Positions 1-64,000 of a DNA stretch of 64,000 bases are shown here, in pieces. Both the position numbers and the translations under genes were made by a program. The notes under the pieces were generated by a model. The model did not search any database and was not told where the DNA came from. It saw only the letters and a list, made by a program, of their open reading frames with translations. Within the stretch, counting starts at the first letter, position 1; each line of letters starts with the position of its first letter. This DNA is from Eledone cirrhosa (taxonomy: Eukaryota). The DNA lies in NCBI GenBank assembly GCA_964016885.1, contig OZ024741.1:367970001-368034000 (forward strand), read 5' to 3'.

Positions 1-547
1 TTAACATAATGAGTACCTTTTTTAACTGTAGTCACCTCTATGTATACATTGGGAATCCACCTATTTTATATACACACACAAGTAGGCATACTTATGAACT
101 CAAACATTTACATGCACACAAACTACACACCCACTCCAAAAAACAGGGCCAATGTTTATATATACCCACCATTTCACCGATCACCACAAACACTTTATTT
201 TTTATTGAATCACCAGTCTGATGAGCAGATCAATACTGGAGTTGGGTCCATAACTTCTATGGGCGACCTTGAGCCACTCCTATGTGAACCACACGTAACA
301 GGTCGATCCACAATAAAAACATTAATACATGTAAATGAAACTTTGTTTTTCTTATTATACATACACACAGTAGTCCTCCACTCTGTTTCCATCTACCAAA
401 TTTCACTTACAAAGTATTGGTGAACCTGAAGCTATAGCATAAAACACTTGTCCAAAGTGCCTTGTTGTGGAACTGAACATAAAACCACATTACCATGCCT
501 GTGCTATAAGAAGAAGCAACAACAACAACAGTGTTGTAGTGTAGAGT

Positions 548-776
548 TTAACCCTTTAGCATTTAAACCGGCCATATCCAGCCAGAATTCTCTCACCTCT
601 TTCTGTTTAAACCAGCTGTAACTGGCCGTTCATACTGATGTTAAGGTATTGTTCTCAAAATAAATAATATCAAAATCTCATAGAGTCAATATTATGTGAG
701 ATAATTATGTGAGGTAAAGTGTTTACCATAAAAATATAATAGTATATATAGAGTAATGTAAATGCTAAACAGTTAA
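548..776 (+). mobile_element. piggyBac-type MITE family 1 (~210-230 bp)
   Basis: Family consensus TTAA|CCCTTTAGCATTTA ... TAAATGCTAAAGGG|TTAA (right TIR mutated in this copy). Further copies at ~27336-27500, 29006-29221, ~31300-31507, 54968-55196, 55378-55590, 58312-58521 and 63801-64000. Confidence 0.85.
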
Positions 777-989
777 CTCTCCCTAAAAGATTATCTCCCC
801 CCCCCCCCTCTCATACATACACACACTGACCTCATCTATAAACAATATATTGGTTATGAATATGATCTGAATAGTTCTGGTAATGGGGGTGGTGAAGTTG
901 AGTGATAAAGAAATATTATTGCAATATTGTAAATGTAACTTTTTTTTAAAAGATGGTAGGGAGTAACATTACTTGATTAAGTGTGTAGT

Positions 990-1310
990 TTGAAGATCAG
1001 AGAGTCACTCTAAGTAAAGCCACTACTTCTCTGAATTGTGAGATCAACAGCTCCGATACTATGGGTATGTGGTTAGAATGTATCAGGAAAGAATGGCTGG
1101 ACAGATTTTACAGGCAAAACCAACCGGCAAGAGACCCAGAGGTAGACTCTGAGCAAGATGGCTGGATGACACCCATGAGTTTGGCTGGTCTTGCTTGGGG
1201 TTCCAATTAGATCAATTGGAGTTGATTGCTTCTGACAGGACTCACTGGAAGGAGTGTTTGGGGTCTCTGCCCTCCTGACCCTCTCAGTAATAAGTGGGCA
1301 AAGAAGAAGA
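990..1310 (+). mobile_element. RTE (Expander-like) LINE 3' remnant
   Basis: Degenerate translation IRESL..QLRYYGYVVRM.QER...ILQAKPTGKRPRGR..RW.D..DR..W; (GAA)n tail. Confidence 0.8.
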
Positions 1311-2449
1311 CTGTTATTTTTAGTAGTTCAAATTATCTTGTAAAAAGCTGTTATGTGATTAAAGGGAGATTCAGCTGTAATAACCAACAGTTTGATTGAG
1401 AAACTGTAATGATGCCTGTGGTGGTAGTGGTGGGGTTTGTTGTGATTAGTGATAATGCTGATAGTGGTGGTGGTGGTTATTGTTGTTACATTGATGGTGA
1501 TGATGGTAGTGGTTGCTGTTGTGGTTACAATGATGATAATGGTAGCGGTGGCAATTGTTGTGGTTAGTGATGATGGAGGTATTGGTGGTGGTGATGGTCA
1601 CTGTTGTATTTACAGTGATGATGATGGCGGTTCTTGTTGTTGTTACAGTGATGATGATGATGTCTGGTATGTGGGGTAGGGGACCTTAAGAGGAAATACT
1701 CTATTAATACAACCCTGTAATGACTCACAACCACCTTGTACTCTCTCACCAGTCACTCTCACTATCACCACTACTGGCCTGTCTGTAAATGAACATTTTA
1801 TGAGAGAGAGATAGGGTGATAAAGACAGGGTAGGAGAGAGAGAAAAACAGGGTGAGAAAGGGGGGAAGAGACAGAAAGACAGAGTGAGAAAGAGTGGAAG
1901 AGACAGAGAGCAAGGGGGGGGGGAGACAGAAAGAGAAAGAGTCACATGGTGTAGTTGTTTATTATTGTCCACCAACATCACAACATGGCTACACATCCTG
2001 CCCACTCACATCCTTATTGACCTGCATATGTTTATTCTCAATCAACTCTAACACAAACACCCCTTTCTCTCCCTCACCCTCTCTCATACTAATATCCACA
2101 TTTCCACACACATGCACATGCACATACATACGTACACTCACACACACACTCTCACATACCTACAATTTCTCATACCTAAATGCACTCACACATGCACATA
2201 TTCACCCACATACAGACACTCATGCACCACCACAACTCATCACATGCTTTTTCTCCAAGAAATCTTTTTCCATTTCTTCTTCTTCTTCTCACTCTCCTCT
2301 ATCTTTCTATTTCTTTGATTTCTCATTCTATCTCCTGATGAAGGACTAATGTCCAAAATGTTAACTCTTTTCCTACTATATCAAGTGTTAAACTAATATA
2401 TATCTTCATTGTTCTGTATTGTTTACTTTGATGTTTTCCATTTACTTTT

Positions 2450-3030
2450 CGCTTACACCCAGGCTCTGGGTCGAGGAGGGTAAACTCTCCAAATAATGGT
2501 CTCCCCCTGACAGGTTTGCAGTCAAGCCTGTAGCAGTGGAGACTTCTGGTGTCCTTGGCCCTAGAACCAGCTCCCTACTCCCCACCATTGGCACTGAGTT
2601 GGCTACCCTCAGGTGTGAGCCTTGCGAGCTGAAATGGCTCTTCCAGCGTGTCTCCCTCACCATCCTTCAAGGAAAAACCTTCTCTATTCTGTCCGCCAGG
2701 GCTATGGAGCGGCCAGCATGTGGGCATCCATTTCCTTATAATAATAATTTCTACTTTTGGCACAAGGCCAGCAATTACCCAATACATTACTGGTACTTTG
2801 CCTTTCAACCTTACGGGGTCGATAAAATAAAGTTAACCTCGACGGGATTTGAACTCAGAATGGCAAGGGCTGTAACTCTATGCGTCAAAGCATGGTGTCC
2901 AACCCTCTACCGATACTGCCAATCCACCGCCCTTTTCCATTTCCTTATAATAATGAGAGATGGGGAGAATGGGAGAGATGGAAGCAGTGACAATGGGAAT
3001 TTGGTTCCATTGTGTTCGGACCTGGTGTAT
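2450..3030 (+). mobile_element. CRE-clade non-LTR retrotransposon 3' remnant (restriction-like endonuclease), interrupted by a SINE
   Basis: EE.KLSK...F...P.AVETSGVLG....L..IG..LA....E...WLFQRVSL.I.QG is the characteristic CRE REL C-terminus. A paralog lies at 13790-14200. Confidence 0.8.
2746..2935 (-). mobile_element. tRNA-derived SINE family A (~190 bp)
   Basis: A-box-like GGCGGTGGATTGGCAGTATCGG, B-box GAGTTCAAATCCC, (ATT)n tail, and a 19-bp TSD TCCATTTCCTTATAATAAT at 2727-2745 and 2936-2954. Confidence 0.9.
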
Positions 3031-3557
3031 ACATATATATTTATTTACCACACCAATCTGAATGCTTACATCAAAAGAATTAAGGATGTAGTAGTTATAA
3101 TAAAGTATTTGTTCCAGTTTCCTGAGTTCAAATCTCACCAAAGCTTTGACTTTTATCCTTTCGAGGTTGATAAAATAATGTAGTAATTCAGCATAGTCTA
3201 TTGATGGAATAAGTAGTGTGTTGATTCCAATGCTGTGTAGTGTTGATTCTTGGATCTTTGCATTCTGAGTTCAAATCCCACTGTAGCTTACTCAACTAAA
3301 CATTAAAGATAAACACAATCACACATACTTATACACAAACACTCACACTACCAAAGAGTTAAGATAGGAGATTGTAAATCTGTAACAAGAGTATGCTTTG
3401 TTTACAACAGTGGTCCCCCTCCCCCACACCTCTATGGAGGATGCTTGTATATATATGTTGGCATGTATGTATCATCATCATCATCATCATCATCGTCGAC
3501 TGTTGGGATTTTCATTGCTGTCAACCCCTTCATCACTGTATGTGTTCTATCTATATG

Positions 3558-3620
<63 letters not shown>

Positions 3621-5738
3621 TTGTATGTATGTGTTACCAATCCTCCATACATCCATCTTGAAGAGAATCAACGAGTTGCCTTGTTTTAACAACCCCACCC
3701 ACCCACACAAACACACAAGGAGTATTGGGGTGGGGGGGATAGTGCCCTCTCGTGTTTGCATGTGTGTGTGTGCACCCAATACAGAGTAAAAGGGATGAAC
3801 ACAAACAAAAAGTATCTCTTGTTTATAACAATACAGAGCAACTCAACACTTTTAGTTCCAATTAATCCTTATGGGGCCATATTTTAAACTAAATATCCTA
3901 TGGTTGTCAAGTTTTGCTCCCTTCAGGACCTTCTCTGTGGTCTCATATATAGCCTTTGTGCTTCCATCCCTCACCTCGCCAGATGTCACATGGGATGGAA
4001 GCAGAAAGGTTACTAAGGTTAGTTAGTGATCTAACTATATTTGGGACTTTAAGGCCAACTCAAATTCCTCAAATGTGCTTTTAAGAATGTCTCACCAGGA
4101 TTCAAACTCCTGGAATGTAACTCTGGAAACTGTTTTGTTACTATATTTTGGAAGGATTTTGGAGTATAAGTAAGTAACTTATTATTAAGATGTTGTTTGG
4201 AGCATAGCTTAACAAATCTTCTTACATAAAATACTGATGGAAGGCTTTTGGGTAAATATAAACACATATACACATGTATACACACGCGCGCGCACACACA
4301 CACACACACGCACGCACGCACGCACGCGTGTGTTCATGCCTGTTGTAACAGGAATGAACAACATCCCTTCAACAGCAGACATATAAAAAACTAAAAACAA
4401 AAAGAAAAAGTTTACATTTTTAGCACCTGTCTGACAACAATACATTGAATAACTCTTACATAAGGACATGTTAATTCCTTTGAAATCTACATAGTAGGTG
4501 TGATGTAAGACAACAAACTGTAGTTGAATATGTAAAAACCATCTCTCTTCTCTTCCTTTAATGTCAGTTCCTCCCTGCTAGAAAAGGCTGGACGGGTCAT
4601 CATTGACTGCTCAGTACTCCGAGTGGATCATGGGGGAGAGGACATTTTATCGTTGTACAAAAATAAGGGAGGTTCTCATGTCTATGGCACAACTGAAGAG
4701 TCCTCACAGCTCTTTGTTTGGAAGGTTTTTCTACTGCAGCATGCTCTTTCTATCTGCAACCACCATACAGAGTGTACTGGGTGCATTTATGAAGTCCTCA
4801 TTTATGGAGGGACTTGCCAGCGTGAGTGGAAAGGTGACCTCTGACAGTGTGGAAGGTACTGTGGTGATAAAAGCTAAACAGTTATAACTGGTGTTTTGGG
4901 GTTTTAGATTGGGGATCTAGAGTTGAGTGTAAAAATGGGTTGTAACCCTAGATAGAGTAGGGGTGAGGATGTTCAGTGATTTTGGGAATAGTTATTGTGG
5001 GGTGGGGGCTGTAGTGATAGTGAGGATAGTTACTAAGGTGTGATAGTGAGAGTGGATATATCATGGGTCAGATCATAAACATTACTATTATTTTTTTTAA
5101 TGGAAAGTTTGTGGGGTCTTAGTGGTCCCTGTATAGTTTCTATAGAGGCTGGGATACTGTCTGTTTTGCACATAAAAACAGACAAAAACAAAATATGATA
5201 TAGATGCATTAACAAATATCACTTTAAAAGATATAGCATAAGGACATATAGTATATATGTAGGATTAATGGCAGTGCTCCACACTGGCCGCAACCCAATA
5301 ACTGGAACAGGTGAAAGAGTAAAAGTGTATACATACATATCTACACATATAGCACACATACATATTTATATATATCACAGATACAGACATACAGATAATA
5401 CATATGTATATACACACACACACACACACACTCGCTGTCGGTCCCACATATACACACACATAAACTATCTTTAATCCAGATGTTATGTCAAAGGCTAGAT
5501 CCAAATTTTGGTTACTTGAATTTTCATTTCATGGGAAGTGGTTTTATTTCAGATATCTCTGAGTTATTTCTGTCTGTAGACCCCCCCTCTCTCTTTCTCT
5601 CTCTCTCACCCTTGGACCTCACACACAACTAACCTCAGATACCATAAATGATAATATTTATCATTAACCAACTGCTACATATATATGTATGTGTATATGG
5701 AATCTGTGCATATATATATAGTTGTACATGCCTGTCTG

Positions 5739-5783
<45 letters not shown>

Positions 5784-5815
5784 TATATATATATATATGA
5801 AGTGTTTCCGTAGGA

Positions 5816-6077
5816 AAGGTAAAGGAAAAGAGAGTACTCTATGTAGACTACAGAGCTTTTTAGTATATATGTCCTCATACGTATATATATATATATATGT
5901 GTGTATATGGGTATGTATGTGTATATACATATGTATGTATGTGTGTATATATATATATATGTATATATATACACACACATACATATGTACATACACATAT
6001 ATATATATATACGTACGAGGACATATATACTAAAAAGCTCTGTAGTCTACATAGAGCACTCTCTTTTCCTTTACCTT
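5816..6077. repeat. Inverted repeat with ~70-80-bp arms around a TA/TG microsatellite
   Basis: aaggtaaaggaaaagagagt.ctctatgtagactacagagctttttagtatatatgtcctc.tacgta and its reverse complement. Confidence 0.9.
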
Positions 6078-6268
6078 CAATACTTGTATATATATATATA
6101 CAATTATAATAGAATATAAAAGAAAAACGAACACAGATATATACATATATGTGTTCAAATTACAAGGGACCGGATTCGCTAAGGTGAAAAGAATACTAAC
6201 TATAGACAATACTCAATTTAAGAAAAAATCAAGAAAATAAATACAAACCGGAATTGTGGTAACTACCA

Positions 6269-6346
6269 ATCACCCAGACAACTTGGTGTTGTTTCGCAAT
6301 GTTAATTGTGAATAGAATTACCAATTCAAGCTCATCAGTGGGTGAT
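6269..6346 (-). ncRNA. Type I hammerhead ribozyme motif (complete core)
   Basis: Minus strand: stem I AUCACCCA/UGGGUGAU (8 bp), CUGAUGA, stem II closed by GC/GC, GAAA, stem III ACAAC-ACCAA-GUUGU, GUC cleavage triplet. Confidence 0.85.
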
Positions 6347-6652
6347 GAATTAGTATCCTAGACACTTCTATGTATATTAAGGAACTGAATAGTGTGCTAT
6401 ATATAATAGCGCACATGGTATCTTAGCGTGTCTCACAAACTTACACCACTAAAAATAGTAGCCAGGTTTATTTGACATTTGAATTAGCTCAACAAATTAA
6501 CGGAGCCGAATATATCAAAGGTATATATTGAGTTAGGAACTCAAAATAGTCTCATACAACAAAATAGCTCTAAGAAAAAGATATTTCCGAGCCGTATATT
6601 ATAACAGAATATAAAAGAAAAACGAACACAGATATATACATATATGTGTTCC

Positions 6653-6830
6653 CAGTATCGGTAGAGGGTCGGACGCCTTGCTTTGACGCATAGAGTTACG
6701 GCCCTTGCCATTCTGAGTTCAAATCCCTCCGAGGTTAACTTTGCCTTTCATCCTTACGAGGTCGATAAAATAAAGTACCAGTAATGCACTGGGATAATTG
6801 CTGGCCTTGTGTCAAAAATAGAAACAATTA
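6653..6830 (+). mobile_element. SINE family A copy (5' clipped)
   Basis: Near-identical to 2746-2935 and 50877-51060. Confidence 0.88.
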
Positions 6831-6930
6831 TTTTCCCGTTACATTTTGTCCGTTATTTTATTTCAGCCTCGCTTTCAATTGTTCTAGACTTTGTTTTGAA
6901 ATCCATATCTCACATCCATTTTAAATAAAT

Positions 6931-7002
6931 TTTCATTCTGACGAGCGAATCAGACGTCTGTGTCAGGCTCGTCTGTCTTCGTGAAACCTTTGCTAAATGA
7001 AA
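6931..7002 (+). ncRNA. Type I hammerhead motif, stem III damaged
   Basis: UUUCAUU / CUGACGA / GCGAA..UUCGU / GAAA CC UUU GC UA / AAUGAAA, with a C-C mismatch at 15.2-16.2. Confidence 0.65.
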
Positions 7003-7027
7003 TAATTATCTTATGTTGTTTATTATA

Positions 7028-7067
<40 letters not shown>

Positions 7068-7159
7068 TATATTATGTTATGTTATTATGGGAAAGAGAAA
7101 AAAATAGTAAGCAAAAGAAAATATATTTGAAACGTTTTAAATTATGTTAGAAAATTCTT

Positions 7160-7640
7160 GAATTACTTGCGGCAGATAGGGAAACATGGTGAGCTACAAT
7201 TTGGAGTGGTGTTAAAGATTTTGAGCTTGACAGAGTTTAGCATGTTGAAATGAAAAGAAAAGTTTTTTAAAAATGAGATTAATAATAATAGCGTTGGGAG
7301 TGAATCGCATTCTTTCTTTAAATGTTCCTTATGCACAAAAGTATGCATATCTCACACTCATCTGAGGTCACACCATGTGGGTAAGGCAAACATGAATTAT
7401 TGGAATTTCATTCCAGATGGCCAGTTTCAATGCCATGTTTGTCAAAAACCTGCAAATTATGTAAAAGTTTGACATGGCACTTGAGCATTCATAATAAACA
7501 AGTGGAAAATAGAGCCAATGCTGAATTGAGTCATCACTGCAGTATTTGCAGTCAGCTCTTCAAATGCCTTTTAAGGCTCATCTCGCAGTAAGAAAGAGCA
7601 ATTATAGAACATCAAGCTCTGCAAGGAACAGACAATCACC
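7160..7640 (+). mobile_element. RTE (BovB-type) LINE 3' remnant with decayed C2H2 fingers
   Basis: LAADRETW*..I.SGVKDFE..R....KR followed by FKCSLC..VC.S...LRSH, FQCHVC.K.C....LTWHLSIH and HHCSIC; contains stops and frameshifts. Confidence 0.7.
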
Positions 7641-7767
7641 ATATATATATATATATATAGATATATATAAATATGTTAGGTTATATTAGAGTTTATCTGA
7701 TTGTTATACATTGAAACATACTTAGAGTAAAATTATGTTATAAGTCTAAATTGGTTATTCACTCTTA

Positions 7768-7803
<36 letters not shown>

Positions 7804-8040
7804 GTATATATATAAGTAGAAGGGGTATTTAATTTGTTGTAAATCCGATAAATATAAATGTTTATAACTGATTTAGAGCACTCAACAGTTTCCTGGAGTA
7901 AATATTCAATGATATTTTTATTTATCTACTTATAACAGAAGAAAAATATTATATTTTAAACAACTAATAATCGTAAAATATCCTATTAATATAAATACAC
8001 ATATTATTAAGATATATATTTACATATATACATAGATAGA

Positions 8041-9240
8041 TTTCTTTATTTACCATAAAGGCATAAAAAGAAGGGACAAATACAAAGGGGGAGTTTACAT
8101 ATAATCGAGTAAAAAGGGTGTAACATGAAAATAATCGAAAATAACCTCAAAAGGGAGGGGACGTGATGGGGGTTGCACACACCCCCGAAAAAGTGTGCAA
8201 TCCTTTGCCCGGGGAGCACATGGAGAAGGTGCTCCCCTCTCCTTTACTTCTTTACCTACAGGATGGTATACAGAGAAGGCCCATTTACACGAGCCATTCT
8301 CGCCACTATCACCCACCTTTCATAAAACTGCCTGTGGCCAAGCACCTCTCTCTCCATTCTTATCCTTCTTCCGAAGTGATATCGGAAGAAGTAGACCAGA
8401 CTATGGCCAGAGAGGAAGTTGCCTGACCTCAGACCTTTCAATCGTGTCCACCAAACAACCTCTTTCAACATGGCTATTACGCACAGAAAAACCGCCTTTG
8501 CTTCCTTTGTGAAGAGGGGAGGCGGTTTGATTGTCATCACGGACTCGGCTGTCAATTTAATCGGCGCCACCCGCGACAGCAGTTGTTCGGCGTAGCCCCA
8601 CAGATCAGCCACGCCCGGACATTGCACCAATGCGTGCGCCACGGTTTCTTCGTGACGCACGCATCTAGGGCAAATCTTTTTTGAGGGATCCCTGCCCGGG
8701 CGCCCGTGTCTGTAGAGCCTCTCTCGAACGGGTAGAGCCCCTCGGTAGCACTGCCAGGCCAGTGACTTCTGGAAGTTGTCCATTGGTCCTGGGCCGAAAG
8801 TCCTACCGAACAGGCTGGCCAGTTCGTCTTCTTCCATGTCCAGCGACTCTCCAAGGGTGTCATCGCCCCTGCTAGCCACCAGCCCTCTATAGAATGATGA
8901 GGTGGATTCTCCACCGATGGCCCGGCCCGCTTGCCAGAGAGCCCTGAGCGCCTGAGCACACTCAGTGTGCCAGTCTCCCAGTTTTCCGGATCTTTGCTTG
9001 ACCCAGGACTGTAGCTCGGTGAGTGAGACGAGTCTCGGAAAGGCTCGTTTCACGAACGGAGCCCACACCGGTTGACCAGTGAGGAATACCTGTAGGTGCC
9101 GTAGCCTTAATGCGTGCCTACGCATCATCAACCACGGCATCCCCAGCCCTCCTTTCGAAGGTTGTTGGCAGCAGATGGATCTTCTCACCATAGGAGGACG
9201 CTTCTTCCAAAGAAATTGGAAGAGCATGCGTTCCATGGTG
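8041..9240 (-). mobile_element. 5'-truncated L1/Tx1-clade non-LTR retrotransposon (ORF2 C-terminus plus 3' UTR)
   Basis: ORF 8256-9296 contains the Tx1-type motifs FLW..K...V.RS.CCQ....GGLGMP, W...RGALPV..RL and the zinc knuckle CPRC....ETVAHALVQCP. It is GC/CpG-rich and ends in AATAAAGAAA next to a (TA/TCTA) tract. Confidence 0.9.
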
Positions 9241-9683
9241 GTATTGTTCGAATATATTTCCCTCAAATTAACGTTATATGAGTTTTTTTTATTCATCTTC
9301 GCTTTTTTCCTTCTCTCTCTCTCTCACTATTTTGTCCTTCTCTTCTCTCTTCTTTCTCTCAAAGTCGTTTAAATAAACGGTTGTTTTTCAATTATTTACA
9401 TATTCATTGGCATATTCACCCATGAGTTTGAAAAATCCCTAATACATTTCCACTATCCAGAGAATATCCAACTGATAAGGTATGATTTTCTTGGGTATGT
9501 CTCTATTTATAAAACAAACTTTGTATTTTATCTGAAGAAAGCGTACCAAAGTCTTTTGGTACCCTTGAAATATATATAATAAAATAAATATGGTTTTATA
9601 AATATAGTTTCCATTTATTTAATATCATTGTATATATATATATATGTCAATATATATATATATATGTCAATATATATATATAT

Positions 9684-10140
9684 ATATTGTTATACTTTGG
9701 GAGGGTCATGTTGCCAATAAGAAACACACGCACCAGTTGCTTTCATTTCAATTTATTATAATAAATTTATAAATTTCCGGTTGGTTGGTTGGTTCCACAA
9801 CCAGATGGTTGTTTATATATTGTCAAAGTTCTTTCGTCACACATTCTGTGACCTCTTCAGTGACTGGGGGTTCTTTTCTTTGTTTTTTGTACCTCTCCTT
9901 TGTTCTGTCCTATGCCATCTTGTTTTTGTCGTGTGACGAAAGAACTTTGACAATATATAAACAACCATCTGGTTGTGGAACCAACCAACCGGAAATTTAT
10001 AAATTTATTATAATAAATTGAAGTGAAAGCAACTGGTGCGTGTGTTTCTTATTGGCAACATGACCCTCCCAAAGTATAACAATATCGGTTTCAACACACG
10101 TTTTCAGATAAAGAATCTTGCTAAACAAATTCAGAAACGA
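9684..10140. repeat. Fold-back element: ~155-bp inverted arms (9684-9842 / 9931-10085) plus tail
   Basis: Arms are near-identical reverse complements; flanked by (TA)n on both sides. Confidence 0.92.
9822..9864 (-). ncRNA. Minimal hammerhead motif within a fold-back element
   Basis: GUCA / CUGAAGA G / GUCAC-AGAAUGU-GUGAC / GAAA G AA C UU / UGAC; 2-bp stem III and one extra purine after the core. Confidence 0.6.
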
Positions 10141-10165
10141 TATATATATATATATATATATATAT

Positions 10166-10352
10166 AGAAAAAGAGATGAAATCAAAAATGCAACTGGAGT
10201 CTTATTTTTTTTTTAAATATATATATTTATTTGGTTCCTAAAAAAATAAGACTCCAGTTGCATTTTCGATTTCATCTCTTTTTCTTTATACTTTCACTCG
10301 TGTAGGACACCTCGGTTATTTTTCATTTTGTAAAAAAAAACTCACTTTCTAA
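10166..10352. repeat. Fold-back element: ~45-bp arms (10166-10211 / 10240-10285) plus tail
   Basis: agaaaaagagatgaaatc.aaaatgcaactggagtcttattttttt and its reverse complement; (TA)n-flanked. Confidence 0.9.
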
Positions 10353-10369
10353 TATATATATATATATAT

Positions 10370-10704
10370 ATATTAAAATACAAATATTAATAAAATAGAT
10401 GTTCTTTTGATCAATTACATTTTATTATACATATTTCGGAGGTACAACAGTACATACTCATCAGACAAAATATATGATTAAATCTTAACCATTTAACATC
10501 TCAGGATATGTCATGTATCATTATATTTTGTCTGTTGTACCTCCGAAATATGTATAATAAAATGTAATTGATCAAAAGAACATCTATTTTAGTAATATTT
10601 GTATTTTAATATTAATAATTCTGGAAAATTATTTTTCCGTAAGAGTGCTTCCAATCTACTGTAAAACTCATTCTTTGATATACTCATTGAATCTTGTTTA
10701 ACTC

Positions 10705-10710
<6 letters not shown>
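10370..10710. repeat. Fold-back element: arms 10370-10478 / 10517-10611 plus tail
   Basis: Reverse-complement arms; the right arm lacks 14 nt of the ribozyme core; (TA)n-flanked. Confidence 0.9.
10416..10474 (-). ncRNA. Minimal hammerhead motif within a fold-back element
   Basis: UAUAUUUUGU / CUGAUGA G..GUAC UGUU GUAC..C / GAAA UAUGUA UA / AUAAAAUGUA. Confidence 0.65.
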
Positions 10711-10772
<62 letters not shown>

Positions 10773-10828
10773 GACGTAAAATAAGAAAATTTTAAAAATT
10801 AAAAATTAACTTACTTACTAAAATTTTC

Positions 10829-10910
10829 ACTCCAACTAATTAGTTTCTGTAAGGGAGTAAATAGAGTTACGTAATGTAACTACAGAGAATTCCTTACGTC
10901 ATCAGGGAGT
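10829..10910 (-). ncRNA. Type I hammerhead motif with long stem II and palindromic stem III
   Basis: ACUCC / CUGAUGA / c-GUAAGG...AGUUAC AUUAC GUAACU...CCUUAC-a / GAAA CUAAUUAG UU / GGAGU. Confidence 0.75.
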
Positions 10911-11123
10911 CTATTCTCAGCTAAGTTATATATATATGTGTGTGTGTATTAAAGAAGAGATATGTATCATAAGAAAGGAGGAGAGGGAAAAAAAGTGTGA
11001 TACAGTATACTAGACGCCAATAGCCGAAGCGAGGTGTGTTCACTGCTTAAGGGTGCAGTGTTAAATATTATAGAAAGGTTGATATTTAATGAAGATTAAG
11101 CGCAGAAGGTGAACAGAGCAAGT

Positions 11124-11373
11124 ATAAACAGAATAAATGGAGGAGAAAGTAATACGTTTAAAACCAAACTTTACATCTTGCACAGTGTTTCATCTATACA
11201 ATAACAAGTAACAGTTCACACACATATTTGTGCATGTACAATGTATATGTGTGCGTACATGCACAAATATATGTGGGAACTGTTACTCGTTATTGTATAG
11301 ATGAAATACTGTGTAAGATGTAAAGTTTGGTTTTAAACATAATTGCCTTCTCCTCCATTTATTATCTGTTTAT
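11124..11373. repeat. Fold-back element: ~116-bp arms, 15-nt spacer
   Basis: 11124-11239 versus 11255-11373 are reverse complements with scattered mismatches. Confidence 0.9.
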
Positions 11374-11440
11374 TTATATATATATATATACACACACGTG
11401 TAACTTTATATCACTTTGGAAAACTTATTGTCTAAATTTG

Positions 11441-11527
11441 AGCTAACTTCCTGAAGAGTCCGGTGCTCTAGGTGTCCAATGCTATCGGATATCTTAAAAT
11501 GCGGACGAAACCATGGTAGAGGTAACT
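11441..11527 (+). ncRNA. Type I hammerhead motif with palindromic stem III
   Basis: ACUUC / CUGAAGA / GUCCG..CGGAC / GAAA CCAUGG UA / GAGGU; GUA triplet. Confidence 0.75.
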
Positions 11528-11824
11528 AAATGTGTTCACTTTTCTCCTAGTTTATTTTACACCGAATTCTGTTTAATTGACTGTATATCTGGGCGATTCA
11601 TACAAGCTGTCGAAATACTCGATAAATATTCCGTTGCAACTGATGCGAAGGGCTGCTTTCAGTTATTTGTCGGAGATTTCTTCATAGAAGCCTTTATTCT
11701 TATAGCTTGGTCTAATCGATTTTTTATATGGTTAATTATGCTAATTGGGGGAGGAAATGGTATATATTTTATCTGGTGATTCTATAGACATGTTTTATGA
11801 TATATATATATATTTTAATAAATT

Positions 11825-11855
<31 letters not shown>

Positions 11856-12110
11856 ATATATATATACATATGTGTGTGTATATATATACATGTGTTTGTG
11901 TGTGTATATATACATATGTGTGTGTATATATATACATGTGTGTATATATATATATACATACATGTGCGTATATGTGTGTGTGTGTGTGTATATATATACA
12001 TGTGTGTGTATATATATACATGTGCGTATGTGTGTATATATATACATGTGCGTATGTGTGTGTGTATGTGTGTATATATATATATACATGTGTGTGTGTA
12101 TATATATACA

Positions 12111-12146
<36 letters not shown>

Positions 12147-12489
12147 CATATGTGTGTGTATATATATATATATACATGTGTGTGTATATATATATATATA
12201 TATATACATATGTGTGTGTATATATATATATATACATGTGTGTGTATATATATACATGCGCGCATATGTGTATGTGTGTATATCTAAATATATACATATG
12301 TGTGTGTATATATATACATACATGTGCGTATATGTGTGTGTGTCTATATATATACATGTGTGTGTATATATATATATACATACATGTGCATGTGTATCTG
12401 TATATATATATATATACATATGTGTGTGTGTGTGTATATATATATACATACATGTGCGTATATATGTGTGTGTGTATATGTGTATATAC

Positions 12490-12520
<31 letters not shown>

Positions 12521-12686
12521 CATACACATGTGTGTATATATATATATATATGTGTCTGCGTGTATACACACACATATGCATGCATGCTCCCGTAACTCCT
12601 GGGGCAATCGTAGGGGTGCTGTATTTACTTATGGCATTTCTAATGCATTTAAAAACCTAGTGGAGCCCATCTCCTCTGATACACTA

Positions 12687-12770
<84 letters not shown>
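11825..12770. repeat. Compound (TA)n-CA-(TG)n minisatellite followed by (CA)n
   Basis: Recurrent tatatatacatgtgtgtg units to ~12580; pure (CA)n at 12688-12770. Confidence 0.95.
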
Positions 12771-12773
<3 letters not shown>

Positions 12774-13789
12774 TTATATGTATATATTATATTATATAGT
12801 GATATCATCATCATAATCATCATTTAACATCCACTTTCCTTGCTAGCAAGCTTTGAATGGGTTTTCTCAGACTGAGTCCATACTGAAACATGGCTACTGA
12901 CCTCGAAAACAAGCTAGGTGTTTGCATTTTACTTTCAAATAGTTTCACATTCTACTAAGTGGATTTTATTGTGGCACCAACCCTAATGAGGTTATCATGT
13001 CTTTGACACATCTGAAGGTTCTTCCCAACCCTTTGTTTGGCTAGTACTTTACAACTTGATGTCCTTCCTCTCATCAACCACTTATATATAAGCTGGTCTT
13101 CCTGACTGTTTCTGCTACCATATTCACTCAGGAAACACTGGTTGGCCTGAGGGTATAGTAGTCACTAACCCATGTTGCCATACACTTTGATAGAACCTAA
13201 GACCTTGTACTTGCAAAGTGATCTTCTTAACCACACAAGTATTCTTATATATATATATGTGTGTGTGTGCTAATGTTTGGAGTTACAGTGTATGTTATCT
13301 CTGTTTTGTATGTGTGCATGTGTGTTACATATTCCCAGTACTAAAGAGGATAAGGAGTTTATCTGAAAGTGTAAGCAATATCTCTGTTACAAAATAACTG
13401 TTACAGTGTATATATGAGGAAGGGAAATGTCAAGATTTTAGACTTTATGTCGCTACGGTGAGATAGAAAAGTGTGATAGGTGTTGTTTTTGTTGTTTAGC
13501 CCCTGGTCAACTCTGGTTAAACACATCCATGATCAAATATATTCATTCATGACCATCATGTCTTATTGGTGTATATGACTATGTTATCTAATGCCTCCTT
13601 TCTTATATAAGGTAGTAAGGAAAAATAGTGAGTCTTGTTACTATGGAATTTTGCCTGTTTATCAGAGGGTTATCAGACAAGGACTAACATTTCAATAGCA
13701 GACACAGCTTTTATCTTAATAGCAACACAAGTGGGGAGTGATATATTTTAAACATTGACTCAACTAGTGTCAAATATATACATACATAT

Positions 13790-14200
13790 ATATTTGGTCT
13801 GAACATAATGGAATCAGATTCCCATTGTCACTGCCTCTGTCTCTCTCACTCTCGCCATCTCTCTTATAAAGAAATGGGGGCCCATGTTCTGGCCACCCTG
13901 CAGACAGAATAGAGAAGGCGTTTCCCCAGAGAATGGTGAGGGAGACACGTTGGAAGAGCCATTCCAGTTTGCGAGGCTCACACCTGCGGGTAGCCAACTC
14001 CATGCCGATGGTGGTGAGTAGGGAGATGGTCCTATGGCCAAGGACACCAGAAGTCTCTGCTGTTAAGGGCTCGACTGCAAACTTGTCAGAGAGTGAGTAA
14101 TATTTGGAAAGTTTGACCTCCTCAGCTCGAGTGCAGCAGGGAGGATCGGCAACCCGAGGATAAAGACATCCTCTCTCAGGGTTACCTGCACCTAGCAGAG
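13790..14200 (-). mobile_element. CRE-clade remnant, same family as 2450-3030
   Basis: RAEEVKLSKYYSLSDKFAVEPLTAETSGVLG...WLFQRVSLTILWGNAFSIL, plus the shared 3' UTR gcagtgacaatgggaat.tg.ttccatt.tgttc.gacc. Confidence 0.8.
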
Positions 14201-17200
14201 AATGTATCGCACATCTGAGACAGAGGCTGCAAAGCCCTCTGTGTCGTGGTTGACATTCACTACCTCCAACTTGGATGAGTTGGCTGCTATTTGTAGCAGG
14301 ACACATGATCACATTGAGGTTTGGCTTTGTGTTATTTCTATTATTTTAATTGGTAGTCAATTTTTTAGTATTTATCATTATTATTATTGGTAGATTGGCA
14401 GTAATGATAGAGCATCAGACAACACGCTTTGCAGCATATAGTTATAATGTCCCATTACATTCTGAGTTCAAATTCTACTGAGGTTAGCTTTGCCTTTCAT
14501 CATTATGTGGTTGATAAAATAAAATACCTGTAATGCACTGGGGTCAATTTAATCGACTTTCCCGCTTCCCCCCAAGATTTCTGGCATTGTGCCTAGATCA
14601 GAAACCATTATTGTCATCATGATCATCATTAGTGGAATGGATTGATGAAATCAATCATTCTCTGGAGAAATGCTTTCATGTTTTGAACTCAAATCCCATC
14701 AAAATTAATTTGTGTTCAATCATTCAGAATTTATAAAATGAATACCAGTTATATACTAAGGTTAATCTAATTGACTTCATACCCATCCCCCAAATATATG
14801 GCTTTATGTCTGTGTTAGATATAAATTATTATTTTTGTTGTTGTTGCTGTAACACTTCATCCTTCTTTTCTTTGTTGAATTTTGCCCAGTGGAAGTTTTA
14901 AGTTTCAACCCTTTTGAAACCAAATCTCTTGAAATTACCCCTTGTTCTATACTACAGAACTTTTTGTTTAAAATATTTATGTTAATCTAAAAAATTTTCA
15001 TCATAATTTTATGTAAGAATCTTTGTTAACTTAAAAATGAGAAAATTATATTACTAAATCTCTTCAAACTCTTATTTTCAAACTGATTTGGTTACTTGAC
15101 TTGCTAGATATAGAAGCTAAATCTCCCTCATATCACAGCCTACTGTCTTGATAAAAACAGTAGGCTCTGATAATATAGCCCTGGGTTCCCTGTACATAGG
15201 AAAAAGATGGGTTGAAATTCCTTCAATCATATGTCTGCAACAACAGCAACACCAACAATTGATCTCAATAAAAGAGTTTTGATGTAGTTACTTAACCTGT
15301 TAGAAATAGTAGCCAAATTTCCATTAAGTCATGCTCTACCATGTTAGATAAAGAAGGGTACATTAAACAATGTGGCCTCTGAGATAAAGAAAAAAATTGG
15401 TTGAATGACTTTGATCATAGGTGTCTGTGCTGGATCAGTCTTAGGGCTAAAAACAGGTGCTACTATGAATGAGAAAGGCATAACCAACTAGTTGAGCCCA
15501 CTTAGCTTTAACTGTTTTGATACCAAACCACTTGAAACTGCCCCGACCCTAGTTCTATAATACAAAGATGTTTGTTTTAAAGTGTTTGTATTTAAATTTA
15601 AATCTATGCAATAAAATTTTAAGTTGTGTTCTAAATTTCAATTTGAAAATAAAAATAACTAGTTATTTTACTAGATCTTTGAACATTTTTTTATTATTTC
15701 CACAATTAATTGAAAATCATAAAAAATGCATTTCATTAGAAATATAAGGAAAGGGTTACGTATGTCCTGCAGATATAAATAGACCACTGCTGTAAGCAAC
15801 AAGAACAATGGGGAAATTGATGTGTGATCTCTTTGTTTCAGTTTAATTCATCCCATGGATAAATTTACTTATAATAGACTACTGTTTCCTATACAACAAC
15901 AGATTAAAAGCATGAAAATCTGAGATAAGCACTTGTCAGTAGTGAACTCTACCAAACTGTAGTAGCTCCTCAAATCTAAGTGAACCCAGCTGTTCAGAAT
16001 TGTTAGGTCCAGTTTGAGCTTGTTTTGTTGGATGGTTTATCTAAAGGGTCATAAGAAATTATCCTTTAACCCTTTTAATACCAAACTGCCAGAAACTGCC
16101 TCTGGTTATATGATGATAAACTGTTCCTGTTTAAATCTTAATGTCCTGTACAACATAAAATTGCACTAAAGCACTACTACAGCTACATCACATTAACAAT
16201 TAAAGTTTATATTAATACTGTAAATTTTCTCAACAATTCATTCACTAGTAAAAATACTATAAACATTTGAATTAACAAACCTATCTTTAGATATTTTCTA
16301 CTAAATCATCACAGGATGTTAAGAATTAAATTTCTCACATAAAATTTTAATGAAAGGTTTAGCATTTTCTTAGGTTGTATTCTAAACGGGAACTTAATAA
16401 TGTGAAGGTTAGTTATATTACTAAATCCTTCTAAAGTCTTGATTATTTTCAAAATTATTTGAAAATCATTAGTAGAGTCTTTCATTAGAAATATGGTAAT
16501 AAAATGGTTGAAATGGTGACTGATATTTGAATAGTTTATTTAGACAACCAGAGAATGTTTAACTTTGTATTTGAAGCAATTGTTCAGGGTGTTCTTGTAA
16601 CTGTTTTCTTTGTTGTTTCATTATCAAATCTGCTCTAAGTAGACAGATATTTGACAAATAAAATTAATAACCATCTTGGTGACCCAAATATTTCCACAAA
16701 CAGGAAATAAGAAAAGATATTTTCCTTTATATATATACTTATTTCTATTTGTAAAATATTGTGGTGTTGAATAGCTTAGTGTAATTTGTCAGGTGATAAG
16801 TAATTAACAAAGGCACTTCTCATTTGGGAAGGAATATCATATTTTGGTGCCCCCCCCCCTCTCTCTCTCTCTCTCTGCAAGAAAGAAATGTTTACACCAA
16901 GTTCCCAACAATCCTTTCACAATTACACTGTATGTGGACACAAGAAGAAACAAAGAGATTTATATTACATCATATAAAACTTATATTAATCTTGGAGGAA
17001 AGAAGAGCAAAGTCAACTTAAGTAAACTTTGAATTCAGAATATAGAGGAAGGAACTAAATAATATGAAGCACAAAGTCTTCAGCTGTCACTGCCTTTTCT
17101 TACAAATAATAATTCCTATTTATTACATGTATTTTATTTTGTTTGTATAAATCTAATTCTAGATATTGGCTGTTATATATTAGTGAACTAAGATAAAATT

Positions 17201-19003
17201 AGATGAGCAGGTGAAAGTTACATTATTCAGATTTTATGAAGATACTTACTCCAATATGCAGACTAGATTGCTGTGCTTCTACTACATACACATACGCACT
17301 TATATCATCCCACCCTCCTCACTATAGTTGCTGTTGCTAGTTTGTTGTTATTTCTACTGTTCCCATTGGCCAAACTCCAACTTCAAAACCAGTCACCACA
17401 ACAATTGCTGCTTCTCTATCTTACATAAAGCCTGTTTTATAACAAAGTAATAAGAAAAATTAATTTTAAAAAGCAACCATTTTTAGTGACCATTCTTCTT
17501 GCTGTACACTCTAGAGGTAGTAAGCTAGAAGTACTATAGACTTGAGAGATTTCATCAAATTAGTCCTTTCATTACAATATTTCTCATGGAAGGCATTGTC
17601 TATGATTTTCAATTAAATTTTGAAAATAATCAAGAATTTGGAGTGATTTGATGATATAACTTTCTCATTATTTAGCTGGTATATGGATCATAACTTAAAA
17701 AAGGGTCTTACATAAAATTATCATGAAATGTTTCAAATATATAAACTTTAAAACAGTTTTGTAACTTAGAACAAAGCCTGGTTTCAGAGAGTTTTATAAC
17801 AAAAGCGTTAATCAGCCCCCACTGCCCCATGCTTTTTACAATATTTGACTATCCCTGAAGCAATGATGAAGCAACCTAATCTAGTGACAATTTAAGTTAG
17901 AAATTATATGGATGAAGTTGAACACTATAAGGCATTTAGTGTGGTGTTCTATAAAGTCTACTGATGAATGGTTAAGAATTTTGCTTCACAATCATTCATC
18001 ATCATTGTCATCACTGTTGTGGGCCATGCTAGGTCAGGTGACCATGTCTTGCTCATACAGAACTAATTTTTGGCTGATTCTGGATGCCCTTCCTAACACC
18101 AACTTCATTTACAGTGAGTACTGGGTGCTTTTTTTACCGTGGCACCTACACGACCACTCTACAGTGTGGACTGGGTGATTTTTGTTGTGACACCTACACG
18201 ACCACTTTACAGTAGGGGGGGGGGGCATACTGTCTATAAGCTTCAGCTTCGGCTTGTACCCGTGGGAAGTCAGGTCTTCTGTATTACTGTGTAACGCCAG
18301 AGGTCTCAGTCCTGTGTCATCAACTTTGAGAGGTACAATTGGGCATAATCCTATTGCATTGCATCAGGGCCTAGTGTCATTTATCATAGCCTTGGTTTGA
18401 CCCAAGCATTGTGAGTGAAATTGGGTAGCTGGAAAATGTTTGGAAGTCAGTCAGATGGACTGTACTTTGTTATTCAAAAGTGAAGCCTTGTCACATACAC
18501 TCGCATGCTGAATGTCTCTAAGAATTACATTAAGAGTGTGTGTGTTTCTGAAATGATCAGCCACTTGCTTATTAATTTCATGAGAAGGCTGTTCCATTGA
18601 TCAAACAAATGAAACACTCATTGACAAAACCAACAGAAGTCCATTCCATTCCATAAAGTCTAACACTATTGTTTTTGGCACATTTCTTCCAACACTACCA
18701 CCACCACTCCTACCACAAACACCACCACAATCACTATTGTTACCACCACAGGTGTATATTGTGAGAGTAATATGGAAAGAGGAAGAGATGGAAAAACATA
18801 CAAAGTTGATATTGTTCAGTGTTAACTTCAGTTTTATCCATTTGTGAGAGGCTTTTGGGAAGATTAATCTAAATATATTGATTGGATTAGTCTATTACTC
18901 TTAATCTATGAACTTCAATAATATATCATAATTGAAGTGAAAAATATCTCCAGTTCTTAAAAGTTGGAAATTTCAATGAAATTAGTAAAAAAACTTCCTT
19001 CAT

Positions 19004-19282
19004 TTAACCCTTTTGTTAACCTATTTCTAATGAAAAGACTGAAAAGACACAGCCTATGAATTTCAAACCATTTTGAAAATAATAAAAAAATTGTAGAGAT
19101 TTAATATCAATAACTAACTTTTGCATTATTAAGTTAATGTTCGGAAAATCACTTAGCAAATGTTTCTTACATAGAATTATGATGAAAGATTTTTAGATGA
19201 ATTTAAACACTTCAAAATAAAGTTTTGTATTTTAGAAGGTGAGAAGAGTGGGGCTCGGGTGGTTTGGTATTGAAAGAGTTAA
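19004..19282 (-). mobile_element. Older piggyBac-type MITE family 2 (~230-280 bp)
   Basis: TTAA|CCCTTTTG.TA ... TA..AAAAGGG|TTAA-like ends. Diverged relatives at ~14905, ~15508-15757, 16066-16511, ~17570-17811, ~21980, ~34228-34477, ~54540 and 57448-57674. Confidence 0.65.
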
Positions 19283-21459
19283 TCTGAAAATGAATAGCAG
19301 AATATTCCCAATTCTAAATATTTTTCTTGATCTCAAAGATTTATTTATCTTATTTTCTTTATCTATTTATTTATTTTGTATTCAGGGTTGTGAGGACCCT
19401 TTAGTTGTATCAAGGTCATGCCAACCTCCTTCATGTTGGTGCCACAACGAATTGCTTCCAGAACAGTCTGTAAAGTGGTTGGTATTAGGGAATACAGTTG
19501 TAGAAGTCATCCCAAAATGAGTTCAGCAGTCTTTTCACTTATGTTTAGGACATGACAATCTCCCTTGTACTGGTGCACTGATAAAATACACCTAGTATAC
19601 TTTATAAAGTGGTTGGCATTAGGAAGTGTATCAAGCTGTAGAATCCATGTCAAAACTGGAACGTAAGCATAGACCCTGATTCTTCTAGGAGGACAGTAGT
19701 TCTGATTACTGACTTGGCATGGGTTGGACAGGACATTACATACCAAGAGGAGAAGCAGGTGTAAAATGATGACAATAAAGATTACCCATCCCTGTGTGAA
19801 CCACTATATGGACTTCATAGACAAAGTATAAATTGTACTGAAACATGTTATTGGTGGAAAGAGGTGTTCAATATAACAATTTAGAAACATCTGGAGAAGA
19901 TGAAGGTAATTTTACAGACCTTGTTATATAACCAGTGAGAGGTGAGAGAATGTATTTGAATAATGGATGGAGTCAATGTGGTCTTGATGGCAGTGGGAGC
20001 TGTGTATGTGGATGGGGTTTGTCGGGATGATGATGATGGTAATGATGATGATGATTATAAATTGGATTTTATTATAATGTGCATTTCTGCTTTTGTTTGA
20101 ATATCAAAGAAATAAATGAAAACCTATTCAAATTTCTATTGTGTGTATATTGAAGTGTGTGTGTGTAGACACACACACATACTATGTGTTCAATAAGCCT
20201 GGTATGTTTTTTTTTAATATATATAATACATGCTGAAATGCTGCCTTACTACATGCTGAAATATTTATGAGTAGAAGCCTGTGTGTATATATCCATATTA
20301 GTGTATTTAATGTGATTATGTATGTACATATATTTCTCCATTTAGTATATGTATGTGCATTTGTGTATATATGTATATATGCATGTGTATCTGTGTATAT
20401 GTATGTCTATATTTGGTTATTCAATATGTATAGTTGTAAGAATGGTTATAAGAACTATAGTGAAAGGTAAGGGAGATATGTAATAAAAAAAAAAATAGTT
20501 GCATTTTTTTAATATTATCGATAATTTAAAGTTGATGAAAATTGTGTGTATTTTTATGTAAAAAAAATACATTAGAATTTTTCTATGAATTCAATATTAG
20601 CTAATAACTTTGTTTACATATGGATACCATTGTATGTATGCATATATGTGTGCGTGTGTATGCAATGTATATATACACACAAATTTGTATTCATATGTGT
20701 ATGTATATACATATATCATCATCATCATCACAGTTTTACGTCCATTCTTCCACGCTAGCATGGGTTAGACGGGTTGTCTTTCCTGTTGTGAGCAGTAGCC
20801 GGTCGGCTGACCATGTCTTGCTCATACAGGAACTGATTCTGGCTTATATATATATATATATATATATATATGCATGCAGACACACAGACATATGAACATG
20901 TATAAGAACGCTTCCTCACATGAAAAGTAAACCACCGTTCCTTTTTCAATTGACCATTCAGCTGAAGTGAAATTAGAAAATATTTTTTAAATTGTTGGTA
21001 TAGCTATGGTTGAGTGCTATGTCAATACAGGACAATGAGTAAAGAGTTAAACATATTCTTTTAGACAGCTTTAAGTTAGGAATATCTAGACCAGATGGCC
21101 TCCTCAGGTATGTGTATGTATATATATATATTTAAGACCAGACTTCCCACAAGCACAAGCTGAAGCATATGTACAGTATGCCCCACACCCAGCCCACACT
21201 GGGCATGTAAAAGACACGGAAAAAGCACCCAGCCCACACTGTAAAGTGGACATGTAAAATACACCCACCATACACTGTCAATGTGGTTGGCGTTAGGAAA
21301 GGCATCTAGCTATAGAAAACCAGCTAGAAACACCCCTATATGAGCGAGACACGGTCACCCGACCCAACTTGCCTCTAAATAGGACCCATCTAACCCATGC
21401 TAGTGTGGAAGATAGACATTAATCGATGATGATGATAATATATAATATATATATCATCA

Positions 21460-21835
21460 TTCATCCATGGATGCAAATACTTCAACACATCATCAGTGTT
21501 ATATCTTGGAGTCATTGGGTGTTTCAGGTCTTACAACTCTAACCATCATCCAGGTAACATGGTTAAGTTTGATGAAGCCTCAGTCTGTTTCTAAATGGCA
21601 TTCTACTGATCCCACCAACTACATCTCTTCATCCCATAGCCCTCTAGATTTCCTTTCTGCTGCTTCCATTATGTTCTTGATGGCTCTTCTCCTGCTCATT
21701 CCTGTAATGCTTAGTTATGGAATGATCTGTAAATCCCCAACTACCAGCCTCCACTGGCATGTACTTGGTCATCCACTCATTTCTGCAGTAGTCCTCCACC
21801 AACCTCTGGTACTTTTCTCTTTTGTATATACTTGT
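21460..21835 (-). mobile_element. HERO-like REL retrotransposon 3' remnant
   Basis: KREKYQRLVED...W....MPVEAGS.GF...S, then EAAER.SR.LW in another frame. The 3' UTR gacctgaaacacccaatgac...cactgatgatgtgt is typical of HERO elements as I recall them. Confidence 0.75.
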
Positions 21836-23269
21836 ATATAGAGTACCTTTTCCCACAAAAATACCACATGAAAAACCAGCATGCAAAAATGCATGGTACA
21901 TCGTAAATACATATAAAGTGGAAGTGTGATTTATCTACTATGGTGATATATATACATAAGTGTGTAAAGTAGTTATTACTTTAATTCTTTTGTTACCATA
22001 TTTCTATGCCTATAATTTTTCTAATCCTTTAAAAAATAATCAAGAATTTGGGGGAATTTAGTAATATAACTAACTGTCTCGTTATTAAGCTGTTGTTTTG
22101 AGTATAATTTAAGAAAGGTTCTTGGATAAAATTACAATTTGGATTCCTAGGTTGGGTGACATGTGTCATTGTTCAAGATATGCTTTTGACCATTTAGTTG
22201 AAAAATATGAGTTCTGACGATACCAGTGCCAAACTGTATTGGCCTTTGCCTTTCCTTTGGACAAATATCATACAGAGGGGAGACTGACATGCATGGGTGG
22301 CTGCTAGTCTTCAACAAAATATCTTTCCCAAGCTTCTGCGTTGAAGAGGAACTTTCTAAGTACAAACCCAGTGGTTTGTAAAATCTATCTTCTGCAAGAG
22401 GAAGAAAGATACACTGTCAGAAAAATGGTATTCAGTAGATTTACTGCTGTAAAACTTCATGTGTATTAGTATATGCTGATGTTCAAATTTTAAATGATAA
22501 ACTCTTGGCAACTCAAAACTGATAAGGTTTGAAGCTATATCAGTAAGAAAAGAATAAATCGAACCAAGGAAATGTTTCCATTGCTGATATTATTTGCTAG
22601 TTGCAACTTCTGGCAGAAGGAAGCAGAATTTGAACTCAGAACGTAGTGAGTCATATCAGATACTGTAAAAAATTCTGTCTAACACTTTAACAATTCTGCC
22701 AGTTCATTGCTCCTGGGCTGGTATTTTATTTATCGACCTAGAATGGATGCAAGGCAAAGCTGACCATAGCAAGATTTGATCTCAGGGTGCACTGAACAAA
22801 TACTGAGGCATTTAATCCAATGTTTTAAAGACTCTGCCAATTTGCCGCCTGGTCAGTAAAAGTGTTTCAAATAATCAACAAAAGGGTGAACCAAATATCT
22901 ACACTGCTCCTACACTTTCTCTACAGCTAAGTCTCTCACTTCCTCACTACCCAATACACTCAACTCTTATCAGTATAAATACTACAAAAAAAAAGATTAA
23001 CTTTGCTACTTAAGTAGATTTGCTGCATTAGATTAACTTTTTATATCCAACAATTTTTATCTTCAAGGATTTAGTCATTTTTTCTCTTTTGTTTTTTTTT
23101 TATGGTAATAATAATTATTATCCTATCTAAATATTTCTATCTTAAGAGTCAGAAATTATATGTCAAAATATCTGCCTGCACTCAAACAAACCTACAAACC
23201 CAACCACCATTCACCTATTCCTATCCATTCACCTATTCACCTATTCAAATCTACACACCCACCCAACCA

Positions 23270-23806
23270 ACACACTCCTAGTATGTAAGGAACAGTACTG
23301 TAATGTAGTTTAGGATGTCTGTATAGCAACAACAGCAACACTAACAGTCCTGGGTATGTCAGGAACAGTACTGTAATGTGGTTTAATATGTCACTGTGTG
23401 TAACAATAGTAACACAGTCCTAGATATGTAAAAAGCAGTCCTGTAATGTGGTCTAGTATGTCTGTGTATGGAACAAGGTTATATAGTCCTAGATATGTAA
23501 AAAGCAGTCCTGTAATGTGGTCTAGGATGTCTGTGTAACAAGGTTATATAATCCTAGATATGTAAAAAGCAGTACAGTAATGTGGTCTAGTATGTCTCTG
23601 TGTAACATCTGTAACACAACTCCAGTATGTCAGTTACATTACTTTAATATGGTCTAGGATGTCTCTGTGTGTATAGTAACAACAATACTAACAGCAACAC
23701 AGTCTTAAATATGTTGAGAGCAGGCAGTACTGTAATGTGGTTTATGATTGTACGTGTATGTGTGTGTAGATGCATATCAACAGCAGCAACAGCACAGTCC
23801 TAGATA
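23270..23806. repeat. Degenerate ~60-80-bp minisatellite, ~8 units
   Basis: Core cagtcctagatatgtaaaaagcagtactgtaatgtggtctaggatgtc. Confidence 0.9.
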
Positions 23807-24489
23807 TGGTGCTATGATAAAATTTACTCACTACAATCTGTAATATAGTTGGCATTAGAAAAGGCATTCAGTGACAGGAACCATACCAAAAATTGAATGC
23901 ACAAGTGAGATGTGATCCCTCAACCTATCTAATCTCAGACCATGCCAACCTGTTCAACCTATGCCAGCATGGAAAACTAACATATGATGATGATGATGTA
24001 TTCTTCTCTAGGGTATTTCTCCCCAGTCATATTAACTGTAATATTACATACTTATAGGTGTTATATTATTTTGAGTGAGTGTGAGTGTAGTTGTGAGTGT
24101 GAGAGGTAATGCATTTAAAGGAGAATGTAAGTATGAGTGAATGTGAATACTTTAGAGGGTGAGTGAGAACATAATGGAGTAGAGAGAGAGATAGTAATGG
24201 GAAAATAACACTGAATCTGTTTTCTGGGGATAATGTATGTATGGGGGGTGGGAGAGAAAAAGTAATTTAGTGATTAGAAAATTTAAGTGGAAGCTAATGA
24301 GTGAAAGAAGTGTCTGTGGTGAAGTGTGTGTGTTCCTGTATGGTGAAGGGGTGTGTATTTTTGTGATGGGGTGTGTGTCTTTATGGTAAAGTGTGTGTGT
24401 GTATGTGGTAAAATGTGTATCTGTGTGAATGTGTGTGTGATGGAGTAAGTATGTGTGTGTCTATGAATGGAGGAGGGGGTGTGTACGTA

Positions 24490-24676
24490 TGAATGGGTGT
24501 GTCTGAGTGAATAGTTGTGTCTGAGTGAAGGGGTGTGTCTGAGTACATGAGTGTATAGGTGTGAAAGGGTGTGTCTGAGAGAATGGCTGTGTGGAAGGGT
24601 GTGTCTTAATGAATGGGTGTATAGGTGTCTTAGTGAATGGGTGTGTCTTAGTGAATGGGTGTGTCTTAGTGAATGG
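24490..24676. repeat. 18-bp minisatellite
   Basis: gaatgggtgtgtcttagt units. Confidence 0.8.
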
Positions 24677-25363
24677 TTGTGAAGAGGTGTGTACATATGA
24701 TGGGGTGTTAAGAAGCATGTTGATATTAAGCTGTATACAAGTGTAAAAGAATATTCCAGAATGAAAAATTGTGCCAGTGAATGAGAATACAGGAAAGAAA
24801 TAGATTCTATAAATATATCTAATATTTTTCTTCTGCCAAAATCCAATCTAATGGAACATCTGGTATTTTACTTTCTGGTTTACCAATTCCAGTAGTTCCC
24901 TATATGAACATGTCCGAATTGTCATTCTAATAGGATGTCTTAGAATTTCAGTTAGAGGAATGTTTAAATCCACAGATAGTTGTGTGTAGATAGTTATGGG
25001 TTCAAACTGAGGTGAATTGCAAAGCAGTGAAAAATACTCAATACCATAGTAGAGTAGAATAATATTTATTTAAAGTTGTCTGTGTGTCTATTAGTATAGG
25101 CAGTATCTGCTTGCTCTATGGTAAAAGCTTAATCATAAGGCAAAGAATGCTTATGATATCTACACTCTACTTAAGTATAGACTACACTACTAAGTTGAAT
25201 AATGATCTTACTGGTTTTAAACAGTAACTCACACAGACACACACACACACATATATATATAAACCTGGTTTAAAATAACTACAAATAAGTTTGTTGCTGT
25301 TCAGGGTAGCAACATATAAAGAATTTCCCAGGAGAAACCCTAAATATATATATTTCATATTGT

Positions 25364-25399
<36 letters not shown>

Positions 25400-25989
25400 T
25401 ATGTGAGGGGAGAAAATGTTTAAAACCTAGACTTGTAAGAATCTATGTATCTATCACTGATTCTAGAAATAATATATTTGACAATTGTGAGATGTGAGCA
25501 CTGATGTAGCTAGATGTGCATAATAGAATTGTGAGCTTGCTGTAATTCCACTTGCATGTGTTAACTCTGTTCTAAAGCTGCTAACACTGTCAGTCTATCT
25601 AAGATTAGTTCATATTTATGTTGTTGTGTATCTTATTTGATATTAATTCTTTCACTCATTTTCAATTACTGTTTTTCTTGTCAAAGAAAGAAGTGTAAAC
25701 AAGACTTTCTTAGCTTACAAAGCATTGGGAAATTTGAAATTGGAAAATATAGTTGCCACAACGCAGATAACTATAGATTATAGTTTAATAAATTGGGTAA
25801 TGTACCCCTGGAGACAAAAAAGTGGGCAAAGATGTCTGTAGAGAATCAGACCACTCTTCTCCTGTATGTTTTTTCTTTTTCCTTTCTAAATAATCTTAGG
25901 CTCACAATTTATAGGGTTGCTGAAATAAAAAAAAATTGTGTTAACTGTTTTTGGTAAAACTTTCATTATCATCCATTCTTTAATGCAAA

Positions 25990-26330
25990 ACAATGGTGGC
26001 TCGCCTAATTGAGGTAACTGATGATAGTTGTGAAAGCGTTTGGCTGTTCCAGCGCATCAGCCTCGCCATCACCCAAGGTAATACTGCAAGCATGCTGGCT
26101 TGCCTCAAAAGTTATTAGAGAGGTTTCCCAGTGCTCCTTGCGATATTGTTGTCTTTTGTTCTGGCAGCAGTTCATTTGTCCAACCCTTTTGCCTACCCTT
26201 TGTTGCATGTGGTCCTAGATGAGTGTATTACCTGCTTGTATGTGTGTGTGTGTGTGTTTTTTTTCTTTTTTCCTTTCCATTTTCTTCCTTTTTTTTCTTC
26301 TCTTTTTACATTATATCTAAACTATAATAA
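25990..26330 (+). mobile_element. Second CRE-family 3' remnant
   Basis: MVARLIEVTDDSCESVWLFQRISLAITQGNTASMLACL*, followed by a UTR with AATAAA. Confidence 0.7.
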
Positions 26331-29005
26331 AGTAAGAAGCGCAGGACTGCGTACAGTTTATAATTTTTTATCCCCTTAGTAAAATAAGTTGGATTACTTT
26401 GAATAAATAATGAATGAATATTACATAATTTATCTACTAAATTTCGTAGCTGTTGATTAAATATATTTTATTACTTATTTAAAGATTCACTTCTTTAAAA
26501 TTTTCAAATGTCAACACTTCCAGTTAGTGATCGTTTAAATAAATATTCATATATTTCTGTCACTAATTTTCTCCTAATGCAGTTTATATATAATATCGTC
26601 TTTTTTTAATGTATCATGGATTACATTACTGATTACATAAGACAGTGTAACACAGCCTTCGTTCAATTTCTGTGTATATTGTCAATTATATACTTGCATA
26701 TATACTTGCATATAATATCAATATACACACTACACATGCTAGCAGAAAACCACCCGAAGAGTGGTTTTTTTCTGCTAGTATATGTAATTTACAATTCCTA
26801 GTTGTAGAAATGACATTATGTTCCAGTATAAAATCTAAAACATAGCACTGCACATAACCAAGGTGCGTAGAACTACACTCAGTTATGAAGTAACAGCCCA
26901 CAATTAAAAAAATATGACTACTGAATAATAATAATTTGCCAAACTATATAAAATAATTATAGTAAACAATTATTTCATCAACAATCATCATCATCACCGT
27001 TTTACATCTGTTCCTCCACGCTAGCATGGGTTAGAGGGATCGTCCTGTTGTGGGCAGTGTCCGGTCAGCTGACCTTGTCTTGCTCATACGGGAACTGATT
27101 CTGCCTTATTTCTACAGCTGGATGCCCTTCCTAACACCAATCTCATTTACAGTTAGTGCTGGGTGCTTTTTTTCCGTGGCGCCTACACGTCCATGTTACA
27201 GTGGAATGATAGGGACCTATCATCTCATTTCTACAGCTGAGTAAACAATGTCCATAAATATTTATAACATATTAAATAAACTAAACAAACCATCTTTTTA
27301 GATATGTATACTGTAATAAATTTAACCATCTTTTTTAACCCATTTCAACCGGCTGTAACCGGTCGATCATACTGATGTTAAAGTATTGTTCTCAAAATAG
27401 AAAATATAAAAATCTCATAGATTTGATATTATGTGAGGTAAAACCTTTACCATAAAAATATAAGAGTAAATATTGAGTAATGTAAATGATAAAGGGTTAA
27501 AGTAAAAAAACCGTAATATTGTTTTTATTCTCTTTTTTTTTAATAGCTTTAGAAATTGAGACATGTACATGGTTGTCTTCTTATTGCATATGAGACTGTT
27601 ACTGTTTCAGGTTGTTGTTGGCCTGATTGAGATCAGTTATCAGTTTCCAGGGCCCACTGTGAGGAGGTTGACAATTTTAGCCCTGACATGGTTGTGAGGT
27701 GCAAGCTTGGCTGAGAGATGCAGGCATGATTATGTGGTTAGAAGTTCACTCCACAACCACCTTGTCTTGGGTTCTGTCCTATTGCGAGATACCTTTGGCA
27801 AGTGTAAGGTGTTTGAGCAGGTCAACTAATAATGTAAAGGATTCCTCATTAGCTCAGCATAGTTTGGTGCTATTGTTTAGATTGAGACCAGCCATAATTG
27901 AGGAATAGCATATTAAGAATTACATTATTCAAGGTGTCTTTTCTTTTCTTTTCATCTTTTTTTAGGGTGTGGTTTAAGGGAGATTTGACTGCTGTTTCTA
28001 TCAGGGAGAGGCTCCTTTATTAGTTAATTAGCTGGTGGTTTATTCATTAAGTACCATTAAGTTCACTGTAATATTAAATACTACACACTTTAACATAGTA
28101 TCCTCCCTCCGCCTACACACTGTTAATTCCTCTCTTAAAGTCTACACATTAATTTTCTTTAATTCATTAGTTATGCCTGTCTGCCTACCTGTTTGTATGA
28201 AGGGAGCCTCTAACTAGTTTGCTAAACTGCTTGAAATAACAGCCAAGTCTTCCTCAAAAGTCCTCACCCCTCCTACTAATTAATTCATCATTTATCTGCT
28301 CAGTCAAGGAAGGCTTGACGAAATAACAAGTTGTTTATTTTGTTTGTCTCTTTCTTTTTTATGGTTAATCTATGAATGTAATTTTATTTTAATGATGGAA
28401 TGCTTTGCAGTATATGTTCCAGCTCTCTGCTCTCTCATTTCAAATCCTGCCAAAGTCAACTTTGCCTTTCATCCCATTCAAGGTTAATAAAAAAAAAAGT
28501 ACCAGTCTAGTACTGGGGTCCATTCTTCCTCTATATCTCTTTCTCATTTCCTTTCTCTCACCCTCTATAATTCTCTGGAAGAAACCTGCTGTATTCAAAC
28601 CTCGAAAGATGGACTCTCCCAGGTTTAAAAAATGCCCTACGAACATTGTATGTCAATATGGCACCCTTAAAACTCCCTCAGGAGTTACAGGTCTAAACCA
28701 AACCATACAGATTAAGACATTGAGTAAAGAAGCTTTTTGTTGTCTTGTTTTTCTGTTCACTATAGTGAGTCTAAATACAACAAAAATATGAGAAAGAATA
28801 CTCAATCACTACCCCAATTATACAAGCCCACTCCCCACCCCGACAATGTGGAAGAATGCTACCTCACGGGGTTCACTTATGCATGTAGCCAACCCTGTCC
28901 CAATAGCAGTGATTAAGGAGGTGGTACAAGGATAAAGAAGACTAGACCTCTCCACCACTAGAGCCAGCTGCAAGCTGGTTCACCATCCAATGTGTTGTTT
29001 CTTTC

Positions 29006-29221
29006 TTAACCCTTTAGCATTTACATTACTCTATATTTACTATGTTATTTTCACAGTCAACGGTTTATCTCACATAATATCGAATCTATGAGATTTTGAT
29101 ATTATTTATTTTGAGAACTGTACCTTAACATAAGAATGTTGGACCAGTTATGGCTGGTTTGAACAGAAAGAGGTGAGAGAATTCTGGTCAGATATGGACG
29201 GTTTAAATGCTAAAGGGTTAA
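29006..29221 (-). mobile_element. piggyBac-type MITE family 1 copy
   Basis: Perfect 14-bp TIRs CCCTTTAGCATTTA and TTAA TSDs. Confidence 0.9.
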
Positions 29222-29971
29222 GACAAGTAGGATATGATGTGAAGGTGGTTTGACTGCTATTTCTCCATGGTTACCACCACTACCACCACTATCATCACCA
29301 CCACCACCACCACCACCACCACCACCACCACTACCACCACTATCACCACCACCACCACCACCACCACTCAGTGGTGATGGTTGGAAGTGATAGTTGCTGT
29401 TGTTGTTGATATTTAATAATGATAATTTTCCCATTAAAGTTTCATCTTGTTAACATTGTTGCATTGCTATTGTTGAATGTAGTCTATTAAAAACTATAGC
29501 TGTCTGCTGAATCTTGTTATTTCTGTTTATAAGAAAAATAAAAAAATATTATTGTTCTTGATAACAATAACAATTATCATAATAATTATAGGCGGTGGCT
29601 TGGCAGAGTCATTAGAGCATTAGACAAATGCTTAGCAGTATTTGTTATGGTTCTTTATGTTCTGAGTTCAAATCCAGCTGAGGTCAACTTTGCCTTTTAT
29701 CATTTCAAGGTTGATAAAATATAGTACTAATTTCAATATAATCAAGTTTTCCTTCCCCTCAAATTGCTGACCTTGTGTCTAAATTATAAATATATTATAA
29801 CTGTTAAAATAAAATATAATTGGTAAAATGATAAGGATTTTTAATACTTTTATATTTTGTTTTCTTTCACTAGTTTCAGTCATTTGATTTTGGCCATGCT
29901 GGGGCATCATCTTCAAGATTTATAGTCATAACAGCCCTAGTATCTGACGGATACTTTGTATAACAACAATA

Positions 29972-30158
29972 ATTGTTTCTACGTTTGGTACAAGGCCAGC
30001 AATTACCCAGTGCATTACTGGTACTTTATTTTATCAACCCCGTAAGGATGAAAGGCAAAGTTAACTTCGGCGGGATTTGAACTCAGAATGGCAAGGGCCG
30101 TAACTCTATACGTCAAAGCATGGCGTCCGATCCTCTACCGATACTGCCAATCCACCGT
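29972..30158 (-). mobile_element. SINE family A copy
   Basis: Full-length match to the family. An older + strand relative lies at ~29591-29790. Confidence 0.88.
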
Positions 30159-32799
30159 ATAATAATAGTGATAACAATTTCTGACATAGACACAAGGCTA
30201 CACATTTTGGAGGAGCCAGTGGTCAATTATATGGAGTATGGTGGGGGAAGATTAGAACTATTATAAAAATAAGACACATACACAGAGTCTCTCTTTCTCT
30301 CTGTGATTTTGTAGTAAATGGACATATTTCTGACCTTGAAATATTGATAAACATAGAACTTGTCTGTCTCCTACACTGGTACCACCTGTAACAACAATGT
30401 TATTCAGAAAATAATAAATTAAACTAAAAGAAAAAAAAAATCAAACCAGTTATGTTTTCTGACTAATATAATCTTCATTTGTACAAATTTGTACAAATAG
30501 ACGAATGTATGATTGTGAGGTTAACAGGTTTCAATTTTAGAGCCCTTGGTTCTGAGTGCCATCCCATTGCACTGCAGGTTAGGCAAATGTTTTCTATCAT
30601 AGTCATTGGTTGATCAGTGCTTAAGGTGCTGGGACAAAGCTGAACCTTCTATTTACAGGTGCAATCCAGAGGGAGCAGAGTGGATAGACAAATCACATTT
30701 CCTCATCACTGACTTGCAACTTTATTTATTGAGCTCAAGAGAACTGAAGGGCAAATTTGACTTTGAAAAGATTTATATCAGGAGTGCAGAGAACCAGAAC
30801 AAATGTCACAATAGTGGCATTTATGAAAGCATACATATGTTTCATCATCATCATCATCATTTTACGTCTGCTTTTCCCTGCTTGCAAGGCTGGGACATAC
30901 ATAAATTTAGCTATGGCTATTTAAAGCTCTGAACTACCTCAATGACTGTGTAAGCATGCCAAACATTATTATGAACTGTGTCGTGTTAGTACTACTGCTA
31001 ACTAAAAGCCACAAGATTTTCTAGCTAGCTTTCTAATGATTGTGCCAATTTACTACTTCTTTAGTCTTAGTTACACTATGTCACTATGTCTGAAATTATG
31101 ACAAAGTGGCTATAGCTGGAATAAGTTTGATCATAGGTCTGACCCATGGCTAAAGAACGTCACACATCTGCTCAATCAGGGCAGACCTATTATTAAACAA
31201 CAATAAAAGCCTATTTAGTCAGGCTGACTTATGTCTAAACAACAACATAGGTCTGTTTAGTCAGGATTGACCTAGGGCTAAACAATAACTGTGTAGGTCT
31301 CCTTTAGCATTTAAACCGCCATATCTGGCCAGAATTCTCTCACCTCTTTCTGTTCAAACTGGCCGTAACTGGCTGCTCATACTGATGATAAGGTATTGTT
31401 CTCAAAATAAATATCAAAATCTCATAGATTTGATATTATGTGAGATAAAGCCTTTACCGTGAAAATATAGTAGTAAATATAGAGTAATGTAAATGTTAAA
31501 GAGCTAAAATTTATATACACGTACTTTTTGATTTACAACAGGGTTCTATTCCAACCAAGTGGCTGTAAGTTGATATAGATATAATACCTATACGGATGAT
31601 GGGAGGAGTGGTGGTTATTTTATATGCATTACTCATATGGACTGTATTATGTAACAAAAACATTTAAACTTTTTTATGCAAACTTATATATATTTACCAA
31701 TGCGTATTTGGGTAAATACGCATAATAATGGGTACGGTTTTTCCTATTTCTCTATATATGTTCAGATGTAGGAGTATTTGAATATATTATTTTTTTTTAT
31801 TGTTGGACCTCCATTATTTCAAATGATGAGTACTCCAGTACTCAGGCACATATACCCTCAACATTCTTCTTAGAGCAATTCAGCCTGACACAATTCATTT
31901 TTGCCAGCTTAGTCGACTGTAGCAACGTAAAATGAAGCATCTTGCTCAAGGACACAGTATGCAGCTCGGTCCAGAAATCGATCTTATGGCCTTTCATGAG
32001 AAGAATGCCCTATCCACTAAGCCACATGACTTCACGATTTGAATATAACTGCTGAAGTTCATATATGCCAAGAAATAGACATGCAAACATACATGGGCAG
32101 GCAGGCATTTACAGACATGGAGAGATAGATACATGCACACACACACACAGATAGGGATGTGTTATCTATGGTACACATCACACCAAGTTGACATGTGTGT
32201 GTCTGTCTGTTTGTATGTGTTTATGTATGTGTGTGGGTTGACAAGTATTATAATTTCAGACTATTATTGTTTTAATAATTTCATGAAAAATAGCCAGTAT
32301 CCGGGAATAGTATTTTTAGAACTGCATTATCCAATGTGTTCTCTTTTTTAAAGATAATAGGATGTGCTTTCGGGGAGTTGAACAAACCACGTAGAGGTTT
32401 CTTTGTCAACTAGAAATCTACTAGCTGTTATATTTTGGTTACAAAGTGACAGACACCCAGCACCAGATGTTTGTTTGTGTGTGTGGTATCTGTCTCTGTA
32501 GATCTGTGTGTGTATGTGTGTGTTTATCTGGTGTGTGCCTATGACTATGTGTCTGGTGTGTGTGTATGTAAATGCAAACATGTGTCTATGTGAGTCTGTG
32601 TCTATTTGTGTGAATATCTGCAGGTGTGTGTGCATGTGTCTGTTTATGTGTGGATGTGTCTGTGTCTGTATGTGTGCGTCTATGTCTGTGTATAATGAAA
32701 ATGTTCAGCAGTGTTGTTACAAAGCAATAATAACCCAGTCATGTTAGGTTAGTTAATAACAGTGTAAAGAAATGTATGAAGAATTGCTAGCTAGCTAGC

Positions 32800-33300
32800 T
32801 TGACCACTATCACCATCACCACCACTATCACCACCACCACTACTACTATCACCACCACCACTATAACTATCACTATCACCACCACCACTATCACCATCAC
32901 CACCACCACTATCACCATCACCACCACCACTATCACCATCACCACCACCACTATCACCACCACCACTACTACTATCACCACCACCACTATCATCACCACC
33001 ACCACTACTATCACCACCACCACCACTACTATCACCACCACCACTATCAACTTCACTACTACCACTATCTCCACCACCACTATCACCATCACCACCACCA
33101 CAATCACTACCACTATCACCACCACCACTATCACCGCCACTATCACCATCACCACCACCACCACCACTATCATCACCACCACCACCACCACTATCATCAC
33201 CACCACCACCACCACTATCACCATCACCGCCACCATCACCACTATCACCACCACTATCACCATCAACACCACTATCACCTCACCAACAACAACAATACTT
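32800..33300. repeat. (CAC/CAT/TAT)n trinucleotide array
   Basis: accactatcaccaccacc units in a single register. Confidence 0.95.
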
Positions 33301-34869
33301 TCACTATCAATACCACACACCACTTCCTACACCAACACAACCATCACAACCACCCTCATTACCAGCAACACTACCACATCCACCTACACTGTCACACCAA
33401 CACTACCACCAACACTACTAACATCAACACCACTGCTAACACCACCAACCCCATCTACATCACCACCAATACTCCTACCAACACTATCACTAACACCAAC
33501 ACACCATCATCAGCACCACCACCTCCAATATCCCCACAAGCACCACCTATACACACCACCACCTATACACACCACCACCTATACACACCACCACCTCTCT
33601 GTTCACAATTGTGTATTGATTGTTGTACCTGAGTAAGTGTGGTACGGTGTTAACAGACTCTGGGGCATGTAGTACTGCCTTCAGACAGTACTCAGTCAAT
33701 TGGAAACAAGCGTGTGTGCATGTGTGTGTGTCTGTGTATGTACATATGTTTGTGTATATGTGAATATGTATGTGTTTGTATGTGTGTTTGTGCTTGTATG
33801 TATGCAGAGGTGAGGGAGGGGGTTGAGAGAAACAATGTATATAAATATGAAGTATGTCGACCATTGTTAGCTTATTTCTAGTTGTGTTATATAAAAGGAT
33901 TGTTGTGTAGAAATTATTATCGCCCAGTTATGCCTGACTGGAGATGTCCATGAGAGAGGATGAAAAGAGTGGGGGCTCTGTAGAAAGCAGTGACATGATG
34001 GAATTGATGGAATAAGGTAAAAATAAATAGTAGCTAGAGCAGAACTGTTCTGAATAGGACATGTTGAATATATAGAGGCAGAACAAGGTTGATTTTTACT
34101 TTAAGGAAAATATAATTGGTTAATTGAGAAGGTATGTGGTCGAGTGGTTAAAGTGTTGGATTCACAATCATAAGGTTGTGGGTTCGATTCTCTGGCCAAG
34201 TGGCATGGTATTTTTTTTAGTATTTTAAATCTTTACCATATTTCTAATGGAAGACACTGCCTAGAATTTTCAATTAATTTTGAAAATAATCAAGAATTTC
34301 TAGGGATTTAGTAATATAACTAACTTTCTCATTATTACTACATTGTTGTTTGGAACATAAAGTTTCTTACATAAAATTAGGATGGAAGGGTGTTAGAAAA
34401 ATACAAACACTTTAAAATAAAGTGTTTGTATCATAGAACCAAAGGTAGTTTCAGGCAGGTTGGTATCAAAAGGGTTGATCTATGCTAAAATTAAAAGTAG
34501 ACATGCAATTTTGACTTAAATTTGAAGTATTCTTTGGTCTCAATCGAATAATCATTGTTGTCATCCCGTCAAGGTACCCCACCCCCACCCTAATTAAATT
34601 TTGCTAATCTATCTCTGGCGAAATTTTATTTTAAGTGGTAGCATTCCTGCAACAATTAATTTTCTTTATACATTAAAAAAACATTATACATGACAAAACA
34701 ACATTACAAGAAATCTCATACGTTATAAAATAAATAGGATGGGTTGGGGTCTCAATATGTAAACTAAACAATTAATTTTGGGGTTTTAAAAATTCAAGGG
34801 AGACAACCTAGAAAAATTATCGATTTTCCACCTTACCCCCTATTATCTGGGACCCAAAAGTAAATCATT

Positions 34870-35150
34870 GGTAGGATCAGAAGAAAGATAACTCTTACTC
34901 AGTGGGTCACCAGGTCTGGTAGAATCAGGAGAGACAATTCCTACTCTGTGGGAAACAACATCTTGTAGGATCAAGAAAGATAACTCCTACCCTGTGGGTC
35001 CTAATATTTGGAAGGATCAGGAGTGATAATTCTTTACTAGTGGGTCTTAAAATCTGGAAGGTTCAAGAGAAACACCTCTTACCCACTGGATCCCAACATC
35101 TGGTAGAATCAAGAGAGACAACACCTTACCCAGTAGATCCCCAATTAGTG
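34870..35150. repeat. Degenerate ~46-bp minisatellite, ~6 units
   Basis: ggtagga/atcaaga.agataactcttacccagtgggtc...atct units. Confidence 0.85.
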
Positions 35151-35610
35151 GATAGGAGAATAACCTCTAGATATAGAATTTAACAGCGAGTATAGAAATA
35201 AACCACCCTGAACCAAACATAAGCTGCCTTTTGGGAAAGCATAGCACATGGTAACCTAGGGTCATAGGTGAAGGCATGGGAAGCAGCATAGTGGATAAGA
35301 AGCTGGCTTCTACAATAGTAATTAGTTTTAAAATCCATGGCCAGACACCATGAGTTTAAAGAGAAGAATATAAGAATAAGAATGAAAAAAATATATAACA
35401 TTTATGGTGATAATGATTTTGTTTTCTTTTACATAGTTTTGTTCTAGCTGTTCATTAAGTATAAGCCTGGTGGTCAAGTTTCGATAGATCAAACTACATA
35501 CACTCATACACACATATTCTTTAAAACGTTTTTGGCCAAATGTGCTGAGTACCAATTGTATTGCCTCAGTTTTTATTTATTAAATCCTAATTTCCCTACA
35601 TGTTCTTAAA

Positions 35611-35710
35611 TTATAGAAAAATAATTCAGCTTTAAAATTATTCGGGTGTTTTTTCTATATTGATAGAAAAAACACCCCAATAATTTTAAAGCTGAATTAT
35701 TTTTCTATAA
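35611..35710. repeat. 100-bp palindrome
   Basis: 48-bp arms, 4-nt spacer, one mismatch. Confidence 0.9.
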
Positions 35711-35788
35711 TAAGTGTATAAACAATTATATATATATATATATAAGTGTATAAACAATTATATATATATATATAATTGTTTATACACT

Positions 35789-37206
35789 AGCCCCCTACTA
35801 TTTATTATTGCCCTTCAGGATTTAACAGTGGAGTTCAAGACCGGCTGCCCATGGGAACTCCTATACGCAGATGATCTAACGCTCATAGCTGAATCAATGG
35901 CCGAACTAGAGAAGAAATTCCAAACATGGAAGCATGGCCTAGAATCAAAAGGCCTTAAAATTAACCTGGCTAAGACTAAAGTTCTAGTTTGTAAGAAAGA
36001 AAATAGGGCACAGGTCCCATCCGGGAAATGGCCATGCTCAGTGTGTAGGAAAGGCGTAGGTAGAAACTCCATTTTATGTCCCAAATGCAAAGTATGGGTG
36101 CATAAAAGATGTAGTGGGATCACAGGTAAGCTAACTAAGAACATAGATTTTACATGTGGCCGGTGCTCTGGTGCAATAAGTAGCAGCAAGTGCCCACAAA
36201 ATACTAGCTCTTTCAATTGCACAGAGGGTTCTATAGAAATAGTGGACAGCTTCCGTTACCTGGGTGACAAAATCAGCAGTGGGGGAGGGTGCTCTGAAAG
36301 TACAGTAGCTAGAGTCAGAACTGGATGGAAAAAGTTCAGAGAGCTTATACCTCTACTAGCCGCTAAAGGGTTCTCCCTAAAAATGAAAGGCAGGCTGTAT
36401 GATGCCTGCATACGAACAGCAATGTTGCATAGCAGTGAGACCTGGGCATTGTGTGCAGAGGATATACGCAGACTAGAGAGGAACGAAGCTTGCATGCTCC
36501 GCTGGATGTGTAATAGTAATATACGTGAACGGCAAAGCATTAACAAACTAAGGGAAAAATTAGAAATAAGAGGGATCAGATGTTGTTTACTCGAGAGAAG
36601 GCTATGTTGGTATGGTCACGTGATGCGCATGAAAGACGACAGCTGTATAAAAAAAGTGCAGGGCAATAAAAATAGACGGTAGCCACGGAGTAGGCAGACC
36701 CAGAAAAACCTGGAACGACTTGATAAATTCCAACCTCACACACTTACACCTCTCCAAGACAATGTCACTGGACCGAGATCTTTGGCGGTACTCAGTAATA
36801 GAGAAGACCCGCCTTACCTAAATACAAAGTAAAACCTACTACAGTCAGTAGGCACCTCTAACAAAATACACCCCCGTCCCACTACCCCCACCCCATCCAC
36901 ACCGCCCTTTTCAATTTAAAGTTATGTTGGTACCACAACATCCAGGCCGAAACAAATGAGGTCATGTAGGTGTCACGACAAAAAAACACAGTCCACGCTG
37001 TAATGTGGCCGTGTAGGTAACACGGTAAAAACCTCTCAGTTCCACACTGTAAATGTGGTTGGTGTTAGGAAGGGCATCCAGCCGTAGAAAACCCGCCAGA
37101 CAGTCCTATGCGAGCAAGACAACCACTCTTGCCTCAAGTGGGAAAACTCCCATTCAAACCCATGCAAGCGTGGAATACGGATGTTAAACGATGATGATGA
37201 TGATGA
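35789..37206 (+). mobile_element. 5'-truncated RTE-clade LINE with target-site duplication
   Basis: RT motifs SPLLFII, LLYADDL, GLKINLAKTKV and FRYLG are present. The C-terminal WYGHVMR..GRPRKTW follows a frameshift in the A-run near 36650. It has a (GAT)n tail and a 12-bp TSD TGTTTATACACT at 35777-35788 and 37207-37218. Confidence 0.93.
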
Positions 37207-38446
37207 TGTTTATACACTTATATGTTTATACACTTATATGAACTTACTGTTGTAGCAAGTCCCACATAATTGTTGTGACAAGTGACTTAAACATTAATCA
37301 TATGAGCCATAGTATTTAACAAGGCTGGCAGTTTATTGTGGAGCTGAACTAACTAGTTAAATGACCTCCATAGGTAAAAGGACTTGCTATAACTACAGCA
37401 TTATATGGATAACTTGTTCAATAAAGAAATTGAACTTGCACAGCAAACATGTTATGGATTTAATTTCATAGAAAGAGTTAAAGGCTATTTTTAGTGAATT
37501 GGTGAACAGATGATATAAATTTTTGATATAATTATGAAATAATTACCTACTGTAGTAGGGGTATGAATATATCAGTGTGGTTAAGGAGTTCACTGTGCAA
37601 CCATGTGGTTTCTGGCTCACTCTCAGTGTGAAACTTTGGGCAAGTGCCTTTGGTTGACCAGTGTCATATGAGTGAAATCGCAGAAGCTGTGTGTGTGCTT
37701 ACATTTGTATCTGGTTGTGTTTATGTCCCCTAAACTTAGAGATTCAATAAAAAGAAATTGATGAAATAAGTACCAGGCTTGAAAAATAAATACAGGGATT
37801 GATATAATCAACCAAGTCCATTTATGACTGAAACCAGTAAAAGAATAGGACATTTCAATAATACATATTACATAGATTATTGTGATGGTGGTGGAAGTTG
37901 ATATGAATGGAATAATTATTGTAAGTTTCTCTATAGTATATATAACATAGATGGTTGAGACAGTGATGGGAGTGGTATCTTTATTTTACATCTGTTTTCT
38001 GTTGGCATGGGTCAGATTGGTCATCATGGTCCCTTCCTAATGCCAACCACTTATAGTTGTTGCACCAGCACTACCACTTTACAGAGCTTGAGTGAAATTT
38101 ATAATGTCACCAGCACAAAGATTTTATTGAGTGTACTGGGTGCATTGTATCACAGTGCCAGCACTAAAGGTATGAAGTAATGAAGTAATTAGCTACAACA
38201 GGTGTTTTCTATTATAGAGGACTTTCCAGTTGTATGAAAGACATGACAACCTCCCTAGTGTTGGTGTCGTGATAAAATGCACCCAGTGCACTCTGTAGAG
38301 TGCAGGAATGTATATAAGTGTGATGCAGCTTCTCCATCTGAGAGGTCAGCAGCTCTGATTGAGTACTGAAGGGAGAATTTACATAAATGATGATGATGAT
38401 GATGGTGTAACACAGATAGTTGTAGCAGAAATGGGACCTGTGCAAA

Positions 38447-38735
38447 GGATGTACAAATATTCTTTATGGTACATGTATATATGTGTATGTTAAACCTTTG
38501 ATGCACCAATATTTCATGTGGTACATGTATGTGTGTATATATGTTAAACTATTTGATGTACAAATGTGGTACATGTATGTGTATATATGTTAAATCTTTT
38601 GCTGTACAAATATTTCATGTAATACATGTATGTGTGTATATATGTTAAACCTTTTTATGTACAAATAGTCCATGTGGTACATATATGTGCGATTATATGT
38701 GTGGGTGTATGTTAAGCCTTTTGATGTACAAATAT
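38447..38735. repeat. ~55-bp minisatellite, ~5-6 units
   Basis: gatgtacaaatatttcatgtggtacatgtatgtgtgtatatatgttaaaccttt units. Confidence 0.88.
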
Positions 38736-41313
38736 TTCCCTTCAATTAGATCAACTCACTTTATGAGTTCCTTAATGTTTTCACTATATTGAAGGGCCAT
38801 TAATAAATAAATTTCTGATTAGTTGATTAGCTAAAATAGTTTTCCTGAAATATATGGATGTGGGTGTGTGTTTTTATTTGTAAAAATGTTCATATGACTA
38901 ATGCACATACATTCATTCATTCATACACACACACATACATATTATGTCTATATGTGATATATTAATATCTATGCGTGCATCTGTATACACATTTGTGTAT
39001 AAATATGTACACATTTACAGACAAACACATAATTATGCACAAGCATATAATTATACATAATCATACCTAAACACACACATACACATTATCATCATCATCA
39101 TTTTATGTTGGCTTTTCTTACCAACACCAGTTGGATGGGTTGTCATAGTTTGAGTCACTTTTTATATGGAGCTACTGTCATCATGGCTAGCATGGGTTGG
39201 ATGGGTTGTCGTGGTTTGAGTCTCTTTTTATATGGAGTTATTGTTCTCATAGATAGATCAGAGGACCACATCGTGGCTAGTATGGGTTGGACGGGTTGTT
39301 GTGGTCTGAGTCACTTTTTAGATGGAATTAACATCTTCCTAGATAGGTCAGAGGACCACATCACGCTTGTACATTTAATTTTTCCATGGTTTCTATGGTT
39401 GGTTGCTCTTCCTTAGAAACCAATTTGCAGAGTGTTTTGGGTGCATTCTGACACAGCATCTTACATCACCTGATTAATACTTAGTATATATATCATCATT
39501 TTTACATCCACTTATATTGCAAATACATTTTTCCATTTTCATTGAAACATAACATTCATACAATATTAAAATCCTCCTCAGTATCTTACAAGTTCTATTG
39601 TTATGTGCGGTGTGTAAAATGAAAAAGCTATTGAAAGGGTCAGTAATTGTAAATGAAGCTCTGACATACTTTGCTGTACTGCTTTTCAATATAGGAATCT
39701 ATATAAAAATAACTGTACAGCTTTTGATATGACAATCTGTCACACAAATGCTTAATCTGTCAAAAATACTTTCTAAAATATTCTATTTAATATTCACTGA
39801 ACTTAGAGGTAAGATAAAAGGGATGGACAAATGTAAAACATTCTCTGCCAATAGTTTTGTCCCCTCCCCCCTTCTCTCTATCTCTCTCTCTCTATATATA
39901 TATATATATAAATAGAATGTAAAAGATAAACAGAAATAACAACATAATCGGTACAGTATATGGAAGGAATATATTAGTATAATGCTTGAAATAGCAGGAT
40001 ATATATGCAATCAGAGACAACAATATTCTGATTTTATTGACCTACTCTTCTCTTCCATCATGACAGTCATATATGAAGGGCTGCACCAAATCTGTTTATT
40101 CCTGATTTATTCTACTCCTTTCTTAAGGCCACCTTTTATTGACATCCATCATTTTCTCTCACTATCGGCTATCTTTATTATTATGCACTCCCCTCTCTCT
40201 CACCAGCTACTATGTAACTGCTATTACTGTTGTCCCCAGCACTATATCATTTCCATTATACCAATAGTACACTGTCGCTCCCAACATACTCTCTCTTCTT
40301 TTGCTATTCTCTGCTATTATGGTCTTTCTTGTTACTTCCACTTCTGCCATCCCTTACCACAGACCCTCTCTCCCTCTCTCTCATTTATACTTTTGCTCCC
40401 TTCACCTAGTCACTCTGATTCTTTCCCTCTCATTGCTCTCTCATCTAGTCATGCTCTTGGTCATGTTGCCTTGAATATACAATGTTGAGTTGTGAGTATA
40501 CTTTAGTCTTGCAAGATTCAAGACAACTTTGCTAGTACTAGAACCATGCACCCAGTATACTTGTTTACGTGGTTGGTTTTAGGAAGGGCATCCAACCCTA
40601 GAAACCTTGCCAAAAATGAAGAGTACAAGTGAAACTATGTCCTTTGAGGGCTGTAACTCCAAGTAGGAACTGACCTAGACTGTGATAACTTGGTCAACCT
40701 ATGCCAGCATGGAAAGCGGATGTAAAAATGATGATGAGAATATATATAGAGAGAGATATTAGTGACTTCTAACTATGATGCTATCTCTGCTACCTTGATA
40801 AGGATGGTTAGACAATGCCTCATCACCGACAACAAGTGTTTTAAGACCATTCTCCTTGCTAAAGCAGATGTTAGTTTTGCAGGAACCCCATGATAAACTT
40901 CTTCATTTTTCTTTATCAGTTATATCCCCTCCACCAAATCCCTGACTTTCATTTCATCCTTCACCTTGTCTTTCTTGGTTTTCCCTTAAACTTCTTTCCA
41001 TGTTCATTTCCATCACTTTTACCTAATCACTTTCATCCTTCCTTAACACATCATTGACTAGTAGCATTAAGATAGTTGTATGACAATCGGGGGTGTGGGG
41101 AGATAATGGGGAGTGTGTGTGCAGGGTGGTGGTGGTGGTGGGGGTTTATCAAAGCCATTACTTTACTGGTACTTATTTCTCCTTCACATCCAGCTAAGCA
41201 AACATTTAAAAAAGTAATCAACAGCCAAATTTCAATTCAGAATAGGGAGCAGTGAACTAGATACCATCCCTTCCGTGGTGCTGAACACCAATCTGCTGCT
41301 GCTGCTGCTGCTG

Positions 41314-41350
<37 letters not shown>

Positions 41351-41899
41351 AAGTAAAGTAGCCTATTTAGATGACTCTTATTTTAAAAGGAAAATAGTTT
41401 TTTGCTATTGACTATATATGTCAGAATGTCTGAATGCATGTGTCTGGCTATATACATGCATGTGTGTGTGTGTGTGTATGCACACAGACATGTATGTGAG
41501 TGTGCTTGTGTCTATGTATTTATATATACATATATGTGTGTGTGTATGCTTGTGTTTGTAACATGAATAGGAATGTATTCCATTTTCTTTACAGTTACAC
41601 TATTCTCTCCCTACCCCTATATCTCCATGTCTTACAACAGAACCCCTTCAGTACCACGTGTTATAATAATAATAATAATAATAGTGAAAATAATGCTTTC
41701 TTTGTTGAGGACACCCTCCCCACCTTGCAAATTAGGTTACTTGGGGAAAATTATAAAAATATCAAATTACAAGTAAAATAATAATACAGATGATAAAATA
41801 TAATAAAAATGTAACATCCCAGAAAGTGTATAGTCACATTGAGTAAAACAGGCTGCCTCTAAAACTTATATTGCTATTAACACAACAGCAAATATATTC

Positions 41900-42165
41900 T
41901 CCTTGAGCCATCCACATATAATAAAATTAATAGTTGAGCTATTCATCTATAACAATGTTAATAGTTGAAGCATCCATCTATACTAAAATTAACTGTTGAG
42001 TCATCCACACTAAAGTTAATAGTTGAGCCATCCATCTATACTAAAGTTAACAGTTGAGCCATCCAGCCATATTTGAACCATCCACCAAAGCCATACTAAA
42101 ATTGACAGTTCAGTCTTTAATTCATACTAAAATTTACAGTTGAACTATCCATCCATATTAAAGTT
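41900..42165. repeat. ~30-bp minisatellite, ~8 units
   Basis: gttgagccatccatctatactaaagttaaca units. Confidence 0.85.
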
Positions 42166-42709
42166 AGCAGGATTTCTTTTCGACTTGACAAAAATGCCCA
42201 TGTTAGGGTGGTGGGGAGAATATAATATTGAAAATAATGAGAATAACGATAATAATATTAATTATGTTTTAATTAGGCATAAAGCCATAATTAGGACGGA
42301 GAGAGGGGGGAGAATGTCTCTGTGAGAGGTAAGCTGGAAAGTTTCTTTAAGCATCAATATCTTTTCTGAAAACCTTAGCTTCACAACAGACATGAAACAA
42401 TTCCCACGAGGAATCAAAAGCAGCAGCACCCTCACTCCACCCATATATGGTGGCAGTGGTGATGGCAGCAGGGACTGAAGTTGTTGTTGTTGTGATGGTG
42501 GTGGTTTCTTATTTTGGCAGAAAACCACAAATTCATATGAAAGAGTCAAGTTAATTGAATTGACTTCCAGTATATAAATATTTATTTTATTGACCCAGAA
42601 GAGATGAAAGGTGGAAGCAATACCAGTGGGAACTGAACTCAGAAATTTGGGATATGAGATTAAATTCAATGTAAGGCATCTAATTTGATGCCTTTTACTG
42701 CACCCTTTA

Positions 42710-43730
42710 ATAATTGTTTCTACTTTAGGCACAAGGCCAGCAATTACCCAGTGCATTACTGGTACTTTATTTTATCGACCCCGTAAGGATGAAAGGCAAA
42801 GTTAACCTCGGCGGGATTTGAACTCAGTCCGTAAAGGGACGTAACTATGCTGCAAAGCATGGCGTCCGACCCTCTACCGATACTGCCAATCCACCGCACC
42901 CTTTAATAATAATTGTTTCTACTTTAGGCACAAGGCCTGCAATTACCCAGTGCATTACTGGTACTTTATTTTATCGACCCCGTAAGGATGAAAGGCAAAG
43001 TCAACCTCGGCGGGATTTGAACTCAGTTCGTAAAGAGACGTAACTATGCTGGAAAGCATGGCGTCCGACCCTCCACCGATACTGCCAATCCACCGCCCTT
43101 TAATAATAATGATAATTATTTATACATTTGGCACAAGGTCAGCAATTTGAAGGGAAAGTCCCTTTCACCACAGTACTTGACTGATACTTTATTTTATTGA
43201 ACCAAGAAAACTGAAATACAATGTTGACTATGCTGGGATTTGAACTCAGAGCCAAAATAAATACTGCAAAGTATTTTGTCTAATACTAATAATGGTTTTT
43301 ACTTTTGGCACAAGGCCAGCAATTATCCCTGTGCATTACTGGTACTTTATTTTATTGGCCCCATAAGGATGAAAGGCAAAGTTAACCTCGGCGGGATTTG
43401 AACTCAAGACCATAAAGGGCCGTAACTCTATGTTGCGAAGCATAATGTCTGACTCTCTATCGATACTGCCAATCCAATACCATTAACACTAATGATAATA
43501 ATGGTTTCTAATTTAAGTACAAGGCCAGCAATTTGAGAGTTGAATGGAATGGCAATTATATCGACCTCTGTTCTTGATGAGTACTTTATTTTATTGAACC
43601 CCTGGAAGGATGAATGGCAAAGTTGATCTTGACACAATAATAATTTCTACATTTGGCACAAGGCTAGCAATTTGAAGGGAAGAGGAAAGTCGATTAAATC
43701 ACCCAGTATTTGACTGGTATTTCATCAACC
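42710..43730 (-). mobile_element. Head-to-tail cluster of SINE family A copies
   Basis: Young copies at ~42710-42898, 42910-43098 and 43293-43478, plus older variants at ~43120-43290 and 43500-43730. All are on the minus strand and separated by (AAT)n. Confidence 0.9.
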
Positions 43731-43994
43731 TATATGTGCCTGCATATGTATTTTCTCCTTGTATATAGACACTTGTGTGCATGCACACACATAGACACTC
43801 ATGCACATATAAACACACAATTCACTCACAGTACACACTCATGTACACACAGAAGCTAATACACACACACACATGCAGACACTCATACTCATGTACACAC
43901 ATTCCGTGTTGGGGAGAAATGGGGTAGGTATATAAAAAAATGGATTAGATTCTTCTTTAGGTATGAGACATCCTTTGAAATAACAGATGCATTA

Positions 43995-46900
43995 GCTGCA
44001 GCTCTGTATGTCAGCCAGTGTGTGTTGCTGTCTGTGTGCCAGTGTGTGTAGCTGTCTGTGTGCCAGTGTGTGTAGCTGTCTGTGGCAGTGTGTGTAGCTC
44101 TGTATGTGTGTGACAGTGTGTGTAGCTCTGTGTGTGACAGTGTGTGTAGCTCTGTGTGTGTGTGGCAGTGTGTGTAGCTCTGTATGTGTAGCTGTCTGTG
44201 TGTGTAGCTCTGTATGTGTAGCTGTCTGTGTGTGTGTGGAAGTGTGTGTAGCTCTGTATGTGTGTGGCAGTGTGTGTAGCTCTGTATGTGTGTGGCAGTG
44301 TGTGTAGCTCTGTATGTGTGTGGCAGTGTGTGTAGCTCTGTATGTGTGTGACAGTGTGTGTAGCTCTGTATGTGTGTGGCAGTGTGTGTAGCTCTGTATG
44401 TGTGTGATAGTGTGTGTAGCTCTGTGTGTGACAGTGTGTGTAGCTCTGTATGTGTGTGACAGTGTGTGTAGCTCTGTATGTGTGTGGCAGTGTGTGTAGC
44501 TCTGTATGTGTGTGACAGTGTGTGTAGCTCTGTATATGTGTGACAGTGTGTGTAGCTCTCTGTGTGACGGTGTGTGTAGCTCTGTATGTGTGTGACAGTA
44601 TGTGTAGCTCTGTATGTGTGACAGTGTGTGTAGCTCTGTATGTGTGACAGTGTGTGTAGCTCTGTGTGTGGAAGTGTGTGTAGCTCTGTATGTGTGTGGA
44701 AGTGTGTGTGACTCTGTATGTGTGACAGTGTGTGTAGCTCTGTATGTGGAAGTGTGTGTAGCTATGTATGTGTGACAGTGTGTGTAGCTCTGTATGTGTG
44801 ACAGTGTGTGTAGCTCTGTATGTGTGTGACAGTGTGTGTAGCTCTGTATGTGTGACAGTGTGTGTAGCTCTGTATGTGTGTGGCAGTGTGTGTGACAGTG
44901 TGTGTAGCTCTGTATGTGTGACAGTGTGTGTAGCTTTGTGTGTGACAGTGTGTGTAGCTCTGTATGTGGCAGTGTGTGTAGCTCTGTATGTGTGTGACAG
45001 TGTGTGTAGCTCTGTGTGTGACAGTGTCTGTTGCTCTGTGTGTGACTGTGTGTGGCAGTGTGTGTAGCTCTGTATGTGTGTGTAGCTCTGTATGTGTGTG
45101 ACAGTGTGTGACAGTGTCTGTAGCTCTGTGTGTGGCAGTGTGTGTAGCTCTGTATGTGTGTGACAGTGTGTGTAGCTCTCTGTGTGACAGTGTGTGTAGC
45201 TCTGTGTGTGACAGTGTGTGTAGCTCTGTATGTGGCAGTGTGTGTAGCTCTGTATGTGACAGTGTGTGTAGCTCTGTGTGTGGCAGTGTGTGTAGCTCTG
45301 TGTGTGACAGTGTGTGTAGCTGTATGTGGCAGTGTGTGTAGCTCTGTGTGTGTAGCTGTATGTGGCAGTGTGTGTAGCTCTATGTGTGACAGTGTGTGTA
45401 GCTCTGTGTGTGACAGTGTGTGTAGCTCTGTGTGTGTAGCTGTATGTGGCAGTGTGTGTAGCTCTATGTGTGACAGTGTGTGTAGCTCTGTATGTGTGTG
45501 ACAGTGTGTGTAGCTCTGTATGTGGCAGTGTGTGTAGCTCTGTTTTTGTGACAGTGTGTGTAGCTCTGTGTGTGACAGTGTGTGTAGCTCTGTATGTGGC
45601 AGTGTGTGCAGCTCTGTATGTGACAGTGTGTGTAGCTCTGTTTTTGTGACAGTGTGTGTAGCTCTGTGTGTGACAGTGTGTGTAGCTCTGTGTGTGACAC
45701 TGTGTGTAGCTCTGTGTGTGTGACAGTGTGTGTAGCTCTGTGTGTGTGACAGTGTGTGTAGCTCTGTGTGTGACAGTGTGTGTAGCTCTGTGTGTGACAG
45801 TGTGTGTAGCTCTGTATGTGTGACAGTGTGTGTAGCTCTGTATGTGGCAGTGTGTGTAGCTCTGTATGTGTGACTGTGTGTAGCTCTGTGTGTGGCAGTG
45901 TGTGTAGCTCTGTATATGTGTGACAGTGTGTGTAGCTCTCTGTGTGACGGTGTGTGTAGCGCTGTATGTGTGTGGCAGTGTGTGTAGCTCTCTGTGTGAC
46001 AGTGTGTGTAGCTTTGTGTGTGGCAGTGTGTGTAGCTCTGTAAGTGTGACAGTGTGTGTAGCTGTGTGTGTGGCAGTGTGTGTAGCTCTGTATGTGTGAC
46101 AGTGTGTGTAGCTCTGTGTGTGACAGTGTGTGTAGCTCTGTGTGTGGGAGTGTGTGTAGCTCTGTATGTGGCAGTGTGTGTGGCAGTGTGTGTAGCTCTG
46201 TATGTGTTGCAGTGTGTGTAGCTCTGTATGTGTGTGGCAGTGTGTGTAGCTCTGTATGTGTGGCAGTGTGTGTAGCTCTGTGTGTGACAGTGTGTGTAGT
46301 TCTGTATGTGTGACAGTGTATGTAGCTCTGTATGTGTGACAGTGTGTGTAGCTCTGTATGTGTGTGGCAGTGTGTGTAGCTCTGTATATGTGACAGTGTG
46401 TGTAGCTCTGTGTGTGACAGTGTGTGTAGCTCTGTGTGTGTGACAGTGTGTGTAGCTCTGTGTGTGGCAGTGCGTGTAGCTCTGTGTGTGACAGTGTGTG
46501 TAGCTCTGTATGTGTGACTGTGTGTGACAGTGTGTGTAGCTCTGTATGTGGGAGTGTGTGTAGCTCTGTATGTGTGTGACAGTGTGTGTAGCTCTGTGTG
46601 TGACAGTGTGTGTAGCTCTGTATGTGGCAGTGTGTGTAGCTCTGTATGTGTGACAGTGTGTGTAGCTCTGTGTGTGACAGTGTGTGTAGCTCTGTATGTG
46701 GCAGTGTGTGTAGCTCTGTATGTGTGTGACAGTGTGTGTAGCTCTGTATGTGGCAGTGTGTGTAGCTCTGTATGTGACAGTGTGTGTAGCTCTGTATGTG
46801 TGACAGTGTGTGTAGCTCTGTGTGTGACAGTGTGTGTAGCTCTCTGTGTGACAGTGTGTGTAGCTCTGTATGTGGCAGTGTGTGTAGCTCTGTATGTGTG

Positions 46901-49830
46901 ACAGTGTGTGTAGCTCTGTGTGTGACAGTGTGTGTAGCTCTCTGTGTGACAGTGTGTGTAGCTCTGTATGTGGCAGTGTGTGTAGCTCTGTGTGTGACTG
47001 TGTGTGTAGCTCTGTATGTGGCAGTGTGTGTAGCTCTGTATGTGGCAGTGTGTGACAGTGTGTGTAGCTCTGTATGTGTGACAGTGTGTGTAGCTCTGTA
47101 TGTGTGTGGCAGTGTGTGTAGCTCTGTATGTGTGTGACAGTGTGTGTAGCTCTGTATGTGACTGTGTGTGTAGCTCTGTATGTGGCAGTGTGTGTAGCTC
47201 TGTGTGTGGCAGTGTGTGTAGCTCTGTATGTGTGTGGTAGTGTGTGTAGCTCTGTATGTGTGACAGTGTGTGTAGCTCTGTGTGTGACAGTGTGTGTAGC
47301 TCTGTATGTGTGTGGTAGTGTGTGTAGCTCTGTATGTGTGACAGTGTGTGTAGCTCTGTATGTGTGACAGTGTGTGTAGCTCTGTATGTATGGCAGTGTG
47401 TGTAGCTCTGTATGTGTGTGGTAGTGTGTGTAGCTCTGTATGTGTGACAGTGTGTGTAGCTCTGTATGTGTGACAGTGTGTGTAGCTCTGTATGTGGCAG
47501 TGTGTGTAGCTCTGTGTGTGGCAGTGTGTGTAGCTCTGTATGTGTGTGGTAGTGTGTGTAGCTCTGTATGTGTGACAGTGTGTGTAGCTCTGTATGTGTG
47601 ACAGTGTGTGTAGCTCTGTATGTATGGCAGTGTGTGTAGCTCTGTATGTGTGACAGTGTGTGTAGCTCTGTATGTGTGACAGTGTGTGTAGCTCTGTATG
47701 TGTGGCAGTGTGTGTAGCTCTGTATGTGTGACAGTGTGTGTAGCTCTGTGTGTGTGTAGCTCTGTGTGGGACAGTGTGTGTAGCTCTGTATATGTGTGAC
47801 AGTGTGTGTAGCTCTGTATGTGGCAGTGTGTGTAGTTCTGTATGTGACAGTGTGTGTAGCTCTGTGTGTGACAGTGTGTGTAGCTCTGTGTGTGACAGTG
47901 TGTGTAGCTCTGTGTGTGACTGTGTGTGGCAGTGTGTGTAGCTCTGTATGTGTGTGACAGTGTGTGTAGCTCTCTGTGTGACAGTGTGTGTAGCTCTGTG
48001 TGTGACAGTGTGTAGCTCTGTATGTGGCAGTGTGTGTGACAGTGTGTGTAGCTCTGTATGTGACAGTGTGTGTAGCTCTGTATGTGTGACAGTGTGTGAC
48101 AGTGTGTGTAGCTGTGTGTGTGGCAGTGTGTGTAGCTCTGTGTGTGACAGTGTGTGTAGCTGTATGTGGCAGTGTGTGTAGCTCTGTATATGTGTGACAG
48201 TGTGTGTAGCTCTCTGTGTGACGGTGTGTGTAGCTCTGTATGTGTGTGACAGTGTGTGTAGCTCTCTGTGTGACAGTGTGTGTAGCTCTGTGTGTGACAG
48301 TGTGTGTAGCTCTGTGTGTGACAGTGTGTGTAGCTTTGTGTGTAGCTCTGTATGTGTGGCTGTGTGTGTGGCAGTGTGTGTAGCTCTGTATGTGTGACAG
48401 TGTGTGTAGCTCTGTGTGTGACAGTGTGTGTAGCTCTGTGTGTGACAGTGTGTGTAGCTCTGTGTGTGGGAGTGTGTGTAGCTCTGTATGTGTGACTGTG
48501 TGTGTAGCTCTGTATGTGGCAGTGTGTGTAGCTCTGTGTGTGGCAGTGTGTGTAGCTCTGTATGTGTGGCAGTGTGTGTAGCTCTGTGTGTGACTGTGTG
48601 TAGCTCTGTATGTGGCAGTGTGTGTAGCTCTGTGTGTGGCAGTGTGTGTAGCTCTGTATGTGTGGCAGTGTGTGTAGCTCTGTGTGTGACTGTGTGTAGC
48701 TCTGTATGTGGCAGTGTGTGTAGCTCTGTATGTGTGTGGCAGTGTATGTAGCTCTGTATATGTGACAGTGTTTGTAGCTCTGTGTGTGTGACAGTGTGTG
48801 TAGCTCTGTGTGTGGCAGTGTGTGTAGCTCTGTATGTGTGTGGCAGTGTGTGTAGCTCTGTATGTGTGACAGTGTGTGTAGCTCTGTGTGTGGCAGTGTG
48901 TGTAGCTCTGTATGTGTGGCAGTGTGTGTAGCTCTGTATGTGTGTGGCAGTGTGTGTAGCTCTGTATGTGTGGTAGTGTGTGTAGCTCTATGTGTGACAG
49001 TGTGTGTAGCTCTGTATGTGTGACAGTGTATGTACCTCTGTATGTGTGACAGTGTGTGTAGCTCTGTATGTGTGTGGCAGTGTGTGTAGCTCTGTATATG
49101 TGACAGTGTGTGTAGCTCTGTGTGTGACAGTGTGTGTAGCTCTGTGTGTAGCTCTGTGTGTGACAGTGTGTTTTGCTCTGTATGTGTGACTGTGTGTAGC
49201 TCTGTGTGTGACAGTGTGTGTAGCTCTGTATGTGGCAGTGTGTGTAGCTCTGTATGTGTGTGGCAGTGTGTGTAGCTCTGTATGTGGCAGTGTGTGTAGC
49301 TCTGTGTGTGGCAGTGTGTGTAGCTCTGTGTGTGTGGCAGTGTGTGTAGCTCTGTATGTGTGTGGCAGTGTGTGTAGCTTTGTATGTGTGACAGTGTGTG
49401 TAGCTCTGTATGTGTGACAGTGTGTGTGGCTCTGTATGTGTGTGTCAGTGTGTGTAGCTCTGTATGTGTGTGTCAGTGTGTGTAGCTCTGTATGTGTGTG
49501 GCAGTGTGTGTAGCTCTGTATGTCTGTGGCAGTGTGTGTAGCTCTGTATGTGTGTGGCAGTGTGTGTAGCTCTGTGTGTGACAGTGTGTGTAGCTCTGTA
49601 TGTGGCAGTGTGTGTAGCTCTGTATGTGACAGTGTGTGTAGCTCTGTATGTCTGTGGCAGTGTGTGTAGCTCTGTATGTGTGTGGCAGTGTGTGTAGCTC
49701 TGTGTGTTTGTGGCAGTGTGTGTAGCTCTGTGTGTGGCTGTATGTGGCAGTGTATGTAGCTCTGTGTGTGACAGTGTGTGTAGCTCTGTGTGTGTGGTAG
49801 TGTGTGACAGTGTGTGTAGCTCTGTATGTA
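43995..49830. repeat. ~5.8 kb TG-rich satellite with a ~22-28-bp unit
   Basis: Unit G(A/G)CAGTGTGTGTAGCTCTGT(A/G)(TG)n repeated roughly 200+ times. Confidence 0.98.
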
Positions 49831-50421
49831 TGGCTATGTTTGTGACTGTAAGTGTGCATGCATGGTTCTAAATATGTGTTTGTGTATGTGGGGGTAGCTT
49901 TGTTTTTCTGTCTGTATTTGTGTATGACTGTGTAAGTGTATATGCATGACTGTATACATGGGTGATAGTGTGGCTGTGTGTGTATGTGAGTGGGTAGCTC
50001 TGTGTGTGTGTGTGCGTGTGTATGTATGTCTAATACTAGGATCAAAACCATATGATTTAGTTTGACTTGATTACTGGGAGATATTGTTCAGAAATTGTCT
50101 AGTTCAGAAACAAACACACATTCTTGTATCCCTGGAAGGGCCAGGAAGGTGTGGAGGGAGGCTCTTCTGGAAACAAGTGTAGGGACTAGATTTTCACTTC
50201 CCTCACCATCTCCACCACCATCATCTGGTGACAAGCGACACCAGATGCTAGCTAACTAACCAACCAGCCAAACTAAAACTCTCACACCACTGGGCATATA
50301 TAACATAAGGATTTGGGGTTGAGAGGAGCAGGGGTACAGTTGGGTAGTATGGAATAATCTTATATATCATTAATTGTATTGTGTATATATATATATTCAC
50401 TTTATTATGGCTAAATAATGA

Positions 50422-50469
50422 GTCTTATTACTCTGAAGTTTCGCCTGTTTATCACAGTCATCAGATAAA
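50422..50469 (-). ncRNA. Degenerate hammerhead motif in a fold-back element
   Basis: CUGAUGA cugu-gauaa-acaggc GAAA cu ucag ag UA auaagac. A relative at 13628-13686 supplies stem I GUC(C)UUGU/ACAAGAC. Confidence 0.55.
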
Positions 50470-50614
50470 ATGACCCTGTGATAAACAGGCAAAACTCCAG
50501 AGTAACAAGACACAGTATTTAGCCTTAATATATGAATATTTAAACTTCTGCTTCAGTATTGAGTACTTCTTTCTCTCAGCCGTCAACCGCATACATATAT
50601 ATATATATATTAAT

Positions 50615-50850
50615 TATTTATTAAAATAACAGATTAAAGTTTAAGCAAAGAATTACTGCTTTCATCCTTAACAGGATCTTCTGAAACTCTGAGTTTCAGA
50701 AGATCCTGTTAAGGATGAAAGCAGTGATTCTTTGCTTAAACTTTAATCTGTTATTTTAATAAATATTTGCTCTATGGTTCTTATATATTTGATATATATT
50801 TATCCTTATCGAGCCCTCTTTGGATTTTAGTCTTCACATTTATTATTATT
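50615..50850. repeat. Near-perfect 151-bp palindrome plus tail (family copy 1)
   Basis: Arms 50615-50689 / 50691-50765 with a 1-nt spacer; second copy at 59739-59960. Confidence 0.93.
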
Positions 50851-50876
50851 ATTATTACTATTATTATTATATAATA

Positions 50877-51060
50877 GGGCGGTGGATTGGCAGTATCGGT
50901 AGAGAGTCGGACGCCATGGTTTGCAGCAAAGAGCCCTTTATGGTCTGAGTTCAAATCCCGCCGAGGTTAACTTTGCCTTTCATCCTTACGGGGCCGATAA
51001 GATAAAGTACCAGTAATACACTGGGATAATTGCTGGCCTTGTGCCAAAAAGTAGAAACAA
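50877..51060 (+). mobile_element. SINE family A copy
   Basis: Full length, with TSD-like TTATTACTATTATTATTAT on both sides. Confidence 0.9.
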
Positions 51061-51328
51061 TTATTACTATTATTATTATTATCATTGTTCTTATTTTCCT
51101 TCATTATTGTTTCTGAGATATATGCCGAGTGTCTCCCTGGCACCTAGGACAAATAAATTCACAATGTGCATTGGTAAGCCAGTTAATAAAGCATTATTAT
51201 TATTACTATATCATTTTATAGTCCACAGTAAGATAGGTAAAAGACAGTTCAGAGTTTAACCCAATTGGTAAATTTCCAATCACAGTAGTTTTACAGTATC
51301 ACAGATCATATATAAAATAAATAAACAA

Positions 51329-52325
51329 ACCACAGGGATCTGTTCTTGGCCCCCTTTTGTTTGTGGCATATATTAATGACATAGATGCCAACTTAAAGAA
51401 TGCCACAGTACTGAAATGCAGATGTACCTTGAGATAAAAAGGACAGATCCTGAACACTATAGATCTTGCCTGCAATCTGACCTGGACACAATGCAACAAT
51501 GGATCTCAGACTGGCAACTCAAGCTAGCTGTGGACAAGTGTACCACCATGCATTTTGGGAGTAAAAACCCAGCGTCCACATACTCCCTCCACAACACTAA
51601 TATCAAGAAGTCTTCTTGTGAACGTCACCTGGGCATTATGGTCAGCAGCAATTTGCATTGGACGAAGCACGTCTCTAAAATTGTCAAGAAGGCCGAGGGT
51701 ATCTTAGCATCACTCAGCAAGACCTTTGTCAGCCGCTCTCCAGCTATCTATTTAAAGCTGAATATAGCTATCATGCAGCCACACTTAGAATTTGCAACAC
51801 CAGTCTGGAACCCCTATCTTGCTCAGAACATTGACCACCTGGAAACTGTTCAGAGATGTGCAACCAAGCGAATACCCTCCATCAGGCATCTACCATACTC
51901 TGAACGCCTTGCTTCCCTGGGCATGGATACATTGAAGCTCCGACGTCTGGTAAACACCCACAAAATTATTGGCCATCTTGCCAACAACAACCCTGAGTAC
52001 CTTTTTGATATCCATGTGTCTAACACACGTGGACATGCCCACAAAGTCAGAAAACAGCACAGCTCCCATGACTTTCGGAAACATTTTTCACGCTCAGAGT
52101 TGCTGAAGCATGGAACAAACTACCTGCATCAGTTGTTAGCTGTCGAGACACTGCATCCTTTAAAACCTCCATGCTTCCTGAGATTCAACACTACACCTAA
52201 TATTCCCCCTCCATACACATACATACATGTATATCATGACTCATACACTATTCACTTCCCTGGCATTTGTATATTATTTTATGTACTATACATGCACCTT
52301 TGACAAGTTGTAGTGCGCCTGAGCA
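51329..52325 (+). mobile_element. CR1-clade LINE 3' fragment (degenerate RT plus 3' UTR)
   Basis: Motifs PQGSVLGPLLF..YIND, LQSDLD...W...WQL, LE.VQR.ATK.IP, YSERL..L, TRGH..K and WNKLP, with frameshifts. The same 3' UTR recurs at about 62690-62795. Confidence 0.9.
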
Positions 52326-52966
52326 ATTATTTACCTGTAACAATTATTTCCCTGTAACAATTATTTACCAACATCATGTCTGCAACATCTCCATTCTGAA
52401 ATGGTAAACAAATTTAAAATACAGTTAAAACTTTATGGAAGACTAAAGACACAATAAAAAATTATTAGTAACAAAGATACAACGCGCAATGACTAAAAAA
52501 TATTTTGCTTGACCTTTACACACTGATACATATATACTACACACTAAATAATATAGGAATACAACTAGAGCTTATAAGTTTAATAATACTTATTAATTGA
52601 AGTAACAACAATTATAAGATTAACATTAATAAAATATATTATGAAAAAACAATACAAAAATTATGGAAGCTTAATTCAGTAATAAATACATCAAAAACCA
52701 AGAGAAGATCTAGTTATTAAAAACTTAAACCATATTAACAGAAGTGAAAAAATTATTTTTTGCATAAAAAGTTGTGTAAATTAAATTAACACATTCAAAT
52801 AAATAAATAAATGTATATATATATATATATATATATATACAGATATACTGGGTGTGTGTGTAGTGTGTATATATATATAGGAAAATGTTCAAGACCCCCG
52901 ACGGCAGAGCTCAAATCGTTTCGACGGCTATTTCTGAACTGGTTATGATCCATCTGGTTCCCCCCG

Positions 52967-53029
<63 letters not shown>

Positions 53030-53043
53030 CACACACACCCAGT

Positions 53044-53225
53044 ATCTTAGTCTTAGTTTTAGATTCTTCCGCGCTGTTCGGTGCATCGAGCAGTAGGTAC
53101 TCGCCAACGGTTACGATCAGCGGCAACTTTTCCGAGACTGTGCCAGGTGATGTTGGCTGCCATCAGGTCCTTCCGGAACGTTCGTCGCCAGGCGGAGTCC
53201 AGTTCACCGCTGTTTTTGAATGCCG
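53044..53225 (-). mobile_element. Short RTE LINE 3' end
   Basis: The minus strand reads AWRRTFRKDLMAANITWHSLGKVAADRNRWR...RC....GRI* followed by a (CTAAGA)-like tail. CpG-rich, with a candidate TSD ACCCAGTAT. Confidence 0.8.
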
Positions 53226-53634
53226 TATATCTATTTATATCATTGATATATAAGTCTGTATTCGAACCCAGTATATCTGTATTTATATCATTGATATATA
53301 AATCTGTAACAACCTACTGAGGTTGGTGTTTTGGTTTTATTTACTTCCCCCTTACTCTTTCCTCACCTCCTCCTTATCACTGTTGCATGGCAACAGTATT
53401 CCTTTCTCTTAAAGATTTATTTTGCACTTGTTTCCAAAAGTTTGTTATTTCCATGCTAATATATAACAACAGCTACAGCTACTAACATATAACAACAGCT
53501 ATTAACACTTTTTATTCATTCATTATACACCATATATTATATACCATGCATTATTCACCATACATTTTACATTCATACATTATACATCATATACTGAGTT
53601 CTTTCTTCAGTTAATGTTTGTTGCTTAATTTAGA

Positions 53635-54165
53635 GTTTATTTTTGACTGGTCATTTTCCCAGTGGCAAGGTTTCCCAGAAAAGGAAATTTTCATTGTCAC
53701 TTGTGCAATCATTCATCCTTTGAATTGTAAAATGTAAAATTGTTTTACAGATTTTTAAAGTTTCAGATATCACAGCCATTTATAACTTATGATTTAAAGA
53801 GATACATTCTTTCACTATAAGTCCAAATTCAGTCATACTTTGGTCAAGACGAATTGGAGTATATCCTGTTGTTCCAATAATAATCAGTATGAAACTGACT
53901 GTATATTTTGGATACTGGATTTACAAACTCCTTATCAATAGTCCAAAGATATTCTCCATCTCTTGTATTATTCTTACTACATTAATAGCAAGTTGGCAGC
54001 TAACTTCAAATAACAATATCTCAAATAACAATATCAGGCCAGCTGTGCTTTAGTTTAGTGGCAGCTTTTACTTTTTTGATCCACCAATATTGCTCCTTAT
54101 TTGTTGTTATTTTCATCTTCCATAATGCATTCCAGATTGTTCTGGCTTCCTCATTATCCCTCGCC
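53635..54165 (-). mobile_element. R4/Dong-like REL retrotransposon 3' remnant
   Basis: Degenerate ARTIWNAL...YWW..VK.ATKLKH..PDIVI...EVSC....N......EN.FG.LIR.L..QYPKY...I.IIIG.TG and KICKT.L.F, which is REL domain architecture. Confidence 0.65.
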
Positions 54166-54967
54166 ACTCCATCTATGTATGTATGTGTGTGTGTATATGT
54201 ATATGTGATATACATATACATGTGTGTATGTATATATGTTCTCTTGCCTCAAGTGGGAAAACCCCCGTCCAAACCCATGCAAGCGTGGAACACGGACGCT
54301 AAACCTGATGATGATGATGATGATGTTTGTATACACACCAAGACCTTTACATACTTTAAGCATATTATGTCACAAGATTATCTCTCATTTCCTGCTCCAT
54401 TAAACCAAATTAGATTTTGTGATGAAATGTCAAACTATATATTGTTTGAGGTTTAATTATTATACCAACATTCACTGCCTCACCTCCATTTATTAGAATG
54501 AACATTTGAATGGAATTAATGGTGAAAAAACTTAACCCCTTAACCACACTATATTTCTAATTAAACAATACATTAGATATCTCAATTAGTTTGAAAACAA
54601 TCAAGGATTTTGAATATAGTAAAATAACTTTTCCGTTGTTTAAGTTGGTGTTTGGAATATAACTTACCATAGCCTCACATAATATAACATGATGTCCTTA
54701 TAAAAACATAAGTGCAGACATGGCTGTGTGGTTAAGGAGTTTGCTTTGCAGCCACATAGTTTTAGGTTCAGACCCATTGCATGGCAGCTTGGGTTTACCA
54801 ATGCTTTGTGATTGAATTTGGTAGGTGGAAACTACAGAAGCCTATCAGATGTATGTGTGTCTGTGTCTATGGCCTGTAACTCAGCAGTTTGACAAAAAGC
54901 AATCAGTGAAATAAATACCAGGCTATAAAAAATAAGTTTTGGCATTGATATGATTGATTAAATCCCA

Positions 54968-55196
54968 TTAATCCTTTAGCATTTACATTACTCTATATTT
55001 ATTATTGTATTTTTGTGGTAAAGGCTTTACTTCACAAAGTTATCTCACATAATATTAAATCTATGAGATTTTGATATTATTTATTTTGAGAACAATACCT
55101 TAACATCATTATGAGTGGCTAGTTATGGATAGTTTGAAAAGAAAGAGGTGAGAGAATTCTGGCCAGATATGGCCGGTTTAAATGCAAGAGGGTTAA
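54968..55196 (-). mobile_element. piggyBac-type MITE family 1 copy
   Basis: TTAA-flanked, slightly degenerate TIRs, same internal sequence. Confidence 0.85.
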
Positions 55197-55377
55197 AGTG
55201 TTGCGATAGTATGTCTGCAGCCTAGTGACTGAAACTAATAACAAAATAAAAGAACATAAATAATTTTATTTTGAAATAAAAGAAATTTACAATTCATAAA
55301 TATTTACATATTAAAAAAGGGAGAAAAAAAATTATAAACGAATTATCATGGAAAGTTTTAATTTAAATATGAATACA

Positions 55378-55590
55378 TTAACCCTTTAGCATTTAAACCG
55401 GCCATATCTGGCCAGAATTCTCTCACCATTTTCTGTTCAAACCGGCTGTAACCAGCTGCTCATACTTATGTTAAGGTATGGTTCTCAAAATAAATAATAT
55501 CAAAATCTCATAGATTCGATATTATGTGAAATGTGTTTACTATGAAAATACAATAGTAAATATAAAGTAATGTAAAGGCTAAAGGGTTAA
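55378..55590 (+). mobile_element. piggyBac-type MITE family 1 copy
   Basis: TTAA-flanked, TIRs present, inverted relative to the copy at 54968. Confidence 0.88.
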
Positions 55591-55834
55591 AGCAAGTTTT
55601 ATATCCTCGACTCAGGAGCCGTATCAAGTGGATTGGTGTGAAATTGGTTAAATTCAATTCTATTCATCTGGGTGGTTGTTCATATTTCTTCTGGGACCAC
55701 GGGGCAGAGAAGCAGAGCAGGCAAACTGGAAAGGAGGGAGCTGATAAATTTTCACAGGGTGGTTCCTGCCGCTACCATCCATTGGTCACGGCATACATTT
55801 GCATATAAACTTAAATCTTATGCTTACAAGGCTC

Positions 55835-55904
<70 letters not shown>

Positions 55905-56120
55905 GCATTAGGAAAAACTTAGCAAGAAGAGATAAGATTTGAAGAAAGATTTATTATATCATATTCCCTAACACATGTTTCAACGCTGTTACGCAATCAT
56001 CTAGGAGTGCCGAATTGGAGTGTCCCTTCTGTTATTTTACCTTTTGTTTGCATATTCAATCCATACAAATACTAATTAACCAGCATAAGGGGAAACCTCC
56101 ATATCTTCTGATATATATAT

Positions 56121-56420
56121 ATGCGAGGGTAAGTCAAAAATTATCCACACTTTTGCCATAACATATCTTTAGATTTGTCATACTGCCTTCTGCTCATGCA
56201 TAGTTATAGTTGGTACTATTGTGGTCACGTTGTCAAAGTTTGAGTTTGATCGCACTAGTTTTTTGCTGCTGTTACAGTGTAAAAATAGCTGCTCCACTAG
56301 CAGTGTGCACCAAGGAGGATCAAAGAGCAGTGATCTGATTTCTCTGGTCAGAAGGTGTCTAAGGGGCTGAAATTCATTGGAGGCTTTTAACACAATATGG
56401 CGACAGTGCACTACCACAAT
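56121..56420 (+). mobile_element. Tc1/mariner left end (TIR plus decayed transposase N-terminus)
   Basis: Starts at a TA tract with (T)GCGAGGGTAAGTCAAAAATTATCC. 56284-56419 reads AAPLAVCTKEDQRAVI*FLWSEGV*GAEIHWRLLTQYGDSALP (mariner HTH). Confidence 0.8.
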
Positions 56421-57699
56421 TCATCACTATAGACAATGGCATTTGTTTATTTCCCACTTGAACATTTTTGAATCAGCAGTTCAATGTGTGTTTATCCATG
56501 CTTTACTTTTAAAAAAATAAACCAGTATAAACCAGTATTTACGTCTGTAAGAGCAACCAGTTGCTGGCCTCAAAAAGTCTTGTCCAGCACATGCTATTAT
56601 TTAAAAAGCATATATAAACTGATCAGGATAAGGAATCCATGTAGTTAATGCTAATTTTAGTCTCCTGAATTGTATTTTCATGCACAATGGAGGTTGGGGA
56701 AAAACTGAGGAACTGCTCCAGGCAACCATGAACTTCAGCTATACTGCTGCTAAGCTTGTAAGGTGGAAAGCTGATGCAAGTACAATTAAAATAGCAATAT
56801 GGGTTGTGGCTGTGAAATTATGAGTAGCGTGAAATCTGAAACTGTCCCATAAATCAAGAAACATTCCTGTATTTTAATTAGAATAAACATATAAATAATA
56901 ACACAACCTCTTCTCTTCAAAAGTAACAAGGAAAAAATATAAATTTAAAAGATGCCACCACCACTACTTTCATGTAGAAATAAATTTAAAAAATAGTATT
57001 TAAATGTAATTTTAACTTCACTTTTTTTTTCACTTTTATTTTTTCAATCTACAAATGATTTAAAGTTAATCGTTTTTTTAATTGATGATGAAATCAATAT
57101 TGTTACTGAATAGATTCTCAGTCTTCAGCTGTTTTCAAGATATAGTTTACTATACAGCTATTTCTGATTTTATTTTTTCAGTTTACTTCTAGTATTTTAA
57201 AATGGGTTTGTTAATTCAAACGTTTGTAGTGTCTTTACTAGGGAAGAGATCATTGTGAAAATTTACAGTGTAAGAGTGTAAGACTTAAAATTTTAAGTGC
57301 TGTTTTGTACTTTTCAAGAATGTCTTGTTTATAGTTTCATGCAACACAGGACTTTGAGCTAAATATCTTGGCAAAAATTAAGTATTAGCTTTCTTTGCAG
57401 CATTACTTGGTGACAGCACACAGGCTTTATTCATTAAGAAAGTCTATTTAACATTTTTTATATCGAACTGCCTAAAACCACCCAATACGAAACTGTTTGT
57501 TTTAAAGTGGTTATATTTGTCTAAAAATCTTCATCATAATTTTGCGTAAAATCTTAATACCAGCTTATTAATGAGAAATATTACGAAATCCCTCCAATTT
57601 CTTTAATATTTTTTTAAATGACTTGAAAATCAATGGCAGTGTCTTTCATTAGAATATTGCAACAAAAGGGTTAATTATCTCATCAAAAATATATATATA

Positions 57700-58044
57700 T
57701 CATCATTCATCATCATTTCATTTTACGTCCACTTTTCCCTGCTTGCAAGGGTGGGACGGGAACTGATTCTGGCTTGATTTCTACAGCTGGATGCCCTTCC
57801 TAACACCAACCTCATTTACAGTGAGTGCTGGGTGCTTTTTTGCCGTGGCACCTCCACGACCACTTTGCAGTGGAATGATAGGGACTGGGGTCCCTATCAT
57901 CTCATTTCTACAACTGAGTAAACTGGAGCAATGTGAAATAAAGTGCCTTGCTCAAGGAAACAACACATCACCCGGTCTGAGAATTGAACTCATAACCTTT
58001 CGATTGCAAGGCCAATGCTCTAACCACTAAGCTATGTGCCTCCA
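57700..58044 (-). mobile_element. SINE family B: tRNA head, CORE-like domain and RTE-derived tail
   Basis: Minus strand TAGCTTAGTGGTTAGAGC...GAGTTCAATTC (A/B boxes), then CCTTGAGCAAGGCACTT..TGCTCCAGT.TACTCAG, then GGTGTTAGGAAGGGCATCCAGC and (GAT)n as in the RTE 3' UTR at 37050-37206. Confidence 0.85.
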
Positions 58045-58311
58045 TATATATACTTATATTTTTTTTTTTTTGTAAACATTGCCTGGTTTATTCATTAATG
58101 ATGATATTCAATTCAAAACCCTTCTGGACTTAATTTTGAAACTTAAACCTGTTTAACGTAGATTAATTTATGTCCAGTATTGATTTGATAATTTGGCATA
58201 GTCAGATTTGTAGAAGAGAATTGTGTTGTAGCATGAATGTCTTTCTAAAGTATTAACAATGTAAATGAAATGAAGTAGCTTCTTTCAACCAACTGTGAAT
58301 TGGCAAAGTCA

Positions 58312-58521
58312 TTAACCCTTTAACATTTACATTAATCTATATTTACTATTATATTTTCACGGTAAAGGCTTTATCTGACATAATTATCTCACATAATATC
58401 GAAGCTATGAAATTTTGATATTATTTATTTTGAGAACAATACATTAACATCAGCTGGTTTGAACAGAAAGAGGTGAGAGAATTCTGGTTGGATATGGCCG
58501 GTTTAAAAGCTAAAGGGTTAA
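58312..58521 (-). mobile_element. piggyBac-type MITE family 1 copy
   Basis: TTAA-flanked, TIRs present, small internal deletion. Confidence 0.85.
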
Positions 58522-58733
58522 AGCATAGAAGAAAAATATTTGTCTCAGTTTTTTTCACTCTGAGTTCAAATCTTGATGTTAACTTGGATGGGAGAGGGTT
58601 GATAAAATAAAGCATCAATTCAGAATGATGGGTTTACCAATGTTAGAGCACCAAACAAGATGCTTAACAAATCCTGGCTTTTTAAAAACAGTATAGTATG
58701 ATCTGAAGGAAATCTAGTTTCTGTTTTTACCAG

Positions 58734-58918
58734 ATTGAGTGACCACATATACTTTATAGTAGAATTAGCAGTTGTTCAAGACTGAAGAATTTTTCTGGCT
58801 CTCAAGTAGAAAGCCAGTTATCATTACATGAAGACTGGCTTTCTACTTGAGAGCCAGAAAAGTTCTTCAGTCTTGAACAACTGCTAATTCTACTATAAAG
58901 TTTATGTGGTCACTCAAT
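58734..58918. repeat. 185-bp near-perfect palindrome
   Basis: 91-bp arms, 3-nt spacer (58825-58827), few mismatches. Confidence 0.93.
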
Positions 58919-59707
58919 GTTTATATGAAAACTTGTGTGTATATGTGATCCCATAATTCCATCAATGACATGTGGCTTTTCTTGGGCACTTTAAACCTAG
59001 TGGGGCCCATCCCTCTCCAGGTCTGAACACAGCTTATTTCTTCCAGAGAAGGCAAGAAAGAGAGATAGTTAGAGGGCAAGTGAGAAACAGACATAGAAGA
59101 AAGATTGACCCCCCCCCCCCCCCCCCCCAATACTGAACTGGTAACCTTGAAAGGATAAAAGACAAATCTAACCTCAATGGGATTTGAACTCAGACTACAG
59201 AGAACCTGAACCAACCATTCTATCTGATGTAATTTGAAAAATTACAATAATAGAAATGATTGGCATAAATATTATGAAAGATAATATAGTGAGAATATTA
59301 ATCTGTATTTGGTGTATGTGTGTGTGGGGGGGGGGGGGATACAGAACACAACGTAGAACAACAAAGCAAACAGCTTCTAAATAGTGGCCAGTTTGCTTAG
59401 ATTGCTTTGGTATTAACTAATCAGTTTATATCAGCTGTCTCAGAAGACATTGCCAAGATCATCAAAGATGGCGGCAGGTTTAGATTGCCATAAGTAGGAA
59501 AAATAACCACCAGAATGTAAACATATATAGATTATAACAAATAAATTAGATTTGTTCCAAACTGCTTATAGAAATATGCTGCAGGCATGGCTATGTGTTT
59601 AAGGAATTTGCTTCACAACCACATGGTTTCAGGTTCAGTCCTACTGTGCGGCACATTGACCAATACTCTGTGATAAAAATTAGGTTCACAAAAACTGTAT
59701 AGAAGCT

Positions 59708-59738
<31 letters not shown>

Positions 59739-59746
<8 letters not shown>

Positions 59747-59960
59747 TAACAGATTAAAGTTTAATCAAAGAATCGCTGCTTTCACTCTTAACGGGATCTT
59801 CTGAGTTTCAGAAGATCCCGTTAAGGGTGAAAGCAGCGATTCTTTGCTTAAATTTTAATCTGTTATTTTAATAAATATTTGCTCTACGATTTTTATATAT
59901 ATTTATATATAATCCATATCGAGCCCTCTTCGGATTTTAGTTTTCACATTTTTTATTATT
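59739..59960. repeat. Palindromic element plus tail (family copy 2)
   Basis: Arms ~59739-59804 / 59808-59873; same tail as 50765-50850; preceded by (TA)n. Confidence 0.92.
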
Positions 59961-59967
59961 ACTATAT

Positions 59968-60350
59968 ATCATCATCATCATTTCATTTTACGTCCACTTT
60001 TCCCTGCTTGCAAGGGTGGGACGGGAACTGATTCTGGCTTGATTTCTACAGCTGGATGCCCTTCCTAACACCAACCTCATTAACAGTGTGTGCTGGGTGC
60101 TTTTTTACCGTGGCGCCTACACGACCACTTTACAGTGTGGGCTGGGTGCTTTTTTGCCGTAGCACCTCCACGACCACTTTGCAGTGGAATGATAGGGATC
60201 CCAGTCCCTATCATCTCATTTCTACAGCTGAGTAAACTGGAGCAATGTGAAATAAAGTGCCTTGCTCAAGGAAACAACACATCACCCGGTCTGAGAATTG
60301 TACTCACAACCTTTCGATTGCAAGGCCAATGCTCTAACCACTAAGCCAGA
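59968..60350 (-). mobile_element. SINE family B copy
   Basis: Highly similar to 57700-58044, with an extra internal ~48-bp repeat. Partial relatives at ~18040-18210, 20715-20845, 21230-21440, 26985-27245 and 54240-54325. Confidence 0.85.
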
Positions 60351-62154
60351 AAGCTCTAACCACTAAGCTGAGAATATATATATATATATATGTGTGCGTG
60401 TGTGTGGGAGGTAGTGGTGCTCTGACATGCTATGTCAGAGCATCATTACCTCTCATTAATTAGAGCCTGCCAGCTTTTGCTCTGTATACAAATGAGCTTC
60501 ATCAACCAATGTTAATAAGCATAAAAACTATAAGCTTTTAGCTTAGTTTTGTCTTAGCATCCAAGAGGAGTTAGCTCCTCTGACAATGGTTAAAGAACCA
60601 GAAACAGTACCATCAGAGTGCTCTCTTTTGGTTTCTAAGATAGTGGAGGATAAATCAGCACTTCTAAAATTCATAGTGAGGCTACTAAAATGTGTATTTA
60701 TATGAACAGTTCACATATGATGCAATATACAATACCAGTCACATACAAATGTGTGTGTGTGTGTGTGTCTGTCTGTTCATGTCCTGTAATTTAGCAGTTT
60801 GACAAAAATAGATCAAAAAGTACCTGACTTGAAAAAAGTACTGGGGTCTATATGATCAACTTCATCCCTTCAAAGTGGTACCCCAGCATGGCCACAGCCT
60901 AATGAGTGAAACCAGTAAAAGAACAAAATAATAAACATTCTTGTGATAGGAGAGTTTCTAGAAACTCTCCTAAGTTCAAACTGCCTATAAGGAATGAAGA
61001 ATTTAGCATCTGGGTATCTTATCTCTTCCTCTAAGAGTGAGGAAGAAAGATAACGTACCATTGATACAGTTGCAAACTAGCTTGACACCTTTTTGCAACT
61101 TGCAGTCAAAACACCACCACCACACACACACACACACACACACTCTCTCTCTCTCTCTCTCTCTCTCTCGTAAAATAGAAGTAGACATCAAATTCTTGAC
61201 CCAAATTTGCATTCTAATTGTAATCCTCTCACATCACTGATGTTAATAAAAGTACATTTATTGCTGCTATCATATTACCTTATCACCATAGTTACCTTTG
61301 ATGTTATCTGTCACTATAATTACCTTTCAAATTAGCTGTCATAGTAATTGAACACATTAGATTATGTGTACCTGATGAAAGCCAACAAGAGACTGATGCA
61401 ATATACTGCCTTGAAAGATGCTCCTAAATATTTTACTAAAATGGAGATCATTATTATCATCATCACCATCATCATATTCATCATTCAACATCTATTTTCC
61501 CTGCTAGCTAGAATTTGATGGATTATCACAGACCGAGTCAGTACTCAAGTGGAGCTCCTGACCTTTCAGATGTGCCAGAGGCCCACATCTCACTTGCAAA
61601 ACATTTATATGCTCTACCAAGTTCATTTTATCATTGCACCAGCACTAGGGGGACTGTCATGTCTTTGACACAGCTGAATAATCCTTCCAATCCTTTGTTT
61701 GGTAGGTTTTCTATATGTCTTTCTTATCACAAACCATCTTACAGAGTGTACTGGGTGTGTTTATCATGTAGATGGCCAACACTAGAGAGGTTGACTTATC
61801 GATCCTTTGAGATATCTTTTCCTATCAGTTTTTTATGTGTAGACACAATGACAGTGAAGTTCAATTGGATAAACTGTTGACTTGATGCTCATTTATCAAT
61901 TGAACTAAACCCTGATCAAAGGATATATCTTTGATGTACTTGGGTCTGTGTTCCCCCAGAAATATTTGAGCTGCCTCCAACCAGTAAATCCACATCATGA
62001 TGAACAAAAGTCAACTATATCCAACAATTACAGGTTACAGATCAGTAGACGGAAATATATTGGGCAAGTCACCCAAATATATGTATATTATATCCTCTAG
62101 CCTCCATCATTACTACTATTTTAATAGCTATTGCCCTGTGCTTCCTCAGATGGA

Positions 62155-62310
62155 TAAATCTTCTCCAACACTGCTTGTTGCCAATCATTGTCATCCTTTG
62201 CCATCTGTTACATAAAGTCAATTTTCATTACTTTGTCCTTTATTTTCATAAATCTCCTTCCAAAGCTTCCATCCACTTTAATTGCTGTGCACTTCTTTAT
62301 ACTGCTGTCA
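62155..62310 (-). mobile_element. Old RTE C-terminal remnant
   Basis: Minus-strand DSSIKKCTAIKVDGSFGR...W..AVLEK resembles the C-terminus of the 35789 element (DDSCIKKCRAIKIDG...SVIEK). Confidence 0.55.
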
Positions 62311-62689
62311 ATTAATAAATTATATTATGCTATTTGAATTATTTTATAACTTCCAAGCCCCAATTCCTTGAATGTGATAAATACATGCTCTCCTCTTTAT
62401 TATTTCATTTGGTTAGCATATTGCGGCCTTTGCTTCCAACCAGTAAATTGTAAATTATGTTATGCTATGTTTTATTCTATAAGTTATGCAAACATTTCAG
62501 AGTTGTACTTGCATGATACGTGACATGATTTGAGTTTGGGTGCAGAATCTAAAGCAATTACATCACAGGAGAGTAATTTTAATGAAGGTGTGTGGCCTAG
62601 TTGTTAGAGTGTTGGACATACAATCATAATGGTGTGGGTTTGATTCATAGATTGGATTGTGCATTGTGTTCTTGTTCAAATACACACAT

Positions 62690-62797
62690 GTACTTCCCTG
62701 ACATTTGTGTATTATTCTATGTACTATACGTACACCTTTGACGAGTTGTAGTGCACCTGAGCACTTTACACAATAATTTCATTATTATTATTATTAT
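62690..62797 (+). mobile_element. Short 3' UTR-only copy of the CR1 family
   Basis: Matches 52253-52325 (acttccctg.catttgt...gttgtagtgc.cctgagca) and ends in (ATT)n. Confidence 0.7.
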
Positions 62798-63339
62798 AAA
62801 ACACTAAAGTACCAGTAATGCACTGGGTAATTGCTGGCCTTGTGCCTAAAGTAGAAACAATTATTATAAAACACTTCATTTCATGCTGCTCCAGTATACT
62901 CAGCTGAAAACGAGTACCAGCAGTAGGTTTAACCTTGTGACAGACTGGCGTCCTGTCTAGTGGGAATTCCTGTACTCTCAATCAGTTAATGCCAAAGAAA
63001 CTGGCTTAATGAGCTTCCAGGCTTGAGACAGACTTTAGACGTTTTTTTAGAGTAATTTCAGCCATTCAGATACACACAAAAACTATTAAATTTACTTTAC
63101 ATTTACCATTTCTTGGTGTGAAAACTTTTGTTGTCCTGTTTGTGATTTGGCACCTGGCCACTGATGCTGTTTCACACAGAGTAATGAAAATTTTGTTACT
63201 AAGAAATAAATGATAAATTTAAAGCAAATCTAAGAGTTTTTGTATGTGTTTTGAATGGTTAAAATAATTCTTCCATGATATATATAAACATGTTTTCCTG
63301 TTAATTGTTCATTATCTATAATATTCTTTTAATTTTCAG

Positions 63340-63433
63340 ATTTTTCATCCTCAAAGATGGTTACTTATTATATTATCCAGAGAATGAAAAGAAAGAGATT
63401 GATAAGCGACAACACCTAAACATACATCCAAAG
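63340..63433 (+). CDS. PLEKHD1: Internal coding exon of a PH-domain protein, PLEKHD1-like
   Basis: Bounded by the acceptor ttttaattttcag and the donor AAG|gtaaac; 94 bp, phase 2 to 0. It translates as (R)FFILKDGYLLYYPENEKKEIDKRQHLNIHPK, closely matching vertebrate PLEKHD1 [32 protein letters not shown] as I recall it. Confidence 0.9.
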
Positions 63434-63800
63434 GTAAACTATTCATTCTGAGATAGTCTCAATAACCTTCTGCATAAAGATAAGCTAGTTTTGTTAGTTA
63501 CTATTATTGATACTAATCAACATTAATTACATAATCATTGTTAAACACTTTTCTTCTAGTTTCTATTTAAGTGTAACCTCACACTAATGGTTCTTTAACC
63601 CCCCACCCCCACCCACACACACACACACACAGAGTGGTTGACACTAGAAAGAGCATCCTCCACCTACTTAAGTAACATGTAGCCTGATGTTTGTTCTATC
63701 AGCTTATTCTTGTCCTTGCATCCTCAGCTGGGCTAAGAACACACCAAGCGTTCGAATGCGTTTGCACTGGTAACATGATAAAACACATTCAATACACTCT

Positions 63801-64000
63801 TTAACCCTTTAGCATTTACATTACTCTATATTTACTATTGTATTTTCATGGTAAAGACTTTACCTCACATACTTATCCCACATATCGAATCTACGAGATT
63901 TTGATATTATTTATTTTTAGAACAATATCATAACATAAGTATGAGCAGCCGGTTACAGCTGATTTGAAAAGAAAGAGGTGAGAAAATTCTGGCTGGATAT
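63801..64000 (-). mobile_element. piggyBac-type MITE family 1 copy (runs off the window)
   Basis: TTAACCCTTTAGCATTTACATTACTC start and family internal sequence. Confidence 0.85.

Follow-up and report, generated by a model that had tools for sequence, protein, structure and literature searches.

Seven probable Penelope-like element ends stacked in (TA)n tracts of the Eledone cirrhosa genome

The short repeats packed between (TA)n tracts at 9630-11830 of the window (the whole stretch of 64,000 nucleotides that was analysed, which begins at C2:367,970,001 in a 3.0-Gb genome), together with a further module directly to their left, are very probably the truncated 3' ends of seven Penelope-like elements (PLEs), inserted successively into (TA)n by a machinery that combines a reverse transcriptase (RT) with a GIY-YIG endonuclease (EN). 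The direct observations behind this reading are the ends of the families, their dispersal in the genome, the reading frames upstream of four of them, the hammerhead motifs that they carry, and a rule by which head-to-head insertions combine a long end with a short one.

Modules and tracts of the stack

The first-pass annotation had described six mutually unrelated modules, each delimited by (TA)n, of which four were long inverted repeats with one arm extended and four carried hammerhead cores. When the sequence is re-read, six modules (M1 to M6) separated by (TA)-rich tracts are found near the coordinates given there; arm alignment identifies the four inverted repeats with one extended arm as M1, M2, M3 and M5, and the four cores of the form CTGANGA...GAAA...UH, with a closing stem I, lie in M1 (minus strand), M3 (minus), M4 (minus) and M6 (plus). 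Two parts of that description hold less fully: all of the tracts are TA-rich, but two of the six are compound (TA/TG and TA/CA), and while a pairwise comparison of the window copies of M0 to M6, with low-complexity sequence masked, gives no alignment at E<0.01, the hammerheads of M0 and M3 belong to one family. M0 (7815-9630) is a seventh module directly left of the range first described. From left to right the features are as follows.

7771-7814: (TA)n tract, adjoining the long end of M0
7815-7916, minus: inverted arm of M0, which stops at the family's long end
7903-8038, plus: upstream piece of the M0 direct arm, aligning to M0 copies L187 and L206 just upstream of the piece that starts at 9243
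8039-9242, minus: 5'-truncated LINE fragment nested in the M0 insertion, with an open frame at 8256-9323 (zf-RVT 1e-06); from its motif we take it to be L1/Tx1-like
9243-9630, plus: M0 direct arm down to the short end; Hydra-type PLE 3' end
9524-9586, plus: M0 type I hammerhead motif, stem III self-complementary
9631-9687: (TA)n tract with two GTCAA interruptions, common to the M0 and M1 ends
9684-10139 (first given as 9684-10140): M1, head-to-head pair of pseudo-LTRs (pLTRs), Nematis-like PLE, tail about 56 nt
9935-9684, minus: M1 short-end arm
9931-10139, plus: M1 long-end arm
9817-9864, minus: M1 minimal type I hammerhead motif
10140-10166: (TA)13 tract
10166-10351: M2, head-to-head pLTR pair, Neptune-type PLE by its motifs, with a tail of about 65 nt; the truncation lies downstream of the hammerhead of the family
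10352-10373: (TA)n tract
10370-10708: M3, head-to-head pair, tail about 100 nt, hammerhead related to that of M0, no ORF found
10418-10472, minus: type I hammerhead motif of M3, the window copy having a mutated stem II
10709-10768: (TA)30 tract
10769-10927, minus: M4, lone 5'-truncated copy from an ORF-less family of 540-bp tandem monomers
10829-10910, minus: M4 type I hammerhead motif, palindromic stem III
10927-10950: compound (TA)/(TG) tract
10951-11373: M5, Hydra-type PLE end in a head-to-head pair, with a tail of about 174 nt
11191 (minus) and 11303 (plus): M5 hammerhead remnant, the GAAA-stem III-UH half alone
11374-11409: compound (TA)/(CA) tract plus junction
11410-11799, plus: M6, lone 5'-truncated copy of a tandem monomer family of about 680 bp, ORF-less
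11446-11523, plus: M6 type I hammerhead motif, palindromic stem III
11800-12551: long compound (TA)/(TG)/(CA) array, the right-hand close of the stack

The paired arms align with 154 identities, 1 mismatch and 4 gaps in M1 (9684-9842 with 9931-10085), with 49 identities, 2 mismatches and 0 gaps in M2 (10161-10211 with 10240-10290), with 83 identities, 1 mismatch and 1 gap in M3 (10370-10454 with 10529-10612), and with 108 identities, 8 mismatches and 3 gaps in M5 (11124-11239 with 11255-11373).

Dispersed families, coding partners and hammerhead motifs

Each module is the 5'-truncated 3' end (pLTR) of a dispersed family. A genome search returned at least 2,128 candidates for M0, 2,058 for M1, 1,405 for M2, 1,856 for M3, 1,478 for M4, 580 for M5 and 2,411 for M6, so that none of the modules is single-copy, and the dispersed copies retrieved for each are 80-99% identical to it; 60 random 10-kb stretches contained 26 insertions of the seven families and their relatives. 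The pLTRs occur in direct (partial tandem) or inverted arrangement and with variable 5' truncation, as in EN+ PLEs, and the M4 and M6 families occur as dimers and trimers of their 540-bp and approximately 680-bp monomers, the latter containing a (TA)n run of its own. A (TA) run of at least 4 units lies within 26 nt of the 3' end in 150 of 196 copies, against a background of 3.9% in the window and 13% at the loci, and 33 of the 46 copies that lack such a run continue into the family's own sequence. At 398 of 467 terminal ends a run of at least 3 units lies within 6 nt. The enrichment of other copies at (TA)n that the first-pass annotation implied is thus present. At the apparent 5' junction of single-orientation copies (TA)n is found in only 14 of 52 cases, many of these junctions being probe limits, which confounds M0. 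A target-site duplication is undetectable inside a microsatellite. The best other copy is 92% identical for M5, 94% for M3, 97-99% for M0, M1, M4 and M6, and 100% for M2; the stack was therefore likely built up over time, by successive insertions of differing age as had been proposed.

The Penelope-like origin put forward earlier is supported by frames encoding RT and GIY-YIG upstream of M0, M1, M2 and M5, and the description of the elements as non-coding fails for these four, which are truncated ends of RT + GIY-YIG elements. The partner of M1 (P0001) is an open frame of 820 aa with RT motifs, a Cx4CxxC linker and a GIY-YIG domain with CCHH (Pfam RVT_1 8.7e-04, the EN being recognised by motif alone), and the same frame is seen in part at 9 or more further loci upstream of M1 copies. 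Its EN layout, compared by eye and without a tree, is like that of the Nematis rows in Fig. S2 of PMC8557442, and with homologs that are mostly unnamed and a Nematis criterion that consists of a Cx2-5CxxC linker, a short spacer and CCHH, the M1 partner is best described as resembling a Nematis PLE. The partner of M2 is an open frame of 842 aa at one locus (L426; Pfam RVT_1 1.2e-06, GIY-YIG 4.1e-06), with fragments at three others (L427-L429), and by eye against the same Fig. S2 rows, again without a tree, it has the Neptune features of a Cx2-5CxxC linker, a long spacer, CCHH and DKG; M2 is, on these motifs, the end of a Neptune-type PLE. The partner frames of M0 and M5 have the CxCx5C linker, lack CCHH and are associated with (TA)n insertion, as judged from their C-terminal parts by motif and tblastn, and it is by CxCx5C and the lack of CCHH that PMC8557442 defines the Hydra clade. 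The link of M5 to its frame comes from one decayed locus (L348/L430), and numerous other Hydra-type frames are present elsewhere in the same genome. For an element protein, the best homolog with a name comes from Octopus vulgaris (67%). The extension upstream that yielded these frames gave none for M3, M4 and M6, for which neither upstream alignment nor tblastn within 1.5 kb of their loci found an ORF partner, partners elsewhere being possible; because of this, the status of these three as PLEs is read from their architecture.

Type I hammerhead motifs are found in copies of all seven families and in the window copies of five of the seven modules (M0, M1, M3, M4 and M6), those of M2 and M5 having been cut off inside the motif or beyond it. 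A scan with strict type I criteria passed the motifs of M4 and M6 and the M0 motif at 9524-9586, and did not pass those of M1, with its 2-bp stem III, and of the window M3, with its mutated stem II; dinucleotide shuffles of 9630-11830 gave a single hit in 2 of 1,000 and two hits in 0 of 1,000. Rfam at E<=1 over 8000-14000 listed 118 matches, all miRNA-like hairpin noise and none a hammerhead. Per-position conservation of the core is 88-100%, the free position 7 varies, H17 is A, C or U, and stem III is self-complementary. In the M2 family the core reads UUGAAAA, an exchange of the C3-G8 pair for U3-A8, in 35 of 41 copies. Within the one hammerhead family to which M0 and M3 belong, 14 representatives vary on both sides at five of six inner stem II pairs, with 26 both-side-changed cells against 10.1 in shuffles (0 of 500), a covariation that kinship may inflate. 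Helix II extensions are long (51 nt in M4, 49 in M6, about 87 in M5), and minimum-free-energy folds of monomers do not give the hammerhead junction, which is expected because helix III is short. The hammerheads would be passengers of the pLTR, and acting as dimers they would likely process transcripts that are tandem or read-through. Random genomic DNA has 45 strict type I motifs in 600 kb, a few of them in local duplications, against 0-2 in five local shuffles, which extrapolates to about 225,000 type I motifs genome-wide.

Paired ends and the route of insertion

The fold-backs are head-to-head inverted pLTR pairs with a tail, an arrangement with the tail at one end that is known from PLEs (PMC8557442, PMC3846280). 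In each family copies end at one or the other of two positions that lie 56-174 nt apart, and in 97 of the 99 head-to-head insertions with both ends at (TA)n a long end is paired with a short one. The pairing holds in 46 of 46 among loci whose query did not hold both ends, and in a set of 60 M4 loci selected by the long end alone, all 37 typed partners are short, 21 loci have no partner and 2 are interrupted. Outside M4, a looser count that admits ends without (TA)n gives 112 pairs, of which 7 are short-short and 3 long-long. The rule fits two internal RT start sites (Frangieh 2024): PMC11167929 describes two such sites that bound the tail, with both strands extended. Read-through copies have 3-7 alternating A/T residues directly at 8 of 8 examinable ends (7 short ends and the M4 long end), which suggests pairing of primer and template with (TA)n, this ATAT microhomology having been counted without a null model in elements that are AT-rich. 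In the sole PLE assayed in vitro, according to PMC11167929, the initiation site is not homologous to the cut DNA.

In the proposed mechanism, the element-encoded GIY-YIG endonuclease would nick both strands of (TA)n, and each 3'-OH would prime RT at one of two fixed internal RNA sites, 56-174 nt apart, each of which would carry a short AUAU-type stretch able to pair with the primer. The two cDNAs would converge, halt after 50-400 nt and join head to head, leaving an inverted repeat with a one-arm tail, and a product from one strand alone would give a single 5'-truncated copy, as M4 and M6 may be. Each insertion would likely split its (TA)n tract, target remaining on either side, and M3, M4 and M6 likely moved in trans.

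The tail and inversion could instead arise, with target preference unchanged, from endonuclease resolution of a single-primed intermediate or from fold-back of the cDNA, which we consider rather unlikely, although PMC8557442 attributes the tail to EN-mediated resolution and PMC3846280 proposes self-priming behind palindromic junctions. M3 is also in favour of this route: it is often palindromic about a centre that is fixed in many copies, and in 26 of 29 insertions its two arms resemble one another more closely than they resemble the other copies on average. In the window M1, however, the loop belongs to the short-ended arm, so that the M1 tail is no copy of that arm; the arms of one insertion match each other as well as they match the closest of the other copies in only 7 of 19 M1, 2 of 8 M2 and 1 of 7 M4 insertions; and PMC11167929 places both ends at RT start sites. 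Priming at two internal sites is preferred here for the paired insertions.

The first-pass annotation had also seen in the locus a special landing pad in which each insertion attracts the next. The first part does not stand, since comparable chains recur in random genomic DNA: 600 kb contain 8 chains of at least 6 short segments with recurrent ends, and the window stack scores 9 segments on the same count, internal TA runs inflating all of these counts. The same 600 kb have 1,569 (TA) runs of at least 5 units, and recurrent repeat ends make up 449 of 1,664 random (TA)n flanks (at least 27%; they fall into at least 180 end families, 50 of which carry hammerheads in at least a quarter of their members), so that the locus is a sample of a genome-wide state. 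As for the second part, 19 of 243 copies of the seven families adjoin another of them across a microsatellite, which is 7-fold above a uniform-placement null (about 1%) and equals the roughly 8% expected for independent choice among 535 (TA)n tracts; shared targeting therefore suffices, and it is possible that each insertion attracts the next. Over all families, chains continue at a rate of 0.48-0.68, where the base rate is about 0.30, and chains somewhat longer than independence predicts fit the splitting of tracts and also fit tracts that are unequal.

A self-reinforcing pad, in which insertion lengthens or creates (TA)n by telomerase-like slippage of the RT on AUAU and so draws the next element, would account for this excess in chain continuation, and two further observations are in its favour. 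The (TA) runs beside recurrent ends are longer than the others (median 6 vs 4 units; n 449 and 1,215; p 2e-18), and M4 long ends with an internal TCTCTAT site bear (TC)5-42 at the junction in 17 of 27 terminal ends (243 exact genome matches), at lengths independent of divergence (rho 0.11, p 0.58, n 26), the TCTTTAT subfamily of M4 showing no (TC) expansion. We nonetheless judge it unlikely: longer tracts are also larger targets, the adjacency of the seven families is no higher than the per-tract expectation, and before (TA)n in random DNA (TC)2, (TC)3 and (TC)4 number 0, 0 and 1, against 19 (TC) runs of at least 5 units in diverse contexts. Because (TC) expansion ahead of (TA)n is a general feature of random DNA, slippage at the DNA level is more likely than slippage of the RT, and telomerase-like slippage was rejected as the source of (TC)n at M4 long ends. 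Quite improbable is the wider proposal that PLE RTs prime on AUAU in the manner of telomerase and slip, that several clades thereby jointly build much of the genome's (TA)n load (a tract roughly every 400 bp), each insertion making the next target, and that the pairing of long and short ends reflects two primings on one RNA by an RT dimer.

The palindromic modules are hardly MITEs or fold-back DNA transposons with a TA target duplication and terminal inverted repeats, for which inverted arms flanked by TA dinucleotides would speak, since the arms are unequal and form no fixed, equal terminal inverted repeats, inversion points differ between copies, hammerheads are conserved, and copies extend upstream into RT frames; for M1, M2 and M5 the upstream ORFs refute this reading outright. 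Palindromes and microsatellites are prone to error in assembly, but an artefact of chimeric or hairpin reads is scarcely credible when the arms carry mismatches and gaps relative to each other and 99 analogous insertions elsewhere have different junctions; a public run contains 0.58 of the sampled words of the stretch, this run possibly being the source data and hence not independent.

Significance and comparison with known systems

The stack is a case of a known element class at high density and not a new system, insertion architecture, (TA)n bias and hammerheads having already been published (PMC8557442). What is noteworthy is the scale of the hammerheads (about 2x10^5, extrapolated), the presence of three clades on one target, and the ATAT microhomology at the ends. 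The literature searched, with subscription papers and Repbase reports mostly outside it, contained no account of multi-clade PLE stacks in (TA)n or of repeat addition by a PLE RT, and the main text of a 2026 octopus repeat annotation has 0 mentions of hammerheads or ribozymes; cephalopod annotations are likely to list short PLE ends wrongly as SINEs, MITEs or unknown repeats. PLE integration, with its tandem and inverted structures and microsatellite bias, is named as unsolved in PMC8557442, and the pairing of long and short ends, the A/T microhomology and two intact frames of 820-842 aa make it testable.

The closest known systems are the EN+ PLEs (Craig et al. 2021, PMC8557442; Arkhipova et al. 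2013, PMC3846280), which share the head-to-head inverted pLTRs with a tail at one end, the partial tandems, the single frame of RT with C-terminal GIY-YIG, the pLTR hammerhead and the bias to microsatellites. They differ in that the tails described there are 30-40 bp long, compared with 56-174 nt here, where several clades also occupy one tract and the pairing of long and short ends has been counted (97/99). PMC8557442 includes octopus Hydra and Naiad families with a (TA)n preference, and the partners of M0 and M5 share with its Hydra clade, including Hydra-1_Obim of Octopus bimaculoides (supplement S1/S2), the CxCx5C linker, the lack of CCHH, insertion at (TA)n and a type I hammerhead near the 3' end, although the hammerhead motif listed for Hydra-1_oBim is, by eye, unlike those of M0 and M5. 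The Poseidon element PAc of Anolis, studied in vitro (Frangieh et al. 2024, PMC11167929), has two RT start sites that delimit the tail, cutting and extension of both strands, and an AT-rich target, to which the start sites and two-strand reaction proposed here would correspond; its start site is not homologous to the cut DNA, whereas the ends in the present families fall on alternating A/T that matches the target.

The minimal PLE hammerheads (Cervera and De la Pena 2014, PMC4209133) likewise have a short or palindromic helix III suited to dimers, a bulged base at the start of helix II and massive copy number; the present motifs differ in their long helix II extensions and in the U3-A8 core of the M2 family. 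M4 and M6, finally, are comparable to the animal non-LTR retrozymes (PMC7229834; bioRxiv 10.64898/2026.07.22.740005), in that both are tandem monomers without coding capacity, each with a single type I hammerhead, and likely mobilised by PLEs. At 540 and about 680 bp their monomers are longer than the 150-450 bp given for retrozymes in these sources, and they differ further in having PLE-type inversions with long and short ends.

Intact frames and hammerhead motifs of the Penelope-like families

Two loci of the same genome contain intact frames of Penelope-like elements (PLEs) and are candidates for active elements:

L426:2350-4875, + strand, intact 842-aa PLE frame, upstream of an M2 end
L221:3802-6261, - strand, intact 820-aa PLE frame, upstream of an M1 end

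In the Neptune-type M2 family (L058, L291-L315), 35 of 41 copies have a hammerhead core whose C3-G8 pair is replaced by U3-A8. Many copies of the M3 family (L316-L340) are palindromic about one common centre, which suggests a hairpin master element.

Modules left of the stack

The additional repeat at 6107-6640 in the window has a terminal duplication in direct orientation, bears on its - strand a hammerhead-like motif of type I (~6270-6350), and is interrupted near 6650-6810 by a SINE-like element. One more hammerhead-like module lies at 6812-7023 (motif at ~6930-7000, + strand); its end, which abuts (TA)n at 7024, is that of end family 48 and is found again in other loci.

Tandem repeats and LINE-type fragments

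Compound microsatellites are polar in the 60 random stretches (L231-L290): (TC)n preceding (TA)n expands (19 runs of at least 5 units versus 1 of 2-4 units), and (GA)n in that position shows no expansion there (0 runs of at least 5 units). The window itself contains the following repeats:

42708-43110, 199-bp SINE-like repeat as tandem dimer
44000-49830, GT-rich minisatellite array, 5.8 kb, period 24/52
35714-36682, + strand, LINE-type RT frame fragment
51380-52303, + strand, LINE-type RT frame fragment
8039-9242, - strand, presumed L1/Tx1-like fragment with zf-RVT, nested inside the M0 insertion

The two RT frames are distinct from the nested fragment, which we take by its motif to be L1/Tx1-like and which has a few relatives among the fetched loci, at 83-85% identity.
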